This document shows positions 1-63,186 of a stretch of 63,186 nucleotides of DNA, one piece after another. Under the pieces are notes generated by a model. The model was not told where the DNA came from. It ran no database searches and saw only the letters and a list, made by a program, of their open reading frames with translations. How positions within the stretch are numbered: position 1 is the first letter of the stretch; every line of letters starts with the position of its first letter. Origin of the DNA: a bacterium BMS3Abin14 (GTDB taxonomy: Bacteria > BMS3Abin14); NCBI GenBank assembly GCA_002897695.1, contig BDTG01000013.1, positions 1 to 63,186 on the forward strand, read 5' to 3'. The position numbers and the translations under genes were made by a program.

Positions 1-108
1 CTCCGGATTGTCATCAACGATCAGGGAAATGGCGGCCAACTCCTTGGCAACCTTGTGCCCCGGCATCGTGTAAAATATACTCATCTGATCCAACTGTTTT
101 TCACGCAT
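1..108 (-). CDS. Window-truncated N-terminus of a probable transposase (MREKQLDQMSIFYTMPGHKVAKELAAISLIVDDNPE), with an IS5/IS1182-type N-terminal motif
   Basis: ATG at 108 is preceded by GGAGG. The reading frame runs off the window edge. The QMSxF...LxVDDNPE pattern resembles the DUF772-like N-termini of IS5/IS1182 transposases. Assigned from memory of family motifs. Confidence 0.35.
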   Translation of the reverse strand, partial: MREKQLDQMSIFYTMPGHKVAKELAAISLIVDDNPE

Positions 109-109
109 T

Positions 110-480
110 TTCTACCTCCGGCAACAGTGTTTATTCAATAATATCAATATGTTACCGAAATAGTGCATGATAAAACAAAGGAAAATACAAACAAAAAACA
201 CACAATTTGCTAATATTATCAACAGGTTAGAGTTTACGGATGAACACTAGATATCATATCTTCCATCTCACAAGGAGTAGCCAATTGTAACGTCTCTATT
301 TGTTCAAGTTCTTCGGTTGTGAGGAAGGGAATGATGTTCATGCTTGTTATGATATAGCCAGGTGAGGGTGAACGCGAGGTGCGCAACCCGACTTCATTAC
401 GCCCACGGGATTTCTTCCGTCTTCGTTCTTTGAATTTCACTGTGACAAATCGGCGTGGCAAATTCAAATAAAAACGAGAC
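110..480. other. AT-rich (~35 % GC) non-coding tract, compositionally foreign to the ~60 % GC background
   Basis: Visible drop in GC content. Only short low-complexity ORFs are present. Confidence 0.5.
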
Positions 481-681
481 CTTAGAAGGTTGTATTTGCG
501 TCCATCGTCGCTCGCTTGAAATCCCAGACTAGGGGACAGAACGAGCTATGGGGGACACCCTTTGCTCAAAATACCTCTGTGGCCTGCCACCCGAAGCCGG
601 AAATGCCTTGATTTATATGGTTTCTGTTCGTGAGAGGTGTCCGTCTTCGCCGCGGCTCAAAACCCGGGGTAGGAAAGGTGA

Positions 682-975
682 TTAATCCCTGCTTTTGCTC
701 AGGCTTCTTAACGTTGCTATATCACCATCGATCAGGACTTCCTTTTTTCGACGGGACCAGTTCTTGAGGTGGTGTTCGCGGTCGATGGCTGTTTGTTCGT
801 CTTCGTACTTTTCTGAATATACCAACCTGACGGGCAAGTGTGCAGCCGTATGTCTGGATGCGAATCCACATCGGTGCCAGAGTAGTCGGTTCTTCAGGTT
901 GCTGGTGTGGCCAACGTAAAGAGAGCAATCTGAACATCTCAGGATGTAGACGTAGAATGAATTTGAAGGTGGCAT
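682..975 (-). CDS. GIY-YIG nuclease family protein (UPF0213/YhbQ-like). An alternative upstream start at 1026 is possible.
   Basis: Motif FYVYILRCSDCSLYVGHTSNLKNRLLWH...YSEKYEDEQTAIDREHHLKNW is a textbook GIY-YIG core. The long 161-aa ORF has an implausible N-terminal extension. Confidence 0.7.
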   Translation of the reverse strand: MPPSNSFYVYILRCSDCSLYVGHTSNLKNRLLWHRCGFASRHTAAHLPVRLVYSEKYEDEQTAIDREHHLKNWSRRKKEVLIDGDIATLRSLSKSRD

Positions 976-1169
976 GCAAAGAGTTGAGCAAGGATGGTGC
1001 CAAGAGGGAGTGAAGCCTTTTTGCATGTTGAACAAAACAACCCAGTGCCCCTCGATGCAACGCACATGCTTTCGGCGCTTTGCTCCTTTCGACAGGCTCA
1101 AGGCAGGCGGGACAACTCGACGCAGCTCGTGTCGCGCGGCAACCGCAACTTGGCCTGCCACGAGCAAAT

Positions 1170-1206
1170 AAAAAGGCCTACCTCGTTCCGAGGTGGCCTT
1201 TTTATG
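1170..1206. terminator. Bidirectional rho-independent terminator hairpin (AGGCCTACCTCG-ttc-CGAGGTGGCCT) flanked by A/T tracts, immediately 3' of tRNA-Ala
   Basis: Perfect 11-12 bp stem with T-runs on both strands. Confidence 0.6.
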
Positions 1207-1213
1207 CGTCGAG

Positions 1214-1288
1214 TGGTGGAGACGATGGGATTTGAACCCACGACCCCCTACATGCGAAGCAGGTGCTCTCCCGCTGAGCTACGTCCCC
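1214..1288 (-). tRNA. tRNA-Ala (anticodon CGC)
   Basis: Reverse complement folds as GGGGACG / D-arm GCTCAGCGGGAGAGC / anticodon stem CCTGC-TTCGCAT-GTAGG / T-arm GGTTCAAATCC / CGTCTCC-A-CCA. The G3:U70 alanine identity pair is present and CCA is encoded. Confidence 0.9.
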
Positions 1289-1334
1289 ACGATTTAAAAC
1301 AGGAAAACGAAGATAGCCTAAAAACCCGGGTCTG

Positions 1335-1360
1335 GCAAGACCGGGGGTAAAAGCACTCTC
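1335..1360 (-). terminator. Hairpin CCGGGTCTggcaAGACCGGG followed on the minus strand by a T-tract; candidate terminator for the minus-strand transcript
   Basis: Stem-loop plus TTTTT on the minus strand. Confidence 0.5.
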
Positions 1361-1382
1361 CACACCCAACCGCTCCTTACCA

Positions 1383-1475
1383 GGAGCGGGATTTCATTGA
1401 AATCAGCAGCATCTTGGGTGAGGGGATGCGACCTTCTTCGCGTCCTTTGCGCCTTTAGCAAGTCGGGTATTTTGT
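1383..1475. repeat. Copy A of a ~90-bp conserved non-coding element (CAGGAGCGGGATTTCaTTGAAATC ... TGAGGGGATGC ... CTTTGCG)
   Basis: About 75 % identical to 35627-35715. Reading frames are not conserved between the copies, so it is non-coding. Confidence 0.5.
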
Positions 1476-1590
1476 TTGACGAGCGGGCGAGAGACAGATC
1501 TCAGATTTTGGTTCCAGATCTATCCGCGAAAATCCGCGTGAATCAGCGGCTAAAATACCTTTGATCGGCGGGATCGAAGGGCACCGTTCG

Positions 1591-1854
1591 CTAATCGTTC
1601 CCGAGTTTCTCCAGCTTGTGGCAGAAGTAGCATTTGGACTTGCCCTCCGGGGCCTGGCCGTCCGGCAGGACGTGGTTCTCGGGGAGGGTCTCCGGGGGAT
1701 GGCATGAAAAACAGACAGCGTAGTCTTTGTGCTTGCCGATGTGGTCGCTGTCCCTGGGCATCTTGGGGGTGGTCTCCTCCGGGGCTATGGATAAGAAGAC
1801 AAGGATGGCGGCACACACGGCCAGGAACACGATGGTCTGCCAATGCTTTTTCAT
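1591..1854 (-). CDS. Small membrane-anchored diheme c-type cytochrome (two CxxCH motifs: CFSCH, CYFCH)
   Basis: N-terminal signal/anchor helix and two CxxCH heme-binding motifs. Paralogous to 23113-23355. Confidence 0.7.
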   Translation of the reverse strand: MKKHWQTIVFLAVCAAILVFLSIAPEETTPKMPRDSDHIGKHKDYAVCFSCHPPETLPENHVLPDGQAPEGKSKCYFCHKLEKLGND

Positions 1855-2402
1855 GGTTTGATTTCTACACTATTTGCCGGGGTTGAGGCAATAACGAGTT
1901 TGGACAACCCTTTTCCTCTCGCCCGCTTCCTGTTCAAGTTCGTTGGAGTCTGGGGCGGATAATCATCATGGGCCCTTTCTAACAGGGATTAAGGGGATAG
2001 AGGGGATAAACTCCCGATTAGTTATCCCTCCATGACCGATGCCTGTCCTGAGCTTAGTCGAAGGGTGACTCCAGTGAGCCACGCTAAAGCGTGACGAACG
2101 GGTGGTGAAATAATCTGCTTTGTCGCTGTGAGCCACTCCTTCACCCCCACCTCTGTCCTCCCCCCTCGAGGGGGAGGAAGGTTTAAGATTTTATCCGTTT
2201 CAGATGTTTGTTCTACCCCCTTCATCCCTGTTAAATCTAGGCTTCCGCCTTCGTTACCCCCCTGTTACATTCCGTGTGCTAAACTCTTTCAGTATGATTG
2301 TTCAATATTCGCGGCCCTCCGCGGCAGCGCCTGAGATTGGCGCTCTTTGCGGCCCTCCGCGATAAGGCTTGTAACTATTTGGACCACTAAAGGAGGTTAA
2401 CG

Positions 2403-3326
2403 ATGCAAATAGCTATGATTGGTCTCGGGAGAATGGGCATGAACATGGCCCGGCGTCTTATGGGGGGCGGCCACACCATCGTCGCCTACGACATGTCCAC
2501 AAAAACCATAAAGGAAATCGAGGGTGAGGGCGCCGAGGGGGCCCATTCCCTTCGGGAGGTGGTAGAGAAACTCAAAGCTCCGAGGGCCGTCTGGATAATG
2601 CTCCCGGCCGGCAAGCCGGTTGACGACACCATCACCGAGCTCAAGGGCCTGCTTTCCGAGGGGGACGTTATTATCGACGGCGGCAACAGCTACTACAAGG
2701 ACGACATCCGCCACGCCGAGGACCTGAAAACCGTCGGGATATCATACCTGGACGCGGGGGTTTCGGGAGGTATATGGGGCATCAAGATCGGCTACTGCCT
2801 CATGGTCGGCGGCCCCGAGGACAGCTACAAGCGGCTGGAGCCCGCATTCAAAACCCTCGCCCCGGAGGAAGGCTACCTGTACTGCGGAGAAACAGGGGCG
2901 GGGCACTTCGTCAAGATGGTCCATAACGGCATCGAATACGCCATGATGCAGGCCTACGGCGAGGGTTTCGATATCCTCGAAGGGTCGCAATATGGTCCGT
3001 CTCTCGACTACTCGCAGCTTTCCCACCTGTGGAATCAGGGAAGCGTCATCAGATCCTGGCTCCTGGAACTGGCCGAGTCCGCCTTTGCGGATGACTCGAG
3101 GCTCGATGCCATAAAAGGATACGTGGAGGACTCTGGAGAGGGACGCTGGACGATCCAGCAGGCGGTGGAGACGGGCGTACCCGCACCGGTCATCACCCTT
3201 TCCCTGTTTCAGCGATTCCGTTCAAGAGAGGAAGACGGCTTCTCCGACAAGGTCATCGCTGCCCTGCGCAAGGAGTTCGGGGGACATGCCGTGGTCTCGT
3301 CTTCCAGGAAGGGGAAAAAGAGATGA
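2403..3326 (+). CDS. gnd: 6-phosphogluconate dehydrogenase, decarboxylating (short ~300-aa form)
   Basis: N-terminal Rossmann motif MIGLGRMGxNMARRL and conserved GxxxKMVHNGIEYxxMQ segment. RBS AAAGGAGG is present. Confidence 0.9.
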   Translation: MQIAMIGLGRMGMNMARRLMGGGHTIVAYDMSTKTIKEIEGEGAEGAHSLREVVEKLKAPRAVWIMLPAGKPVDDTITELKGLLSEGDVIIDGGNSYYKDDIRHAEDLKTVGISYLDAGVSGGIWGIKIGYCLMVGGPEDSYKRLEPAFKTLAPEEGYLYCGETGAGHFVKMVHNGIEYAMMQAYGEGFDILEGSQYGPSLDYSQLSHLWNQGSVIRSWLLELAESAFADDSRLDAIKGYVEDSGEGRWTIQQAVETGVPAPVITLSLFQRFRSREEDGFSDKVIAALRKEFGGHAVVSSSRKGKKR

Positions 3327-4906
3327 GCGAGAATGCGGGGCACAGGGCGCGGGACGAAGGGCTTGAAAACCTCCTCGAGGGACACGCGACCACAGAGACA
3401 GCGCCCACCGGCGACAACGTCCTCGACGCTCCCCTCGACCCCTGCACCATCGTCATCTTCGGCGCTACGGGTGACCTGACCACCAGGAAGCTCATTCCAT
3501 CCCTCCTCAGTCTCCTGCGGAAGGGGGGGATGCCCGAAAGGTTCCGGATCGTGGGCTGCGGAAGAAAGGAGATGGACGACGAAAAGTTCCGCGCCATGCT
3601 CAGGAAATCGGCGGAGGAGAGCGGCAACGACCTCGATGGCTGGGAGGATTTCGCGTCAAAGCTCCATTACCTGCCGCTGACCATGGACTCGCTGGAGTCC
3701 TTCCGAAACCTTGCCCGATTTCTCGCAGAATTGGACCGGGCGGCGGATACCGGGGGCAACAGGATCTTCTACCTGGCGCTGCCCATGTTCCTATACCGGA
3801 TTGTCGCCGGCCTGCTCGGCGAGTCCGGCCTGTCGGCGGAGAATACGGAGATAAACGGCTGGTCCAGGATTGTCGTGGAAAAACCGTACGGAAGCGACCG
3901 GAAATCGGCAGCTGAACTCGACCGCACCATCCACGCCGCCTTTGTCGAGAGGCAGGTCTACCGCATCGATCACTATCTGGCCAAGGAGACTGTCCAGAAC
4001 ATCCTCATGTTCCGCTTCGCCAACACGATCTTCGAGCCGCTGTGGAACAGAAACTACATCGACCACGTGGACATCATCGCCGCAGAAACCCTCGGGGTGG
4101 AAAAGAGGGCTGGCTACTACGAAAGCTCCGGGATACTCAGGGACATGTTCCAGAACCACATGATGCAGATCCTGGCACTCACGGCCATGGAGCCGCCCTC
4201 TACATTTTCGACGGGACCGTTTCACGACGAGAAGGTCAAGGTCTTCCGCTCGCTGCGGCCGTTCCCCCTGGACGACGCCTACGGCAACCTGGTCCTGGGA
4301 CAGTATGGGCCGGGCGAAGTGGATGGAAAGCCGGCGGCTGGCTATCTCGACGAGGAGGGGGTGGCGGCAGGTTCTCTCACGCCGACGTTTGCCATGATGA
4401 GGATATTCATAGACAACTGGCGCTGGCAGGGAGTCCCGTTTTACGTCACCTCGGGCAAAAGGCTGGGGGCCAAGCTGACGGAGATCATGATCCGGTTCAA
4501 GGATGTCCCCATCACGATGTTCCGGGAAATCCTCGGAAATCCTGTTTCCGCGAACGTGCTGACCCTCGGGATCCAGCCCCAGGAGAAGATATCCCTGTCC
4601 TTCCAGACAAAAACTCCCGGGGACAAAATCCTCTTACGCCCGGTTACCATGAATTTTGACTTTCTTCAGGGATACTCGGGGCCGGTCCTCGCAGCCTACG
4701 AAAAAGCCCTGCTGGACTGCATGCAGGGCGAGAAGATGCTTTTCCTGAGGGAGGACGAGATCGACCTGACCTGGACCTACCTCGACCCGATCATCAACGA
4801 ATGCGAAGTCTGTTCGGACCGGGCGGACCACCTGAAAGGTTACGAAGCGGGAACTTGGGGTCCCCCGGAGGCGGTGGCGTTAAAAAAGCTCATGCACGAA
4901 AGCTGA
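3323..4906 (+). CDS. zwf: Glucose-6-phosphate 1-dehydrogenase
   Basis: Motifs IFGATGDLTxRKLIPSL, RIDHYLAKE and MFQNHMMQILALTAMEPP. ATGA overlap with the gnd stop indicates coupling. Confidence 0.9.
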   Translation: MSENAGHRARDEGLENLLEGHATTETAPTGDNVLDAPLDPCTIVIFGATGDLTTRKLIPSLLSLLRKGGMPERFRIVGCGRKEMDDEKFRAMLRKSAEESGNDLDGWEDFASKLHYLPLTMDSLESFRNLARFLAELDRAADTGGNRIFYLALPMFLYRIVAGLLGESGLSAENTEINGWSRIVVEKPYGSDRKSAAELDRTIHAAFVERQVYRIDHYLAKETVQNILMFRFANTIFEPLWNRNYIDHVDIIAAETLGVEKRAGYYESSGILRDMFQNHMMQILALTAMEPPSTFSTGPFHDEKVKVFRSLRPFPLDDAYGNLVLGQYGPGEVDGKPAAGYLDEEGVAAGSLTPTFAMMRIFIDNWRWQGVPFYVTSGKRLGAKLTEIMIRFKDVPITMFREILGNPVSANVLTLGIQPQEKISLSFQTKTPGDKILLRPVTMNFDFLQGYSGPVLAAYEKALLDCMQGEKMLFLREDEIDLTWTYLDPIINECEVCSDRADHLKGYEAGTWGPPEAVALKKLMHES

Positions 4907-4954
4907 TGGACTCGCAAAAAGTTTATGGCTCGCGCCCGTTGAGGGGCATCCAAA

Positions 4955-5743
4955 TCACTCCATATACTGCACGAGGAGCTGTGAGATCAGCAGGTCTTCG
5001 TCGCCGACGCGGGCGGCTGTGTGTGCCAGAAATTCCCGCATTTCGAGGCTGATCTTCCCCGGTTCAAGCGCCCCGTAGAGGGCCTGGAACCTCTGTTTTT
5101 CCTCCTCCGTGGCGGCTTCGACAAGCCGCTCCCACAATGTCTCGTACGCTATGGCAGGCCCTCTTTCGCCCGGCTTCGCCGCCAGCGCCTCCTCCAACAT
5201 GATGTCGAAGAGGAACCACGTCTGCCCCCTCTTTTTGCCCTGCATGGGATCGGCGAGGCTCCTGTAGCGTCTGTATGATCGCTCCATTACAACGTACTTG
5301 TAGCGCCTGTAAAGCCCCAGGAGGATCTCGTCCTCCACGATGCCAGGGATGACCGAGAGTACGTCCATCTCGCCGGTCACTTCCGCGATGTCCTCGCCGT
5401 CCGGAAGGGGAACCCTGCCGGGGGTCCCCTCCGCTCCGACCTCTTCAAGGTCCTTCTGAACATTCCCATCGTCCACTTCAAGGCTATCCCATTCGGTGGA
5501 GGGGATTTTCATGCGGTCGATGAGGGTTGTATGCTCCATGGCCCTGACCCCCATCTCCTCAGCGAGCATCCTGTGCCTGATGTATAATAGCCCCCTCCTC
5601 CCATTGAATCTGAAAACGTCGGTATTATCCGAGGTTTTATCGTCGTCGCCCAAGGCATCGAGGATTTCATGGAGATGGTCATGTTCCGCGACCAGATGCT
5701 GGTCGGAAAAATATTTGGGGTGAACGCTGAAAATCCTGGTCAT
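4955..5743 (-). CDS. Pyrimidine-dimer DNA glycosylase (T4 endonuclease V/DenV-like) N-terminal domain with a ~120-aa C-terminal extension of unknown function
   Basis: N-terminus MTRIFSVHPKYFSDQHLVAEHDHL parallels T4 endoV [24 protein letters not shown]. Assigned from memory. Confidence 0.6.
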   Translation of the reverse strand: MTRIFSVHPKYFSDQHLVAEHDHLHEILDALGDDDKTSDNTDVFRFNGRRGLLYIRHRMLAEEMGVRAMEHTTLIDRMKIPSTEWDSLEVDDGNVQKDLEEVGAEGTPGRVPLPDGEDIAEVTGEMDVLSVIPGIVEDEILLGLYRRYKYVVMERSYRRYRSLADPMQGKKRGQTWFLFDIMLEEALAAKPGERGPAIAYETLWERLVEAATEEEKQRFQALYGALEPGKISLEMREFLAHTAARVGDEDLLISQLLVQYME

Positions 5744-6529
5744 TTACTCGTCTCCTTCGCCCTGCCCCTTGCCGAGAAACCCTTTGAAAGCTCTCAGGAG
5801 ATCCATGGGGATAGGGAAGATGGTGGTGGAATTATTTTCCGTCGCGATTTCCCTCAAGGTCTGAAGATATCTCAGTTGAAGGGCCTGTTCGTTGCCGGAC
5901 ATGATTTTCGCCGCTTCGGTCAGTTTCGTGGCCGACTGGAACTCGCCCTCCGCGGCAATGATCTTCGCCCGTCTTTCCCGTTCCGCCTCGGCCTGCTTTG
6001 CCATCGCCCGCTGCATCTCCTGCGGCAGGTCCACGTGCTTTATCTCCACGTTCGTCACCTTGATCCCCCACGGGTCCGTCTGGGAATCGAGAATCCCCTG
6101 CAGATCGTGGTTGATCTTATCCCGCTCGGAAAGGAGGTCGTCCAACTCCACCTGACCCAGAATGCTCCTTAAGGTCGTCTGTGCGAGCTGGCTGGTAGCG
6201 TAGAAGAAATCTTCCACCTCGACAACCGCCCTGGAGGGATCCATCACCCGGAAATACACGACGGCGTTTACCTTGACCGACACGTTGTCCCTCGTGATGA
6301 TATCCTGGGGCGGCACGTCCATCACTATCAGCCTGAGGCTGATCCGCACCATCTTCTCCATGCCGGGGATGATGTAGATGAGGCCGGGGCCGCGGGCTTT
6401 GACCAGCCTCCCCATGAAGAAGACGACCCCCCTCTCGTACTCCCTGAGGATCTTGATGCCCGAGACGATGAGGAAAAGAACGATGACCACCGCGCCGGTG
6501 ACAATGGGGTTAAAAGAAAATAAAAACAT
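5744..6529 (-). CDS. SPFH/band-7 (stomatin-like, QmcA/YbbK-type) membrane protein
   Basis: N-terminal TM helix, PHB domain and C-terminal coiled-coil ([20 protein letters not shown]). Confidence 0.85.
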
Positions 6530-6542
6530 GGCAAATCCTCCT

Positions 6543-8006
6543 TTATTGCTCTGTGTTCACCCGTTTGACTTTCAGGGACAGCCCATCTGCCTCTGTCACC
6601 TTGACCTTCTCCCCTGACTTGATAGTTTCAGTTGAGACCGCTGACCAGATCTCTCCGTGAATCATTATCTTTCCCTCCGGGGCCAGGTCGGTGCCGGCAA
6701 CCCCCACCTCTCCGATGAGCCCCTCGATCCCGGTTGTAACCTTTCTCATTCTTATCCTGACGGCAAATCCAAGTAACACCACGAAGATGAGTACGATGAT
6801 ACCTGTCATCCCGAAGATCAGGGACAGGGAAACACGGTAGTACGGATCGGCGGAGTTGAAAAACATCAGGCTACCCAACACCAGGGACAGGATGCCGCCA
6901 ACCGTCAGCATTCCGAAAGAAACCACCTTTACCTCCAGGACAAAAAGCACCAGCGCGAACAGGATAAGAAGAACGCCCGCATAGTTGACGGGCAGGAGCT
7001 GAAAAGAAAAAAAGGCAAGGATTATGGAAATCCCGCCAAGGACGCCCGGCAGGATAACGCCCGGGTTGACCAGTTCGAAGAAGATACCGAAGATCCCGAG
7101 CAGCATGAGGAGATATGCGACGTTGGGGTCGGTGATAACAGCCAGGATCCTTCTCCGGGTGCCCATGGGCCTATCCTCAATACGTGCGCCGGAGAGGGCT
7201 ATAATACGCTTTCCGCCCGACACCGTCACCTCCATCCCCTCAATTCCCTTCAACAGTGCGTCCACGTCCGGAGCTATGAAATCCACTACCCCTTCCTTAA
7301 CGGCCTCCGTCTCCGTCGAGGAGATGCTTTCCCGGACAGCCCGCTCGGCCCACTCGACGTTGCGGCCGTTTTTAGCGGCTATTGAACGTATAAAGGCCAC
7401 GGTGTCGTTGAGAATTTTGGTCGCCATGATATCGCCCTCCGGGGGCGGCGAAGCTGCCTTTCCCTTTCCATCTTTCCCGGATTCCTTCTCCCCCTCTTTC
7501 TTCTTCCCGCCGAAAAATCCCCCTCCCCCCACTGTGACAGGGTGGGCCGCCCCGATAGTAGTCCCCGGGGCCATGACCGCAATGGGAGCCGCAAGGGTAA
7601 TGAAAACTCCTGCCGATGCGGCCCTCGCCCCCGAAGGGGCAACGTAGACCGCCACCGGAACGGGCGAAGCGAGAATGGCCTTGACGATCTGCCGCATGGA
7701 TGACATGAGTCCACCGGGGGTGTCCAGCTGAAGGATCAAAAGCCCGGCTTTGTCCTTTTCCGCTTTCACGAGCTGTTCTACGATGTAGTTTGCGGTAATC
7801 GGGTTGATGGATCCGTCGACGAAAATACGAACGACCAGGGGCGGGCTCTTATCCGCATCCTGCCCGGTAAGGACAACATCACTGTCGGCCATAAGACCGG
7901 ACGGGCGCTGTCCATCGGGAAACCAGCCGGTGTCTGGAAGAGCCAGAAAAAAGCCCAGAATGGCTAAAAAGACGATTACACGCATGCAAATTCTTCTCAT
8001 GCTCAA
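6543..8006 (-). CDS. NfeD-family membrane-bound ClpP-class serine protease (stomatin operon partner)
   Basis: Signal peptide, ClpP-like domain, multi-TM segment and C-terminal OB domain. Canonically paired with the adjacent SPFH gene. Confidence 0.85.
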
Positions 8007-9322
8007 GACATCCTCGCATTGAGACCAGACACCGGAACGGCAAGCCCGTGATAATGATCCACAAGATCGGGCCCCATGCGTCTGAACGGGATCAGCACCA
8101 GGGAATCCATTTTTCCGTTTTTTTCCACCGGGGCCTTGCGATGTGTATAGATTACCACATCCGCCAACTCTTTGGCTTCCTCCGGAGAAAGCTCAGCTGG
8201 AAGGGTTTTAACGGACGTCCGGCAGCTGTAAGGAATGTTCTCCGCGGGAAAATCGGCCTCGTAGTATCGCCTCGATATATTGTACAGAAGGTGCGGGGAA
8301 CGGACTCCGAAGGCCGGTATCACTGAACTGCCTCCATCGGCATTCCACCGCCAGAAGGGCAGAAAGATCGTCTGTTTCTGTCTAACCATCACTTCCGTCC
8401 CCGCCCAGAGGCACTTTCTTTCCCGAAGTCTGGGCCCTCCCGATTCCCATCCTCGTCCGCAGTTACAGCAGAACCTTATCACCGCGGTCGTACCCGTCTG
8501 CAGATCACCGTCGCACTCGGGGCAGATAAGCGGAAGCAGTTTGAGACGGTTCTCAACCGGTGTCTGTGACTCTCCGATACCCAGATTATTTAGAAGGGTC
8601 TCCATTTCCATGTGCCCGATCTGACGTACCAGATCACCGCTGACGGCATCCAGAAGGAGCAGCCTGATCCTTTCCCCCTCCCGGACCTCCACGAGAAAAA
8701 GGGGGAAATAGAGTATGGAGTACCGCTCCCGGAGAAGGAAGGTCTTCTCCTCGATGACAAACAGGTCGGATACATCGAACCCCTCGGTGGTGTTGTGCAC
8801 GACTCTTTCGTGAAATTTCTCCCTGCTTAACTGCATAGGCAAAAAAGGGATCCCTCCGGCGTTTTCCATCGTGGCCAGAAAAAGGTGCAGGGTCTGCGCT
8901 CTGACCCCCGGAGAGAAGAGGCCAGTGGACAGGTCTGTGTGCCCTGGCCTCATCAGGTCGAAATTTCTGGTCTTGAGCTCCTCCACTGTCTCACCCCGCC
9001 GAACCTCGTCCCCCCTCTTCTCACCTGTCACCCAATGCATGGCCTGGCCTCTTGTCCTGTAGAAAGGGTAGTAAAAAGGGATAACCGACCTGATAAGAGG
9101 CGGTTTCCAGTGGTTTTGCCTGGCGATGGCAGTGATCTCAGGTGGGGTGTCCTTGACCCTGATCTTGGGCTTGATGAGGAAGTTCAGCCATGCTGAACGG
9201 CCGCCCACCACCATGAGGGAGGCACCGCAAAAGCGACACTTTGTGCCTGTGGCCTCCTGGTCGAAGACCGCTTCGCCCCCGCATTGTGGGCATTGGTGAC
9301 TGACGTAACAGGTTTTTTTCAC
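8003..9322 (-). CDS. Zinc-ribbon-containing protein of unknown function (N-terminal CPQCG..CRFCG, internal CPECDG..CCNCG), possibly a YdjG/YdjH-like partner of the SPFH protein
   Basis: Two Cx2C..Cx2C ribbons. Translationally coupled between the SPFH-ZnR gene and nfeD. Confidence 0.5.
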   Translation of the reverse strand: MKKTCYVSHQCPQCGGEAVFDQEATGTKCRFCGASLMVVGGRSAWLNFLIKPKIRVKDTPPEITAIARQNHWKPPLIRSVIPFYYPFYRTRGQAMHWVTGEKRGDEVRRGETVEELKTRNFDLMRPGHTDLSTGLFSPGVRAQTLHLFLATMENAGGIPFLPMQLSREKFHERVVHNTTEGFDVSDLFVIEEKTFLLRERYSILYFPLFLVEVREGERIRLLLLDAVSGDLVRQIGHMEMETLLNNLGIGESQTPVENRLKLLPLICPECDGDLQTGTTAVIRFCCNCGRGWESGGPRLRERKCLWAGTEVMVRQKQTIFLPFWRWNADGGSSVIPAFGVRSPHLLYNISRRYYEADFPAENIPYSCRTSVKTLPAELSPEEAKELADVVIYTHRKAPVEKNGKMDSLVLIPFRRMGPDLVDHYHGLAVPVSGLNARMS

Positions 9323-9339
9323 GTATCAGATCGCGGAGG

Positions 9340-10467
9340 TTACTGAATCTTCTCGCCGCAATTCAGACAGAAATGAGCCCCCTCCGGGGCCTTCTTCCCG
9401 CAATTGGGGCATTTCGTCTCCACCTTCTTTACCTCCTGCCCACACCGGAAACAGAATTTTGCGTCGACGGGAAGATCTGTTTGACATCGTGGACAGATCT
9501 GCCCTTTAACAACAGGCGTCCCACATCGGGAGCAGAACCTGGCATCATCAGGCACCTCCCCATGGCACCGGGGGCATGGATAACCTTTAACCGTCCCCTT
9601 CTTACCTCCCTCACTCAGGGTCCCTTTAAGAAAAGCCGGGATCATCATTCCAAGCCCCGCGCCCAGCCCCATACCCATGCCTGACTCAGCGCCTGACGTC
9701 GCCCCGTCCGCCCCTGTCTTGGCGGCATCGCCCATGAACTGCGCCGCCTTGAATCGAAGATAGTCGCTCTCGCCGACAGCCCGCATTCCTCCCCGTTCAT
9801 CGATGATTTTCTGAACATCATCAGGCGGAGTAATGGCACGTATGATGAGATCCCTGAGTTCGATACCGTACTTGAGAAACTCGTCACGGACCCTGGCCTT
9901 GGCGGCGGCTCCCAGTTCATCGTAGACCTGCGGCAGGTTAAGGAGGGTGTCAAGGTTTTCCCCAAGCAGATCGTTGATCCTCGAGACGATGATCCCTCTC
10001 AGAAAATCCGATATCTCATCGGTAGTGTAGATGCCCTGCGTCCCGGCGACTACGTTCACAAAAAGCATGGGCTGCAGAATCCTGATGGTAAAATTTCCGT
10101 TGCCCCGAAGCCGAACCATGCCTAATTCACTGTCCCGGAAAGCCACGGGATCCCTCGTACCCCAGTTCAGGTTTGTGAAGGTCTTCATGGCCACGAAATA
10201 GACGGCCACCCTGAAGGGACTCCGAAAGCCGAAGGGGAGGCTCAGCGCCTTGGTCAGAAGAGGGAGATTCTGGGAAGCAAGGGTATGCCTCCCCGGGCCA
10301 AGCACGTCGAGAGCACGGCCATCCCGAAAAAACACAGCGGCCTGATTCTCATTGACCACCAACTGCGCCCCGAATTTGATCTCACCGGTTCCCTCAGGAG
10401 GAACACGGTGCACCATCTCCTCGCCGGTTTCATCAATCCATTCCAGGACCTCTAAAAATTCACTCAT
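9340..10467 (-). CDS. SPFH-domain protein of the Band_7_1/YdjI type with three C-terminal zinc-ribbon repeats
   Basis: N-terminal SPFH-like core (EIKFGAQLVVNENQAAVFFRDG...). C-terminus carries three Cx2C-x10-14-Cx2C ribbons. Confidence 0.7.
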   Translation of the reverse strand: MSEFLEVLEWIDETGEEMVHRVPPEGTGEIKFGAQLVVNENQAAVFFRDGRALDVLGPGRHTLASQNLPLLTKALSLPFGFRSPFRVAVYFVAMKTFTNLNWGTRDPVAFRDSELGMVRLRGNGNFTIRILQPMLFVNVVAGTQGIYTTDEISDFLRGIIVSRINDLLGENLDTLLNLPQVYDELGAAAKARVRDEFLKYGIELRDLIIRAITPPDDVQKIIDERGGMRAVGESDYLRFKAAQFMGDAAKTGADGATSGAESGMGMGLGAGLGMMIPAFLKGTLSEGGKKGTVKGYPCPRCHGEVPDDARFCSRCGTPVVKGQICPRCQTDLPVDAKFCFRCGQEVKKVETKCPNCGKKAPEGAHFCLNCGEKIQ

Positions 10468-10483
10468 CCTATTACCTCACCCA

Positions 10484-10990
10484 TTATCCCGGGTCTTTCC
10501 TCTCGACAACCCGTTTTCGATCCTCGAAAGATCTCTGAACAACACCCACTGTGTCGCTTAATGATTGAAGCCAGCCCTCGGTGGTTCCGGCCTGCTGGTC
10601 GGGCACAAGCCCCTCGAGTTTTTCCGATTCACTTAGCAGCTCGATATCAAACTCGTAAAGTAGCGCCAATTCATCCTGACCGACTCCGGCCTCGTCGAAA
10701 AAGCCTGTATAACCATATGCGGCATGGCGCAATTCATCCTCAAGCCTTTCCAGCCTGATGGCAACCCGTTCCAGCGCTCCGATGGACTTCAGGGAGGCCA
10801 GGTCACCATTCCTGGACATTTCGGTGATCAACCTTGAGATCCTCCCTCTGCAGCGAATCACCGCGCCAGCGGCTTTCTCCCGGACCGCTTTGTCTGCGCT
10901 CCGTCGTTTTTCCTTCGCCTGGTAGCCGGAGATGCCCGGTATCAGGCGGGTCAAAGATTCGAGAAGTCCGGCAACCTTGGATTGAGTCAT
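10484..10990 (-). CDS. Hypothetical coiled-coil protein, operonic with the SPFH-ZnR gene
   Basis: ORF with good coding periodicity and a 10-bp spacing to the neighbouring gene. No recognisable domain. Confidence 0.45.
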   Translation of the reverse strand: MTQSKVAGLLESLTRLIPGISGYQAKEKRRSADKAVREKAAGAVIRCRGRISRLITEMSRNGDLASLKSIGALERVAIRLERLEDELRHAAYGYTGFFDEAGVGQDELALLYEFDIELLSESEKLEGLVPDQQAGTTEGWLQSLSDTVGVVQRSFEDRKRVVERKDPG

Positions 10991-11000
10991 GATATTCTCC

Positions 11001-11552
11001 CTACCTCTTTACTAGGCCTACAGGGACAGCCTTGATCTTCACCTTTCCGTCCTCATATTCCACACGGTAAGCGACACGGTCGCATCCGTATTTTTCCCTG
11101 ATCGTCCGCGTCTGATCGCCTACTATTTTCCGGACCTTGGCAATGGCAGGGGCCGGGCGGCCAGTATTTTTTCTGTATGTCCTGTCCAGAACCATAAAGA
11201 GCGAGTTCATCTGCTCCCTGTCGTCTTCCGGGGAGGAAATTTCTATGGCGCCCACCTGGGCGTACTCAATGCCGCTCCCGCCTCCCCTCCTCCTGAGTGA
11301 CCTTCCCTCTTCGATATCCCGAAGGTTCCTCTGCCAATACTGAAGAAAGACATTGTAGCGTGAGACAGCCTGCTGAACCCGGAACCTCAGGGCAGTATTG
11401 TTTATGATGGCTGCCGAAAGCAAACGGATTTCCCTCGCCACATCGCCGGCCAGCTTCTCGGGAGGCCGGTTCTGCACCCCGAGAAAATATTGATCGTACC
11501 GTGTCTTCAGCATCTGTATATCGTTTTCGAGCTTTTTAACCCTATCTTCCAT
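11001..11552 (-). CDS. Hypothetical protein, first gene of the SPFH-ZnR operon
   Basis: ORF plus operon context. No recognisable domain. Confidence 0.45.
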   Translation of the reverse strand: MEDRVKKLENDIQMLKTRYDQYFLGVQNRPPEKLAGDVAREIRLLSAAIINNTALRFRVQQAVSRYNVFLQYWQRNLRDIEEGRSLRRRGGGSGIEYAQVGAIEISSPEDDREQMNSLFMVLDRTYRKNTGRPAPAIAKVRKIVGDQTRTIREKYGCDRVAYRVEYEDGKVKIKAVPVGLVKR

Positions 11553-11745
11553 TTACCCCCCGGTAATACTGATATGATCGTGAAAAGCCATCAACTATAA
11601 GGTTCTGGTATTAAACCTTGCGAAACTTCGCTGACTTTGCGGTAAATTGGCTCATGACCTGTAGGTAAGCCGACACAAAGCTGAGTCACCGCCAAGTACG
11701 CCAAGTTGCGCAAAGTAGTTCCAGCCTTGATAGGATCGCAAAACA

Positions 11746-11772
11746 TTTATCATTTTCTTTTGAAAATGATAA
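11746..11772. promoter_or_regulatory. Perfect palindrome TTATCATTTTC-n5-GAAAATGATAA in the divergent intergenic region, followed at 11840-11920 by a cluster of GTTCCTGG-like octamers
   Basis: 11-bp inverted repeat and at least five degenerate direct repeats. Operator-like. Confidence 0.35.
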
Positions 11773-12021
11773 CAGACCCCTATAACCAATGCAAAGGTTT
11801 AGGAAACCGCGTATGGGGAAATGAAGGGCCCCAGAGTTTATTAGTTCCTGGTTCCTAGTGCCTGGTGTAGTTCAAGTTCAAACCAGGCAGTTCCTGGAAA
11901 CCGGGTACTGGTTACTGCTGTAATAAAAGGTTATTTTTTGTAATATTTTTCTTGATCCCGCCTTGCTTTAAGGATAACCTCCGTACTATCCTCACCGACA
12001 TCCTTCGCAAGGGAGGCTCAT

Positions 12022-12933
12022 TTGGCAAGTTCTTTCCTCGGCACCCGGGAGGTTTCCGAGTATCTGGGCATCAACGAGAAACAGGTCTACAGCCTTATCC
12101 ACAACCGCGGGCTCCCCGGGACCAAGATAACCGGAAAATGGCTTTTCCCCCGCCACCTGGTGGACAGGTGGATTGAATCAAGCGTTGCCGGGTTCCCGGG
12201 GGAGTGGCCTTTTGTCCAAAGGGCGCAGGGGCTTCTCCTCGTTGCAGGCAGCGATGATCCCCTTCTGGTCCGTTTGATCTCCCTCTTTCGCAGGCGCTTC
12301 ACCGAGACGATCCCACTGCAGTCGCGTGCCGGCAGCACCGAGGGCATCATGGCCTTAAAAAGGGGGCTATGCCATATCGCCGCCGTCCACCTTTACTCAG
12401 CCCAAAATCCTCACCATGGCGAAGATTATCTTACCGGCTATTTCGATCAAAGAGCGGTGGCGGTCTCCCTGGCGGTAAGGACCCAGGGACTCCTTCTCGC
12501 AAAGGGCAACCCACTTGGAATCCGCTCCCTGGAGGACATCCTGACCGGACGGCTGCGATGGGCCGGACGAGAGGTAGGAACCGGAACACGTCTTCGCCTT
12601 GAAATGGAACTTGATCACCTCGGAACTGATCGCTCGGGTTTTGCCGATGACAGTCTGACCCTGGGCAGCCACATGGAGGTCGGGGTCTCGATAATGAGGG
12701 GACAGGCTGATGCCGGCCTTGCCATCCAGAATGTCTCGGAGATACTGGATCTCGACTTCATTCCACTTTTCCGGGAACGGTTCGACCTCGTGACGTTCCG
12801 GGAGACCTTTTTTCAAAAGGAGATTCAGAACTTTTTCGGCCTTTTAAATACGATGGAATTTGCGGAAATCGGGGCCGGCCTGTCCGGTTACGACGTTTCC
12901 GGCGCGGGTAAAATTCTCACCGAGTCAATCTGA
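12022..12933 (+). CDS. Putative tungstate/molybdate-responsive regulator: N-terminal excisionase-type HTH fused to a periplasmic-binding-protein-like domain (TTG start)
   Basis: HTH motif EVSEYLGINEKQVYSLIH, then a PBP-like fold. Directly upstream of tupABC. GGGAGG RBS with TTG start. Confidence 0.6.
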   Translation: MASSFLGTREVSEYLGINEKQVYSLIHNRGLPGTKITGKWLFPRHLVDRWIESSVAGFPGEWPFVQRAQGLLLVAGSDDPLLVRLISLFRRRFTETIPLQSRAGSTEGIMALKRGLCHIAAVHLYSAQNPHHGEDYLTGYFDQRAVAVSLAVRTQGLLLAKGNPLGIRSLEDILTGRLRWAGREVGTGTRLRLEMELDHLGTDRSGFADDSLTLGSHMEVGVSIMRGQADAGLAIQNVSEILDLDFIPLFRERFDLVTFRETFFQKEIQNFFGLLNTMEFAEIGAGLSGYDVSGAGKILTESI

Positions 12934-12970
12934 TTGCCATTTTGTGCCAGGAAAAAAGGAGGAACTGTTC

Positions 12971-13813
12971 ATGAACGGAAAGCCGACAGGAATTGCGATT
13001 GTCCTTCTGCTCGCCGGGGCTATTCTCATGTCCACGTATACGCCGTGTCAGGCGGACAAAAGCCGTCTCAAGCTTTCGTCCACCACCAGTACGGACAACA
13101 CCGGGCTCCTTGACTACCTTCTGCCTGTCTTTGAAAAAAGATACGGTATCAAGGTCGACGTCATCGCGGTCGGAACCGGCAAAGCGCTCAAGCTGGCTGA
13201 AAACGGCGATGTGGATGTCACACTCGTCCACGCCCCGGCAAGGGAGATCAAGTTCGTTGCGGATGGCCACGCCGTGAACCGTCGGAAGGTAATGGCCAAC
13301 TATTTCATCATCGTAGGTCCCAAGACCGATCCTGCCGGGGTCAGAACGGCAGACAGTGCCGAGGAGGCCTTCAGGAGAATCTCCCAAAATGGCGCCACGT
13401 TTGTATCCCGCGGAGACGACTCCGGCACCAACATAAAAGAAAAACACATCTGGGAGGCCGTTCTCGGATCCGTGCCCTCAGGCAAAAGCTGGTACCTCGA
13501 ATCGGGCAAGGGGATGGGGGAAACGCTCACCATAGCCTACGAAAAGAGGGGATACACCCTCTCCGATTCCGGCACTTTCCTCAAATATTCAGACAAGGTG
13601 GACGATCTGAAGATGCTCTTCATCAAACACTCGGACCTGCTCTTCAACCCCTACGGCATCATGGCGGTCAATCCCATGAAATACCCCAACGTGAATTACG
13701 AAGGGGCCATGAAGCTCATCACCTTCATGACCTCTCCGAGCGGACAGAAGCTGATCGGTGATTTCACCGACAAATATGGAAACAAGCTTTTCACTCCCTT
13801 GGCCGGGAAATAA
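12971..13813 (+). CDS. tupA: Tungstate ABC transporter substrate-binding protein
   Basis: Signal peptide and TupA/WtpA-like SBP sequence. RBS AAAAAGGAGG precedes the ATG at 12971, so the longer 12860 ORF is rejected. Confidence 0.85.
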   Translation: MNGKPTGIAIVLLLAGAILMSTYTPCQADKSRLKLSSTTSTDNTGLLDYLLPVFEKRYGIKVDVIAVGTGKALKLAENGDVDVTLVHAPAREIKFVADGHAVNRRKVMANYFIIVGPKTDPAGVRTADSAEEAFRRISQNGATFVSRGDDSGTNIKEKHIWEAVLGSVPSGKSWYLESGKGMGETLTIAYEKRGYTLSDSGTFLKYSDKVDDLKMLFIKHSDLLFNPYGIMAVNPMKYPNVNYEGAMKLITFMTSPSGQKLIGDFTDKYGNKLFTPLAGK

Positions 13814-13879
13814 CCATAGCAGTCCCTGTTACCTGTTCCGGGGTCCTGCCGGAACATGTAACAGGAGCTTCAAATCACC

Positions 13880-14566
13880 ATGGGATATATAATCGAAGCT
13901 CTCATCGGAGCCTTCCGGCTGGTATTCTCCCTCAATCCGGAAGTGATGTCTATCGCCCTCCTTTCCCTGAAGGTGGCTCTTTCCGCCACCTTTGTCGCCG
14001 CCCTTTTGGGAATCCCTCTCGCCTACCTTGTGACGACCAGAGAATTCACCGGCAAGGGCACCCTCATAACCCTCTTCAACACCCTCATGGCCCTCCCCAC
14101 CGTGGTGGTGGGCCTCTTTGTCTACTCCTTCCTTTCCAGGAAAGGCCCTCTCGGATTTCTGGATCTCCTCTTCACTCCTACGGGGATCATCCTGGGGGAC
14201 ATCATCCTGGCATTCCCCCTCATAGTGGGTCTTACCATTGCCGCCGTAAACAGTGTTGATTCCAGGGCAAGAGTCACGGCCATGAGCCTCGGCGCATCCC
14301 CGCGGCGGGTATCTGTCACCATCCTCATGGAGGCACGCTTCGGACTCATGGCGGCGCTTTTCAACGGGTTCGGCCGGGTGGTTGCCGAGGTGGGTTCGGC
14401 CATGATGTTGGGCGGCAATATTCGAGGGTACACCCGGACCCTAACCACCGCCGTCGCCCTGGAAACGGGCAAGGGTGAGTTCGCCTTCGCCATGGCCCTC
14501 GGAATCATTCTCCTCGCCGTGGCCTTTACCGTCAATATGCTCTTTCGCAGGTTCCAGAGGTACTGA
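13880..14566 (+). CDS. tupB: Tungstate ABC transporter permease
   Basis: Six-TM ABC permease carrying the EAA-like motif. Confidence 0.85.
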   Translation: MGYIIEALIGAFRLVFSLNPEVMSIALLSLKVALSATFVAALLGIPLAYLVTTREFTGKGTLITLFNTLMALPTVVVGLFVYSFLSRKGPLGFLDLLFTPTGIILGDIILAFPLIVGLTIAAVNSVDSRARVTAMSLGASPRRVSVTILMEARFGLMAALFNGFGRVVAEVGSAMMLGGNIRGYTRTLTTAVALETGKGEFAFAMALGIILLAVAFTVNMLFRRFQRY

Positions 14567-14571
14567 CCTGG

Positions 14572-15579
14572 ATGACCCTTTTTGAAATAGAAAATTTAAT
14601 CTTTAATTATGGGGAGCGACGGGTGCTGGACATTGCGGATCTCCACATAGGCAAGGGCTGCATCACCGCCCTTACCGGGGCCAACGGTTCAGGAAAAAGC
14701 ACACTGATGATGCTCCTGGGACACCTTCTTCACCCCGCCGGGGGCCGGATTCTTTTTGAAGGGACGGACCTTAACTCCGGGACAGCATCCGCCATGACGG
14801 CTTTCCGGCGAAGGACCGGCGTCGTTCTCCAATCCCCCTACCTGTTTAAAAGCACCGTGGAGGGAAATGTGTCCTATCCCCTCCGTGTCTGCGGAACACC
14901 CAAAGAGGAAACGGCCCGACTGGTAAAAAGTGCACTGAGTTCAGTGGGGCTGCCCGGTTTTGAGATGAGAAGGTGCGCGGAGCTCTCCGGCGGCGAGACC
15001 CAGAGGGTTGCTCTCGCCAGGTCCATTGTCATGAGACCCGATCTGCTTCTCCTCGACGAACCCATGGCCAATGTAGATGCGTCCAGCCAGGCGGTAATGG
15101 AGAGGGTACTTCTGGAGATATGCCGGGATGAGGGGACGACCGTCATCTTCACCACACATAACCTGGACAGGGCCTACAGGCTTGCCGACGAGGTGGTAAC
15201 GGTTCTGGAGGGGACGGTTTCCGCCGGCGCCATGGAGAACGTGTTCAAGGGGGCCGTCTATCAGGCCGGAGGGGACTGGGTCTTTGATACGGGGCGGATT
15301 ACCATCGTCGTGCCGGAGGGAAAGGACGGTTCACACACGGCATCGATACCGCCGGAATCCATCCTGATCAGCCGCAAGCCTGGATCCACCAGCGCCAGGA
15401 ACGTTTTTTCGGGGAGGATCTCCGCCATTCAGGAGAGAAACGGATCGGTTGATATCAGGGTTGAGGCGGGGGAATCGCTCACCTCACGAATAACCACCCA
15501 ATCATACGCAGGCATGGAGCTGAAACTGGGGGAGGAGATAACCCTGATCTTCAAGGCTGAGTCGGTGAAAATCTATTAG
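14572..15579 (+). CDS. tupC: Tungstate ABC transporter ATP-binding protein with C-terminal TOBE domain
   Basis: Walker A GANGSGKST, signature LSGGETQR, Walker B LLLDEP, and a C-terminal TOBE domain. Confidence 0.85.
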   Translation: MTLFEIENLIFNYGERRVLDIADLHIGKGCITALTGANGSGKSTLMMLLGHLLHPAGGRILFEGTDLNSGTASAMTAFRRRTGVVLQSPYLFKSTVEGNVSYPLRVCGTPKEETARLVKSALSSVGLPGFEMRRCAELSGGETQRVALARSIVMRPDLLLLDEPMANVDASSQAVMERVLLEICRDEGTTVIFTTHNLDRAYRLADEVVTVLEGTVSAGAMENVFKGAVYQAGGDWVFDTGRITIVVPEGKDGSHTASIPPESILISRKPGSTSARNVFSGRISAIQERNGSVDIRVEAGESLTSRITTQSYAGMELKLGEEITLIFKAESVKIY

Positions 15580-15601
15580 TGACAGGGTCAGAAAGAAATC
15601 A

Positions 15602-16426
15602 TCATTTAACCTGGTCGATGCCGAGAAACCTCAGGATATCCTCGGCCTTCTCGAGGCTTTTCTCGGCGCCTTCCAGATCATGCAGGGCGTCCAGAACCTC
15701 CGCCATGGCCTGGTAATCCCTGGCGATGGAAAATGGGTCGCCACGCTTCCTGTCGATGGCCAGCCCGGATTTGACCGATTCCAGGCCGGCTTCCGGGTTG
15801 CCGGTACGGGCCAGCAGCCTTCCCAGCCTTGTCAGACATGCAGCCCTGACGCCCTCACCACCAGCACCGGCGCTCAACTCCAGTGCCTGCCTGCAAAGGG
15901 TTGCCGCTCCTCCCAGATCATCTGAAGCGAAGGCGATGGATGCCAGAACACTCAAGGCTCTGGCTTCTACAATGGTTTGGCCCCGGTCTGATGCGATATC
16001 CCTGGCCTCATTGGCCAGAGCTGCGGCCTGGACCGGGTTGGTTGCGGCAATGGTTCCGGCGAGGTTGTTTAAGGCGGCGGTGAGGGTGCTCACATCGTTG
16101 AGATCCCTCGACAGTGCGATGGCCTCCCTGTAGGAGCCGATTGCCTTGTCCACCTTGCCCAACCGATCCTGGACCGCCCCCAGGTTGTTCAGGGAGATGG
16201 CGGTTTGCCTATCCAGATCCAAAGCACGATAGACGGCCAGGGAACGTACAGCGTCCCTGATAGCCTGATGATATCGTCCCAGGTAGAAATCCTCGTCATA
16301 CCTCCGGGCGTAAGTCCGGGCCTCATCTTCAAGCGCAGGACGCTTAACGGGGCGGTTCCCCATGCACCCGGAAAGAAAAATCACCAGAAAGGCGACAATT
16401 CCACTGAACACGGCCGCACGTTTCAT
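15602..16426 (-). CDS. TPR-repeat lipoprotein
   Basis: Lipobox LSGC and repeated TPR-like helices. Confidence 0.7.
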   Translation of the reverse strand: MKRAAVFSGIVAFLVIFLSGCMGNRPVKRPALEDEARTYARRYDEDFYLGRYHQAIRDAVRSLAVYRALDLDRQTAISLNNLGAVQDRLGKVDKAIGSYREAIALSRDLNDVSTLTAALNNLAGTIAATNPVQAAALANEARDIASDRGQTIVEARALSVLASIAFASDDLGGAATLCRQALELSAGAGGEGVRAACLTRLGRLLARTGNPEAGLESVKSGLAIDRKRGDPFSIARDYQAMAEVLDALHDLEGAEKSLEKAEDILRFLGIDQVK

Positions 16427-17460
16427 CGTCGGTCAACCTCCACCGCTGATGGGCCGGTCTCAACGGGGAAAGCCCCCTTAAACAACCAGTTCCCCTTGGC
16501 TGCCTCGACGACCCTCTCCGATTCCTCCATGGTTCCCCTGAGGCTACGCGCGGCGCCCGGAAATTCATCGGACGCTGCGGCGAGGTTATCCGCCGTCTTA
16601 CCCATGGAGATCAGAATACCCGGCATTTCACCGGAGGATTTTTTGACATCGTCCGCGATGACATCCAGCTTGTCCATGGTTTTTCCCGCCGATACCAGAA
16701 AACGGGAAGCCTCCCCGGAAATTTCAGGAAACTGTTTGGCTGTTACACGGATCTCCTCCACGAGGGGTATCGTCCTGTCCGAAAGCTCTTTCAGGGAGGC
16801 TGCCGCCTTCCCTGCCGCCTCCACCGTACGCACAAGCTTCTCGTACATCCTGTCGTCCTTAACCAGCCGCCCCAATGTACCCTGCCCCCTGGAAATGCCA
16901 CCCAGGAGATCGGATGCCGCCCGAAGACTTTCTCCCAGTGCCTGCCGGTCATCGGCAAGTTCCCCGGTTATCTTCCCCAGGTTGGTCAGAACCTCTTCCA
17001 GCCTGCGGCTCAGGGGGGTTATGCCCTCCAGGAGGGCGCTGAGAGACACGGGGGACTGGGTCCTCAGTAAAAGACCAGGCTGCAGGATCACCGCGTCCGA
17101 CGAGCCCATCGTGATCTCAACGCTCTTGTCGCCCAGGAGCCCGATAGAACCGATGGTTGCCATGGAATCTTCCGTGATCCTGCTCTGGTAGCGTTTTTGA
17201 ATCTGAAGGGTAGCTCTGACACCGCCTCCCCGGGTGAAGGAAAGGGAGTTCACGGTTCCTACCTCGACCCCGGCAAGGAACACCGGTGCGCCTACCTTAA
17301 GCCCGCCCACAGTTTCGAAAATCGCAAACAACCTGTACCTTTTTACAAAGACATTCTGACGGTTGGCAATGGTGAGCACCATGACAAGGGCGGCCAGGAG
17401 CCCCACCAGCACAAAGGATCCCACGGTCAATTCCATAAATGTCTTTCTCTTCATCGCCAT
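16423..17460 (-). CDS. mlaD: MlaD/MCE-domain protein
   Basis: N-terminal TM plus MCE domain. In operon with mlaE and mlaF. Confidence 0.8.
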   Translation of the reverse strand: MAMKRKTFMELTVGSFVLVGLLAALVMVLTIANRQNVFVKRYRLFAIFETVGGLKVGAPVFLAGVEVGTVNSLSFTRGGGVRATLQIQKRYQSRITEDSMATIGSIGLLGDKSVEITMGSSDAVILQPGLLLRTQSPVSLSALLEGITPLSRRLEEVLTNLGKITGELADDRQALGESLRAASDLLGGISRGQGTLGRLVKDDRMYEKLVRTVEAAGKAAASLKELSDRTIPLVEEIRVTAKQFPEISGEASRFLVSAGKTMDKLDVIADDVKKSSGEMPGILISMGKTADNLAAASDEFPGAARSLRGTMEESERVVEAAKGNWLFKGAFPVETGPSAVEVDRR

Positions 17461-17550
17461 CTCCCGAATTCTCCGGACGCGGTCCGCAGCCTCTTGCCCC
17501 TCCCCTTCAACATGGGGCGGAAAGGGTCTTTACACCCCGTGGCTATCCTG

Positions 17551-17580
17551 GTTGAGGACTTTGCAAAAAGTCATCAACCG
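17551..17580. repeat. REP-like hairpin GTTGAGGACTTtGCAAAAAGTCATCAAC (copy of the palindrome at 57758-57785)
   Basis: Near-identical 28-nt inverted-repeat element at two loci. Confidence 0.5.
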
Positions 17581-18326
17581 TAAAGAAACAACTGGATCTG
17601 TCCTAAATGTGTGGCTCTGAACTCATCCGGCGTACCGGCCATGAGTACCTTCCCGTCCTCCAGCATGGCCATTCGGTCAGCAATATGGAAGGCCGAACGG
17701 ATATCGTGGGTAACGACAAGGGACGAATTTCCTCCCTGCCGATTCAGGTTCTTGATGAGTTGCGATATCGAATCGGATGTTACCGGATCCAGCCCTGCCG
17801 TGGGCTCATCGAAAAGCACGATGCTCGGCCCAAGCGCCAAAGTGCGGGCAAGGCTGACCCTTTTCTGCATTCCTCCGCTGAGTTCCGAGGGATATTTTCT
17901 ATCCTCGCCCTCAAGATCAACCAGCCTTAACAGTTCCATGGCACATTTGAGGGCCCTCTTCTCCCCCGAAGCGGTGTGCTGCAGGATGGGGAAGGAAATG
18001 TTTTCGGCTACGGTCAGGGAATCGAACAGAGCCCCGCCCTGAAAAAGAAATCCGACCTTGAGGCGGAGGGCCTTCCACTCCCTCTCTGTCTCAAAGGAGG
18101 TCACTTCCATTCCGTCCACGGTAATCGTGCCCGAATCGGGGATCATCAATCCAATGATACATTGAAGAAGCACCGATTTGCCGCTCCCGCTTCTTCCCAT
18201 GATGACCATGGTTTCGCCCGCGCCAACAGAAAGATTGATGCCGCGAAGCACCTCCTTGCCATCCAGTGTCTTCCAGACATCCCTGATCTCTATGACGGTT
18301 CCTTGGTATTCCGTGATGGCGTTCAC
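17574..18326 (-). CDS. mlaF: ABC transporter ATP-binding protein
   Basis: Walker A GRSGSGKS, signature LSGGMQKR, Walker B VLFDEP. Confidence 0.85.
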   Translation of the reverse strand: MNAITEYQGTVIEIRDVWKTLDGKEVLRGINLSVGAGETMVIMGRSGSGKSVLLQCIIGLMIPDSGTITVDGMEVTSFETEREWKALRLKVGFLFQGGALFDSLTVAENISFPILQHTASGEKRALKCAMELLRLVDLEGEDRKYPSELSGGMQKRVSLARTLALGPSIVLFDEPTAGLDPVTSDSISQLIKNLNRQGGNSSLVVTHDIRSAFHIADRMAMLEDGKVLMAGTPDEFRATHLGQIQLFLYG

Positions 18327-18327
18327 C

Positions 18328-19149
18328 TCAGTCCGGGAAGATAGCCAGAAGAAGCCTGGTCATGTAGACGTCCGACAGGAGGATGAGAAGGGAAGCCAGG
18401 ACAACCGCTGCCGTTGTGGACCTACCCACGCCCTCGGTCCCCCCGCGGGCGTTGAACCCCTCGTTGCATGCCACTGTCCCTATGATCAGGCCGAAAACAG
18501 CCGCTTTGATCAGGCCCGGAGCCACGTCCGTAATAGCTATGTAATCAAGGGTCTTATAGTAGTAGGTACTGTAATTGATCCCACCCTGCGTGACGGCTAC
18601 GACGAGGCCGCCCGTAATCCCGAGGATGTCCGCCATGGCGGTGAGAAGCGGCAGAACCAGGACACAGGCGGCGATCCGGGTTGCGGCCAGGTAGCGCTGG
18701 GGGTTCACAGCGAGTACTTTAAGGGCATCGACCTGCCGGGTTACGATCATGGATCCGAGTTCCGCGCTGATCCCGGAGCCTGACCTCCCGGCCACTAACA
18801 GCGCGGTAATAACGGGCGAAAGCTCCTTGACGACGGACAGCCCGACCACCGCTGCCACGTACTGGCCTGCGCCGAACTGGCCAAGAATATCAATCGTCTG
18901 CATGCACAAAACGGCCCCCGTCGAGATACCCGCCAGGCCGACGAGCGGCAGGGATCGCACCCCGATGGAGTGCATCTGTTTGATCGTCTCGACGAGGTAA
19001 ACCGGCCGGGTGAACATCATACCCAGTGATCCGACACCGAACACGACCAGGCCGCCGAGATAATGGACGCATCCAAGCAGCAGGTTTCCCAGCCGCCTCA
19101 GTATCGGAAACATCCACATTCCCCTGCCGGCCGACACGTTCCGAATCAT
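18328..19149 (-). CDS. mlaE: ABC transporter permease
   Basis: MlaE/YrbE-type multi-TM permease. Confidence 0.85.
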   Translation of the reverse strand: MIRNVSAGRGMWMFPILRRLGNLLLGCVHYLGGLVVFGVGSLGMMFTRPVYLVETIKQMHSIGVRSLPLVGLAGISTGAVLCMQTIDILGQFGAGQYVAAVVGLSVVKELSPVITALLVAGRSGSGISAELGSMIVTRQVDALKVLAVNPQRYLAATRIAACVLVLPLLTAMADILGITGGLVVAVTQGGINYSTYYYKTLDYIAITDVAPGLIKAAVFGLIIGTVACNEGFNARGGTEGVGRSTTAAVVLASLLILLSDVYMTRLLLAIFPD

Positions 19150-20181
19150 TCAGATTGTCCTTCCGGCGGCCTCCGCGAACAGCTCCAACCTCCTCATAAG
19201 ATCCTGGAAGGTGTCCGGTTTTAATGATTGCGGCCCGTCACACATGGCAACCTCAGGTTTGGGGTGGACCTCCACCATGAGCCCGTCGGCTCCGGCCGCC
19301 ACCGCCGCGAAGGAGAGCGGCTTGACATACTGCCAGTGCCCGGTCGCGTGGGACGGGTCGACTATTATCGGCAGATGGGTCTTTTCCAGGAGGACCGGGA
19401 CCGCGCTGATGTCAAGAGTGTTGCGTGTCGCGGTCTCGAATGTCCGGATCCCGCGTTCACAGAGGACCACATTGGGATTGCCCGCCGACAGGATATATTC
19501 CGCAGACATGAGGAACTCATCGATCGTGGTCATCATCCCCCTCTTGAGCAGGATGGGGTTTTCGATGTGGCCAAGTTTCTTTAACAGGGCGAAATTCTGG
19601 ACATTCCTGGCGCCCACCTGGAGCATGTCGCAATATCCCGCCACAAGGTCCACATCCTCCGGGTTGACCACTTCTGTGACCACGGGCATCCCGACTTCCT
19701 CCCTGGCTTCGGCCAACAGCTTTAACCCCTCTTCCTCCAATCCCTGAAAGCTGTAGGGTGAGGTCCTGGGCTTGAACGCCCCGCCTCTGAGGATGGCGCC
19801 GCCGGCAGCCTTGACCGCCCGTGCCGTTTCCAGAAGAGATTCCCTGCTCTCAACACTGCACGGGCCGGCAATGACCGTGATCCTTTGCCCGCCGAATGCC
19901 ACGCCCGGCGCGATCTCGATAACGGATCGCTCCCCAACCCCTTCGGCCTTTACCTGGATGCTCGCCAGCTTGTACGGCTGGAGGATGGGAACGACTTTTT
20001 CAACCCCGGGTATGGCATCCAGATACTGAAGCCGCGCCTTTTCCCTCTCGTCGCCAATGGCGCCGATGACGTTTCTCTGCTCCCCGCGTATCAGGTGAGT
20101 CGTATAGCCCAACTCCCTGATCCTGTTCAGAACCTCTTCGAGCTGTTCGTCCGAGGCGCCTTCCCTCATTACGATAATCAT
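19150..20181 (-). CDS. aroF: 3-deoxy-7-phosphoheptulonate (DAHP) synthase, type I-beta, with N-terminal regulatory domain
   Basis: KDO8P/DAHP-synthase core (GPCSVES...[11 protein letters not shown]...) preceded by a ~70-aa ferredoxin-like regulatory domain. Confidence 0.85.
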
Positions 20182-20306
20182 CCTCTACATCTCCTTTATT
20201 CTACGGTCTTTCGACCTTCCTTCGTCATGGTCACAAAAAGCCCACCTGTCCGGGTGCGACGCACAGGCAGATTAATGGATTTTAACTCCACGAAAAGCGG
20301 CAACTA

Positions 20307-21704
20307 TCATTTTCTGGACACTTCCAGCACCGACCGGGCAGCGGTCATATCCACCACCGGGACCTCGATTGCGCCCTCGCCAAGCAGGGTGTCGGCAAGT
20401 TCCTGGGAAAGGGAACGATAACGAAGAACAGCATCGATAACCAGTTCGCCCTTTTTGAACCTGGGAGGAACGAGGAAAGCGTAATCGCTGACGTCCGATC
20501 CCTTTGGGGGGATTGTCCGGACATAGGAGAAGTGAGATATGGCCCATGGCTTATAGGTGACGTTCCCATCCTTATCGACAGCCACCGCGTGAAAAATATT
20601 GGCATCCGGATCGATATCACCCTTTTCATCCACTGCGCCTGAACGGTAAAGCACGTTACCCTTCGGGTCCTTGACCGTTATGTCGAGCCACATCTGCCGA
20701 ACCTCGGTGAGGCTCGTGGGCAGGTTGTGGCCCGCCCCCACGTTGAACACCTCGACTGTGAACCGTGCGACCTTTCCCGACACAGCCTTATCGGGGAGGT
20801 GGATACTGATTGTTGCGGCCGATTTCAGCCTGCTCCTGGCGATGGCGGCATGCCTGTCCGCTCCGAGGATTGCTGTTACGGTAAAGTTTCCTCCGACGAA
20901 TTCATGGGTATAGACGTTGTCTCGCATAGGACCTAGAGGAGAAGCCTTCCCGGGATTCATCGGTTTTGTCATCGTCGCCGCCACCTCTATTGCCTTTTCC
21001 ACCGGCATCATGTGGCAGTCCTGGCAAACGATTCCGGCCCTGGCGTAAACCGACAACCGCCATTCCTCATAGGTCCGCTCCAACGGAAAATCAGTGGAGG
21101 GATGAAAGACGTTATGACAGGAGCCGCAGAACTCCGCAGATGTGTGCAGTTGGGAATACGCGGTGTCATGCCCTGGAGAATCGGAATCCTTGTATGGACC
21201 TCTCTTTACGTCGCCGGGATCCATGAGTATGGCGGCGTTGTGAGGCTGCATGAGAGCCGTTTTCTTCCAGGTCAGCTCTGCGATCGTGTGGCAGAAGTCG
21301 CACTGGACACCCCTCGACGCGATGGTTCCGGCGGTAAAAACGCCCTTTTCAGCGTCCAGGACCACCTCCTCCCCCACTGTTCCTATGGGAGTGTGACACC
21401 CCGCGCAGAGGTTGCGAATAGCACCGTTCGTCTCCCTGTCGCCCATTACCCACATGGCCTGAAAGACAGGATCTTTCAGGGCATTTGAATGCATTGACCC
21501 GTTCCACTGTCTATAGATCTCTCCGTGACAGACCTTGCAGCGGCTTGGGTTCTCATATTCCGATGAACTTACCGGTCCGCCGGTTTTCGTGTTGAGAAGG
21601 GAGGGCAAGAAGGGGTATTTTTCACTTTCCGATGCCCGGCCCGGTCCAGGGAACGCAAAAACTAGCATCAGGGGAATCACGACTAAAAGGTTTCTCTTCC
21701 TCAT
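20307..21704 (-). CDS. Secreted pentaheme c-type cytochrome
   Basis: Signal peptide and five CxxCH motifs (CKVCH, CAGCH, CDFCH, CGSCH, CQDCH). Confidence 0.75.
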   Translation of the reverse strand: MRKRNLLVVIPLMLVFAFPGPGRASESEKYPFLPSLLNTKTGGPVSSSEYENPSRCKVCHGEIYRQWNGSMHSNALKDPVFQAMWVMGDRETNGAIRNLCAGCHTPIGTVGEEVVLDAEKGVFTAGTIASRGVQCDFCHTIAELTWKKTALMQPHNAAILMDPGDVKRGPYKDSDSPGHDTAYSQLHTSAEFCGSCHNVFHPSTDFPLERTYEEWRLSVYARAGIVCQDCHMMPVEKAIEVAATMTKPMNPGKASPLGPMRDNVYTHEFVGGNFTVTAILGADRHAAIARSRLKSAATISIHLPDKAVSGKVARFTVEVFNVGAGHNLPTSLTEVRQMWLDITVKDPKGNVLYRSGAVDEKGDIDPDANIFHAVAVDKDGNVTYKPWAISHFSYVRTIPPKGSDVSDYAFLVPPRFKKGELVIDAVLRYRSLSQELADTLLGEGAIEVPVVDMTAARSVLEVSRK

Positions 21705-21826
21705 ATCTGCCTCCTTCTACCGCACCTGGTCCATATCCCGTTTGGTGAACTCTTCGCACTTCCTTATAGAGTGGGAGTATAACAACAAAGTTCAGTGTTT
21801 CCAAAAAAAATGGTAAAGGATAAAGC

Positions 21827-23107
21827 ATGATGGACGATCTCTCATCCCTGCCCATGATGGTCGTTGCCGATGCTGACGGAGAGGTGTTTGAGCACCCCAA
21901 TCTCAGGATGATGGGAGCGTCAGGGAGATTTCACCGGCCGCCCATGCCTGAGGAGATCGTCCCGATGCCCTATGGCGCCGATCTGTATGTCCTGCCCGAC
22001 CGACACCCGGTGGGAATTGACCCTGCAACAGGCCGTACGGAGATCGTGCATTCCTTTGAGGGCCGACCGGTCTTCGCCGTTTCCGCTTTTTTGCCGCCGG
22101 CCTATACTTCCCTGCTGTGGAGCGCTTTCATCAGGGATCACGGCGCCCCGCACCTGCCACTGTACGCCTACACCTGTCTCGGCTGGAGGGAAGGATCGTT
22201 CGTCGCAGCCGGCGTACGGGTGGACCCCGACCCCCGCCAGGATCTCCACAACTTCCCGGAAGGGGAGCCGGAAAATCGAAGCGCGCGGAAGGCTGTGCTG
22301 AAATACCCCCAAAATCGTCTGATCAAGCACCTGGCGCACTGCTGTATTACCTACAGGTGCCCTGCGGCCCGCAACCTTTTCCTCGGCAGGTACGAGGCCC
22401 CGCTTCCCACCTCCAGAACGTGCAACGCCGCATGCGTCGGGTGCATTTCACTTCAGGACGGGACATGCGTCCCCTCGACCCAGGACCGGATCTCCTTCTC
22501 CCCCACCCCCGAGGAGGTGGCCGAGGTGGCCGTGGGTCACCTGGATAAGGTCCCCGACGGGGTGGTGAGTTTCGGACAGGGATGCGAGGGGGAGCCTCTC
22601 ACCGAGGGAGATCTGCTGCATGCGGCCATCAAGATGATCCGGGAAAGGACAACGGCCGGAACGATCAACCTCAACACCAACGGCAGCCGGCCGGATATCC
22701 TCAAGAGGCTTTTCGCAGCCGGGCTGGACAGTGTGCGGATCAGCCTTAACAGCGCCAGGAGGGAGCTTTACAACCGCTATTTCAGACCGTCAGGCTACAC
22801 CTTTGAAGATGTGATCCGAAGCATGGCGCTTGGAAACGACATGGGAAAGTTCGTCTCCGTCAACTATTTCGTGTTCCCGGGCCTGACGGATGAACCTGCC
22901 GAAGCCGACGCATTTGAAAAAATCCTGAAAAAAACAGGCATCCATATGATCCAGTGGAGAAACCTGAACATCGATCCCGACATGTACATGGACTCGCTGG
23001 ATTGGGACGGGACTAAAGATGCAATGGGGATAAAACCTCTTATAAAAAGGATCCACAAACGATTCCCGATGGTTCGGTTCGGCTACTTCAATCCGGCCCT
23101 GGGATGA
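21827..23107 (+). CDS. Radical SAM domain protein with a ~190-aa N-terminal domain of unknown function
   Basis: Cx3Cx2C motif CNAACVGC, followed by a radical-SAM TIM-barrel-like region. Confidence 0.7.
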   Translation: MMDDLSSLPMMVVADADGEVFEHPNLRMMGASGRFHRPPMPEEIVPMPYGADLYVLPDRHPVGIDPATGRTEIVHSFEGRPVFAVSAFLPPAYTSLLWSAFIRDHGAPHLPLYAYTCLGWREGSFVAAGVRVDPDPRQDLHNFPEGEPENRSARKAVLKYPQNRLIKHLAHCCITYRCPAARNLFLGRYEAPLPTSRTCNAACVGCISLQDGTCVPSTQDRISFSPTPEEVAEVAVGHLDKVPDGVVSFGQGCEGEPLTEGDLLHAAIKMIRERTTAGTINLNTNGSRPDILKRLFAAGLDSVRISLNSARRELYNRYFRPSGYTFEDVIRSMALGNDMGKFVSVNYFVFPGLTDEPAEADAFEKILKKTGIHMIQWRNLNIDPDMYMDSLDWDGTKDAMGIKPLIKRIHKRFPMVRFGYFNPALG

Positions 23108-23112
23108 TGACT

Positions 23113-23355
23113 TTATTTTGCGTGCTTATGGCACTCGACACAAACAATCTTTGGAGGATGTTTTTGCCCCAGGGGTTCATCACCTCCGGGGGAGTGGCAG
23201 GGTGTGCACTCCCGGTCTGCGCTCAAGGAACGATGTATCCCGTCCGCGGGCATTAACGGTGGTTTTTTGGACGACAGGATGAACAGGGCCACCAGAACGG
23301 CGGCTACGAAAACAACATAGATCAGGATATCCTTGAAAGCAGCACGTTTTTTCAT
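23113..23355 (-). CDS. Small membrane-anchored diheme c-type cytochrome (CTPCH, CVECH)
   Basis: N-terminal TM anchor plus two CxxCH motifs. Paralogous to 1591-1854. Confidence 0.65.
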   Translation of the reverse strand: MKKRAAFKDILIYVVFVAAVLVALFILSSKKPPLMPADGIHRSLSADRECTPCHSPGGDEPLGQKHPPKIVCVECHKHAK

Positions 23356-23688
23356 GCACCATCCCCCCCGATTCTTAAGCCAGGCCGGAGGCTAACCCCG
23401 TCCATCGCCTGATGTCAACGGAATAAACACGGAATAAACCCCGCTTTCGGGACCACCCCATAAACAAAAAGTCCACAATAACCGTAAAGAAATAAAAACT
23501 CTTTAGTTTCCCAATCTTTACATAATACAAAACACTGTTCTAAGAATAACATTGAGGATAATAAAGTGATCGCAAAAGGTCCATCAGGCGGGATATTCGG
23601 GGCGCTCCCCCGCCTCACATTCGGTTGGAGCCGGAAACGGTCCGGATCCGCCCAGGGGATGGAGAGAACCTTTCAAAAGGAGGGAACA

Positions 23689-24666
23689 ATGAGTGGAAAG
23701 TGGATGAGAACATTGGCTGTAGCGACTGTCCTGCTTCTTGCGGCAGCCGCTCCCACATTGGCCTTTACCCCGGCCAGAGTAACATGTATCGCGCCGGCCA
23801 ATCCAGGCGGAGGATGGGACTTTTCATGTCGGTCTGGAGCCAGAGCCCTGTTTGATCTCGGCTTCACAAGCAAACCCATCAAGGTAGTTAACATGCCTGG
23901 CGGAGGAGGAGGAGTAGCCTTCGCCCATGTAGTGACCGAACTGAAGGGCGACAATAATGTCCTCGTGGCCGCAAGCAGGTCGACCACGACCCGTCTTGCA
24001 CAGGGCCAGTACACCAAGTTCACCATGAATGATGTCCGATGGCTGGCTGCCAACGGGGCGGATTACGGAGTCATTTCCGTCAAGGCGGACGCCCCATGGC
24101 AGAACCTGAAAGAGCTGATGGCAGCGTGGAAAAAAGATCCAGGCAAGATCGCCGTGGGTGGCGGCAGCGCCGTGGGCGGACAGGACCACATGAAGGTCAT
24201 GCTCCTCGCCAAGGCCGCCGGCATCGAACCGAAGAAAATCAAGTACGTCAACTTTAACGGCGGGGGCGAAGCCATGGTTTCTCTTCTCGGCGGATTCGTC
24301 CAGGTCTTTCCCGGCGACATCTCCGAGGTCATGGGGCAACTCGAGGCGGGCAAGATCAGAGTACTCGCGGTTTTGGGCGAACACCGCCTGCCGGGCAACC
24401 TTGCTAATATCCCCACCGCCGTCGAACAGGGCTACAATGCCACGTGGGTAGTCTGGAGGGGATTCTACATGCCCCCCGGAACATCGGACGATGCCTATAA
24501 TTACTGGCTGAACGCCCTGACAAAGATGGAGAAATCAGATGAATGGGCCAAGATGCGTAAGCAGAACGGCCTGGCTCCTTTCTACAGGGGGGGCAAAGAT
24601 TTCGAGAAATTCGTCAAAGACCAGATTCATGAGATCCAGGGATTGACAAAGGAGCTTGGTCTGTGA
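23689..24666 (+). CDS. tctC: Tripartite tricarboxylate transporter substrate-binding protein
   Basis: Signal peptide and Bug/TctC-family sequence. RBS AAAAGGAGGG precedes the ATG at 23689. Confidence 0.8.
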   Translation: MSGKWMRTLAVATVLLLAAAAPTLAFTPARVTCIAPANPGGGWDFSCRSGARALFDLGFTSKPIKVVNMPGGGGGVAFAHVVTELKGDNNVLVAASRSTTTRLAQGQYTKFTMNDVRWLAANGADYGVISVKADAPWQNLKELMAAWKKDPGKIAVGGGSAVGGQDHMKVMLLAKAAGIEPKKIKYVNFNGGGEAMVSLLGGFVQVFPGDISEVMGQLEAGKIRVLAVLGEHRLPGNLANIPTAVEQGYNATWVVWRGFYMPPGTSDDAYNYWLNALTKMEKSDEWAKMRKQNGLAPFYRGGKDFEKFVKDQIHEIQGLTKELGL

Positions 24667-25097
24667 CAGACCGCATTACGGGAGGCCTGCTGCTACTCAT
24701 CACCCTTGGGTATGCATACATGGGCTATCACTTCAAGGTGGGGTTCATGGCGGACCCCATCGGTCCCAAGGCGTTTCCTCTCCTCATCACCGGCCTCCTT
24801 TTTCTATTCATTCTGTACATCCTGATCAGGCCAGACCCCGAGCCCCAGTGGCCCGGCCTCAAAATCTGGCTGAACATGGCCTTGGTCCTGTTCAGCCTGG
24901 TCATCTATGCCTACGCCCTCGTACCCCTGGGGTTCATCGCGACCACCACGCTGGAAGTAACCATCCTGGCCGTCATATTCAAGGGGCAACTCTGAAAAGG
25001 GATTATCGCCTCCCTGGTCCTGAGCCTTACACTTTACGCTGGGTTCGTGTTCCTGCTGGACATTCCCTTGCCTGTCGGCAAAATCTTCGGGGGCTAA
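24663..25097 (+). pseudogene. tctB: tctB small-subunit gene interrupted by an in-frame TGA at 24993-24995; the frame continues a further 33 codons to the TAA at 25095
   Basis: Translation downstream of the TGA (KGIIASLVLSLTLYAGFVFLLDIPLPVGKIFGG) is hydrophobic and TctB-like, and the full length of ~144 aa fits TctB. tctA starts 1 nt after the TAA. Confidence 0.55.
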
Positions 25098-25098
25098 A

Positions 25099-26487
25099 AT
25101 GGACGTCTTTCACTCTTTAATGATGGGGTTTTCCGTCGCTTTAAGGCCCCTGAACCTCGGTGTGGCTTTCGCCGGCTGCCTGGTTGGAACCGTGATCGGG
25201 GTTCTTCCCGGCATCGGCCCCATCACGGGGGTAGCTATTCTGGTTCCCCTTACCTTCGCCATCAAACTCCCGCCGGAATCGGCCCTCATTCTCCTGGCCG
25301 GGATTTATTACGGGGCAATGTACGGAGGGTCCACTACGAGTATTCTGCTGAATGTGCCCGGTGAGACGGCCTCGGTGGTCACCACCATCGATGGATACCA
25401 GATGGCCCGCCAGGGCCGCGCGGGCCCTGCTCTCGCCATCTCCGCCATCGGTTCCTTCATCGCCGGCACCATCTCGGTTATCGGCCTGATGCTCTTCGGC
25501 CCTTTTCTGGCTAACGTTGCGATCCGCTTCGGCCCGGCCGAATATCTGGCCCTGATGGTATTCGCTTTCTCAATGATTTCCAGCCTTGCGGGCAGGAATC
25601 TTGCCAAAGCCATGATCTCCACCCTCTTCGGCCTCATGCTCGCCACCGTGGGTCTGGATCCGGGCAGCGCCGTTCCACGCTATACATTCGGCCAACTGAA
25701 ACTCTACGACGGGATGGACTTCCTCGTGGTGGCAATCGGCCTCTTCGCCATCAGCGAGGTCCTGTCCCTTCTGGAGGAAACCCACACCGGCCAGACGGCC
25801 AAGGCCGAGATGGGGAAGGTCTATATCTCGTTCAAGGAGTTCATGTTTTCACTGGGAGCTATCCTCCGGGGCAGCTTCCTGGGATTTTTCATAGGCGTCC
25901 TTCCCGGCGCCGGCGCTTCCATCGCCAGTTTCATCTCCTACACCCTCGAGAAGAGGGTTTCCAACCGAAACGACACCTTCGGCAAGGGCGACATACGGGG
26001 GGTGGCCGGTCCTGAGTCGGCCAACAACGCCGCAGCCGGGGGGGCGCTCATTCCATTGCTTACCCTGGGAATACCGGGAAGTGGAACCACAGCTGTCCTG
26101 TTGGGCGCCATCATGGGGATGAACATCGTACCCGGGCCTCTCATGTTCCAGCAGCACCCCGATGTGGTGTGGGGCCTGGTGGCGTCCATGTACATAGGCA
26201 ACCTGATGCTGCTGGTCCTCAACCTTCCCCTAGTGGGGCTATTCGTCAAGATCCTCCTTATACCCAATTGGTTCCTCATCCCGGCCGTGACGGCCATCAG
26301 CTTCATCGGCGTCTATTCCGTCAACAACAGCCCCTTCGATCTCCTCCGGCTCCAGGCCGAAGATGGCCTTCTTGAATCTTTTGGCAATCAATACAGCGCC
26401 TCCGATGCCCACGATCAGCATTATCCCTATGTAGAAAAATCCCCGCCTGCGATGCTCCCGGATGATGTGCTGAACATTCTCGATTAG
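25099..26487 (+). CDS. tctA: TctA large permease, genuine only to about 26345; the last ~45 codons are read from the antisense strand of a sensor-kinase gene (3'-truncated/chimeric)
   Basis: TctA-like TM sequence up to ...NSPFDLL, after which the sequence matches no TctA C-terminus and is the reverse frame of the kinase ORF. Confidence 0.7.
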   Translation: MDVFHSLMMGFSVALRPLNLGVAFAGCLVGTVIGVLPGIGPITGVAILVPLTFAIKLPPESALILLAGIYYGAMYGGSTTSILLNVPGETASVVTTIDGYQMARQGRAGPALAISAIGSFIAGTISVIGLMLFGPFLANVAIRFGPAEYLALMVFAFSMISSLAGRNLAKAMISTLFGLMLATVGLDPGSAVPRYTFGQLKLYDGMDFLVVAIGLFAISEVLSLLEETHTGQTAKAEMGKVYISFKEFMFSLGAILRGSFLGFFIGVLPGAGASIASFISYTLEKRVSNRNDTFGKGDIRGVAGPESANNAAAGGALIPLLTLGIPGSGTTAVLLGAIMGMNIVPGPLMFQQHPDVVWGLVASMYIGNLMLLVLNLPLVGLFVKILLIPNWFLIPAVTAISFIGVYSVNNSPFDLLRLQAEDGLLESFGNQYSASDAHDQHYPYVEKSPPAMLPDDVLNILD

Positions 26488-26991
26488 GTATCCCACCGAA
26501 ACGATCCCGATGATCGCGCCGGAATCATCGAACACCGGCGTTTTACCCCTCAGCGATGGTCCAAGAGTGCCCACGGCTTTGGAACCGTATGATCGGCCAT
26601 CCTCAAGGGCGGGCGCATTATCTCCGCCGACCATGGATTTTCCCAGCCGGTCGGGGTTTGGATGGGAATAACGAATACCGTTGCTGTCACCCACCACGAC
26701 GAACTCCGCGCCGACTGTCTTCCTGATTCCATCCGCCAGGGGCTGAATGACCCCGGCGGGGTCTCCGGCAGCTAATTCCCGCCGGATTTCGGGGATCATG
26801 GACACCGTCTGGGAAACCCGCAGCGCTCTTTTCCCTATCTGGTCCTCAAGGATACCGCCGATGAGGCCGGAAAAGACGATCCCCATCATCCCTACCTGAA
26901 AGGCCAAAAGTGAGGTCACCAGAAGGATCATCCTGTTCTGGAGAGTTCTCGGAAATGGAAAAAAACGGGCCAAACTTAAAAGGGTTGTCAT
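26239..26991 (-). CDS. N-terminal fragment (TM1, periplasmic Cache/PAS sensor, TM2, start of linker) of a DcuS/CitA-family sensor histidine kinase; the HAMP/PAS/kinase domains are missing
   Basis: DcuS/CitA-type periplasmic domain (GDSNGIRYSHPNPDRLGKSMVGGDNAPALEDGRSYGSKAVGTLGPSLRGKTPVFDD..IGIVSVGYL). Homology ends at FGLEPEEI near 26343. Confidence 0.65.
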   Translation of the reverse strand: MTTLLSLARFFPFPRTLQNRMILLVTSLLAFQVGMMGIVFSGLIGGILEDQIGKRALRVSQTVSMIPEIRRELAAGDPAGVIQPLADGIRKTVGAEFVVVGDSNGIRYSHPNPDRLGKSMVGGDNAPALEDGRSYGSKAVGTLGPSLRGKTPVFDDSGAIIGIVSVGYLIENVQHIIREHRRRGFFYIGIMLIVGIGGAVLIAKRFKKAIFGLEPEEIEGAVVDGIDADEADGRHGRDEEPIGYKEDLDE

Positions 26992-27089
26992 GGCATCACC
27001 CGGTCAGCAAATGGGTTGAATGGATAAACTTTCCAGAAGTTCATTATCGAGGATTTGCCATAATCCATCAAGCGGGATGTAATGATCCC

Positions 27090-27139
27090 CGTCTTCCAAA
27101 ACAAAAAGCCACGAATGGACTTTTTGCGACTCTGTCAAT
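27090..27139. repeat. REP-like element R2 (CGTCTTCCAAAACAAAAAGCCaCGAATGgACTTTTTGCGACTCTGTCAAT), second copy of 57875-57924
   Basis: About 94 % identical over 50 nt, with an internal 7-bp inverted repeat CAAAAAG/CTTTTTG. Confidence 0.5.
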
Positions 27140-27417
27140 ATTGTGTCGCCAAAGGCACCAACAGTGTGGTTATTTTGCAACATTTTCGGTGGCCGAAAAC
27201 CTTTTTTCTGCCTGTGGCATAGACATCACCCGGAAAACTTTCCCCCGTTATCCCCATTACAAGGGCACCTCCGGACTGGGATGTCAAAGTGTGGCAATAT
27301 CGGCACGTATATTGCGGCGCTGCGAATGCCGGAGAGGTTGAATCCGCGTTAGAGGATAACGGCGGGGATTCTAATCGGGACCGGTGAGGTTATTTCAACC
27401 GTGAACGGGAGGCGAAG

Positions 27418-27621
27418 ATGGATATGCAGGAGGTTTTGGAGGTTTTGGACGTTCCGGAGAACCAACCCGCCGCCTTGGGGCATGGGGGCGACAGGGACGC
27501 GGAGATGTTGGCCAGGTCTTTCTACCGGCTTCTCAGGAAAAACGGGTACACGCGGAACCAGGTCATCAGCGTGGCGGGGTACATCCTCGACAGCCTGATC
27601 CATGAGTTCGAAACAGATTAA
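27418..27621 (+). CDS. Hypothetical small protein (67 aa)
   Basis: GGGAGG RBS 6 nt upstream of the ATG. Followed by a strong bidirectional terminator. Confidence 0.4.
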   Translation: MDMQEVLEVLDVPENQPAALGHGGDRDAEMLARSFYRLLRKNGYTRNQVISVAGYILDSLIHEFETD

Positions 27622-27639
27622 CCCAGGACACAAAAAAAG

Positions 27640-27678
27640 ACCCCGGGACATTTAATGTCCCGGGGTCTTCAGGTGGCC
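27640..27678. terminator. Perfect 13-bp-stem hairpin GACCCCGGGACAT-ttaa-ATGTCCCGGGGTC between convergent genes
   Basis: Inverted repeat with A/T flanks on both strands. Confidence 0.65.
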
Positions 27679-27692
27679 TGCTCTAACGTGGC

Positions 27693-27893
27693 TTACAGAG
27701 CGGTGACGTTATTGGCCTGAGGTCCCTTGGGGCCGTCTACAACCTCAAAGCTCACTTTCTGGCCCTCATTCAGGGTCTTGAAGCCGTCACCCTGAATTGC
27801 CGAGAAATGGACGAAAACGTCTGGGCCTTCGGCCTGCTCGATGAACCCGAAACCCTTGGACTCGTTAAACCACTTTACAGTTCCTTCTGCCAT
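27693..27893 (-). CDS. cspA: Cold-shock protein (CspA family)
   Basis: [50 protein letters not shown] carries the RNP1/RNP2 motifs. A long 5' UTR is typical. Confidence 0.9.
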
Positions 27894-28233
27894 TTTACTT
27901 CTCCTTCTTTCTCTGTTTTTTTGCAGCTTGCCGGAACAGCCCTGGAACAAATCAAAAAAGGCCCTGAACGTAAAGCCCAAGACCATTATTCGATCAAATG
28001 TTCTCCATAAAGCTCTTCCGTACTACAAAACTGGTTTTAACCGGGAGCAACTCTCACCGGCGAGGTATAGATACTCTAAAGGAAAGGGAGTTGCAAGCTT
28101 TTTTTTTCGGTGATTATCCCCGGGAAATGGTCAGAACCTGAAACCCCTTTGCCATTTTAAAAAAATTGGGTATTTTCCAATCCCTGGGCCGATAATAATA
28201 TCGTCCAACTTTTTCAAAGGGGTATGGAAAACC

Positions 28234-29010
28234 ATGAATAATAAGTTGAACCTCCTTAAGACAAGTATCGTTTCACTTGGAATCCTGGCCACAGCCTTTG
28301 CTTCCCCGAGTGGGGTCCCCAACGCCGCGGCGGCCTCCGACACCATTTCCTTCGGGGTGCTTCCCGTCATTCAGGCACTTCCCCTGTTCGTCGCATATGA
28401 GAAGGGATACTTTTCCGACGAGGGCCTGAATGTGGAATTAATAACCTTCAAGTCCGGTCTTGAAAAGGACGCCGCCATGGCCGCCCGAAGTACCCAGGGA
28501 TACTTCGGGGACATGCTCACGTCTCTTATTCTTGACGCCAACCAGACCCCTTCGAGGATGGTTGCCACCCTCTACAACACCACTGGTGACCAGCGCATGT
28601 TCGCCATTCTTGCCGCGCCCGGCACAGGTAAACCGTCCCTGGCAGAGCTTGCCGAAGCTGGAATAGCGGGCAGCTCCAACACCGTTATCGAGTACCTTAC
28701 CCGTAAACTCCTTCAGGCCGAAGCGCCGGGGGCAAAGCTCAACCTCATCGAGGCGAAGAGTATTCCGTCCCGGGTTCCCATGCTTCTTTCCGGAAGGGTT
28801 CCCGGGGCCGTTCTCCCCGAACCACTCGTGACCTTCGTTGAGAAGAAGGGTGCCACGGTGGTTGCGGACGACCGTGGAAAGGGGATCGCGCCTCCGTCAG
28901 TTCCGGATCGCCGTCTTGTGATGGATTCCTATAATTGGCTCCGGAACAAGGGGATACTCAAATCCGAACTGACCTGGCCGGAGATGGTCCAGGAGGGATT
29001 ACTGGATTGA
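28234..29010 (+). CDS. ABC-transporter substrate-binding protein (NMT1/SsuA/TauA-like); orphan and possibly 3'-truncated
   Basis: Signal peptide and NMT1-like SBP sequence. No cognate permease or ATPase gene nearby. Short at 258 aa. Confidence 0.65.
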   Translation: MNNKLNLLKTSIVSLGILATAFASPSGVPNAAAASDTISFGVLPVIQALPLFVAYEKGYFSDEGLNVELITFKSGLEKDAAMAARSTQGYFGDMLTSLILDANQTPSRMVATLYNTTGDQRMFAILAAPGTGKPSLAELAEAGIAGSSNTVIEYLTRKLLQAEAPGAKLNLIEAKSIPSRVPMLLSGRVPGAVLPEPLVTFVEKKGATVVADDRGKGIAPPSVPDRRLVMDSYNWLRNKGILKSELTWPEMVQEGLLD

Positions 29011-29191
29011 GGTATCGGCGCGTGGGAGCTTGGGCGTAAAAGATAATATAGCTGACGCAGTGTAACGTCGTAAGGCCTGGGGAAATATCGGCGGTTCAAG
29101 AGTCCTCCAGGAAGGGAAGATCAGCATTGGGGATCTTCGAACTTCCCTTTGGGCCCTATACATCGGAGCCGCGCTTCTGGCGGCAGGATAC

Positions 29192-29752
29192 ATGACCATC
29201 CGGCATATGTGGATCATGTCCCCCCTTGTGGCCCTATCCCTTTTCTCGAGCCTCTTTTATACAGCCCCGCCCATTCGATATGGATATCTGGGCCTGGGGG
29301 AGGTTTTCGCGGCGGTGAACATGGGGCCTGTAATGGTGGTGGGGACCCAGTGGATCATTTCAGGCGCCCCCTCAGGGACCGCATTCCTCATTTCCCTGCC
29401 CATCGGGATGATGGTGGCCGGGATTCTCTATTATCAGAGCATGCCGGACATGGAGACCGACGCATCGGTGGGAAAGCGGACCATCACTGTCCGACTGGGC
29501 CGCCGCGGCGCGTATCTCGGCCTCATGGCCCAGTGGGCCGTCACCTACACCCTCATCCTGGGCCTGGCCGCCGGAAGCATTCTGTCGCCTGTTGCGGCCG
29601 CATCCCTTCTCACCTGGCCTATCCTCTTCAGGCTCCTGTGGATCATCCCCGGTGTGGAGGACTGGCAGGAACTCAATGATTACGGCCATTATGTCCGAAA
29701 ACTCTACCTTATCAACGGGATCATCATAATCCTGGCCATCTGGACACGATAA
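29192..29752 (+). CDS. menA: C-terminal ~60 % of a UbiA-family prenyltransferase (MenA-like); the 5' part is missing (in-frame homology extends back to 29066, where a stop intervenes)
   Basis: PPIRYGYLGLGEVFAAVNMGPVMVVGTQWI aligns to E. coli MenA residues ~150-180. No N-terminal half is present. Confidence 0.6.
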   Translation: MTIRHMWIMSPLVALSLFSSLFYTAPPIRYGYLGLGEVFAAVNMGPVMVVGTQWIISGAPSGTAFLISLPIGMMVAGILYYQSMPDMETDASVGKRTITVRLGRRGAYLGLMAQWAVTYTLILGLAAGSILSPVAAASLLTWPILFRLLWIIPGVEDWQELNDYGHYVRKLYLINGIIIILAIWTR

Positions 29753-29754
29753 AG

Positions 29755-29930
29755 AACGTCCAACGTCCAAGGTCCAATGCCCAACGGGGGAAAGCAGTAT
29801 CGAAGTAACGAGGTATCGAAGTGTCGAGGTGTTGGCGGCGGGCGATGGGCAATAGGCGATGGGCTATAGGCTATAGGCAATCATGACTCAGCTCACGATG
29901 ACAAATTACCCTCTGGACTCTGGACTCCAG
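29755..29930. repeat. Intergenic array of short tandem repeats: (AaCGTCC)x4, (GTaTCGAr)x4, (GGCGATGGG/CTATAGG)n, (CTCTGGA)x2
   Basis: Direct reading. Several different 7-8-nt units in tandem with no spacers. Confidence 0.6.
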
Positions 29931-29953
29931 CACGTGGAACATGGAACCGGGTT

Positions 29954-30601
29954 TCAGGCGGGCGGGGGGAGCTCGGCTTCCCTGATCAGGCTTTCCAGGG
30001 AGGCGGGGGCTACGGGATCGAACTCGGCTACCCCGATATCGATAGAAAGCCTGTAATCTCCGGCCCCCTTATGGTTGGCCATCTCCATGCTTTTACTTAT
30101 GCGAGAGGCAATCATATCCCTGAAGCCAAGTGTGGATTTGGGCAGAAATGCGATGAACTCATCCTCGGCATACCTGGCCACGATGTCGGATCCGCGGAAA
30201 GAAGACAGTAGCGCTTGTGCCGCCATGATCAGCGCGAAGTCCCTCTCCTCGGAGCCGAATTTTTCCGTTATTTTACCAAGGTTGTTCAATCGGATAAAGA
30301 ATACAAGGGCCCTCTCGGAAAACCGCTCCCCCCACTCCATCTGCTGGCGCGCAATGGCGAAAAAAGCCCTTCGATTATTTAGGCCGGTCAACTCATCTGT
30401 GAGTTCAATGACCTTGAAATCAGTGGGCCGATTCTGTTTTTCGTTAAAATAGAGACCGGTGGTGATGATGCATGCCATGCCCAGAAACCAGATGACGGGA
30501 AAAACAAACCAGCTGTTTATTCCGAAGCGCTCACCATGGAGGATAATCATAATGACCGTCCACGCGGCCGCAGTTCCGGGGAGGACAATACGATTAATCA
30601 A
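29954..30601 (-). CDS. Membrane protein with a degenerate GGDEF domain (AEDEF in place of GGDEF), likely catalytically inactive
   Basis: LTGLNNRRAF...RYAEDEFIAFLP pattern. Two N-terminal TM helices. Confidence 0.7.
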   Translation of the reverse strand: MINRIVLPGTAAAWTVIMIILHGERFGINSWFVFPVIWFLGMACIITTGLYFNEKQNRPTDFKVIELTDELTGLNNRRAFFAIARQQMEWGERFSERALVFFIRLNNLGKITEKFGSEERDFALIMAAQALLSSFRGSDIVARYAEDEFIAFLPKSTLGFRDMIASRISKSMEMANHKGAGDYRLSIDIGVAEFDPVAPASLESLIREAELPPPA

Positions 30602-30677
30602 ATCACCACACTTCCTTCACGTTCCCATGCGAGCCGATCTGCAGCGACAGGGACTCGGCGAATCAGAGGCAACCTGC

Positions 30678-31442
30678 CTACAATTTTATACGGATAAACA
30701 TGACAAGAGCAAGGAAAAGTGGTTTGAACAACCTCAGTATTTTTTTCATAAGGGGGGGCTTTCCCGAATTTCCAAGTGCGAGCGACACCGGTTTTCTGAT
30801 GTATTCCATCGGTTCAGTCTTCTGCTGCGCGGCCAATTTAATCCAGAAATCCCTGTCTGATTGCTTCTGGTTCAAAGCTATTACCCTGTCGAACCACCTC
30901 CGGGCGTTTAATCCATCTCCAATCCGGCGGTACATCTCTCCTATGAGATAGGTGGTCCAATACAGCCTGTTTTCCATTACACCATCTTTTTCAAAAGCCC
31001 GCTGGAAATACTCTATTACCTTCTTTCGATATTCCAGCTCGTCAGCTTTTCGTCCGTCGAGACTTGAACACCACACAGCCCGAAGATAGAGTGAACCGAC
31101 GGCAAAGTTGTCCAGCCCTTTTGCTTCCTGCAAAATGGCCAGGAACTCCCATTTACGACCGGACGAAATTTCCATTTCGCCAGGGCCGCCAAGCATTGGT
31201 GTAATCCGTTCCTCTACAAACTGTCTTGTCTTCTGATCCACCGGGCCATCTTCTGTGGTGGCTCTCGTATAGCCGCAGGAAGGGCAAGTGGATACCTGAA
31301 ACAGGAGGGGCTGTTCCCCAACCGCCATTTCGAGGATATCGGTGGTAACCGGACCAAGGGTATTGGTATGGATAACCTTTTTCGAATCGAAGGTTGTACC
31401 GCAGCAGGAACACGTTATTTCGATGGACACAAGAGTTGTCAA
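30678..31442 (-). CDS. DUF2225-family protein (N-terminal zinc ribbon, C-terminal TPR-like)
   Basis: CSCCG...CPSCG ribbon and a TPR-like C-terminus. Confidence 0.55.
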   Translation of the reverse strand: MTTLVSIEITCSCCGTTFDSKKVIHTNTLGPVTTDILEMAVGEQPLLFQVSTCPSCGYTRATTEDGPVDQKTRQFVEERITPMLGGPGEMEISSGRKWEFLAILQEAKGLDNFAVGSLYLRAVWCSSLDGRKADELEYRKKVIEYFQRAFEKDGVMENRLYWTTYLIGEMYRRIGDGLNARRWFDRVIALNQKQSDRDFWIKLAAQQKTEPMEYIRKPVSLALGNSGKPPLMKKILRLFKPLFLALVMFIRIKL

Positions 31443-31481
31443 AGTTCATCCCTCTTAAGGTCAAAAACCCAGGTCGTCTGA

Positions 31482-32414
31482 TCAGTCGGGATCGCCTCCG
31501 GACCCCTCGCCATCATCTTCCCCACTGCCGGAGCCGCCTTCACTTTGCCCGCCGTCCGACTGTTCCTCACCTGTGGCATTGTCAGCCCCCTCTTCGTCGG
31601 ACGCCGATAAATTATCAATATGCCTTTCAAGAATATCATCAGGGTCATTATCGGAGATACCCTCGTAAGCCCTCCCCGAAAGGTCCCTGAGAAGTTGGAT
31701 GATATCGCCTTCTTCATGCCGCTCATTCTCAATTAGAGCGGCAGCATATTTGCTGACTTTTCGGGAATCTGCCCCATATCCGCTGGCGGCCTTTACCATC
31801 TCCATGATCTGAATCGGCTCAAGGCTTCCGGCCGAAGTACCCATTGCCATTGCGTCGTAGACGTGGCGAAGAGCTTCCCGGTCCATCCCGGCGGCAATGG
31901 CGCCGGCCGTCTCAATTATAAGTTCCTCCCTCTTTTCCCCAGTCACGCCCAAGCCTTCTGCCAGGCCGACGGAAAGTTCCAGTCGTTCCTGGACCCTTTC
32001 CAACGCCCTGATTATGGATCTCTCACCCACATTCTTGGCCAGTCCCTCCATAATCTTCCCCGCAATCGGTCCGAGGGGAAGGTTCTTTTCCGAGGCGGCG
32101 GCCAACACCTGGAGCATTTCACCAATGCCGACCCCTCCCACGCCATTTTCAAGGGACTTCTCGATAACGGGTGCGATAACTTCCTCGTGGACACCTGCCC
32201 TGACAGCCGCGGCCGCATTCTTCAGGACGCTTTCTCTTTCGATGGGTGATGCAATTTCCCCGGCAATCTTACCCCTTAATGTATCCGACAGAGTTGGCGC
32301 CGCCATCGCCGTAGACGACAGGATTACCATCGGAAGGACGATCATTACTGCAAAGAGTATAGGGTTTATACTACCATCTATAATCAACCATCGCTTCATC
32401 TTACTTACCTCCAA
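31482..32414 (-). CDS. Secreted/membrane-anchored hypothetical protein with a strongly acidic Gly/Asp/Glu-rich C-terminus; paralogue of 33822-34262
   Basis: Signal-anchor, shared A/SPxLSDxL N-domain, acidic tail. Confidence 0.5.
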   Translation of the reverse strand: MEVSKMKRWLIIDGSINPILFAVMIVLPMVILSSTAMAAPTLSDTLRGKIAGEIASPIERESVLKNAAAAVRAGVHEEVIAPVIEKSLENGVGGVGIGEMLQVLAAASEKNLPLGPIAGKIMEGLAKNVGERSIIRALERVQERLELSVGLAEGLGVTGEKREELIIETAGAIAAGMDREALRHVYDAMAMGTSAGSLEPIQIMEMVKAASGYGADSRKVSKYAAALIENERHEEGDIIQLLRDLSGRAYEGISDNDPDDILERHIDNLSASDEEGADNATGEEQSDGGQSEGGSGSGEDDGEGSGGDPD

Positions 32415-32439
32415 CCGGTCTTACGTTACTGATTTTTCC

Positions 32440-32865
32440 TCAATAGACCTGTATATCCCCGTTCATGGTGCCCCTTACCGTCAGGACACCCGTGACACCA
32501 CCGAAATCATCCTTTTCCACCCTGCCTTTTCCCATGCCAACCGTAACGGAACCGTCCACCATAAAAAAATACCGATAATGGCCGGGAGGGAGGGGAAACT
32601 TTGCCGACCATATCCCCCTGTGCCGTTTTTCAGCGGACACCCTAAGGGTGGCCGCATTAACCGTCTTCGCGTTCATAAGGACAAGAACAACTCGCCCGGC
32701 ATTGGGGGCTTCAACCGAAAAACGGATAATATCCCCGTCTGCAACCACCGCGGGCCGGACCTGGGCGGTTGCACACCCAAAAAGGAATCCCGCCATCAGC
32801 AGGATAAGGGTCGCGGCCCTAGATGCCGACCCTGACCACAGAATTTTTCGAACCAAAGTCGTCAC
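32440..32865 (-). CDS. Lipoprotein with a CBM48/AMPK-beta-type glycogen-binding-like domain
   Basis: Lipobox LFGC and a YRYFFMVDG motif. Confidence 0.55.
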   Translation of the reverse strand: MTTLVRKILWSGSASRAATLILLMAGFLFGCATAQVRPAVVADGDIIRFSVEAPNAGRVVLVLMNAKTVNAATLRVSAEKRHRGIWSAKFPLPPGHYRYFFMVDGSVTVGMGKGRVEKDDFGGVTGVLTVRGTMNGDIQVY

Positions 32866-33412
32866 TAATCGAATAGTCCGCCGTAGGATCAGCTACACGC
32901 TTTTTCCCGTCGATGAGAAGGACATACCGATATTCACCGGGTTGGACATTCAAATCGACCAACCAGTATCCCGCTTTCCCACGGGGTTTCAGCGGGATCT
33001 CTCCAGACCAGTGGTTAAAGTCACCCAACACGGAAACGGAGTGGGCCTCCGGCGCATAGTAAACGAGCCTGAAGGAGGCCGGCTGCACAGGAAGATCAGG
33101 TGCCCGACGGACATTCAAAGCCACCCCCAGAACGAAAAGAAGACACACTGTTGCCATAGCCGCTCCCGCAAAAAACGGACGCGGCGTGGGAAGCAGACCA
33201 CGGACCAGGAACCGGATACCCCGAGGCACAAGAAAGTCAGGGGCCTTCATGACACCGAGATCACCGGCTGTGCGGACAAGGGCCCCGATCTCCTCGACAT
33301 AGGCATGGAGGGATGGGTCCCCGTCGAGCATAAGCTGAAATGCCTTCTTTTCCTCACCCTGGAGTTCACCATCTACGAACCTGTGAACCAGGCCCAGGTC
33401 TTCCCGCTTCAC
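32819..33412 (-). CDS. Anti-sigma factor (N-terminal anti-sigma domain, one TM) fused to a C-terminal CBM48-like domain
   Basis: N-terminus HRFVDGELQGEEKKAFQLMLDGDPSLHAYVEE, a TM helix, and a C-terminal EYRYVLLIDGKK motif. Confidence 0.6.
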   Translation of the reverse strand: MKREDLGLVHRFVDGELQGEEKKAFQLMLDGDPSLHAYVEEIGALVRTAGDLGVMKAPDFLVPRGIRFLVRGLLPTPRPFFAGAAMATVCLLFVLGVALNVRRAPDLPVQPASFRLVYYAPEAHSVSVLGDFNHWSGEIPLKPRGKAGYWLVDLNVQPGEYRYVLLIDGKKRVADPTADYSISDDFGSKNSVVRVGI

Positions 33413-33413
33413 T

Positions 33414-33683
33414 TTACACCTCCCTGAGAAGAGCTACGAGGGCGTGCCGGGCCCGGTGAACCCTGACCCTTGCCGCACCCTCTTCGATCCCGAGGACTTC
33501 GGATATCTGGCCGTAGGACATGCCTTCCACGTGTTTCAGGAGAAAGGGGGCGCGGTAGGCCTTAAGGGCCGCATCCTGGAGAACATCCGCCGCCATTTCG
33601 GAGTCCATGGCCATTCGGGTCAGATATGTGTAAAGCCCATCGCACACCTGTCCGTATTCCGATTGGAAATGCTCGTCATCCAT
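33414..33683 (-). CDS. ECF sigma-70-family fragment: region 2.1-2.2 joined directly to region 4.2 (about 80 residues missing internally). Probable pseudogene or minimal variant.
   Basis: ...AADVLQDAALKAYRA | PFLLKHVEGMSYGQISEVLGIEEGAARVRVHRARHAL. Only 89 aa, against ~180 for an ECF sigma. Confidence 0.55.
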   Translation of the reverse strand: MDDEHFQSEYGQVCDGLYTYLTRMAMDSEMAADVLQDAALKAYRAPFLLKHVEGMSYGQISEVLGIEEGAARVRVHRARHALVALLREV

Positions 33684-33821
33684 GAGGTCTCAGATACCAT
33701 CTACCATTTAGACAATCAATACCGCAAATCGTTACCGGGGTACAACGTACCGGAAAGAAAAAGCGGCCATTCCCCGTGAAAGGGAGCAGCCGCTCAGATG
33801 TGGTTTCAGGCCTGATACGGA

Positions 33822-34262
33822 TCAGTCGTCTTGCCCGCCTCCGTCTCCGCTTCCGCCCTCATCACCATCCTCATCAGCATCATTTTCATCAACATCATTC
33901 TCATTATCATCACCGCCCTTGATTTCACTGTCATCAGCGGACTTGGCCAGGGATTCCAGAGCGTCGTTCACAGTCCCCCCACTGCCGTCACTTGCCAGAG
34001 AATCGGTTATGATCTGTATGATGTCGGCATCAGCGGCTCCGGCTGTGACCGCCTCTCCGGCACTCTCCAACACATCGTTTCTCACGTCGGGCGATGTGAT
34101 ACTATTCGTTATGAACTGTGCCAGATTGTCCGACAGCGCTGGGGATGCCTTGACTGGAGCGATGGTTACGACCAGGAAAAGAACCATCGCCGCTGTAATA
34201 ACCGACAACATCGTCATCCTCATTTTCGTCAATCGCTGTTTCACCGTTTTTTGCAGTCTCAT
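33822..34262 (-). CDS. Secreted acidic-tail protein, paralogue of 31482-32414
   Basis: GGAGG RBS before the ATG at 34262. Signal-anchor, SPALSDNL N-domain, D/E/G-rich tail. Confidence 0.45.
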   Translation of the reverse strand: MRLQKTVKQRLTKMRMTMLSVITAAMVLFLVVTIAPVKASPALSDNLAQFITNSITSPDVRNDVLESAGEAVTAGAADADIIQIITDSLASDGSGGTVNDALESLAKSADDSEIKGGDDNENDVDENDADEDGDEGGSGDGGGQDD

Positions 34263-34473
34263 CTTTTTTCCTCCATGTCGGCCCCTGTCAAAGGGGGCAA
34301 ATGTTACCACTGAAAAGATCTCCAATAACGCCGGTATTTCTGCTATTCTACCCCTTGGACAATCCCGGCACGGAAACGTTACAGGAAAATTTACCTGGTA
34401 AAGATCCCTCCCTTTTGCAGGATCGAAAGAAGAGCGGCGTACATACTGTGGACAGAGGCAGGGAGGGCAGATA

Positions 34474-35515
34474 GTGCTCTTCGGCACCCCTAAAAACCGT
34501 GCAGGTTTTTTGCCCGTCATGGCTGTCGCGACGGCATCAATCATGATGATCGCGGCATTTCCGGCAAAAGCCCTTTCCCACGGACCCGGGGAAGAGTACG
34601 AATACGCCTCAGGTTTTTTCCACATCCGTTCCCAATCCCCGGACTACAGCCTCAGGATGACTACGCCCCACATCCTGCCCGGCTCCATTGGCCATGGTGT
34701 TAATATCTTTACAGGGAGCACGGTCTCCAACGTCTGGGTTAACGGGGACCTGCTGGACCTGGACTTCGAGATGCTCGATTACAACCTCGGGATAACATAC
34801 GGGGTCAACCATCGTGTCGGCTTTGCTTTCATCTACGACCAGAGAAACTACTTCGGGGGGGGTGCTCGACGGGTTGATCCAGAATTTTCATTCGGCCATG
34901 GGAATGGGCCAGGATGGACGCGACCTGGTGGATAAGAGACAGACCAGCATTGTCCGGTACGACAACGGCGGCAACGTGATATTCCGGGCCGACGATCTGA
35001 GCGTGCTGGAAAACAGCGGTCTCACTCTCCTGGCTCAGTATGTCCTTTTCTTTTCACAGGACGGCTTTCCCGTTGCAGGAATCTCCGGAGGCATCCGGTA
35101 TGGGCTGGAAATGCCTGAGGGGGCCGACGACGGTGACCGGGTGGACTGGACCGTCGGGGCCGGCGCAGGCAAACGCCTCAGCGATAGCTGGTATATGTGC
35201 CTGCACCTCGGTTATACACACTACGGCCAGACAGATATTCTGGGTTTCACGCTCAAGGACTATTCCACCACCGAGATCCTCGCTATCGGCTGGACACTCA
35301 GCCCCAGGTTCACCCTTTTGGGGCAGTATTCGCACAACAGCAGCCTGATAAGGAATATGGGAAAGTTCAGCACGGGGCCCCACGAGCTGGACCTGGGCTT
35401 TAAATGGAGAGCATCTGAAAACGGGGATCTCGAATTCGCAATGATCGAAAATATCTTCACCTTCGCGAATGGCCCCGATTTCGGCCTGCACCTGGCCTAT
35501 TCGTTAAGAATATAA
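34474..35515 (+). pseudogene. Putative outer-membrane beta-barrel protein gene split by a frameshift at a G8 homopolymer (34853-34860)
   Basis: ORFs 34474-34935 and 34814-35515 lie in different frames and overlap exactly at GGGGGGGG. Both halves show alternating amphipathic beta-strand character. Confidence 0.5.
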
Positions 35516-35626
35516 AATGGGTTCATCAACAAAAATTAGTATTTGGCTTTGAAATCTGTTTCCTCACGCTCGGTCGTCCCGACGCAGGCGGAACTCGCTA
35601 AAGGCGCAAGGACGTCCCTTGGCAGG

Positions 35627-35715
35627 AGCGGGATTTCCTTGAAATCGGCTGGAAGCAACTTGGATGAGGGGATGCTCTCTACTTTGCGAGCTTTGCGGCT
35701 TGAGTTAATCACGCT
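35627..35715. repeat. Copy B of the ~90-bp conserved non-coding element (see 1383-1475)
   Basis: About 75 % identical to copy A. A GATTTCcTTGAAATC palindrome is retained. Confidence 0.5.
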
Positions 35716-35801
35716 GGCCGTGTGATTAACGGGCGTGAGACAAATTAATGTTAAAATACGATGTAGGCAGGAGGCCAGGACAGAGGCGAGGGGGGGGATA
35801 A

Positions 35802-35888
35802 TGGTGCCGGAGGAGGGATTCGAACCCTCACAACCCGAAGATCACTGGATTTTGAGTCCAGCGCGTCTACCAGTTCCGCCACTCCGGC
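35802..35888 (-). tRNA. tRNA-Leu (anticodon CAA), with long variable arm and encoded CCA
   Basis: Reverse complement GCCGGAGTGGCGGAACTGGTAGACGCGCTGGACTCAAAATCCAG...GGGTTCGAATCCCTCTCCGGCACCA folds as a class II tRNA. Confidence 0.9.
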
Positions 35889-35896
35889 ACGAATAT

Positions 35897-35925
35897 ATTA
35901 TAAGGGGACACAGACAAGTTGTTAA
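35897..35925 (-). promoter_or_regulatory. Sigma-70-type promoter for tRNA-Leu: TTAACA -17 bp- TATAAT, 7 nt upstream of the mature 5' end
   Basis: Consensus-like hexamers at optimal spacing on the minus strand. Confidence 0.55.
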
Positions 35926-35997
35926 GTAAAACATGATGATCTTTTGCAAAATCATCACCTGTTTAACAACGTTCCCAAATCTGTTAAATTCCCAGCC

Positions 35998-36459
35998 ATG
36001 AATGTCTTCCTGTTAATCGCAGGCATTGCTGTCGGCGGATGGTTCGTTTTCATCCTCCTCATCAAGGGGTTCGCGGCCCTCCTGAAAAAAAGCGCTTTGG
36101 AGGCCACGCTGAAACTGCTTTCCGGCGAGGAGATACTCAGGATCACCGATAACGCCAGCTTCCTCGGCGCCGACTTCCCGGGCCCGAATCTTCCGCCCAG
36201 GACCAGCGGGGTCCTGGCTGTAACCGACAGGAAGATCTTTTTTCTACCCTGGTTCCCCCGAAAGTCCATCTCCCTGCCATACGAGTGGGTCAACGGTGTT
36301 CGGCTGCAGGCATCTTTCGACGACATGGCATCTTCTATCCCCTGCGTGGTAGTTCGGGTCAAAGAGTTAACGGACCCGGAAGGATCCATCGCATGGCTTG
36401 TTCATGAACCGAGGAAATGGGAAAAAGCTATTGAAAGGAGAGTGAACAGCAGTGCCTAG
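35998..36459 (+). CDS. Membrane protein with a bacterial PH (bPH/GRAM-like) domain
   Basis: One TM helix then ...ILRITDNASFLG...GVLAVTDRKIFFL. Start set at the second Met to clear the tRNA promoter. Confidence 0.5.
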   Translation: MNVFLLIAGIAVGGWFVFILLIKGFAALLKKSALEATLKLLSGEEILRITDNASFLGADFPGPNLPPRTSGVLAVTDRKIFFLPWFPRKSISLPYEWVNGVRLQASFDDMASSIPCVVVRVKELTDPEGSIAWLVHEPRKWEKAIERRVNSSA

Positions 36460-36489
36460 TACCTGGTACATAGAAGCTGGGAACCAGGG

Positions 36490-37263
36490 TCATGGGGCTG
36501 TGGCATGATCCAGGGGTTTTCTTGCGACCAGGGCGTAGTGGCCAATGTAGACGAACACGTTTTTCACACTGTCAAAACCGGCAAATTCAAGGTCCTGGAC
36601 GACCTGTCCCATGGGAATACGCTCCTTCGCGGACGGTCCGATGTCCATGTCCTCTTCCGGATCCCAGTCGATAAGGAGAAAAAACCCGCCCGGTTTCAGA
36701 ATCCGATAGACCTCTTTCAGAAAATTCAGCCGTCCCTTGATCTCGTGGTACACATTGCCCAGATTTACGAATTGGACCCCGGTATCCTCGATAGGAATGC
36801 GGTCGCTTACACTCTGCCGGATATGGACATTGGTAAGCCCCAGATATTCCACGCGCTTGTCAAGTTCCTCGAGCATGGGAGTGCTACGGTCAACGGCGAT
36901 GATCTGGCGTGACGTCCTCCACTCCTGAGCCATGGGCAGGGTGTAGAATCCGATCCCGCATCCCAGGTCGGCACAGGTACGCCAACGAAAAGATCGCACC
37001 AGTCCCAAAAAGACCTTTGTGTCCTGGAGGGCTTTTCTTTCGGGGGATTCAAGCTTATGAAAATCACGGGCGCCAACAGCCAAAGTGATACCTCTCTTAG
37101 GTATGATAGGAGGAGTATAAGGCCTGCGGACACACACATGCAACCTTTTTTCTCCTCTGGCCCCTCCAATATTGCCAGGGTCGCAAAAAATCCACCCGTG
37201 GCTTCTTGCGAGATCATCAGTTTTTTTCGCCCCAGGGCATGAAAAGCTCAAGGAAAACCGCAC
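36490..37263 (-). CDS. Class I SAM-dependent methyltransferase. The true start is probably internal, because the annotated 5' end overlaps the next gene.
   Basis: Motif I DLGCGIGFY plus post-I acidic residue and motif II. Confidence 0.65.
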   Translation of the reverse strand: MRFSLSFSCPGAKKTDDLARSHGWIFCDPGNIGGARGEKRLHVCVRRPYTPPIIPKRGITLAVGARDFHKLESPERKALQDTKVFLGLVRSFRWRTCADLGCGIGFYTLPMAQEWRTSRQIIAVDRSTPMLEELDKRVEYLGLTNVHIRQSVSDRIPIEDTGVQFVNLGNVYHEIKGRLNFLKEVYRILKPGGFFLLIDWDPEEDMDIGPSAKERIPMGQVVQDLEFAGFDSVKNVFVYIGHYALVARKPLDHATAP

Positions 37264-37265
37264 TG

Positions 37266-38312
37266 ATGGAAATACACAAAAAACTTTTCAGGGGCAGCCT
37301 GACACGGCCAGGGGATATCGCAGAGGCCTTTTCACTGGATAAGGGGTCCGTAGCGGAGGTGACGGAACGCTACCCGGCACTCATAAACCCTTATTTCCAG
37401 AGCATTATCGCGAAGAAGAACGGCCCCATCTACCGGCAGGTTGTTCCCGATCCGAAGGAACTTTCCCCTGCGAACACCGCCGCCGAAGAGGATCCCATAG
37501 GCGAGGACACCCATTGTCCTGTCCCGAACCTGAGCCACGTTTATCCTGACAGGGTCCTTTTCCTGATCTCACCGCGCTGTCCCGTCCACTGCCGCTTTTG
37601 CACCCGGAAAAGAAAACTGGGCCGGGGTCTTGTCGTCACCAGCGAGACGGTTGACAGGGGAATCGAGTATATCGCCTCACATCCTGAGGTGCGGGACGTC
37701 CTCCTGTCGGGGGGTGACCCCCTGATGCTGAGCGACATCCGTCTTGACGGAATCCTTCAAAAAATCAGGGATATTGAACACGTGGAGATCATACGCATCG
37801 GAAGCCGGGTCCCTTGTGCCCTTCCCCGGCGGATTACTCCCCGGCTGGCCCGGATGCTTTCCCGGCATCAGCCTCTATATATCCACACCCATTTTAACCA
37901 TCCTGCCGAGATTACCCGCGAAAGCGCTGCTGCGTGCCGAATCCTCGCCGGCGCCGGCATCCCCATGGGAAACCAGACAGTCCTCCTCAAGGGCATCAAC
38001 GACGATACGGACGTCCTGGAAACCCTTTTCCGGTCGCTTCTGACCCTCAGGATTCGGCCGTACTATCTTTTTCAGATGGATCTTATCCGGGGAGCACAGC
38101 ACTTCCGCACCCCTCTGGAAGTCGGCATGAAAATCATGGATACCCTGCGGAAGCGCACATCCCCCATGGCGCTTCCTTACTTTGTGGTCGACCTCCCCGA
38201 TGCACAGGGAAAGGTAATACTTTCGGAGGGTAATATCAGCAGGGCAGCGGAAGGCCGATTCACCATCACCGGTTCATCCGGGGAAGCGATATCCTACTCC
38301 GATCCGGACTAG
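37266..38312 (+). CDS. KamA-family radical SAM aminomutase (lysine 2,3-aminomutase/EpmB-like)
   Basis: CPVHCRFCTRKR Cx3Cx2C cluster in KamA context. Confidence 0.8.
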   Translation: MEIHKKLFRGSLTRPGDIAEAFSLDKGSVAEVTERYPALINPYFQSIIAKKNGPIYRQVVPDPKELSPANTAAEEDPIGEDTHCPVPNLSHVYPDRVLFLISPRCPVHCRFCTRKRKLGRGLVVTSETVDRGIEYIASHPEVRDVLLSGGDPLMLSDIRLDGILQKIRDIEHVEIIRIGSRVPCALPRRITPRLARMLSRHQPLYIHTHFNHPAEITRESAAACRILAGAGIPMGNQTVLLKGINDDTDVLETLFRSLLTLRIRPYYLFQMDLIRGAQHFRTPLEVGMKIMDTLRKRTSPMALPYFVVDLPDAQGKVILSEGNISRAAEGRFTITGSSGEAISYSDPD

Positions 38313-38441
38313 CGTTCGGACCCACGCCCTGTTAAAAAAACCAGTTTACCCCTGTCTCTGACACGGGCGTTTCGGGCGTTTTCCCCACGTTGGACATTGG
38401 ACGCTGGGTTTCAACTACTCATTTCCCTGATGAACCTTCCG

Positions 38442-39605
38442 TCAAAGCCCCTTTCCGTGATCCCCGTACACCGTTCCCTTCCACCTGACCCCCCCGTAAA
38501 TATGATATGCGGCTGCCGACCTGATAATGGCCGCCACCTGCAGGATGGCCCCCAAGGGGAACGTCGGAAAAAACAGCCAGGGGACATCGGTGTGTCGGCC
38601 TGCCTGCCTGTATATGAGGCCGAAGGCCGGCCATGCGGCAAGGCCCGTCAGGGCGGCCCACCCGGCCCAGGGCCATCCGAACGCAGCATGAAGGATGGGG
38701 GTCAGGAAGGGAACAAGTGCAGCCGTGAGAAGCGCGATGCATCCTCCGGCTGCTCTGAGAGGATTGTAGCCGAATCCGGCGTAGGCGTTTTTCTCAACCC
38801 CTTTAATAAGCCCCCTTAAGCCCGCATTCCAGCGCACCCAAAGGGATCCCCGCCCCCCCACGACCCGCTGGAAACTGCCGGTCCTTCTCAGGTTCCGTCC
38901 CAGGACGAGGTCATCGATCACCTCGTCTGACAGGGCGTGGTGCTCACCCGCTCTGTGATATGCTTCCTTGCGAACCAGGTTGAACGCACCGGTCCCGAGA
39001 AAGCTTTTCGAGGCCTGGTCGTTCACCCTCCACCCCCGAAGCCACGTCAGGAGAATGACCACAAAACAGGAGACGAACACTTTTTCCCAGAATCCCCGAG
39101 TCCTCAGTTCAGGTGCGACCACCAGATGATCCATCCCCTCGCACACTGCAAAGTTCAGAGCTCTTTCGATGCACCCTGTCTCGAAGTGAACGTCGGCGTC
39201 GGTGAACAGCAGCCACTCCCCTTTTGAGGCATCGGCTCCTATCTGCATGGCGTAGGTTTTTCCAATCCATCCCGCGGGAAGGTCCGCTACGTTGAGCACC
39301 CGAATCCTTGCGTCCCCCCGGGCCATCGTCATGGCCAACTCACCTGTGCTGTCCGAGGAACGGTCGTTGACCAGAATTACCTCTGCATTGGAAGGAATGC
39401 TGTCAAGGACGCTGGACAGGGCCGGCCCGAGGGAGTCGGCCTCATCGCGTGCGGGAATGACCACCGAAAGAACAGGAAACTCCCCGGTCACCGGATCCGG
39501 CAACGAAACCAGATCGGGCATCTTTCTCGATCCGGCGGCCCATGACAGCGCCACCCACCACCAGAACCCACAGGCTAGAATGTTAAGAAGTAAAAGAATC
39601 AGCAT
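38442..39605 (-). CDS. Family-2 glycosyltransferase with C-terminal multi-TM region
   Basis: LSVVIPARDEADSL...LVNDRSSD...TDAD motif set, then about five TM helices. Confidence 0.75.
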   Translation of the reverse strand: MLILLLLNILACGFWWWVALSWAAGSRKMPDLVSLPDPVTGEFPVLSVVIPARDEADSLGPALSSVLDSIPSNAEVILVNDRSSDSTGELAMTMARGDARIRVLNVADLPAGWIGKTYAMQIGADASKGEWLLFTDADVHFETGCIERALNFAVCEGMDHLVVAPELRTRGFWEKVFVSCFVVILLTWLRGWRVNDQASKSFLGTGAFNLVRKEAYHRAGEHHALSDEVIDDLVLGRNLRRTGSFQRVVGGRGSLWVRWNAGLRGLIKGVEKNAYAGFGYNPLRAAGGCIALLTAALVPFLTPILHAAFGWPWAGWAALTGLAAWPAFGLIYRQAGRHTDVPWLFFPTFPLGAILQVAAIIRSAAAYHIYGGVRWKGTVYGDHGKGL

Positions 39606-39719
39606 AATCTCAAATCCGTCTCAGGCCCTTCCCGGTTGATTTGTCGGTCAAAATACATTATGGCAGAATATGAACGGTTTTTCTGACATCCCATTTTACT
39701 CCATTCCGGGGATCGGTCT

Positions 39720-40499
39720 ATGAGATTTGATGAAGTTTTCCTGTCGGTAGTTCTGGGGGCAATCATGCTCCTCTCCATCGGGTCCCAGTCGGCCGTTACA
39801 GCATCACCTCTTCCCGGGGAGGAGATCAATGCATTTTTGACGGAGTTCGATTTTTCAGGAGGAAGCGGGGAGAACTTCGCACTGTACCAGGTCCGGTGGG
39901 GGGACCACCGATCCTTTGAACGGATCGTGATGGAGTTCAAGGGTAAGGATACGGACACACAGCAACATGGATTGCCGCGCATGGAAGTTGAAAAGGAGGA
40001 GTATCCCGCAAGGGTCACAATACGTCTGCCGGGCGTGCCGACCCGAATGAAAGAGATCTACACCGTCAGGCACCCGTTCTCAAAAAGCCGCATGCTGTCG
40101 GGCCTTGATCTTTTTGATTCCTGCGGCAGTGGCCAACTCCTGGCCCTGATTCCATCGAGGCCCCTTGAATACAGAATATTCACCCTCTGGAACCCCGCCC
40201 GGCTGGTAATTGACTTCAGGCCGACAACAACCGTCCCCCCCGACAGGGTGAGATACTTCCTCCGAACCTTCCCACTCTTCGGTGACCAGGTATGCGCATT
40301 CAAAAAAGCCGCCCTGAAGGATGGCATCATCGGCCGTCTTCTCACCGACGCGTCCGGGAACACATTTGGAGAGGCGGGCGTATTTGACCAGCCCGAGAAT
40401 GCCTTCGCTGCGAAAAAGCGCCTCGGGAAACTAGACGAACAGTTCTCCCTTGTGATCAAGGCTCGAGGAATAATGAAGACGCCGGAGGTCCTGCCCTAG
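39720..40499 (+). CDS. Hypothetical secreted protein; the C-terminal ~80 aa is weakly SPOR-like
   Basis: Signal peptide. ORF with good periodicity. Confidence 0.45.
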   Translation: MRFDEVFLSVVLGAIMLLSIGSQSAVTASPLPGEEINAFLTEFDFSGGSGENFALYQVRWGDHRSFERIVMEFKGKDTDTQQHGLPRMEVEKEEYPARVTIRLPGVPTRMKEIYTVRHPFSKSRMLSGLDLFDSCGSGQLLALIPSRPLEYRIFTLWNPARLVIDFRPTTTVPPDRVRYFLRTFPLFGDQVCAFKKAALKDGIIGRLLTDASGNTFGEAGVFDQPENAFAAKKRLGKLDEQFSLVIKARGIMKTPEVLP

Positions 40500-40521
40500 A
40501 AATCGTGCCGGTCGAACAAAT

Positions 40522-41406
40522 TTACCCCTTTTCGTTCTCCTCCAGTTCCGATGACAGTGTCTTTGCCATCTCCCTGAAAAGTCCGCCGACGGGGCTTTCC
40601 TTCTGCAATGCCACCGGCATGCCGTCATCGCCGGACGGTCCAACCTCGATGGAAAGGGGAATGGTTCCAAGAAACGGGATCTTTTCCTTCTTCGCCAGTT
40701 CCATACCACCCCCCTGCTGGAAGGGGCTGCTGGTCTCATGACAGTGAGGGCACAGATACCCGCTCATGTTCTCCACTACCCACAGCCGGGGCAGCTTCAT
40801 CTGCCGGCAGAAGGTGATGGACTTTCTCACCGCGGCCAGGGAAACCTCCTGCGGGGTCGTTACGATAATCGCGCCCGTGGGTTTTTCCAGAAGCTGAACA
40901 ATGGAAAGGGGCTCGTCACCGGTCCCGGGAGGACAGTCCACCAGAAGGTAATCCAGATCGCCCCACTGGACATCGCGGAGAAGCTGTTTGATGGCCCCCG
41001 CCTTCATGGGGCCCCGCCAGATAAGGGCGTCATTCTGATCACGAAGGAAAAAGCCGATAGAAATTACCTTAAGACCCCATTCCGTTTCAACCGGATAGAG
41101 CATCTCCGATTCAGACTGAACTGGCTGCCTCCCAACGAGATCGAGCATTGTAGGCACCGTGGGCCCGTGGAAATCGACGTCGATGAGGCCGACCTTGTTC
41201 CCCGCCTCGGTAAGAGCCGTGGCCAGATTAACAGCAACGGTGGATTTCCCCACTCCGCCCTTCCCGCTCATGACTATGATCGTGTGTTTGATCCTGTCCA
41301 TGTTCCTCTTTATGGCGGCTGAACCATCGTCCTGCTCCGGGGACCAACCCTGTGTATTCCCGCCTGCCGAACATGATCCGCTGCCGCATCCGCTGTTTTC
41401 GCTCAT
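40522..41406 (-). CDS. apbC: Mrp/NBP35-family Fe-S cluster carrier ATPase
   Basis: Walker A SGKGGVGKST and the CPHC motif. Confidence 0.85.
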   Translation of the reverse strand: MSENSGCGSGSCSAGGNTQGWSPEQDDGSAAIKRNMDRIKHTIIVMSGKGGVGKSTVAVNLATALTEAGNKVGLIDVDFHGPTVPTMLDLVGRQPVQSESEMLYPVETEWGLKVISIGFFLRDQNDALIWRGPMKAGAIKQLLRDVQWGDLDYLLVDCPPGTGDEPLSIVQLLEKPTGAIIVTTPQEVSLAAVRKSITFCRQMKLPRLWVVENMSGYLCPHCHETSSPFQQGGGMELAKKEKIPFLGTIPLSIEVGPSGDDGMPVALQKESPVGGLFREMAKTLSSELEENEKG

Positions 41407-41536
41407 TGTTCTCCTCTCATGTTTACCGCCAAGACAGCCCTGACGATTATCGCCGGCCGTAGCTTAATATAAGACGGGCGGGGCGGGTGTCAATGTTTTT
41501 ACATGATATTCTAATTGAGGGGTTGCTGCCGATTTT

Positions 41537-42214
41537 CTACGGGATGATCTCTTTGAAGGTCTCAACGGAATAGAAGCGTCCGGGTTTTCCAGGCGGCCGA
41601 GCGCTGCTGGGCTTGAGAATGTGGACGAGATAGCGAATCTTGAAACGCCGGGCCGTCTCCAGGACGGACACGGTATCCTCGGCGAGAAAAGTCCTGGCCG
41701 GATCGAACATCATCTCCCGCCTGAGAGCCACCCAGAAACGCAGGTCCTCCTTCGGCGCTCCAAGTTCCTGGGATGTAAAGACCGCGTGGAACATGCCTCC
41801 CAGGGAGGTCTTCTTCATTTTGAGGTCCAGTGTCTTGCCGTGGGCGTTGGTAACCAGGCAGACCTCTTTTCCCGCCTCCCTTACCCCCGTCAAAAAGTCG
41901 GGGACAAAAGGGTGAACCGCGATGAGGTGGGCCACCTGCTCCTTGAGAGCAGGTATGTCCAGCCCGAGTTCTCCCGACCAGTAGTCCAGGCTGGTCCAGT
42001 TCAAGGTCCCTTCCTGGGCACGGTAACGCGGCATGAGCTTCCCTTTGGCCTCCTCCAGGGACATCCCGTGTGCCAGTGCATACTGCTCCGGCACGTACTC
42101 CTCCCAGAAGTGATCATCGAAGTGCTTGTCCAACAGGGTGCCGTCCATGTCCAGCAGGACGAGATCGATATGGTCCCACCGGGGAGGTGATTTGAGCGGA
42201 GCGATTGGCCTCAT
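41537..42214 (-). CDS. HAD-superfamily hydrolase
   Basis: Motif I LLDMDGTL. ATGA overlap with the upstream ccsB stop. Confidence 0.7.
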   Translation of the reverse strand: MRPIAPLKSPPRWDHIDLVLLDMDGTLLDKHFDDHFWEEYVPEQYALAHGMSLEEAKGKLMPRYRAQEGTLNWTSLDYWSGELGLDIPALKEQVAHLIAVHPFVPDFLTGVREAGKEVCLVTNAHGKTLDLKMKKTSLGGMFHAVFTSQELGAPKEDLRFWVALRREMMFDPARTFLAEDTVSVLETARRFKIRYLVHILKPSSARPPGKPGRFYSVETFKEIIP

Positions 42215-43266
42215 GACACAGGCCCGACACCGGACGGAAGGATTCCAAGATACCCCGCCAGAGCCCAGATGGTCCCGAGGGACAGGATCAGCGCCCCCAC
42301 GATTACGAACCACACACCCGGATCACGATTGACCCTGAAAACCCCGTAGACCGATTCGATAAGTTGACCGAGGGCGATGCCATTTCCGGCAATGATCGCC
42401 CTGTCAATCATGCCTGGAGCCGGGGATAGATAGGCCGAGCCCAGGACCTGCCCCCCGGCGTTCTTGACGAGAACGAGGAGTCCGGGACCTATGGCGTTCC
42501 CCATCCTCTCCCCCCTCTGCAAAACCCCTCCCAGTTCCAGCACCCTGCCCCCTCCCAGGGAAACCGTCCTCCCGGGGACAAGACGTACCGCCCCGGCGGT
42601 CTGCGTCCCTAAAACACCCCCGATAACCCCTGCGCCATAATCCTCCGGAGGATATACCACCGTGTTGCCATAAATGTGCGGATGGTTCAGCCGCAGGCTG
42701 CCCTGGGAAACCCTGGAACCGCCGGCAAAAAGGCTGACACGGCTGTGTGTATCCATAGGGCGGCCCCGGGGCGACTGAATAACCGTCAGGTTATCCAACC
42801 GCAACGACATCCCCATGCCGGGCACTTTTACCGTCTCGCCCTCCGACACGCTGACCCTTGCCCTGACGCCCCATGCGCTCCCGATTACGAACCCGGTGAA
42901 TACCAGGAGAAAACCCAGGTGGACAAGGACCTCACCGAGACCCCTTATCCTCTTCCTCCTGCGGATAAACCAGTTCACGGTACACATCAGAAGGCTGATG
43001 ATCATAAGGTAGGAGAGCGCCACCAGGACGTATATCCACAGGGAAAGAGGGAAAATTTTCGGGGCCACCTGACGCATCCACAGGCTGAACGGATAGGAAT
43101 CCATTTTGACCCAGAACTGTGGATCGTTGAAGTAGGCCGCGATGGAACCGGCACCCAGATCGACGCACCAGAGAATGCTCAGGACAACGAATGTCACCGG
43201 GGACACGGCCGTCCGCCAGAGTAATCCGGGGATGTTCCCTGATCTGTCTTCAGGTTTTTTGTTCAT
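42211..43266 (-). CDS. ccsB: Cytochrome c biogenesis protein ResB/Ccs1 (system II)
   Basis: N-terminal TM helices and a large periplasmic domain. Paired with ccsA. Confidence 0.7.
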   Translation of the reverse strand: MNKKPEDRSGNIPGLLWRTAVSPVTFVVLSILWCVDLGAGSIAAYFNDPQFWVKMDSYPFSLWMRQVAPKIFPLSLWIYVLVALSYLMIISLLMCTVNWFIRRRKRIRGLGEVLVHLGFLLVFTGFVIGSAWGVRARVSVSEGETVKVPGMGMSLRLDNLTVIQSPRGRPMDTHSRVSLFAGGSRVSQGSLRLNHPHIYGNTVVYPPEDYGAGVIGGVLGTQTAGAVRLVPGRTVSLGGGRVLELGGVLQRGERMGNAIGPGLLVLVKNAGGQVLGSAYLSPAPGMIDRAIIAGNGIALGQLIESVYGVFRVNRDPGVWFVIVGALILSLGTIWALAGYLGILPSGVGPVS

Positions 43267-43373
43267 ATCTTTTAGCTTCCGCTGCGGCTCCTACAGTCGC
43301 CCCACGGGATTGCTTCGCGTAGAGTCGGCTCGCAATGATTTCGTTTGATTCGCCGCTATTGTACATCGGGCTT

Positions 43374-43476
43374 CCCACACGCCCATACGCCCCTACTCCC
43401 ACACACCCATACTCCCTTATTGCCCTTTCTCCGTGTCTGTTCTTCCCCTCTGGACTCTGGACTCTGGACTCTCTGC
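43374..43476. repeat. Intergenic short-tandem-repeat array: CCCAyAC-type 7-8-mers x5, then (CTCTGGA)x3
   Basis: Direct reading. Shares the CTCTGGA unit with 29911-29930 and 52174-52203. Confidence 0.6.
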
Positions 43477-43490
43477 TTCCATGCTCCCGC

Positions 43491-44273
43491 CTAAATAAGC
43501 GGGTGGGATGTCTTGAACAACAGCCCCAGCCCCAGATAGGTGAACAGGACCAGGACGAAACCGGCCAATGCCAGGAGGTTCAGGGGCCAATCCTGCCAGC
43601 CCGGTCTGTTACGCACGTGGAGAACCCCCGAATAGTAGAACCACAGTATCCACGACCACAGGTTCTTGATCTTCCACGTCCAGTAGGACCCCCAGGCCAG
43701 ATATGCCCAGAGACTGCCGACGATCATGGCCCAGGAAAAAAGTATGTACCCGACATAGAGGCTTTCGTCGAGCATACGTCTTCCATCGCCCGTTTCGGAG
43801 GGCCTCAGTGCGAGAAGCCGGTACAGACCCAGGAGAGCGGCAATGGCGAAAAGCCCGTAGGCCGCAAAGGATGTGGCAACGTGGATGAGGAACAGGGGCG
43901 TGTCGATGGCAGGGGTCAGGGGCGCCACAGTTTTCGGCCCTACGGAGGCGAAAAGCAGCGCCGCCTCGGCCATGACGAGGGCGGCGGGCAGGAACGGGTA
44001 TGCCCGGTACCGGAAGGTGAAATACAGCGCCGCCGTCACGACCCAGAGTGCAAGGAACTGCTGGGTCTCAAAAAGGCCGGTAACCGGCAGATGTCCTCCC
44101 GCGCTCCATCGGAGGACCAGAAGAATAATCTGGCAGAAAAGGCCCATGGCCGTCATCGCAGGAGCGGCGACACGGGGGATTTTACCAGTCGCAAGGAACA
44201 GGCAGACCAGCACAAAGGCAAGGCCATAGAATCCCAGAGACAGATAGTGTAGGAGGTAGGTAGTTTCGATCAT
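43491..44273 (-). CDS. ccsA: Cytochrome c-type biogenesis protein CcsA/ResC (heme handling, WWD domain)
   Basis: W-rich motif WGSYWTWKIKNLWS plus conserved His residues. Confidence 0.85.
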   Translation of the reverse strand: MIETTYLLHYLSLGFYGLAFVLVCLFLATGKIPRVAAPAMTAMGLFCQIILLVLRWSAGGHLPVTGLFETQQFLALWVVTAALYFTFRYRAYPFLPAALVMAEAALLFASVGPKTVAPLTPAIDTPLFLIHVATSFAAYGLFAIAALLGLYRLLALRPSETGDGRRMLDESLYVGYILFSWAMIVGSLWAYLAWGSYWTWKIKNLWSWILWFYYSGVLHVRNRPGWQDWPLNLLALAGFVLVLFTYLGLGLLFKTSHPLI

Positions 44274-44413
44274 CCCGGCTCCTGCAGGAGGTTCTCAGAA
44301 CGCAGGTTTCGATTTTCAGCCATGTATTCGCGTTCTGAATTCTCAAACTGACCGGGGGATGGTACCATAACTGAAAAATTATTATAGTCCCTACCGGAAA
44401 TGGAGCGGCACGG

Positions 44414-46528
<2,115 letters not shown>

Positions 46529-46649
46529 ACAGATTGAAGATCCACCCTTTATTGCTGATGCCCCACCTTCTTGACACCCACACCGGCCCCTGATACGTTC
46601 GGCGAAACCCGACAACCTTAACCTTATCCCCACCTTTCAGGAGCAGGAA

Positions 46650-48638
46650 ATGGATATTGAAAACCTTTCCATCAACACCCTTCGCATGCTGGCGGTGGAC
46701 GCAGTTCAGAAGGCCAATTCCGGACATCCCGGCATGCCCATGGGCGCGGCCCCCATGGCCTGCGTTCTGTGGACGGATATACTGAAACACAACCCGGGCA
46801 ACCCAAAATGGCCGGACCGTGACCGCTTCGTCCTCTCGGCAGGACACGGGTCCATGCTCCTGTACGCCCTTCTCTATCTCACCGGATACGACCTGTCGCT
46901 GGATGACCTGAAAAACTTCCGCCAGTGGGGATCCCGGACCCCGGGTCATCCCGAGGTGCACATGACCCCGGGGGTAGAAACCACCACCGGGCCCCTGGGA
47001 CAGGGGATCGCCAACGCAGTCGGGATGGCCATCGCCGAAGAGCACCTGGCCGCCCGCTTCAATCGGCCCGGCTTCACCCTGGTCGACCACTATACCTACG
47101 TCATTGCCGGAGACGGGGATCTCATGGAGGGCATCTCGTCAGAGGCATGCTCCCTTGCCGGACATCTCGGCCTGGGAAAGCTCGTATTGCTTTACGACGA
47201 TAATCATATATCCATAGAAGGTTCAACCGAACTTGCCTTCACCGAGAACCGGCTGGAACGATTTGACGCTTATGGATGGCACACACAGGAGGTCCCGGAC
47301 GGGAACGACACGGCGGCAATCCGCACGGCCATTCAAAACGCCAGGAAGAACACTGACCGGCCTTCCATCATCGCCGTTCGCACCCACATCGGGTTCGGGA
47401 GCCCAAACAAGCAGGACACCTCGGCGGCCCACGGGTCCCCTCTCGGGGAGGAAGAGGTCATCTTGACCAAGAGGAACCTTGGATGGCCCACAGACCAGAC
47501 TTTTTTCGTCCCGGATGAGGCCATGAGACATTTTCGCGCCTGTCTGGAAAAGGGCTCAGCCCTCGAGGAAAAATGGAAGGGCTTTTTTGCCAGCTACGAA
47601 AGAAAATTTCCTGAGATGTCGGACCAGTGGCGTCAGATGTGGAGCGCCGATCTTCCCCGGGGGTGGGAGGAGGCCCTCCCCGAACTTTCGGGTGAGGATA
47701 TGGCCAGCCGGGCCGCCTCGGGGAAGGTAATAAATGCCCTGGCCCCGGTCCTGCCCCGCCTCCTGGGCGGATCAGCCGACCTTGCTCCCTCCAATAATAC
47801 ATGGATCAAGGGTGAGGCTGCTTTTTCAAGGGAGGATCGATCAGGAAGGAATTTTCACTTCGGGGTCCGGGAACACGGAATGGGAGGCATCGCCAACGGC
47901 ATGGCCCTGCATGGTGCTCTGCATCCGTACATCGGTACGTTTCTCATCTTCTCCGACTACATGAAACCGGCCATACGGCTGGCCAGCCTCGAAAAATGTC
48001 CTGTTACCTACATCTTCACCCACGACAGTATCGGCCTGGGCGAGGACGGGCCAACTCATCAGCCGATTGAACAGCTTGCCGCGCTGCGATCCATTCCAGG
48101 CCTCATCGACCTTCGCCCCGCCGACGCCTCTGAGACAGCGCAAGCCTGGAAGGTGGCCCTCGAGGCCGAGGGTCCCGCGGCCCTCATCCTGACCAGGCAG
48201 AAGCTGAGATCCATCGATCGAACGAACGCTCCTCCGGCAAGTGAGATCGCCAGGGGCGCATATATTCTATCGGATCCATCCGAAGAACCGCGTGCCATCA
48301 TTTTCGCCGGCGGGTCTGAGATCAGTCCGGCCCTGGAGGCGGTAAAACTTCTCGGAAACAGCGACATTCCCGTCCGTCTGGTTAACGTGGTGAGCTTCGA
48401 GCTTTTCAATCGACAGCCGGATAAGTACAGGGATGAGGTCCTCCTTTCCGGAATCACCGCCAGACTGGCTGTTGAGGCGGCTTCCCCATTCGGCTGGGAG
48501 CGCTTCGTCGGTATTGAAGGAAGGATTATCGGCATCAACCGGTTCGGCGCATCGGCCCCGGGCAACGTGAACATGGAAAAATTCGGCTTCACGGCCGGGA
48601 ATATTGCCGGGGCGGTGAGGGGGCTCCTGGCCGAATAG
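46650..48638 (+). CDS. tkt: Transketolase
   Basis: Complete TPP-binding and pyrimidine-binding domains ([11 protein letters not shown]..., GDGDLMEG...). Confidence 0.9.
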
Positions 48639-48668
48639 AGCTCAAAAGGAGTTTCCGGAGAGAAGGAC

Positions 48669-50006
48669 ATGGACACTGACGGTGAAGGAATCCTCCGGAT
48701 TCTCAGCTTTCTGAGGACCGGGATATGGAGAACTCACTCGGAGGATCTGCCCGGGGTAAGGGGGGTATTCCTCAACGGTCTCAAGATATTCCTCATTGCC
48801 CTGAGGAAGTTCAGAACCGATAACTGCCCCTTGAGGGCCTCAGCCCTGACCTATTACACCGCATTGTCCATCGTTCCGGTCTTCGCCCTTATCTTCGCCA
48901 TCGCAAAAGGCTTCGGCTTCGAGAAGCTCCTTCAAAGACAGATCCTGCAGCAGATACCTGAACATGAGGACATCATGCTCAGGATCCTTGATTTTGCGCG
49001 TTCCCTTCTCCAGAACACACGGGGCGGGCTCATCGCCGTTATCGGCGTCCTTTTTCTCCTCTGGACGATTATCAAGGTGGTGGGACACGTCGAGTTTTCC
49101 TTAAACGAGATCTGGCAGGTAAAAAGGCAGCGCAGCCTCCCCAGGAAATTCACCGACTACCTGTCCATCACCCTCATCTGCCCCTTTATCATTCTCCTTT
49201 CCAGCAGCGCCACGGTGTTCATCAACACGCACATGGCCCAGTTTGCCGCCCATCTGGGACTCCAGCGCATTGCGGGGCACATCCTGCTGCTGACAACCAC
49301 CCTTTCACCCTACGTTCTCATGTGGATCCTGTTCGCCCTGATCTACCTCGTCATTCCCAACACCCGGGTACGGTTGCCCTCCGCTGTTGCGGCCGCCCTG
49401 GTGGCCGGGACTGTATATCAGGTCACCCAGTTGGTGTTCTTGAGGTTTCAGGTGGGGGTCTCCAGGTTCAACGCCATTTACGGTGGATTCTCTGCGTTGC
49501 CCCTGCTTCTTATCTGGATTCAGTTGAGCTGGATGATCGCACTCATGGGAGCCGAGATCTCCTTCGCCATTCAGAACGTGGAAACGTATGAGCCCCCCAT
49601 CGAGGCGCTGAGGATAAGCCCCCTCAACAGGAGAATTATTTCCCTAGCCATTATCCATCTGATTGTGAAACGATTCTTCGAGGGGAAAGAGGCGCTTTCA
49701 TCCCAAGGGATATCGAGGTCCCTTGGAATACCATTCGCAATCGTGGTGGATGTAACCGCCCAGGGGGTGGCCGGTGGGCTCATCTGCCTGACCGAGACTG
49801 CCGATGGGACAGGCCCTGCCTTTCTGCCGGCGAGCGACATCGATGGATTCACGATTTCCCGCGTATTGGAGATGCTGGAAAATGTCCCTCCCGGGGATCT
49901 GCCGGCTTCCCCGAGTGACGATATGGATCGGCTTACAGAGGCGCTCGCATCATTTGGCCGGGAAATGGACCGGTCACCCGACAACAGGCTGCTCAAGGAT
50001 ATCTAG
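48669..50006 (+). CDS. YihY/BrkB-family membrane protein with a C-terminal extension
   Basis: ALTYYTALSIVPVFALIFAI motif and six TM helices. Confidence 0.75.
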   Translation: MDTDGEGILRILSFLRTGIWRTHSEDLPGVRGVFLNGLKIFLIALRKFRTDNCPLRASALTYYTALSIVPVFALIFAIAKGFGFEKLLQRQILQQIPEHEDIMLRILDFARSLLQNTRGGLIAVIGVLFLLWTIIKVVGHVEFSLNEIWQVKRQRSLPRKFTDYLSITLICPFIILLSSSATVFINTHMAQFAAHLGLQRIAGHILLLTTTLSPYVLMWILFALIYLVIPNTRVRLPSAVAAALVAGTVYQVTQLVFLRFQVGVSRFNAIYGGFSALPLLLIWIQLSWMIALMGAEISFAIQNVETYEPPIEALRISPLNRRIISLAIIHLIVKRFFEGKEALSSQGISRSLGIPFAIVVDVTAQGVAGGLICLTETADGTGPAFLPASDIDGFTISRVLEMLENVPPGDLPASPSDDMDRLTEALASFGREMDRSPDNRLLKDI

Positions 50007-50359
50007 CAGGTTGTCATCGCATTTCACTCAGGGCTTTCCCCTTCGCTGAAGCTATGGGGGACAAGCGCAATGACACCTCTCTCGTATTCGCGTTCCTTTC
50101 TGTCCAGAAAACAGGGTGTTGGAAACCAGGATCAGGAAGCGTCATCCACAAGAAACCCTGGTTCCGGACCGTTGACCAATATTCAGTTTTCCATTATTAG
50201 TAGGATTGAAAAAATCCATTGATGACCTTTTAAGGTGATGGAGTTCACCATGAAACTGCCCTGAGGGGATAATGACTCCTGACAAGATCGCATGCCGGCA
50301 GGGCCGTGGGATCGGCCGTCGAGAGGCTCTGCCGGACATAGACCTGGAGGAGTCGAAAT

Positions 50360-60579: not shown

Positions 60580-60900
60580 ATGAAAGCTAAGGCATTTTTG
60601 TTCGTATTTATGTTAACTTTTTTGCTAATGGCATGTGCCACCGGCGAGAAAATCACTCGGCTGAATCCTGGTATGTCTAAACAAAAAGTGGAGAGTGTTC
60701 TCGGCAAACCTGATGGATACTCTGCACCGGCTGATGGCTACGAAGTTTATAAATACACAAATAGGCTCATTTCAGGGTGGTCTTGGGACAGAGCTGATTT
60801 TAATGTGATCTTCAAAGATGGCAAAGTACAGGAGTATGGGGCTGGTGAAGTCAGGACGAAGCAAGGCGGCGTTAACACCATTTTGTTCATTTCCCCATAG
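60580..60900 (+). CDS. Lipoprotein with a BamE/SmpA_OmlA-like domain
   Basis: Lipobox LLMAC and LNPGMSKQKVESVLGKPDG. GGGAGGGG RBS. Confidence 0.55.
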   Translation: MKAKAFLFVFMLTFLLMACATGEKITRLNPGMSKQKVESVLGKPDGYSAPADGYEVYKYTNRLISGWSWDRADFNVIFKDGKVQEYGAGEVRTKQGGVNTILFISP

Positions 60901-60940
60901 CAATTACGGACGGACGAAACCCAAGTTCTGAGGAATATAA

Positions 60941-61741
60941 ATGTTTGAGGAAATGACCGATAAAGCATTGCGTCTCAAGGAGCTAGATTTACTGATCGTT
61001 AAAGCAATATCTACTTTCGATACGAAGAGTTTTGCCAAATATGTTGTTGAATTTAACGACGCAAAAAAAAGCATTCGCAGCTATGCTCTAGAACACCCTC
61101 TCCTAAACATACAGGGGATCGAAGATCCTAAGGCCTGTTTCATTATTCAAAAAGTCATGTCTGGTGAGCCTTTTGCGGTTGAGAAGGCTATGTCTGATAG
61201 CGAGATTACGGAATTCCTCAAAGGTGAACTCGATGACAATGATATAGAAAATCTTGCCTCAGATTTGTTCTATTCTTGGTTCAGTCATTATGAATACATA
61301 CAAGGTATTTATGAGATAGGCGCTTTGACGATATCTTGCAGCAAAATACCTGAAAATCTTTCGAAGTTTGTGAATGAAGCTCGTGACTGCTATGCTTTTC
61401 AGCAATTCAATGCGGTGTTTTCTCTGTGTCGCACCATCCTTGAAATCAGCATTAAGGATGTCGCAACTACCCGTAAGATCCTACCAGCAGATAATCGAGA
61501 TATCAGCTACCTGACATCTCGATCGCCCGAACTCTATGATCTAATCAATCAACTATGCGATCGGTATACTATTTTTAAAACTTTACGGGGTCAACTTCAT
61601 GAAATTAGAAGAAAGACAAACTCATTGATTCACGGAAGCCGTTCAGTGAAGAAACAGGAAGCCAGTGAGATGTTAAAGAAGACCCTTTTAGCCGTCCATC
61701 GGCTTTATGAACTTGAATCCAAGAGGCAAGGCACGACATAA
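60941..61741 (+). CDS. Hypothetical protein with a C-terminal DUF4145/HEPN-like domain (Rx6H: RRKTNSLIH) and an unknown N-terminal domain; possible Abi-like defence protein
   Basis: C-terminus FSLCRTILEISIKDV...LHEIRRKTNSLIHGS resembles the DUF4145 pattern. Low-GC gene. Confidence 0.45.
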   Translation: MFEEMTDKALRLKELDLLIVKAISTFDTKSFAKYVVEFNDAKKSIRSYALEHPLLNIQGIEDPKACFIIQKVMSGEPFAVEKAMSDSEITEFLKGELDDNDIENLASDLFYSWFSHYEYIQGIYEIGALTISCSKIPENLSKFVNEARDCYAFQQFNAVFSLCRTILEISIKDVATTRKILPADNRDISYLTSRSPELYDLINQLCDRYTIFKTLRGQLHEIRRKTNSLIHGSRSVKKQEASEMLKKTLLAVHRLYELESKRQGTT

Positions 61742-61941
61742 AAAAAAGCGGCATAACCAATGAACCTTTCCACCTTAAAACTGCCGCCAACCTGTCCAAC
61801 CAATGGGGTCCACCTCTTTCTATTGTTAATAATTGGCAGTCGCCTGTGAAATTGACCTGTTCAGAATGTGGTAACAAGATTGACAACAAGGATGTAAAAA
61901 TCTGTCCAGTATGCAATGTGAATTTCTAAAAGGGGGTTTTT

Positions 61942-62148
61942 ATGAAACGGATTGGGATGATCGGTCTAGTATTCGTTGGATTCGTTGCAGGAATACTTCT
62001 CGTTAATACCTATAGCGGGAGGATAAGTATCGCAAAGGCAGAAAATGTAGCGAACACATCTGAACAAGATGCATATAAATTAGCTAACATGACCCGACCG
62101 TACCCCTTTAGGTACCCTCCGACGGGCTCGGAGGAGCGCATCATTTGA
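61942..62148 (+). CDS. Small predicted membrane protein (68 aa), hypothetical
   Basis: Single TM helix. GGGGG-rich RBS region. Weak. Confidence 0.3.
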   Translation: MKRIGMIGLVFVGFVAGILLVNTYSGRISIAKAENVANTSEQDAYKLANMTRPYPFRYPPTGSEERII

Positions 62149-62387
62149 TTAATCCATGGGCGGTTTCATGGGAGGTTTTCGGGAATTTGGCAATGGAAAG
62201 ATCAGTGGACCTGACATGAGCAAGCATGAACTTCGAGCGCCCCTTCCCTCGACCAAGCTCCTTTCCCCTCGGCAGGCTCGGGACAGGCGACAAGCTCAAG
62301 GCAGGCGGGACAGGCCCTCCGACGCGCTTCGCTTGCTCAGGATTCTAAAGAGTGCTCGTGACCGTGGCCAGATTTAATGTAGTCCCT

Positions 62388-62500
62388 GCTTTTGCTAAGG
62401 TTTCTTAGTCTTTTCATGTCACCATCAATCAGAGCTTCCTTCTTGATACGAGACCAGGATTTGAGCTGGTGTTCGCGGATGGTGGGTTTGGGAAGGGCTA
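62388..62500 (-). pseudogene. C-terminal fragment (~35 codons) of a second GIY-YIG gene, homologous to 682-795
   Basis: Translates to ...IREHQLKSWSRIKKEALIDGDMKRLRNLSKSRDY, versus copy 1 ...DREHHLKNWSRRKKEVLIDGDIATLRSLSKSRD. An upstream in-frame stop intervenes and the N-terminus is absent. Confidence 0.55.
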
Positions 62501-62689
62501 TCTGAAGTGTCGGTTAACGAATGCACGACCGGAACCGGATTTCAAATACTTCTCAAATGCTAACGCTCTTCTATCATCTGGAATTCTGAAGGCCACCAAA
62601 AGGTCCTAAGGCTTAAATCTTGAAGTATGTGGCGATTGACCAAAATTGTGCTGACTTAAGCGGCGATTCAAATTTCGTGTATGGCCGAC

Positions 62690-62839
62690 ATAGTACTGTT
62701 TGACATGGTTGATACTCTGAATGACATAGACATATTTCATCACTCAATCTCCTGTTGGTCAACGACAATTACACTTCCCCCCCAGCGACAATTACACTTC
62801 CCTGGTGTTTGGTTGACACTGACGGGTCAACATCTATTT
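62690..62839. mobile_element. Probable right-end region of an IS21-family element carrying iterated terminal repeats (CGACAATTACACTTCCC x2)
   Basis: Lies immediately 3' of istB. Multiple short direct repeats are typical of IS21 ends. The exact terminus is not determined. Confidence 0.4.
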
Positions 62840-63186
62840 TCAGTTGCCTTGATGTTGTTTTGCCTGCTTGGCCCGATAACTGTCGTTGTTCAGCTCAAGG
62901 ATGGTTGAGTGGTGAACCAGGCGGTCGATAGCGGCGGCAGTGGTCATCGGATCTTTAAAGATCCTGTCCCACTCACTGAAGACCAGGTTGGAAGTAATCA
63001 TCAGGCTGCGCCGTTCGTATCGTTCAGAAAGGAAAGTGAACAGTACCTCCATCTCCTCACGGCTTTGCTTCACATAACCGATGTCATCGAGCACCACCAC
63101 ATCGAAGCGATCAAGTTTCTTTAACATCTTCTCGATCGCAAGCTCACGTTTGGCGATCAGCAACTGTTCCACCAGCCGGTGAGTGC
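62840..63186 (-). CDS. istB: IS21-family helper ATPase IstB, C-terminal part (5' end beyond the window)
   Basis: ...VVLDDIGYVKQSREEMEVLFTFLSERYERRSLMITSNLVFSEWDRIFKDPMTTAAAIDRLVHHSTILEL carries the IstB Walker B and C-terminal motifs. Confidence 0.85.
   Translation of the reverse strand, partial: THRLVEQLLIAKRELAIEKMLKKLDRFDVVVLDDIGYVKQSREEMEVLFTFLSERYERRSLMITSNLVFSEWDRIFKDPMTTAAAIDRLVHHSTILELNNDSYRAKQAKQHQGN

What the first reader, a model, noticed from the sequence alone, without database searches (positions are those of the whole stretch)
1383..1475. About 90-bp conserved non-coding element present once next to each tRNA gene (tRNA-Ala and tRNA-Leu): candidate small RNA or regulatory element
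Positions 1383-1475 and 35627-35715 share about 75 % identity, with conserved blocks CAGGAGCGGGATTTCnTTGAAATC (containing a palindrome), CTTGGnTGAGGGGATGC and CTTTGCG.

Reading frames differ between the two copies, so conservation is at the nucleotide level. Copy A lies between a cytochrome gene and a downstream terminator hairpin on the minus strand, so it would be transcribed as a 3'-UTR or sRNA. Both copies are within 300 bp of a tRNA gene.
Basis: seen in the sequence. Interest (0 to 1): 0.55.

Follow-up and report, generated by a model that had tools for sequence, protein, structure and literature searches.

The report
Decayed palindromic intergenic repeat near tRNAs
The two look-alike non-coding stretches are real, but they are best read as gene-less, partly eroded copies of a palindromic intergenic repeat family found in many anaerobic bacteria, whose intact relatives bracket a small nuclease-like gene, and not as a tRNA-linked small RNA or regulator.

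Summary
Positions 1375-1458 and 35617-35704 align at 78% identity, far above shuffled controls, and similarity continues to about 1357-1501 and 35548-35750.

No Rfam family matches. Each copy is a mosaic of nested palindromes.

One module, the "arm" (ATCTGTCTCACGCCCG, a covarying hairpin, then CTCAAGNCGCAAAGNCGCAAAG), belongs to a widespread family. About 29 metagenome loci carry it, singly, as inverted pairs or in tandem. Its short form, [TCTTTGCG]3TGAG, was listed in 2010 as a multicopy "octanucleotide repeat" of Geobacter bemidjiensis, function unknown.

In 5 of 5 GxxExxY (PDDEXK_3) gene loci examined, arm motifs lie on both sides of the ORF, as clear inverted pairs in four. Copy B is arm, centre, inverted arm with no ORF. 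Copy A has one arm plus the centre.

A sister organism keeps the arm but lacks the centre at one orthologous locus, and the reverse at the other.

Hairpins fold equally well on both strands, and only 1 of about 29 family loci lies near a tRNA.

Best reading: MITE/REP-like selfish or relic DNA that may incidentally form transcript hairpins. Interest is modest. The GxxExxY link is the lead worth following.

The parts
1357..1429 (.). Copy A, centre module. It is a set of nested palindromes: outer stem 1357-1369 / 1414-1426, hairpin CCGCTCCT-TACC-AGGAGCGG (1370-1389) and hairpin GATTTC-ATT-GAAATC (1392-1406).
   Evidence: Inverted repeats. Folds (z = -6.3 on the plus strand, -4.9 on the minus strand). 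The profile of the centre finds it only in A, B and weakly in L064.
1429..1501 (-). Copy A, the arm. Read on the minus strand it is ATCTGTCTCTCGCCCG, a degenerate hairpin (GTC...GAC), then CTAAAGGCGCAAAGGACGCGAAG. It is a member of the widespread arm family.
   Evidence: nhmmer E = 6.8e-12. Covariance model R1: 53.8 bits, E = 1.6e-12. Alignment with family members.
1505..1570 (-). A second flank module abutting copy A, of the GCCGCTGATTCACGCGGATTTTCGCGGAT type. It recurs beside the centre module in the sister organism (L064, about 5082-5142).
   Evidence: Local alignment score 48 against shuffles of 14.8 +/- 2.1, maximum 24. It is absent from L025.
35552..35626 (+). Copy B, second arm, inverted relative to the other arm. 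It reads AAATCTGTTTCCTCACGCTCGG, hairpin GTCG-TCC-CGAC, then CTCGCTAAAGGCGCAAGGACG, and is more eroded.
   Evidence: nhmmer 35552-35613, E = 6.5e-4. Model R1 35554-35626, E = 1.4e-3. The terminal stem appears in the fold of the whole element.
35616..35675 (.). Copy B, centre module. It keeps the palindrome GATTTC-CTT-GAAATC and TTGGATGAGGGGATGC, but has lost the outer stem and half of hairpin 1.
   Evidence: Alignments. Centre profile E = 1.3e-20. It does not fold like copy A (z = -0.15 and -0.38).
35674..35747 (-). Copy B, main arm. Read on the minus strand it is ATTTGTCTCACGCCCG, hairpin TTAATCAC...GTGATTAA, then CTCAAGCCGCAAAGCTCGCAAAG.
   Evidence: nhmmer E = 2.5e-13. Model R1: 61.3 bits, E = 1.5e-14. 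The 20-nt stretch CTTTGCGAGCTTTGCGGCTT is identical to the arm downstream of the GxxExxY gene in L044.
1214..1288 (-). Context only: tRNA-Ala(CGC), about 68 nt from copy A. A sigma-70-like promoter (1338-1310) and a terminator-like hairpin (1342-1329) lie in between.
35802..35888 (-). Context only: tRNA-Leu(CAA), about 52 nt from copy B. No terminator-like site was found between the tRNA and the convergent DUF3187 gene.

Best explanation
The two copies are ORF-less, partly decayed members of a dispersed palindromic intergenic repeat, comparable to MITE, REP/BIME or ERIC elements.

Build. Each copy is a mosaic.
- One module is an "arm": a conserved terminal motif (A)ATCTGTCTCACGCCCG, a hairpin of variable sequence, then octamer repeats CTCAAGNCGCAAAGNCGCAAAG.
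- The other is a lineage-specific "centre" made of nested hairpins.
- In intact relatives elsewhere, arm motifs lie on both sides of a small GxxExxY (PD-(D/E)XK-fold, PDDEXK_3) gene, in four of five loci as a clear inverted pair.
- Copy B has the layout arm, centre, inverted arm with no gene. Copy A has the centre and one arm.

Shown here:
- membership of the arm family;
- covariation in the arm hairpin;
- the association of arms with GxxExxY genes;
- turnover of the element between sister organisms.

Inferred:
- The family persists and spreads as selfish DNA at the DNA level.
- The terminal motif plus hairpin is the feature recognised by whatever enzyme moves or copies it. The GxxExxY nuclease is the obvious but unproven candidate.
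- The window copies are now relics. Their main present-day effect is that, when transcribed (copy A in the 3' UTR of the CxxCH gene, copy B between the convergent DUF3187 gene and tRNA-Leu), they form long hairpins that could stall exonucleases, be cut by RNase III, or help end transcription.
- Their position next to both tRNA genes most likely reflects tRNA flanks being permissive landing or retention sites for mobile DNA, not a tRNA-related function.
For: 1. The arm is a real, widespread family. The pattern TGTCTCNCGCCCGN{18,32}AAGNCGCAAA gave 34 metagenome loci, against a handful expected from my rough chance estimate. About 29 of them align over roughly 70 nt.
2. The arm hairpin covaries. 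Stems seen include GACGCTGC/GCAGCGTC, GATCCGG/CCGGATC, GTCAGGC/GCCTGAC, GTCACG/CGTGAC and AATCAC/GTGATT. Six of 7 pairs show changes on both sides. 82.5% of cells are paired against 64% in shuffles (0 of 500 reach it) and 23-46% when partners are slid.
3. Arrangements are those of dispersed repeats:
   - single arms;
   - ORF-less inverted pairs (L053, L056, L058, L059, L040);
   - three 268-nt tandem units next to an IS110-family transposase gene (L041).
4. GxxExxY genes carry arm motifs on both sides in L044 and L039, which were found through the arm, and in all three loci fetched through the protein alone (L069, L079, L081). Four show a clear inverted pair. L081 has several arms in mixed orientation.
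5. Copy B has two inverted arms whose ends pair. Its arm shares 20 of 20 nt with the arm downstream of the L044 gene.
6. The short arm equals the "octanucleotide repeats YTT[TCTTTGCG]3TGAGG" of Geobacter bemidjiensis: 34 copies, mostly two per intergenic region, function unknown (PMC2996986 Table S6).
7. Turnover is rapid. The sister organism keeps the arm without the centre at the CxxCH/tRNA-Ala locus (L025). At the DUF3187/tRNA-Leu locus (L064) it keeps a diverged centre with only vestigial arms.
8. There is no strand bias in pairing, no Rfam match and no conserved ORF.
Against: - Mobility is not demonstrated. No target-site duplication and no clean empty site were found (my reading).
- Only two copies occur in 63 kb plus about 17 kb of neighbouring or sister sequence. 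The rest of the genome could not be scanned.
- No GxxExxY gene lies in the window.
- GxxExxY is not a known transposase, and its link to the arms rests on only 5 loci.
- The arm core (TGTCTCACGCCCG, CTCAAGNCGCAAAG) is better conserved between sister organisms than the surrounding spacer. That could mean a host function.
- The centre of copy A and of L064 folds far better than shuffles (z about -6.3 and -6.65) with three compensatory pairs in hairpin 1. That would also fit a structured RNA.
- Both of the window's tRNAs have a copy beside them. My rough estimate of this happening by chance is 0.3-2%.
Confidence: 0.62

Rival explanations
1. The element has been taken over as a cis-acting transcript element. 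The long palindromes are kept because they act as intercistronic or 3'-end hairpins, serving as an mRNA or tRNA-precursor stabiliser, an RNase III site or a bidirectional terminator, as REP/BIME and ERIC sequences do in enterobacteria. This can coexist with a selfish origin.
For: - Copy A lies in the 3' UTR of the CxxCH gene, just before a terminator-like hairpin.
- Copy B fills the gap between the convergent DUF3187 gene and tRNA-Leu, where the scan finds no terminator-like site, and folds into a roughly 200-nt hairpin.
- In G. bemidjiensis the short arms sit in pairs between genes of the same operons.
- The arm core is conserved in the sister organism.
Against: - The hairpins are not followed by a U-run.
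- The orientation relative to neighbouring genes varies across loci.
- The element is eroded differently at the two orthologous loci.
- No expression data exist.
Confidence: 0.15
2. The centre module is a small structured RNA of about 75-140 nt, and the arms are processing stems that release it from tRNA-adjacent transcripts.
For: - The centre of copy A and of L064 adopts the same multibranch fold (closing stem, 8-bp hairpin, 6-bp hairpin) with z = -6.3 and -6.65. Hairpin 1 differs by three compensatory pairs: CCGCUCCU/AGGAGCGG against CUUCUCCC/GGGAGAAG.
- Both window copies and the L064 copy lie within about 130 nt of a tRNA gene.
Against: - Both strands fold about equally well.
- Copy B's centre has lost the fold (z = -0.15).
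- The centre is absent from the orthologous CxxCH/tRNA-Ala locus in L025.
- In L064 a 60-nt hairpin is inserted into it.
- No Rfam match and no shared promoter or terminator.
- Only three sequences are available, so the covariation is anecdotal.
Confidence: 0.1
3. The 15-bp palindrome GATTTC-N3-GAAATC is an operator for a dimeric DNA-binding regulator that controls the neighbouring genes.
For: A perfect or near-perfect palindrome is kept in A, B and L064.
Against: - It lies downstream of, or between the 3' ends of, the neighbouring genes, not in their promoters.
- It is embedded in a larger set of nested palindromes.
- The same 20-mer elsewhere occurs only by chance inside coding regions.
Confidence: 0.04
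4. A one-off duplication of ordinary spacer DNA within this genome, with no family behind it.
For: Only two copies are present in the window, and the centre is lineage-specific.
Against: The arm half has dozens of relatives in unrelated metagenomes and in Geobacter. The centre recurs in a sister organism in a different arrangement.
Confidence: 0.03

Closest known systems
"Octanucleotide repeats" YTT[TCTTTGCG]3TGAGG, one of the "multicopy nucleotide sequences" of Geobacter bemidjiensis (Aklujkar et al. 2010, BMC Genomics 11:490, Table S6, Gbem_R8001-R8034)
   Same: It has the same octamer (CTTTGCG plus one base, that is CGCAAAG on the other strand) ending in GCGTGAG. It is intergenic and usually occurs twice per intergenic region. 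In L079 the arm downstream of the GxxExxY gene reads TTTTCTTTGCGTCTTTGCGGCTTTGCGTGAGA, matching that consensus except for one base in the third octamer and the last base.
   Different: The window copies are the long form. About 35 nt, CTTGAGTG plus a covarying hairpin plus AACGGG, is inserted between the octamers and CGTGAGAC, and only two octamers remain. They also carry a lineage-specific centre. The paper gives no function and, in the parts I read, no link to GxxExxY genes.
MITEs and other small palindromic repeats (Correia/NEMIS, ERIC/IRU, RUP, Nezha)
   Same: They are 100-250 nt, have no ORF, carry terminal inverted repeats that fold into a long hairpin (copy B), are dispersed in intergenic DNA and are often co-transcribed. 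ORF-bearing relatives share the same ends.
   Different: No target-site duplication was seen. The ORF-bearing relative encodes a 125-aa PD-(D/E)XK-fold protein, not a recognised transposase. The ends are built from octamer repeats. This comparison rests partly on my own knowledge of these elements.
REP/REPIN sequences with their RAYT gene; BIME mosaics of E. coli
   Same: They have a short conserved head plus a hairpin whose stem covaries. They occur singly, as inverted doublets and in clusters. They are mosaic with other modules. A single small gene is flanked by inverted copies. IS110-family elements are known to target such repeats (my knowledge), and an IS110-family gene abuts an arm array in L041.
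   Different: There is no GTAG/GTGG head. The flanked gene is GxxExxY, not an IS200/IS605-type Y1 transposase. The arm is longer, at about 70 nt.
Intervening sequences (IVS) of 23S rRNA carrying a small ORF, for example the Coxiella burnetii IVS with S23p (PMC4990558)
   Same: A small selfish cassette in which inverted repeats form a stem around a short ORF of unknown function, lodged in a stable-RNA transcription unit and removed at the RNA level.
   Different: The window copies are next to tRNA genes, not inside them or inside rRNA. RNase III processing is untested and the ORF family is different.

Membership tests
Any Rfam family (sRNA, riboswitch, leader and so on) | A score at or above the family's gathering threshold | tested here: not met
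   Nothing overlaps either copy at the gathering threshold or at E <= 10. Sixteen related loci gave only tRNA hits.
Arm family defined here (profile and model R1) | The terminal motif TGTCTCNCGCCCG plus CTNAAGNCGCAAAG, matched by the profile | tested here: met
   Window 1432-1499(-) E = 1.6e-12; 35678-35745(-) E = 1.5e-14; 35554-35626(+) E = 1.4e-3. The two strong window arms were in the seed alignment, so their scores are partly circular. The pattern hit and alignment are independent of that.
Arm family defined here (profile and model R1) | An internal hairpin maintained by compensatory changes | tested here: met
   Family-wide: 6 of 7 pairs change on both sides, and 82.5% of cells pair against 64% in shuffles. 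Copy B has an 8-bp stem. Copy A keeps only GTC/GAC.
Geobacter octanucleotide-repeat multicopy sequence | Tandem TCTTTGCG octamers | tested here: met
   Copy B, plus strand: ACTTTGCG AGCTTTGCG GCTTGAG. Copy A, plus strand: CTTCGCG TCCTTTGCG CCTTTAG. That is two units plus a degenerate third.
Geobacter octanucleotide-repeat multicopy sequence | Octamers directly followed by TGAGG | tested here: not met
   In the window, GCGTGAGAC is separated from the octamers by about 35 nt that contain the hairpin. This is the long-arm variant.
MITE | Terminal inverted repeats | tested here: met
   Copy B has inverted arms at 35554-35626(+) and 35678-35745(-) whose ends pair in the fold. Copy A has only one arm.
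MITE | Target-site duplication flanking the element | tested here: not met
   No direct repeat at the ends of copy B or of L056 or L059 on inspection. No clean empty site in L064.
MITE | An autonomous relative with the same ends that encodes a transposase | tested here: inconclusive
   GxxExxY genes carry the arm motif on both sides in 5 of 5 loci. GxxExxY/PDDEXK_3 has no known function (PMC3424549) and is not a recognised transposase.
MITE | Many copies per genome | not testable with these tools
   Only the 63-kb window plus about 8 kb of the same contig could be read. Three arms were found.
REP/REPIN with RAYT | A GT(A/G)G head plus a 20-40-nt palindrome, and an IS200/IS605-like RAYT gene flanked by REPs | tested here: not met
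   The head is TGTCTCACGCCCG. The flanked gene is TIGR04256 GxxExxY. The defining features are taken from my own knowledge.
Independent or 3'-UTR-derived small RNA gene | Kept at orthologous loci in relatives | tested here: not met
   L025 lacks the centre. L064 has only vestigial arms and an interrupted centre. More distant CxxCH-gene loci (L026-L029) have no element.
Independent or 3'-UTR-derived small RNA gene | Strand-specific structure (G-U pairs on one strand) | tested here: not met
   7 against 5 G-U cells on the two strands. Fold energies are similar on both strands.
Independent or 3'-UTR-derived small RNA gene | A discrete transcript | not testable with these tools
   No expression data are available.
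rRNA-IVS-type cassette | It lies inside a stable-RNA gene and is excised by RNase III | tested here: not met
   The copies are 52-68 nt outside the tRNA genes. RNase III cleavage is not testable here.

The most novel reading that the evidence does not exclude
The arms are the recognition or processing brackets of an undescribed selfish cassette system built around the GxxExxY PD-(D/E)XK nuclease. This would be analogous to REP/RAYT at the DNA level or to rRNA intervening sequences at the RNA level.

On this reading the nuclease, or RNase III acting on the arm stem, mobilises or releases whatever lies between two inverted arms. The window copies would be ORF-less derivatives whose cargo is a small nested-hairpin module.

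If true, this would give a first functional context to a protein family with more than 7,900 close homologues and no known role. It would also explain the octanucleotide repeats noted in Geobacter in 2010.
Probability: 0.2. Interest if true: 0.65.

Novelty: new member of a known kind. Interest (0 to 1): 0.3.

Why it matters
For this window it matters mainly as a caution. Conserved, strongly folding non-coding blocks beside tRNA genes look like a small RNA but are better explained as palindromic repeat debris.

More broadly, the work links three things that appear not to have been connected:
- the unexplained octanucleotide multicopy repeats of Geobacter;
- a longer arm with a covarying hairpin found in many anaerobic-sediment, digester and hydrothermal metagenomes;
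- the GxxExxY/PDDEXK_3 gene family of unknown function, whose members carry these arms on both sides of the ORF.

If that link holds at scale, it defines a testable selfish-cassette system and a source of long hairpins inside operons.

Tried and rejected
1. Rfam, at the gathering threshold and at permissive E-values, on both copies and on 16 related loci: only tRNAs, a cspA element and a fluoride riboswitch elsewhere.
2. All sit in unrelated contexts, mostly coding-like, with no second block, so I treat them as chance.
3. Viral contigs, with both the arm pattern and the centre pattern: no hits.
4. The coding hypothesis was rejected. The small ORFs on either strand are not conserved between the copies, a 4-nt indel shifts the frame, and substitutions are not biased towards synonymous positions.
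5. tRNA linkage as a property of the family was rejected. Only L060 has a tRNA near the arm. It is a tRNA-Leu(CAA) about 70 nt upstream, the same layout as copy B.
6. More distant homologues of the CxxCH gene (65-69% identity) have a convergent gene right after the stop codon and no element.
7. I considered that the centre is a relic of the 5' UTR, ribosome-binding site and start codon of a GxxExxY gene, comparing TGAGGGGATGC with GGTGACGGGGAGATGC in L044 and TTGGATTGGAGGATATCC in L069. The centre profile finds nothing in those loci, so this remains an unsupported lead.
8. A sigma-54 promoter and CsrA-type GGA motifs were checked by eye only. Spacing and motifs do not fit.
9. No target-site duplications or empty sites were found.
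10. Literature searches for the literal sequences returned only unrelated primers. Searches on GIY-YIG/COG2827 and on GxxExxY found nothing about repeats or mobility.

Full report
**Observation**

The two stretches are truly similar. A local alignment pairs 1375-1458 with 35617-35704: 69 of 88 columns match (78%), with one 4-nt indel. The score is 82, against 17.6 +/- 2.1 for shuffles. The repeat finder reports the same pair.

The similarity runs further than reported, to about 1500 and 35745. The flanks beyond do not align. The window has only two tRNA genes, tRNA-Ala 1214-1288(-) and tRNA-Leu 35802-35888(-), and each has one copy within about 70 nt.

Copy A lies between a small ORF with two CxxCH motifs (1591-1854, minus strand; borderline Paired_CXXCH_1 match) and a terminator-like hairpin overlapped by a promoter-like site for the tRNA. 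Copy B lies between the 3' end of a DUF3187 gene and the 3' end of tRNA-Leu, where no terminator-like site is found.

**No known RNA and no coding potential**

Rfam gives nothing on either copy, at the gathering threshold or at E <= 10. The small ORFs across the copies are not conserved, the indel shifts the frame, and substitutions are not concentrated at synonymous positions.

**Source organism and relatives**

The CxxCH protein occurs on contigs of marine and hydrothermal metagenomes and in MAG GCA_011040875.1. A neighbouring protein is named "bacterium BMS3Abin14". Those contigs carry copy A almost unchanged.

A sister organism from sample SONG20-1 provides both orthologous loci. Its CxxCH protein is 84% identical and its DUF3187 protein 82% identical.

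- At the CxxCH/tRNA-Ala locus (L025) the part nearest the gene is kept: AATCTGTCTCACGCCCG, a hairpin, then CTCAAGGCGCAAA...
- At the DUF3187/tRNA-Leu locus (L064) the reverse holds. A diverged centre is present, interrupted by a 60-nt hairpin, and the arms are reduced to vestiges.

**The arm is a widespread family**

I used the blocks shared by A, B and L025, read on the minus strand, for the single metagenome scan. The pattern TGTCTCNCGCCCGN{18,32}AAGNCGCAAA returned 34 loci. About 29 align over roughly 70 nt. Five are chance hits, for example one inside an oxidoreductase gene.

A profile and a covariance model built from these loci find exactly three arms in the window:

| Arm | Strand | Model R1 E-value |
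|---|---|---|
| 1432-1499 | minus | 1.6e-12 |
| 35678-35745 | minus | 1.5e-14 |
| 35554-35626 (inverted) | plus | 1.4e-3 |

Copy B is therefore arm, centre, inverted arm (about 35548-35750), and its ends pair in the predicted fold. Copy A is the centre plus one arm.

The arm consists of a conserved head, an internal hairpin and octamer repeats. The hairpin stem differs between members but stays complementary. Six of 7 pairs change on both sides. 82.5% of cells pair, against 64% in shuffles (0 of 500 reach it) and 23-46% with slid partners. The alignment was fitted to the model, which favours the structure, but the distinct perfect stems are plain in the raw sequences. G-U cells are equally frequent on both strands (7 against 5), so the palindrome gives no sign of selection on one RNA strand.

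**Arrangements and associated genes**

Arms occur in several layouts:

- singly;
- as ORF-less inverted pairs 60-120 nt apart (L053, L056, L058, L059, L040);
- as three 268-nt tandem units next to an IS110-family transposase gene (L041);
- as inverted pairs around a 126-aa ORF in L044 and L039.

That ORF is a GxxExxY protein (TIGR04256, E = 1.3e-42).

To test this link without bias, I fetched three GxxExxY loci through the protein alone. All three carry arm motifs on both sides of the ORF. In L079, CTCACGCAAAGCCGCAAAGATGCAAAG ends 9 nt before the ATG, and CTTTGCGTCTTTGCGGCTTTGCGTGAGAC starts 5 nt after the stop codon. In L081 the arms are several and in mixed orientation.

Copy B's arm shares the 20-mer CTTTGCGAGCTTTGCGGCTT with the arm downstream of the L044 gene. 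No GxxExxY gene lies in the window.

**Literature**

The short form of the arm equals the "Octanucleotide repeats, consensus YTT[TCTTTGCG]3TGAGG" in Table S6 of the Geobacter bemidjiensis genome paper. That table lists 34 copies, mostly two per intergenic region. The paper groups them with other "multicopy nucleotide sequences" whose implications "remain to be elucidated" (PMC2996986).

PDDEXK_3 is listed as of unknown function, with many horizontal transfers (PMC3424549). I found nothing that connects the two.

**The centre**

- In copy A it folds as a closing stem (1357-1369 with 1414-1426) around two hairpins, with z = -6.3.
- L064 folds the same way, with an extra long hairpin, z = -6.65. 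Three compensatory pairs distinguish its hairpin 1 from that of copy A.
- Copy B has lost this fold (z = -0.15).
- Both strands fold about equally well.

A further module next to copy A (about 1505-1570) recurs next to the centre in L064. The elements are thus mosaics of palindromic modules that are shuffled and eroded between close relatives.

**tRNA proximity**

Only one of about 29 family loci has a tRNA near the arm. That is L060, a tRNA-Leu(CAA) about 70 nt upstream, after a terminator-like hairpin that I noted by eye.

The flank of tRNA-Ala is visibly a site of turnover. A strain variant (L004) carries a different GIY-YIG gene there, bracketed by direct repeats of the tRNA 3' end plus terminator. 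I therefore read the tRNA adjacency as a property of the landing or retention site. Two out of two in one window is still unlikely by chance; my rough estimate is 0.3-2%.

**Interpretation**

The best-supported reading is a dispersed, palindromic, ORF-less repeat of the MITE/REP kind, related to the inverted repeats that bracket GxxExxY genes, and now partly decayed in this lineage.

- Shown: family membership, hairpin covariation, the variety of arrangements, the GxxExxY association in 5 of 5 loci, and turnover at orthologous loci.
- Inferred: DNA-level spread, the identity of the mobilising enzyme, and any effect of the hairpins on transcripts.

The rivals are not excluded: an exapted transcript hairpin, or a small structured RNA released from between the arms. 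They need expression data.

**Verdict**

The small-RNA/regulatory interpretation is only partly supported. The element is a new lineage-specific member of a known kind of repeat. The GxxExxY link is the part worth following up.

Noticed in passing
window 34474-35515 (G-run at about 34855-34862): The DUF3187 outer-membrane-type gene upstream of copy B is split into two overlapping frames at a run of eight G. The orthologue in L064 is one intact 346-aa ORF. This is either a sequencing or assembly error, or a phase-variable or pseudogenised gene.
   Followed up: partly
window 685-975(-), window 62382-62477, and L004 about 6760-7938: A GIY-YIG gene sits just downstream of tRNA-Ala, and a truncated paralogue (75% identity over 32 aa) lies near the window's end. 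In strain variant L004 a different GIY-YIG gene (58% identical) occupies the same place. It is bracketed by roughly 100-nt direct repeats that contain the tRNA 3' end and its terminator, which looks like cassette exchange at a tRNA-linked site.
   Followed up: partly
window 1090-1114 and 62288-62312: A 25-nt repeat (24/25 identical), CAGGCTCAAGGCAGGCGGGACAA-like, lies upstream of both GIY-YIG copies. On the other strand it reads TGTCCCGCCTGCCTTGAGC and is followed in the first copy by GCAAAGCGCCGAAAGC, which loosely recalls the arm. The arm models do not detect it.
   Followed up: partly
window 1960-2400: The spacer upstream of the CxxCH gene is full of short motifs that look like repeats, such as CCTGAGCTTAGTCGAAGGG, GGGATAGAGGGGATAAAC and two copies of GCGGCCCTCCGCG. 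No second copy exists in the window.
   Followed up: partly
window 27635-27980(-) and 50225-50288(+): Rfam matches above the gathering threshold: cspA thermoregulator (95.4 bits) and fluoride riboswitch (44.8 bits). Neither is related to the finding.
   Followed up: no
window 57598-59734 and 27088-27139: Perfect 51-nt direct repeats (57925-57975 and 59640-59690), with further 38-52-nt repeats at 95-96% identity, bracket a 284-aa ORF with no Pfam match and what look by eye like a RelE/ParE-type toxin and Phd/YefM-type antitoxin pair. This may be a small mobile or duplicated module.
   Followed up: partly
window 29891-29935, 43428-43488, 52154-52221: Three loci share a (CTCTGGACT)n-like short tandem motif with similar flanks (repeat families D2 and D8).
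   Followed up: no
L041 1-610 and 650-1702(-): Three 268-nt tandem units, each starting with an arm, end about 40 nt from the stop codon of an IS110-family transposase gene (Pfam DEDD_Tnp_IS110 plus Transposase_20). IS110 elements are known to target repeat sequences (my knowledge).
   Followed up: partly
L039 12026-12406: The GxxExxY gene flanked by arms in this locus has an in-frame stop codon, so it is probably a pseudogene.
   Followed up: no
PMC2996986 Table S6 (G. bemidjiensis): A second repeat family there, the nonanucleotide repeats TTT[WCCTCTGTGR]nGTGAG, has the same design: short tandem units ending in GTGAG. This suggests a wider class of such arms.
   Followed up: no

Follow-up and report, generated by a model that had tools for sequence, protein, structure and literature searches.

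The 63,186-nt stretch of DNA analysed here (the window; contig BDTG01000013.1 of the bacterium BMS3Abin14) carries an operon whose centre is a gene for an SPFH protein followed directly by a gene for a zinc-ribbon protein. We hold with moderate confidence that the region, together with the mechanism proposed for it below, represents a variant of the YdjI/SamI-type SPFH module that is independent of PspA and has these two genes as its core. As to function, we infer that the module most likely serves, independently of PspA, as a scaffold or stress module beneath the membrane. A sequence-only reading of the window had proposed an undescribed membrane-surveillance or stress variant; the architecture is indeed undescribed, yet it varies the SamI/SamG theme and does not amount to a separate kind of system.

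Organisation of the operon

The features of the region are as follows.

11552..11001, minus strand: p183, an ORF of 183 aa
10990..10484, minus strand: p168, an ORF of 168 aa
10467..9340, minus strand: SPFH375, an ORF of 375 aa
9322..8003, minus strand: ZR439, an ORF of 439 aa
6543..8006, minus strand: long NfeD of the NfeD1b type (Pfam)
5744..6529, minus strand: stomatin/slipin-type SPFH protein (Pfam Band_7)
4955..5743, minus strand: 262-aa protein with a Pyr_excise N-terminal part and DUF1722 (Pfam)
11553..12021, minus strand: upstream intergenic region of 469 nt, the presumed operon promoter region

The four tightly packed minus-strand genes that had been described directly before an NfeD-stomatin pair were all found as ORFs, with gaps of 10 nt (p183/p168), 16 nt (p168/SPFH375) and 17 nt (SPFH375/ZR439). 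The stop codon of ZR439 (8005-8003) either lies in a 4-nt overlap with the TTG start of the NfeD gene or precedes an ATG at 8000 by 2 nt, and no intergenic terminator-like site was found between the two genes. The NfeD and stomatin genes are 13 nt apart on the same strand, and the stomatin stop abuts the start of the 262-aa gene (gap 0 nt). There are thus seven co-oriented genes with gaps of at most 17 nt, and plus-strand genes stand at both borders. The four-gene arrangement is a conserved, real operon. The 262-aa gene is probably on the same transcript; its functional link to the operon is doubtful.

The 469-nt upstream region is shared between the operon and a divergent gene encoding HTH_17 and PBP_like domains. 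A single sigma-70-like match was observed (minus strand, 11795..11766), and shuffled sequences give as many; the operon promoter is presumed to lie within 11553..12021. A promoter of the sigma-54 type, known from proteobacterial psp operons, was rejected, because no -24/-12 match was found upstream of the operon.

The NfeD protein has a ClpP-like domain at the N-terminus, followed by a membrane domain with hydrophobic segments and a C-terminal NfeD OB domain (Pfam: NfeD_membrane, 3.7e-25; NfeD1b_N, 2.1e-17; NfeD, 2.4e-16; CLP_protease, 1.2e-5). The stomatin (Band_7, E 2.1e-39), publicly annotated as 'slipin family protein', carries a hydrophobic segment at residues 1-32 as an N-terminal anchor. 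The 262-aa protein matches Pyr_excise (3.8e-7) and DUF1722 (3.8e-6).

The SPFH protein and its zinc-ribbon partner

SPFH375 matches the Pfam family Band_7_1 with 200.7 bits (cut-off 24; E 2.8e-59) over profile positions 8-210 of 211. The Band_7_1 domain (residues ~27-229) is followed by a Gly/Met-rich, hydrophobic low-complexity linker (~255-285), GMGMGLGAGLGMMIPAFL, and then by a region of CxxC-CxxC ribbons (298-375). Matches to DZR/Zn_Ribbon_1 fall in three stretches, and the CxxC motifs at 298/312, 325/339 and 353/367 give three zinc ribbons. The linker is kept in all of the 97 SPFH homologues examined, and 88 of the 97 have six CxxC motifs. No TM segment was detected in the protein, the maximum of the 19-residue Kyte-Doolittle profile being 1.32 (in the linker) against a threshold of 1.6. 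SamI, which lacks an anchor and whose low-complexity linker leads to a zinc finger at the C-terminus, has the same kind of layout (PMC8581546; bioRxiv 10.64898/2026.02.06.704340). Judged by its sequence, SPFH375 can be classed as a soluble YdjI/SamI-type SPFH protein without an N-terminal membrane anchor, in agreement with the earlier description of a YdjI/Band_7_1-type protein with three ribbons.

ZR439, which had been said to carry two more ribbons, does so, as judged from its CxxC motifs at 11/29 and 267/285. Its two halves are homologous, each consisting of a zinc ribbon and an alpha/beta domain with the motif (Y/F)xP(F/Y)(W/Y)R, and no TM segment was found in it. The invariant residues in the family are structural or Cys, and no conserved set of catalytic-type residues was found. 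ZR439 is an obligate partner of the SPFH protein. The suggestion that it may be DUF4178/YdjH-like was rejected: relaxing the Pfam threshold to E<=1 brought no such match, Ravi et al. class YdjH as a TPM protein, and DUF4178 is instead found fused to relatives of p168.

According to Ravi et al. 2024 (PMC11237479), YdjG combines two ZnRs with an NTF2-like domain related to YpeB and has a TM segment. By this published description, ZR439 appears to resemble the YdjG/SamG type in a duplicated form without a membrane helix. The partners in Paracoccus, Vibrio and Comamonas (three checked) have two ribbons and one alpha/beta domain, carry the YxPYW motif and have a TM helix at the C-terminus, whereas the form found here and in Desulfobacterales is duplicated and anchor-less. 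The proteobacterial members thus share with YdjG/SamG a layout of two ZnRs, a single domain and a TM segment. The downstream proteins annotated as 'zinc ribbon domain-containing protein' in Paracoccus, Vibrio, Comamonas and Ralstonia match the ZR profile with E values from 1e-10 to 2e-6, partly via the ribbons.

The two upstream genes

The two genes at the head of the operon had been taken to encode proteins with no recognisable domains. This holds for Pfam, in which neither matches at E<=0.1; both nevertheless fall into named, uncharacterised NCBIfam families. For p168, the match to LIMLP_15305_fam (NF047596) scores 31.1 bits, below the curated cut-off of 210, while 65 of 70 members of the p168 family match the model at E<=1e-3, so p168 is a distant relative in the LIMLP_15305 superfamily and not an equivalog. 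Its family, with about 1700 clusters at 50% identity, is absent from Pfam and has an invariant N-terminal motif, P-G-x-x-G-Y...E-x-R-R-x-x-D. No TM segment was found, and p168 is a soluble, compact helical bundle of this large uncharacterised LIMLP_15305-like superfamily. It lies upstream of Band_7_1 genes in two ZR clades, that of the window and an intermediate one, and a separate p168 locus adjoins a Band_7_1 + HTH_17 gene; p168 is a recurrent accessory of Band_7_1 genes. Among its relatives are fusions with DUF4178 or with a ribbon.

The p183 protein is soluble and basic (pI 9.9), without a TM segment. Its N-terminal part matches no family; it is followed by the basic linker RRRGGGSG and by a C-terminal domain that matches MXAN_5187_C_dom (NF041621) with 35.1 bits, above the cut-off of 30; all 20 aligned homologues match this model as well (best 6e-21). 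The homologues were found only beside p168-SPFH-ZR genes in the close clade, and p183 is a clade-specific accessory gene. We found no paper on the MXAN_5187 C-terminal domain family, which has no known function, and a literature search on LIMLP_15305 and MXAN_5187 turned up a single incidental table entry. The p168 domain is absent from Ravi et al. 2024 (PMC11237479). The possibility that p183 and p168 are paralogues was rejected (hhalign probability 0.2%).

The view that these two genes are not PspA-like was upheld. The seven encoded proteins gave no match to PspA_IM30 in Pfam, hhalign returned probabilities below 1% for the profiles of p168 and p183 against E. coli PspA, and phmmer with PspA over the 63-kb window returned nothing. 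Profile searches of PDB sequences with the three families gave no PspA, Vipp1 or ESCRT-III chain and only ribbon/coiled-coil noise. In a fold check confined to p168, the elongated helical-hairpin fold of ESCRT-III was not found. A PspA/ESCRT-III identity was thus rejected on sequence for both proteins and on fold for p168 alone.

Conservation of the pair and of the gene order

The genome scan was performed with the ZR alignment of the Desulfobacterales subset. Among the 600 pattern matches listed, at least 496 stretches encode a ZR relative. The SPFH gene lies directly upstream of the ZR gene in 74 of 76 informative Desulfobacterales loci; the pair was also found in L001, L002 and L110-L113 and in cultured Paracoccus, Vibrio, Comamonas and Ralstonia. 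The gene order, which had been expected to be conserved in relatives, is so: 183-168-SPFH-ZR-NfeD-stomatin is kept where the ZR protein is 51-69% identical, and the six- or seven-gene order occurs on at least six independent metagenome contigs. Such recurrence on independent contigs, together with the pair in 74 of 76 Desulfobacterales loci, shows that the arrangement is not due to chance. The genes flanking the pair differ among loci, and MscS is among them. The unit under selection is the very widespread SPFH + ZR pair, not the four-gene set.

The p183 gene and the link to NfeD-stomatin are limited to one uncultured clade. NfeD follows the ZR gene in the loci L001, L086-L088, L090, L091, L093, L094, L096 and L097, with the stomatin kept after it in L086, L088, L090/91, L094 and L097, and the 262-aa gene downstream in L086, L088, L094 and L097 and farther off in L091.

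This distribution bears on the possibility that the two SPFH systems are independent and mere neighbours, their adjacency being synteny inherited in one clade. The link is missing in the intermediate clade and in 80 of 80 Desulfobacterales loci; the complete genome CP070682.1 (58% identical) keeps the four genes with a 329-aa short NfeD and no stomatin; and NfeD-stomatin is a self-sufficient pair elsewhere. Against this, the NfeD start overlaps the ZR stop or lies 2 nt beyond it, with no terminator-like site between them, and the six- or seven-gene order has survived divergence to 51-69% identity on those independent contigs. We regard mere adjacency as a serious possibility, albeit a doubtful one.

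Comparison with known SPFH systems

The closest known counterpart is the pspA-ydjGHI (pspA-samGHI) operon of B. subtilis. Its SPFH protein is also soluble and of the Band_7_1 type, and again has a low-complexity linker before a zinc finger at the C-terminal end (PMC8581546). SPFH proteins of the YdjI/SamI type reach the membrane through partner proteins and in turn recruit PspA. In that operon, as here, the SPFH gene adjoins a gene for a multi-zinc-ribbon partner, which in B. subtilis bears a YpeB/NTF2-like domain, YdjG having been compared by description only. The operon of the window differs in having neither pspA nor a gene for the TPM-domain protein YdjH/SamH, as no TPM match was found in the seven operon proteins. 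The SPFH tail has three ribbons where SamI has one zinc finger, and the partner is built as ribbon-domain-ribbon-domain without a membrane helix, unlike YdjG/SamG. The soluble p168 and p183 are additional, and the NfeD-stomatin pair is attached.

The genes at 6543-8006 and 5744-6529 form a standard pair of long (ClpP-like) NfeD and stomatin in the usual order. Operons of this NfeD-stomatin (slipin) kind include Pyrococcus PH1510/PH1511 and E. coli QmcA-YbbJ (PMC13086221, PMC2636767). The pair of the window is translationally coupled to, and conserved with, an upstream soluble SPFH module, which places it outside the described NfeD-SPFH operon types.

Two further systems show a partial likeness. 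Operons of PspA, CesT/Tir, DUF4178 and polyamine (spermine-synthase/7TM) genes have band-7 variants (Ravi et al. 2024, PMC11237479). A contextual vocabulary is common to them and the present family, since p168 relatives are fused to DUF4178; at one p168-Band_7_1 locus the next protein matches, weakly and below the Pfam thresholds, MFS_1 (E 0.0025) and also Spermine_synth (E 0.0046). The window itself holds no PspA, CesT/Tir, DUF350 or polyamine gene. The archaeal 'Meth_adaptin' loci combine SPFH, coiled-coil and zinc-ribbon proteins with zinc-ribbon-bearing adaptin-appendage proteins (Makarova et al. 2024, PMC10936438). By the description in that paper, a ribbon-tailed SPFH protein is encoded there beside a non-enzymatic, beta-rich zinc-ribbon protein, as here; those loci are, however, archaeal and Vps4/ESCRT-linked, and no adaptin-appendage or ESCRT match was found in the operon.

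A Butyrivibrio plasmid SPFH locus was rejected as a ydj-like operon; it sits among restriction and toxin-antitoxin genes. A tblastn search of plasmids with ZR439 gave no match.

Proposed mechanism and alternatives

In the variant SamI-type module that we favour, SPFH375 would oligomerise under the membrane, like other SPFH proteins, and ZR439, as a non-enzymatic adaptor, would bind it and hold it in position, possibly by ribbon-ribbon contacts. As all four proteins lack a membrane helix, we infer the membrane location itself; contact could be made via the glycine-zipper-like linker, via other membrane proteins, or both. The p168 and p183 proteins may be accessory adaptor or regulator subunits. 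Co-transcription with the long NfeD protease and the stomatin in this clade would yield the seven-gene operon, in which two SPFH assemblies could plausibly be coupled, either to sense membrane stress or to control the quality of membrane proteins.

A different output is suggested by close Band_7_1 relatives (L103/L104) in which a C-terminal HTH_17 domain replaces the ribbons, and by a Comamonas annotation, 'SPFH and helix-turn-helix domain-containing protein'; these could indicate a DNA-related role rather than pure scaffolding. The module would then be a signalling or transcription device, whose SPFH oligomer sequesters or releases a nucleic-acid-binding tail to regulate genes. Weak TFIIB/S27e-type matches of the ribbons, the global transcriptional changes that follow SamI loss in B. 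subtilis and the DNA-glycosylase-like last gene of the operon are in line with such a device. Zinc ribbons, however, are generic and often make protein-protein contacts, no DNA-binding family matched above its threshold, and the TM-anchored ZR proteins of Proteobacteria and the MscS, NfeD and stomatin neighbours point to the membrane. We consider a regulatory device unlikely.

Quite unlikely too is an extension of the favoured module in which the anchor-less complex of SPFH375 and ZR439, with p168 and p183, docks onto the membrane-embedded NfeD-stomatin cage as a two-layer dual-SPFH machine, p168 and p183 taking the effector or adaptor role that PspA has in Bacillus.

An anti-phage or abortive-infection module built on the SPFH protein is very improbable: the genes around the pair do vary among loci, a pair on a Vibrio coralliilyticus plasmid adjoins TIR-domain and TRAFs-binding-domain genes, and the Butyrivibrio plasmid copy has the neighbours given above, but PADLOC-DB 2.0 gave no credible match for the four proteins (best E 0.038, then 0.17 on the first ZR439 ribbon), neither a nuclease, NTPase or TIR domain nor any further effector domain was found, the neighbours in the window are housekeeping genes (zwf, gnd and a transporter), and the pair is near-universal, not patchy, in the sampled Desulfobacterales.

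Implications

SPFH proteins are universal membrane organisers, and their partners in bacteria are mostly unknown. The YdjI/SamI type, studied so far only in Bacillus alongside PspA, pairs with a dedicated zinc-ribbon partner in hundreds of species. Because the pair usually occurs without PspA, the SPFH-partner pair, and not PspA, is the conserved unit; this fits the recent finding in Bacillus that the developmental phenotype of samI mutants is independent of PspA. The p168 orphan family can now be linked to Band_7_1 and DUF4178 contexts, and Paracoccus, Vibrio, Comamonas and Ralstonia are genetically tractable cultured carriers of the pair. The seven-gene form is one uncultured clade's elaboration and raises the question whether two SPFH assemblies cooperate. 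If the dual-SPFH machine were real, it would connect SPFH scaffolds with membrane repair or quality control by a route that is free of PspA, and would provide a first function for the large LIMLP_15305-like and MXAN_5187 families.

Organization of the operon in the window

The genes under study form a seven-gene block, flanked on both sides by plus-strand genes, in a window whose source is an unclassified hydrothermal MAG (product accessions GBE14576-GBE14581). The first four genes are named by type and product length in amino acids.

Genes of the block, in order
11552..11001, minus strand: p183, ORF, 183 aa
10990..10484, minus strand: p168, ORF, 168 aa
10467..9340, minus strand: SPFH375, ORF, 375 aa
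9322..8003, minus strand: ZR439, ORF, 439 aa
6543-8006, minus strand: NfeD, long form, 487 aa, directly after ZR439
13 nt after NfeD: stomatin, 261 aa
4955-5743, minus strand: Pyr_excise/DUF1722 protein, 262 aa, 0 nt after stomatin

The gaps between p183, p168, SPFH375 and ZR439 are, in order, 10, 16 and 17 nt; the stop codon of ZR439 overlaps the TTG start of NfeD, for which an alternative ATG start lies 2 nt beyond that stop, and no convincing terminator-like site was found between the operon genes. The sequence-only reading of this DNA had described an SPFH gene with triple ribbons, followed by a zinc-ribbon gene and a textbook NfeD-stomatin pair. The analysis bore this out: SPFH375 matches Band_7_1, a Pfam SPFH-domain family, with an E value of 2.8e-59 and carries three CxxC-CxxC ribbons, ZR439 carries two ribbons, and the NfeD and stomatin proteins are both typical. 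The ClpP-like N-terminal domain of NfeD contains a Gly/Lys/Glu-rich low-complexity insert at residues about 165-200. The 262-aa protein, which combines a Pyr_excise (pyrimidine-dimer DNA glycosylase) N-terminal part with DUF1722, is an odd DNA-repair-type passenger within a membrane operon.

One flank of the block is formed by zwf and gnd. On the other, divergent from the operon (12022-15579, plus strand), an HTH_17 + PBP_like regulator gene is accompanied by ABC transporter genes: one for a periplasmic binding protein, an ORF resembling a permease, and one for an ABC ATPase that contains a TOBE domain. The set resembles a molybdate/tungstate-type transporter. The HTH_17 of its regulator is of the same type as that replacing the ribbons on some Band_7_1 relatives. 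Elsewhere in the window, the Rfam cspA thermoregulator, known mainly from enterobacteria, was nevertheless matched over the full model (27635-27980, minus strand; 95.4 bits, gathering score 78) in this unclassified hydrothermal MAG, and a crcB motif/fluoride riboswitch match was obtained at 50225-50288 (plus strand; 44.8 bits). The segment 60001-62000, near the window end, has a GC content of 0.40 against about 0.55 elsewhere and a GC skew that becomes positive; it may be foreign or mobile DNA.

SPFH375 and its zinc-ribbon partner ZR439

No membrane helix was found in SPFH375. Its SPFH domain is followed by a Gly/Met-rich hydrophobic linker, GMGMGLGAGLGMMIPAFL, and each of the 97 homologues examined has an equivalent one, irrespective of the C-terminal domain; six CxxC motifs, equal to three ribbons, are present in 88 of them.

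ZR439 gave a confident AF2 model (pLDDT 89.5, pTM 0.86). Its two halves are homologous to each other (hhalign probability 97.4%, E 1e-11, 154 columns), each consisting of a zinc ribbon and then an alpha/beta domain bearing a (Y/F)xP(F/Y)(W/Y)R motif. Besides the eight Cys, the residues R141, Q143 and D225 and a number of Pro, Gly and Trp positions are invariant in the family, and no catalytic set is recognisable among these residues. The exact 439-aa translation (GTG start, 9322) is absent from a collection of 15 billion proteins in which its three neighbours are present; the public annotation probably uses a different start, and the GTG start is backed by the homologue alignments.

In cultured Proteobacteria, the gene next after Band_7_1 is annotated as a 'zinc ribbon domain-containing protein' and matches the ZR (zinc-ribbon partner) profile with E values of 1e-10 to 2e-6. 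The three partners checked, from Paracoccus, Vibrio and Comamonas, have two ribbons, one YxPYW-motif domain and a C-terminal TM helix, exactly the layout described for B. subtilis YdjG (two ribbons, a YpeB-related NTF2-like domain and a TM segment) by Ravi et al. 2024 (PMC11237479). Because these partners combine the profile match with the YdjG layout, we infer that ZR439 is a duplicated, anchor-less partner of the YdjG/SamG type, YdjG being compared by its published description only. On the Vibrio coralliilyticus plasmid NZ_CP048695.1 (L108, 1-4093), genes for TIR-domain and TRAFs-binding-domain proteins lie just upstream of SPFH-ZR on the opposite strand.

The p168 and p183 families

The two upstream genes had been said to lack recognisable domains and to be not PspA-like; the first point held for Pfam, and the second held as well. 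Pfam gives no match for p183 and lacks the p168 family; against E. coli PspA the hhalign probability was below 1% for each, and p168 and p183 do not resemble each other. No PspA-like ORF was detectable within the window. p183 reaches the cut-off of NCBIfam MXAN_5187_C_dom, a model also matched by 20 of 20 aligned p183 homologues.

An exhaustive profile search placed 1669 representative clusters in the p168 family at E<=1e-3, and NCBIfam LIMLP_15305 is a distant relative. Fusions occur in some members, the partner being DUF4178, a double-zinc-ribbon-type ribbon at the N terminus or a long low-complexity tail. One relative, 41% identical, sits between genes for a zinc-ribbon protein and Band_7_1 + HTH_17, and the product of the gene that comes next matches two Pfam families weakly and below threshold (MFS_1, E 0.0025; Spermine_synth, E 0.0046). 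In L103 (7260-11429), as in L104, the genes encode, in order, a zinc-ribbon protein of 174 aa, a p168 relative, a Band_7_1-HTH_17 fusion and a protein of 518 aa that matches MFS_1 and Spermine_synth weakly. These loci are a different build of the SPFH module, and their p168-Band_7_1-HTH_17 context parallels the PspA/DUF4178/polyamine operons of Ravi et al. 2024 (PMC11237479).

Conservation of the gene order

The 147 detectable homologues of ZR439 fall into three tiers: a close clade (48-87% identity), an intermediate clade (about 27% identity, 470-500 aa) and a very large group from Desulfobacterales and related bacteria (about 23% identity, about 410 aa). With each GTDB species represented by one genome, a scan yielded at least 600 pattern matches, at least 496 of them encoding a ZR relative. 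Among the 80 loci kept from it, 76 were informative, and a Band_7_1 + triple-ribbon gene lies directly upstream of ZR in 74; the two loci lacking it there are L044, at an assembly gap, and L070. No relatives of p183, p168 or NfeD occur in these 80 loci, and two more lineages (L112 and L113) likewise have the SPFH-ZR pair without further operon members.

All three intermediate-clade loci (L002, L110 and L111) have p168-SPFH-ZR. At L110 an MscS mechanosensitive-channel gene (5422-6321) follows the triad on the same strand, a single case that is consistent with a membrane-tension theme. p183 homologues were found only in the close clade, where the order p183-p168-SPFH-ZR-NfeD-stomatin is kept on independent contigs (L086, L088, L090/91, L094 and L097; ZR 51-69% identical) and, on shorter contigs, as far as the sequence extends. 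The Pyr_excise/DUF1722 gene is usually also part of this order, being retained 3' of stomatin in L086, L088, L094 and L097. The complete genome CP070682.1 has the four genes with a short NfeD and no stomatin. Since independent contigs at this level of identity retain the order, the lack of conservation in relatives that would have spoken against the sequence-only reading was not seen.

The conserved element is the pair formed by the soluble SPFH protein with its zinc-ribbon partner, to which accessory genes were added in layers, clade by clade; the strongest selection acts on the pair as a unit. In the close clade the module is tightly organised in one operon with NfeD-stomatin. That two independent SPFH systems merely happen to be neighbours here is possible, but we give it the smaller share of our confidence.

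Relation to pspA-samGHI and a proposed mechanism

The closest known system is the membrane-stress module pspA-samGHI of B. subtilis, in which SamG and SamH (YdjG and YdjH) recruit SamI (YdjI) to the membrane and PspA foci require SamI (PMC8581546; bioRxiv 10.64898/2026.02.06.704340). All testable features of SamI are present in SPFH375, whereas the PspA and the TPM protein of that module are absent from the window operon and ZR439 is a putative counterpart of its YdjG-type partner; therefore the window system would work like pspA-samGHI but is not a member of it.

SPFH proteins in general are established to oligomerise beneath the membrane, and by analogy SPFH375 would do the same, with ZR439 as a non-enzymatic adaptor and p168 and p183 as possible subunits, adaptor or regulator. 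For partners that no longer carry a helix, membrane contact may be made through the glycine-zipper-like linker or through other membrane proteins. A regulatory output linked to nucleic acids, suggested by the HTH_17 that stands in place of the ribbons in relatives, seems improbable to us. A role in anti-phage defence is very unlikely, as PADLOC was negative and TIR or restriction-gene neighbours are anecdotal. We favour a membrane role, in which the module and the NfeD-stomatin assembly of the close clade may cooperate in membrane-stress sensing or quality control.

The NfeD-stomatin part of the operon is ordinary. Four points are new: a widespread SPFH-ZR pair that lacks PspA is recognised, its partner occurs in a duplicated form without anchor, the p168 and p183 families are attached to the SPFH-ZR module, and this module is joined, in one clade, to an NfeD-stomatin operon.

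Follow-up and report, generated by a model that had tools for sequence, protein, structure and literature searches.

CTCTGGA tandem arrays in a bacterium BMS3Abin14 contig are likely slippage-prone heptanucleotide microsatellites

Why should one heptamer, CTCTGGA, recur in head-to-tail copies at three separate places within 23 kb of a bacterial contig, and does it serve any purpose there? The contig, hereafter called the window, is the 63,186-nt stretch of bacterium BMS3Abin14 that we analyzed (record GBE14623.1). BMS3Abin14 is a candidate phylum known from metagenomes only, with an origin in sub-seafloor sulfide deposits. A preliminary description of the window had suggested that the recurrence reflects a sequence-specific function or slippage-prone contingency loci. 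We consider it likely that the arrays are heptanucleotide microsatellites of the STRR/LSSR kind that are prone to slippage and for the most part neutral, and that the array at the third site was captured into an open reading frame (ORF) and is held there at a frame-preserving length.

Tandem arrays in the window

The three CTCTGGA arrays were found as perfect period-7 runs by inspection of the sequence, by Tandem Repeats Finder (TRF), and by an exact-run script. They lie at the loci given in the preliminary description, whose end coordinates were 1 to 4 nt too long. The other short tandem units that it reported beside CTCTGGA at sites 1 and 2 are also real (TRF and sequence). At site 2, the array that it described as CCCATAC-like does exist, but its units are CCCATACG-like and its period is 8, not 7. 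The arrays, all read on the + strand, and the one peptide extension that they encode are as follows.

29755-29786, + strand: site 1, degenerate (AACGTCC)~4.6 array, AACGTCC AACGTCC AAGGTCC AATGCCC AACG (TRF period 7, 84% matches)
29797-29832, + strand: site 1, octamer array GTATCGAA GTAACGAG GTATCGAA GTGTCGAG, 8/16-nt (TRF; 16-nt super-period)
29841-29882, + strand: site 1, heptamer array of six units, GGCGATG GGCAATA GGCGATG GGCTATA GGCTATA GGCAATC (TRF)
29911-29927, + strand: site 1, (CTCTGGA)2.4, 17 nt, perfect period-7 run
43373-43420, + strand: site 2, octamer array of CCCATACG-like units (TRF; period 8)
43448-43472, + strand: site 2, (CTCTGGA)3.6, 25 nt, perfect period-7 run
52173-52202, + strand: site 3, (CTCTGGA)4.3, 30 nt, perfect period-7 run
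52167-52202, - strand: site 3, array-encoded C-terminal extension of an acyltransferase, VQSPESRVQSG plus stop (translation; ORF 52167-53033)

The gene context of the three sites, based on Pfam annotation, agreed with the earlier account. The genes on either side of site 1, UbiA-like and GGDEF, are convergent; the degenerate AACGTCC array begins 3 nt past the UbiA-like stop codon, and the CTCTGGA array is 26 nt from the GGDEF stop codon. The spacer of site 2 runs from the stop of a CcsA-like gene (43491) to the start of a ResB-like gene; the two genes are on the - strand, and more than 180 nt separate the CTCTGGA array from the resB start. At site 3, the neighbors are convergent genes for a dynamin-like GTPase and an acyltransferase, and there the array covers the final 11 codons of the acyltransferase gene. 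Apart from this overlap with a gene end, all of the arrays in the window are in spacers.

The 14-mer dimer of the unit (CTCTGGACTCTGGA, with up to 2 mismatches) was seen 6 times in the window against 0.52 expected, a count that none of 100 shuffles reached. The single heptamer occurred 17 times against 11.2 expected and is not over-represented in the window, and 9 of the 17 occurrences are within arrays; the preliminary description had raised the objection that CTCTGGA might be randomly frequent, and these window counts speak against it. Because the dimer is in excess and the lone heptamer is not, we regard CTCTGGA as a tandem-repeat phenomenon and not as an abundant word.

Five of the eight exact arrays of period 5 to 9 in the window have period 7, and three of these five have the same unit, CTCTGGA, on the same strand. 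Random choice of the unit does not predict such agreement, the probability of which we estimate at the order of 1e-5 for ~1,170 heptamer classes. As surveyed over these 63 kb, which are the scope of both the period-7 excess and the array counts, tandem arrays of periods 7 and 8 are generally plentiful in the host genome. The sequences flanking the three CTCTGGA arrays are unrelated to one another, and pairwise alignment found nothing that they have in common. A larger mobile element spanning the arrays was ruled out on this ground; since the three arrays have no flanking sequence in common, there is no mobile unit bigger than the repeat.

Length differences between strains

For the comparison of strains, exact-protein look-ups led to independent assemblies of these loci from several samples and three assembly pipelines. 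A scan of JGI metagenomes for relatives gave distant ones only, at most 63% identical. Assemblies that were 99.2 to 100% identical to the window differed from it almost solely within arrays, where the differences kept the register of the units. Whole-unit indels were found at 29765, 29855, 29868, and 43454 (-7 nt each) and at 43405 (-24 nt), which amounts to five independent unit-step events in the arrays of sites 1 and 2, together ~190 nt. The aligned flanks, on the order of 10 kb by a rough estimate, had three 1-nt indels only, and every indel longer than 1 nt was accounted for by the arrays. Given five unit-step events in ~190 nt versus three 1-nt indels in the flanks, the arrays are indel hotspots, as expected of microsatellites. 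The preliminary description had called for a comparison of array length across strains and had considered the arrays slippage-prone. That expectation was borne out by whole-unit differences at sites 1 and 2 between strains that are otherwise nearly identical; none were seen in the site 3 tail.

At site 1, one assembly (L197) is without one 7-nt unit of the AACGTCC array (the indel at 29765), and the GGCGATG/GGCTATA array has two distinct one-unit deletion alleles, in L194/L196 and in L198/L202 (the indels at 29855 and 29868). The octamer array at 29797-29832 was constant in all assemblies covering it, the first 8 nt being missing from L202, and the (CTCTGGA)2.4 array was constant in 10 of 10 assemblies. 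At site 2, it is the CTCTGGA array itself that varies: it has 3.6 copies in the window and in L204, L206, and L208 and 2.6 copies in L205, L207, and L209 (the indel at 43454), and the three 2.6-copy assemblies have one SNP in common too. The neighboring octamer array (43373-43420) has a deletion of 24 nt, or three units, at 43405 in L186/L204, and this deletion is the sole indel in a 15.5-kb alignment of that strain to the window.

Judging from the products that such processes are expected to leave, length would change when strands slip during replication or repair or when units are exchanged unequally. In spacers, the length changes would be close to neutral, and for this reason arrays could persist and drift there. 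An array at a gene end may also be absorbed into the reading frame, which is possible because all six frames of CTCTGGA are free of stop codons.

In their exact copies beyond chance, period-7 excess, unit-step polymorphism, and mainly noncoding location, the arrays have the properties of the long simple-sequence repeats with units of 5 to 11 nt (LSSR). As summarized in PMC4679880 and PMC4692102, Mrazek, Guo and Shah (2007) found heptanucleotides to be the most abundant category of these repeats in many nonpathogens, and polymerase slippage was proposed. The likeness of the window arrays to this class extends to head-to-tail units of 7 nt, few copies, mostly intergenic location, a nonpathogenic host, the dominance of period 7, and a phylogenetically scattered occurrence. 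They differ in that neither the CTCTGGA unit nor a BMS3Abin14 host figures in those surveys and in that unit-step polymorphism between natural strains was directly observed here. The class is already known, and what is new is one more lineage, from a candidate phylum, and one more unit. The natural populations further provide evidence that arrays change by whole units, whereas an array absorbed into a reading frame, that of site 3, stays fixed.

The cyanobacterial STRR, reportedly described by Mazel et al. in 1990, have the units CCCCA(A/G)T, TT(G/T)GTCA, and CAACAGT. As at site 1, several heptamer families are present per genome, often side by side in one spacer. Unlike the STRR, the window units CTCTGGA, AACGTCC, and GGCTATA do not match these sequences, the host is no cyanobacterium, and the arrays are shorter (2 to 5 copies); strictly, STRR comprise STRR1-3 units of heterocystous cyanobacteria, and the window arrays fall outside that definition. 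Three heptanucleotides are recorded in Calothrix PCC7601 (PMC4692102).

Period-7 arrays in other genomes and the question of function

In a scan of one genome per species, (CTCTGGA)3 was present at at least 120 loci in at least 13 phyla (as labeled by the depositors), which include Acidobacteriota, Planctomycetota, Verrucomicrobiota, Chloroflexota, Cyanobacteria, Nitrospirota, Bacteroidota, Pseudomonadota, and Actinomycetota. Some matches are in genomes of isolates, and one of these is a complete chromosome (L096). Among the matches listed, 828 kb of CTCTGGA-bearing loci contained 277 arrays of period 7 but far fewer of period 6 (33) or period 8 (14); in 137 of the 277, the unit is not CTCTGGA. 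Relatives of the window organism with a dynamin-like protein at most 63% identical yielded a single array of period 7 in 272 kb.

CTCTGGA was the one unit scanned in the genome collection, and seven units were scanned in a collection of viral contigs. In the latter, three copies of the target, CTCTGGA, gave 5 matches, and three copies of four composition-matched, unrelated control units gave 0, 2, 9, and 9. AACGTCC, taken from the site 1 array of the window, gave 11 matches, and CCTTGGA, first meant as a control but itself a variant unit of the site 1 array, gave 16. Control heptamers thus form arrays about as often as CTCTGGA in the viral collection; we reject a special pan-bacterial CTCTGGA element and conclude that the unit is probably not special across bacteria, so that the recurrence of CTCTGGA, from which the preliminary description argued for a function, is nothing special at this scale. 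A full-text literature search for the CTCTGGA repeat sequence found no bacterial mention, the matches being unrelated eukaryotic primers.

Within genomes, the outcome was different in kind. Among the matches listed, 15 of the 73 period-7 arrays located more than 300 nt from a CTCTGGA array have a unit within one mismatch of CTCTGGA, versus ~2.5% expected, and therefore some unit-specific process or selection exists. General selection for stop-free units was rejected: 34 of the 73 unrelated arrays are stop-free on both strands versus 50 to 57% expected, with no enrichment.

Gene context in the other genomes was assigned with a crude, self-trained codon-position score because plain ORFs run through the stop-free repeat and are unreliable. 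By these crude gene calls, about two-thirds of the arrays among the matches listed are outside ORF interiors, even though 81% of the sequence is coding. There were 52 cleanly intergenic CTCTGGA arrays among the listed matches, of which 16 and 15 have their flanking genes in the two co-directional arrangements, (-,-) and (+,+), 13 lie between convergent genes, and 8 between divergent genes. This unbiased orientation argues against a strand-specific RNA or promoter role. Other arrays are inside real genes of other genomes, namely those for a UvrA-like protein, CobN, MetH, a UvrD-like protein, and a PKS. In-gene arrays are read as SPESRVQ in 44 cases versus LWTLDSG in 22 (matches listed), and a search for a 21-nt periodicity of array length inside genes, as a test of block insertion, gave no clear signal.

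We examined the three spacers for signals and structure. Rfam gave four matches in the window, none of them at the arrays. The relevant strands of the three spacers folded no better than dinucleotide shuffles (z of 0.90, -0.02, 1.04, and -0.89), no inverted repeats were found at any of the three sites, and in scans for terminator and promoter consensus sequences nothing overlapped a CTCTGGA array. One weak consensus match is located within the AACGTCC array (29768-29754, - strand). A hairpin between (AACGTCC)n and (CTCTGGA)n at site 1 was considered; the pairing is present in the minus-strand MFE structure but is no better than in shuffles. A structured RNA or intrinsic terminator was likewise rejected, there being neither excess folding nor a consensus or Rfam match at the CTCTGGA arrays. 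The preliminary description was right that the arrays are neither CRISPR nor REP. Their units are 7 nt long and contiguous, without spacers, as opposed to CRISPR repeats of 23 to 50 nt with unique spacers of similar length, and a REP/BIME palindromic element is rejected because no inverted repeat is present and folding equals that of shuffles.

These results bear on the idea of multivalent cis-regulatory arrays, in which the unit would be a repeated site for a DNA- or RNA-binding factor and copy number would tune the neighboring genes. We regard it as rather unlikely. The presence of one unit at three loci, the enrichment of related units within CTCTGGA-bearing genomes (15 of 73, matches listed), and the difference in copy number between strains of the array between ccsA and resB all speak for it, and there is a GGA triplet in each CTCTGGA unit. 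GGA is the core of CsrA-type sites. Yet the 52 intergenic cases among the matches listed have no preferred orientation or position, two of the three window sites are between convergent gene ends with nothing to regulate upstream, and some arrays are inside coding regions. Nor is there a promoter consensus nearby, and the control heptamers were about equally common in the viral collection. At site 3, a sister lineage has a different heptamer (L190) and another lineage has none (L191), and the arrays are not conserved as such in relatives. The sequence-specific function put forward in the preliminary description, whether as a protein-binding array or as a terminator, finds no support in terminator or promoter overlap, folding, RNA-family matches, or a preferred gene boundary. 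At the level of sequence, we found no sign that the CTCTGGA arrays have a dedicated function.

Precedents in the literature count in favor of a regulatory reading. They include the TAACTGA repeats of Beggiatoaceae, the heptamer repeats upstream of recF and recO in Nostoc, for which regulatory effects have been suggested, and the hmw1A promoter repeats of Haemophilus. In the host-adapted pathogen Haemophilus influenzae, the copy number of the hmw1A/hmw2A repeats sets adhesin expression. Site 2 is similar in being a heptamer array between genes that differs in copy number between strains; the difference is that at two of the three window sites the array does not precede a gene and that an effect on expression is known for hmw and not for the CTCTGGA arrays. 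The term 7-bp repeats is used for the hmw1A/hmw2A promoters in PMC8262952.

The TAACTGA repeats of marine Beggiatoaceae are mostly forward, immediately precede start codons, and have stop codons within them; a role as a regulatory site was proposed for them, and the puzzle of unit recurrence was noted there too (PMC4679880). CTCTGGA arrays resemble them in that one preferred heptamer occupies many intergenic sites in 2 to 6 copies, in unrelated phyla, and with a word frequency that is not correlated with the repeats. In contrast to TAACTGA, they have no preference for orientation or start codons and are stop-free in six frames. None of the window arrays is a forward repeat a few nucleotides upstream of a start: site 2 is too distant from the resB start (more than 180 nt), and sites 1 and 3 are between gene ends. 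The GGGAATC repeats of Xanthomonas and the GGGGA(C/T)T repeats of Nostoc have G-rich units capable of quadruplex formation (PMC4692102). These are also intergenic heptamer arrays, mostly of about four units and now and then in inverted pairs, whereas CTCTGGA has no G-run and no excess of predicted structure.

The site 3 array and the acyltransferase tail

At site 3, the acyltransferase ORF reads through the array and ends in ..GEWGNVVQSPESRVQSG. The translation confirms an earlier claim that the array encodes the C-terminal tail of this protein. The tail, VQSPESRVQSG, is outside the Pfam domain. Distant acyltransferase homologues (54 to 64% identical) are mostly 255 to 270 residues long, and the four that were aligned stop at ..EEWG or within ~5 residues of it; the tail is confined to close, array-bearing relatives. 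Because the distant homologues end near ..EEWG, we infer that the last 11 residues are a derived, repeat-encoded extension.

The length of the tail is identical in all 8 tail-bearing proteins, which come from several samples and represent the window lineage and a lineage ~85% identical to it in protein. At the DNA level, the 4.3-copy array is the same in the window, L186, and L187-189. In L190, a sister of the ~85% lineage, a degenerate (GTTCAAC)~4.5 array is found in place of CTCTGGA with a TAA stop just before it, and the protein has 257 residues and no tail. In L191, the array and the spacer are gone by deletion (~70 nt of the alignment), and the two convergent genes overlap as a result. 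When we simulated changes of 1 or 2 units at site 3, the protein became longer by 46 to 223 residues of antisense-derived sequence, in keeping with the earlier statement that copy-number change would alter the acyltransferase. Only changes of three units keep the frame, because the unit is 7 nt long.

A plausible course of events is that the ancestral stop, of which the TAA is still present in L190, was lost, whereupon the acyltransferase would have read through the array and acquired its 11-residue tail. Unit changes other than by multiples of three would then have been selected against, leaving the array frozen at 4.3 copies. On this account, site 3 documents the lengthening of a protein by a stop-free array after loss of the original stop. 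Borg elements offer a parallel, in that their tandem repeats within genes add disordered regions to proteins (PMC9879509). In both cases, translated tandem DNA adds a short hydrophilic stretch, here the VQSPESRVQSG tail and, in other genomes, the SPESRVQ inserts in UvrA, MetH, UvrD, CobN, and the PKS. The two differ in that the Borg repeats described there as creating new protein regions lie within genes, while the CTCTGGA unit of 7 nt keeps the frame by three-unit changes only.

The alignments around the array were unexpected in one respect. L187 and L190 are 94 to 100% identical per 50-column block over 3.8 kb, with the exceptions of a ~95-nt patch that holds the array, a divergent stretch at the patatin-acyltransferase junction, and the alignment end. 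Within the core of the ~95-nt patch, which spans one 50-column block, L187 matches the window lineage at 100% identity, a lineage from which it is ~17% diverged elsewhere. A stretch of ~87 nt with the site 3 array is 100% identical between these lineages, and therefore either constraint or a recent short-patch exchange is needed. L186 is essentially the window strain, save for a ~300-nt, L187-like patch at 52200-52500 that adjoins the array. The simplest reading of these alignments is that short-patch exchange took place between co-resident lineages at site 3.

It would be a larger claim that the arrays are recombination-prone or horizontally exchanged mini-cassettes, with short-patch exchange between co-resident lineages and the arrays marking the junctions, and this we think improbable. 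The ~95-nt patch of L187 that departs from L190, the ~300-nt patch of L186 that ends at the array, and the L191 deletion that removed array and spacer would fit, but they all concern one locus, and the junctions cannot be placed within the identical stretch. The three window arrays lack common flanking sequence, and sites 1 and 2 show in-register unit indels without patch replacement. Of the recombination idea in the preliminary description, one anecdotal lead at site 3 survives, and sites 1 and 2 lend it nothing.

The microsatellite reading leaves the recurrence of one unit three times in 23 kb to be accounted for, and candidates are that arrays were seeded or copied from one site to another or that expansion is weakly biased by the sequence of the unit. 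A stronger proposal is that, in heptamer-rich genomes, one unit family spreads to new sites by a sequence-specific process, be it a unit-binding factor, templated insertion, or short-patch cassette exchange between lineages. The family in this genome would be CTCTGGA with its one-step neighbors CTTTGGA, CCTTGGA, and CGTTGGA (the last being the reverse complement of AACGTCC). We view this proposal as doubtful. If it were true, the arrays would not be independent slippage accidents, and the same process would also seed the in-frame SPESRVQ inserts in housekeeping genes. Only two points might lead to something new, namely the recurrence of one unit within a genome and the short-patch exchange seen at site 3.

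It is very unlikely that site 3 is a contingency (phase-variable) locus at which gain and loss of units switch the acyltransferase between C-terminal forms. An array within the end of an ORF, the drastic effect of 1- or 2-unit changes in the simulations, and the fact that neighboring arrays do slip would all suit such a switch. However, no length variant of the array-encoded tail was found among the 8 acyltransferase proteins from several samples, and this is the sole site at which phase variation could act on a protein; site 2 does vary, but it is intergenic. The two shorter alleles go back to a deletion (L191) and to another array that brings its own stop (L190), not to unit changes, and the tail is missing from homologues and outside the Pfam domain. 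The contingency switch envisaged in the preliminary description finds no support among these proteins, and we retain the slippage-prone, mostly neutral microsatellite as the likely explanation.

There is next to no probability that low-complexity reads were misassembled into these arrays or that a common heptamer came to stand in arrays by chance: long arrays do end contigs in some MAGs (e.g., L021, L054, L095, and L108), but the same arrays and flanks occur in the same places in 5 to 10 independent assemblies from several samples and different assemblers (SPAdes, MEGAHIT, and Logan), arrays are found in isolate genomes and a complete chromosome as well, and the dimer is in excess in the window while the single word is not enriched outside arrays. 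For work with MAGs, such arrays are at once indel hotspots, contig breakers, and handy strain markers.

Mosaic patches at the third array

The preliminary description reported three intergenic sites with head-to-tail CTCTGGA heptamers. The third (52173-52202) overlaps the end of the acyltransferase gene, and its surroundings were compared with orthologous loci on contigs from other assemblies (L186, close to the window strain, and L187 and L190, from a more distant lineage).

Mosaic region around the third array (orthologous to window 52100-52500)
L187, 5110-5230
L190, 2030-2150
L186, 5250-5560

At the array, a patch of ~95 nt has apparently been swapped between lineages that are ~17% diverged (L187 versus the window), and a reciprocal-looking patch of ~300 nt lies nearby in another strain, L186. 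This mosaic suggests that short-patch recombination is frequent between co-resident lineages. On one further comparison contig, L206, the ENA record runs at its end (2640-2735) into Illumina adapter sequence (AGATCGGAAGAGCGTCGTGTAGGGAAAGAGTGT...) and then into a stretch of poly-A; this is an assembly artefact of that record and leaves the window unaffected.

Period-7 arrays in other settings

In other phyla, (TCCAGAG)n, which is (CTCTGGA)n read on the opposite strand, occurs in frame within genuine housekeeping or biosynthetic genes (genome-scan loci L001, L014, L048, L068, and L077), where it adds SPESRVQ-type inserts to UvrA-like, UvrD-like, MetH, polyketide synthase (PKS), and CobN proteins. 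Two inserts were placed relative to Pfam domains: that of MetH sits between domains, and that of the UvrA-like protein directly after one. Among the matches listed, 44 in-gene arrays are read on the SPESRVQ strand versus 22 on the LWTLDSG strand.

Window 11843-11920, divergent intergenic spacer with degenerate short tandem units: (GTTCCTG)~3, (GTTCAA)2, (GGTWACT)2
L122 8400-8427, intergenic array of heptamers, (AGTTTCT)3 and one variant unit, 12 nt past a stop codon
L154 400-9730, 13 period-7 arrays of related units in 14 kb

Because the window spacer at 11843-11920 is also built of tandem units, repeat-rich spacers extend beyond the three reported sites. Among the relatives recovered from JGI metagenomes, L122 is the nearest (63% identity in the dynamin-like protein); those at greater distance lack an intergenic heptamer array. 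Some arrays of L154, a viral contig (IMGVR_UViG_3300035688_000092), are arranged as inverted pairs that could fold into long hairpins; in one example, (AGAGTCC)n(AGAGTCG)n precedes (CTCTGGA)n.

Other features of the window

50225-50288, + strand, fluoride riboswitch (Rfam RF01734, 44.8 bits; gathering score, 34)
28234-29010, NMT1-like binding-protein gene, 189-nt absence at 28886
27635-27980, - strand, cspA thermoregulator (full-length Rfam match, 95.4 bits)

The dynamin-like GTPase gene (50360-52144) follows directly downstream of the fluoride riboswitch; to our knowledge, it does not belong to the genes that typically respond to fluoride. A predicted ORF of 43 residues spans the junction of the two. 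In four further assemblies from the window's strain group, the NMT1-like gene contains 189 nt that are missing from the window; their absence preserves the reading frame and leaves a protein of 258 rather than 321 residues. The missing stretch is bounded by two copies of an 8-nt direct repeat, TCGCGCCT; it was either deleted between these short repeats or lost when the assembly collapsed. The cspA thermoregulator match covers the cold-shock protein gene together with its leader.
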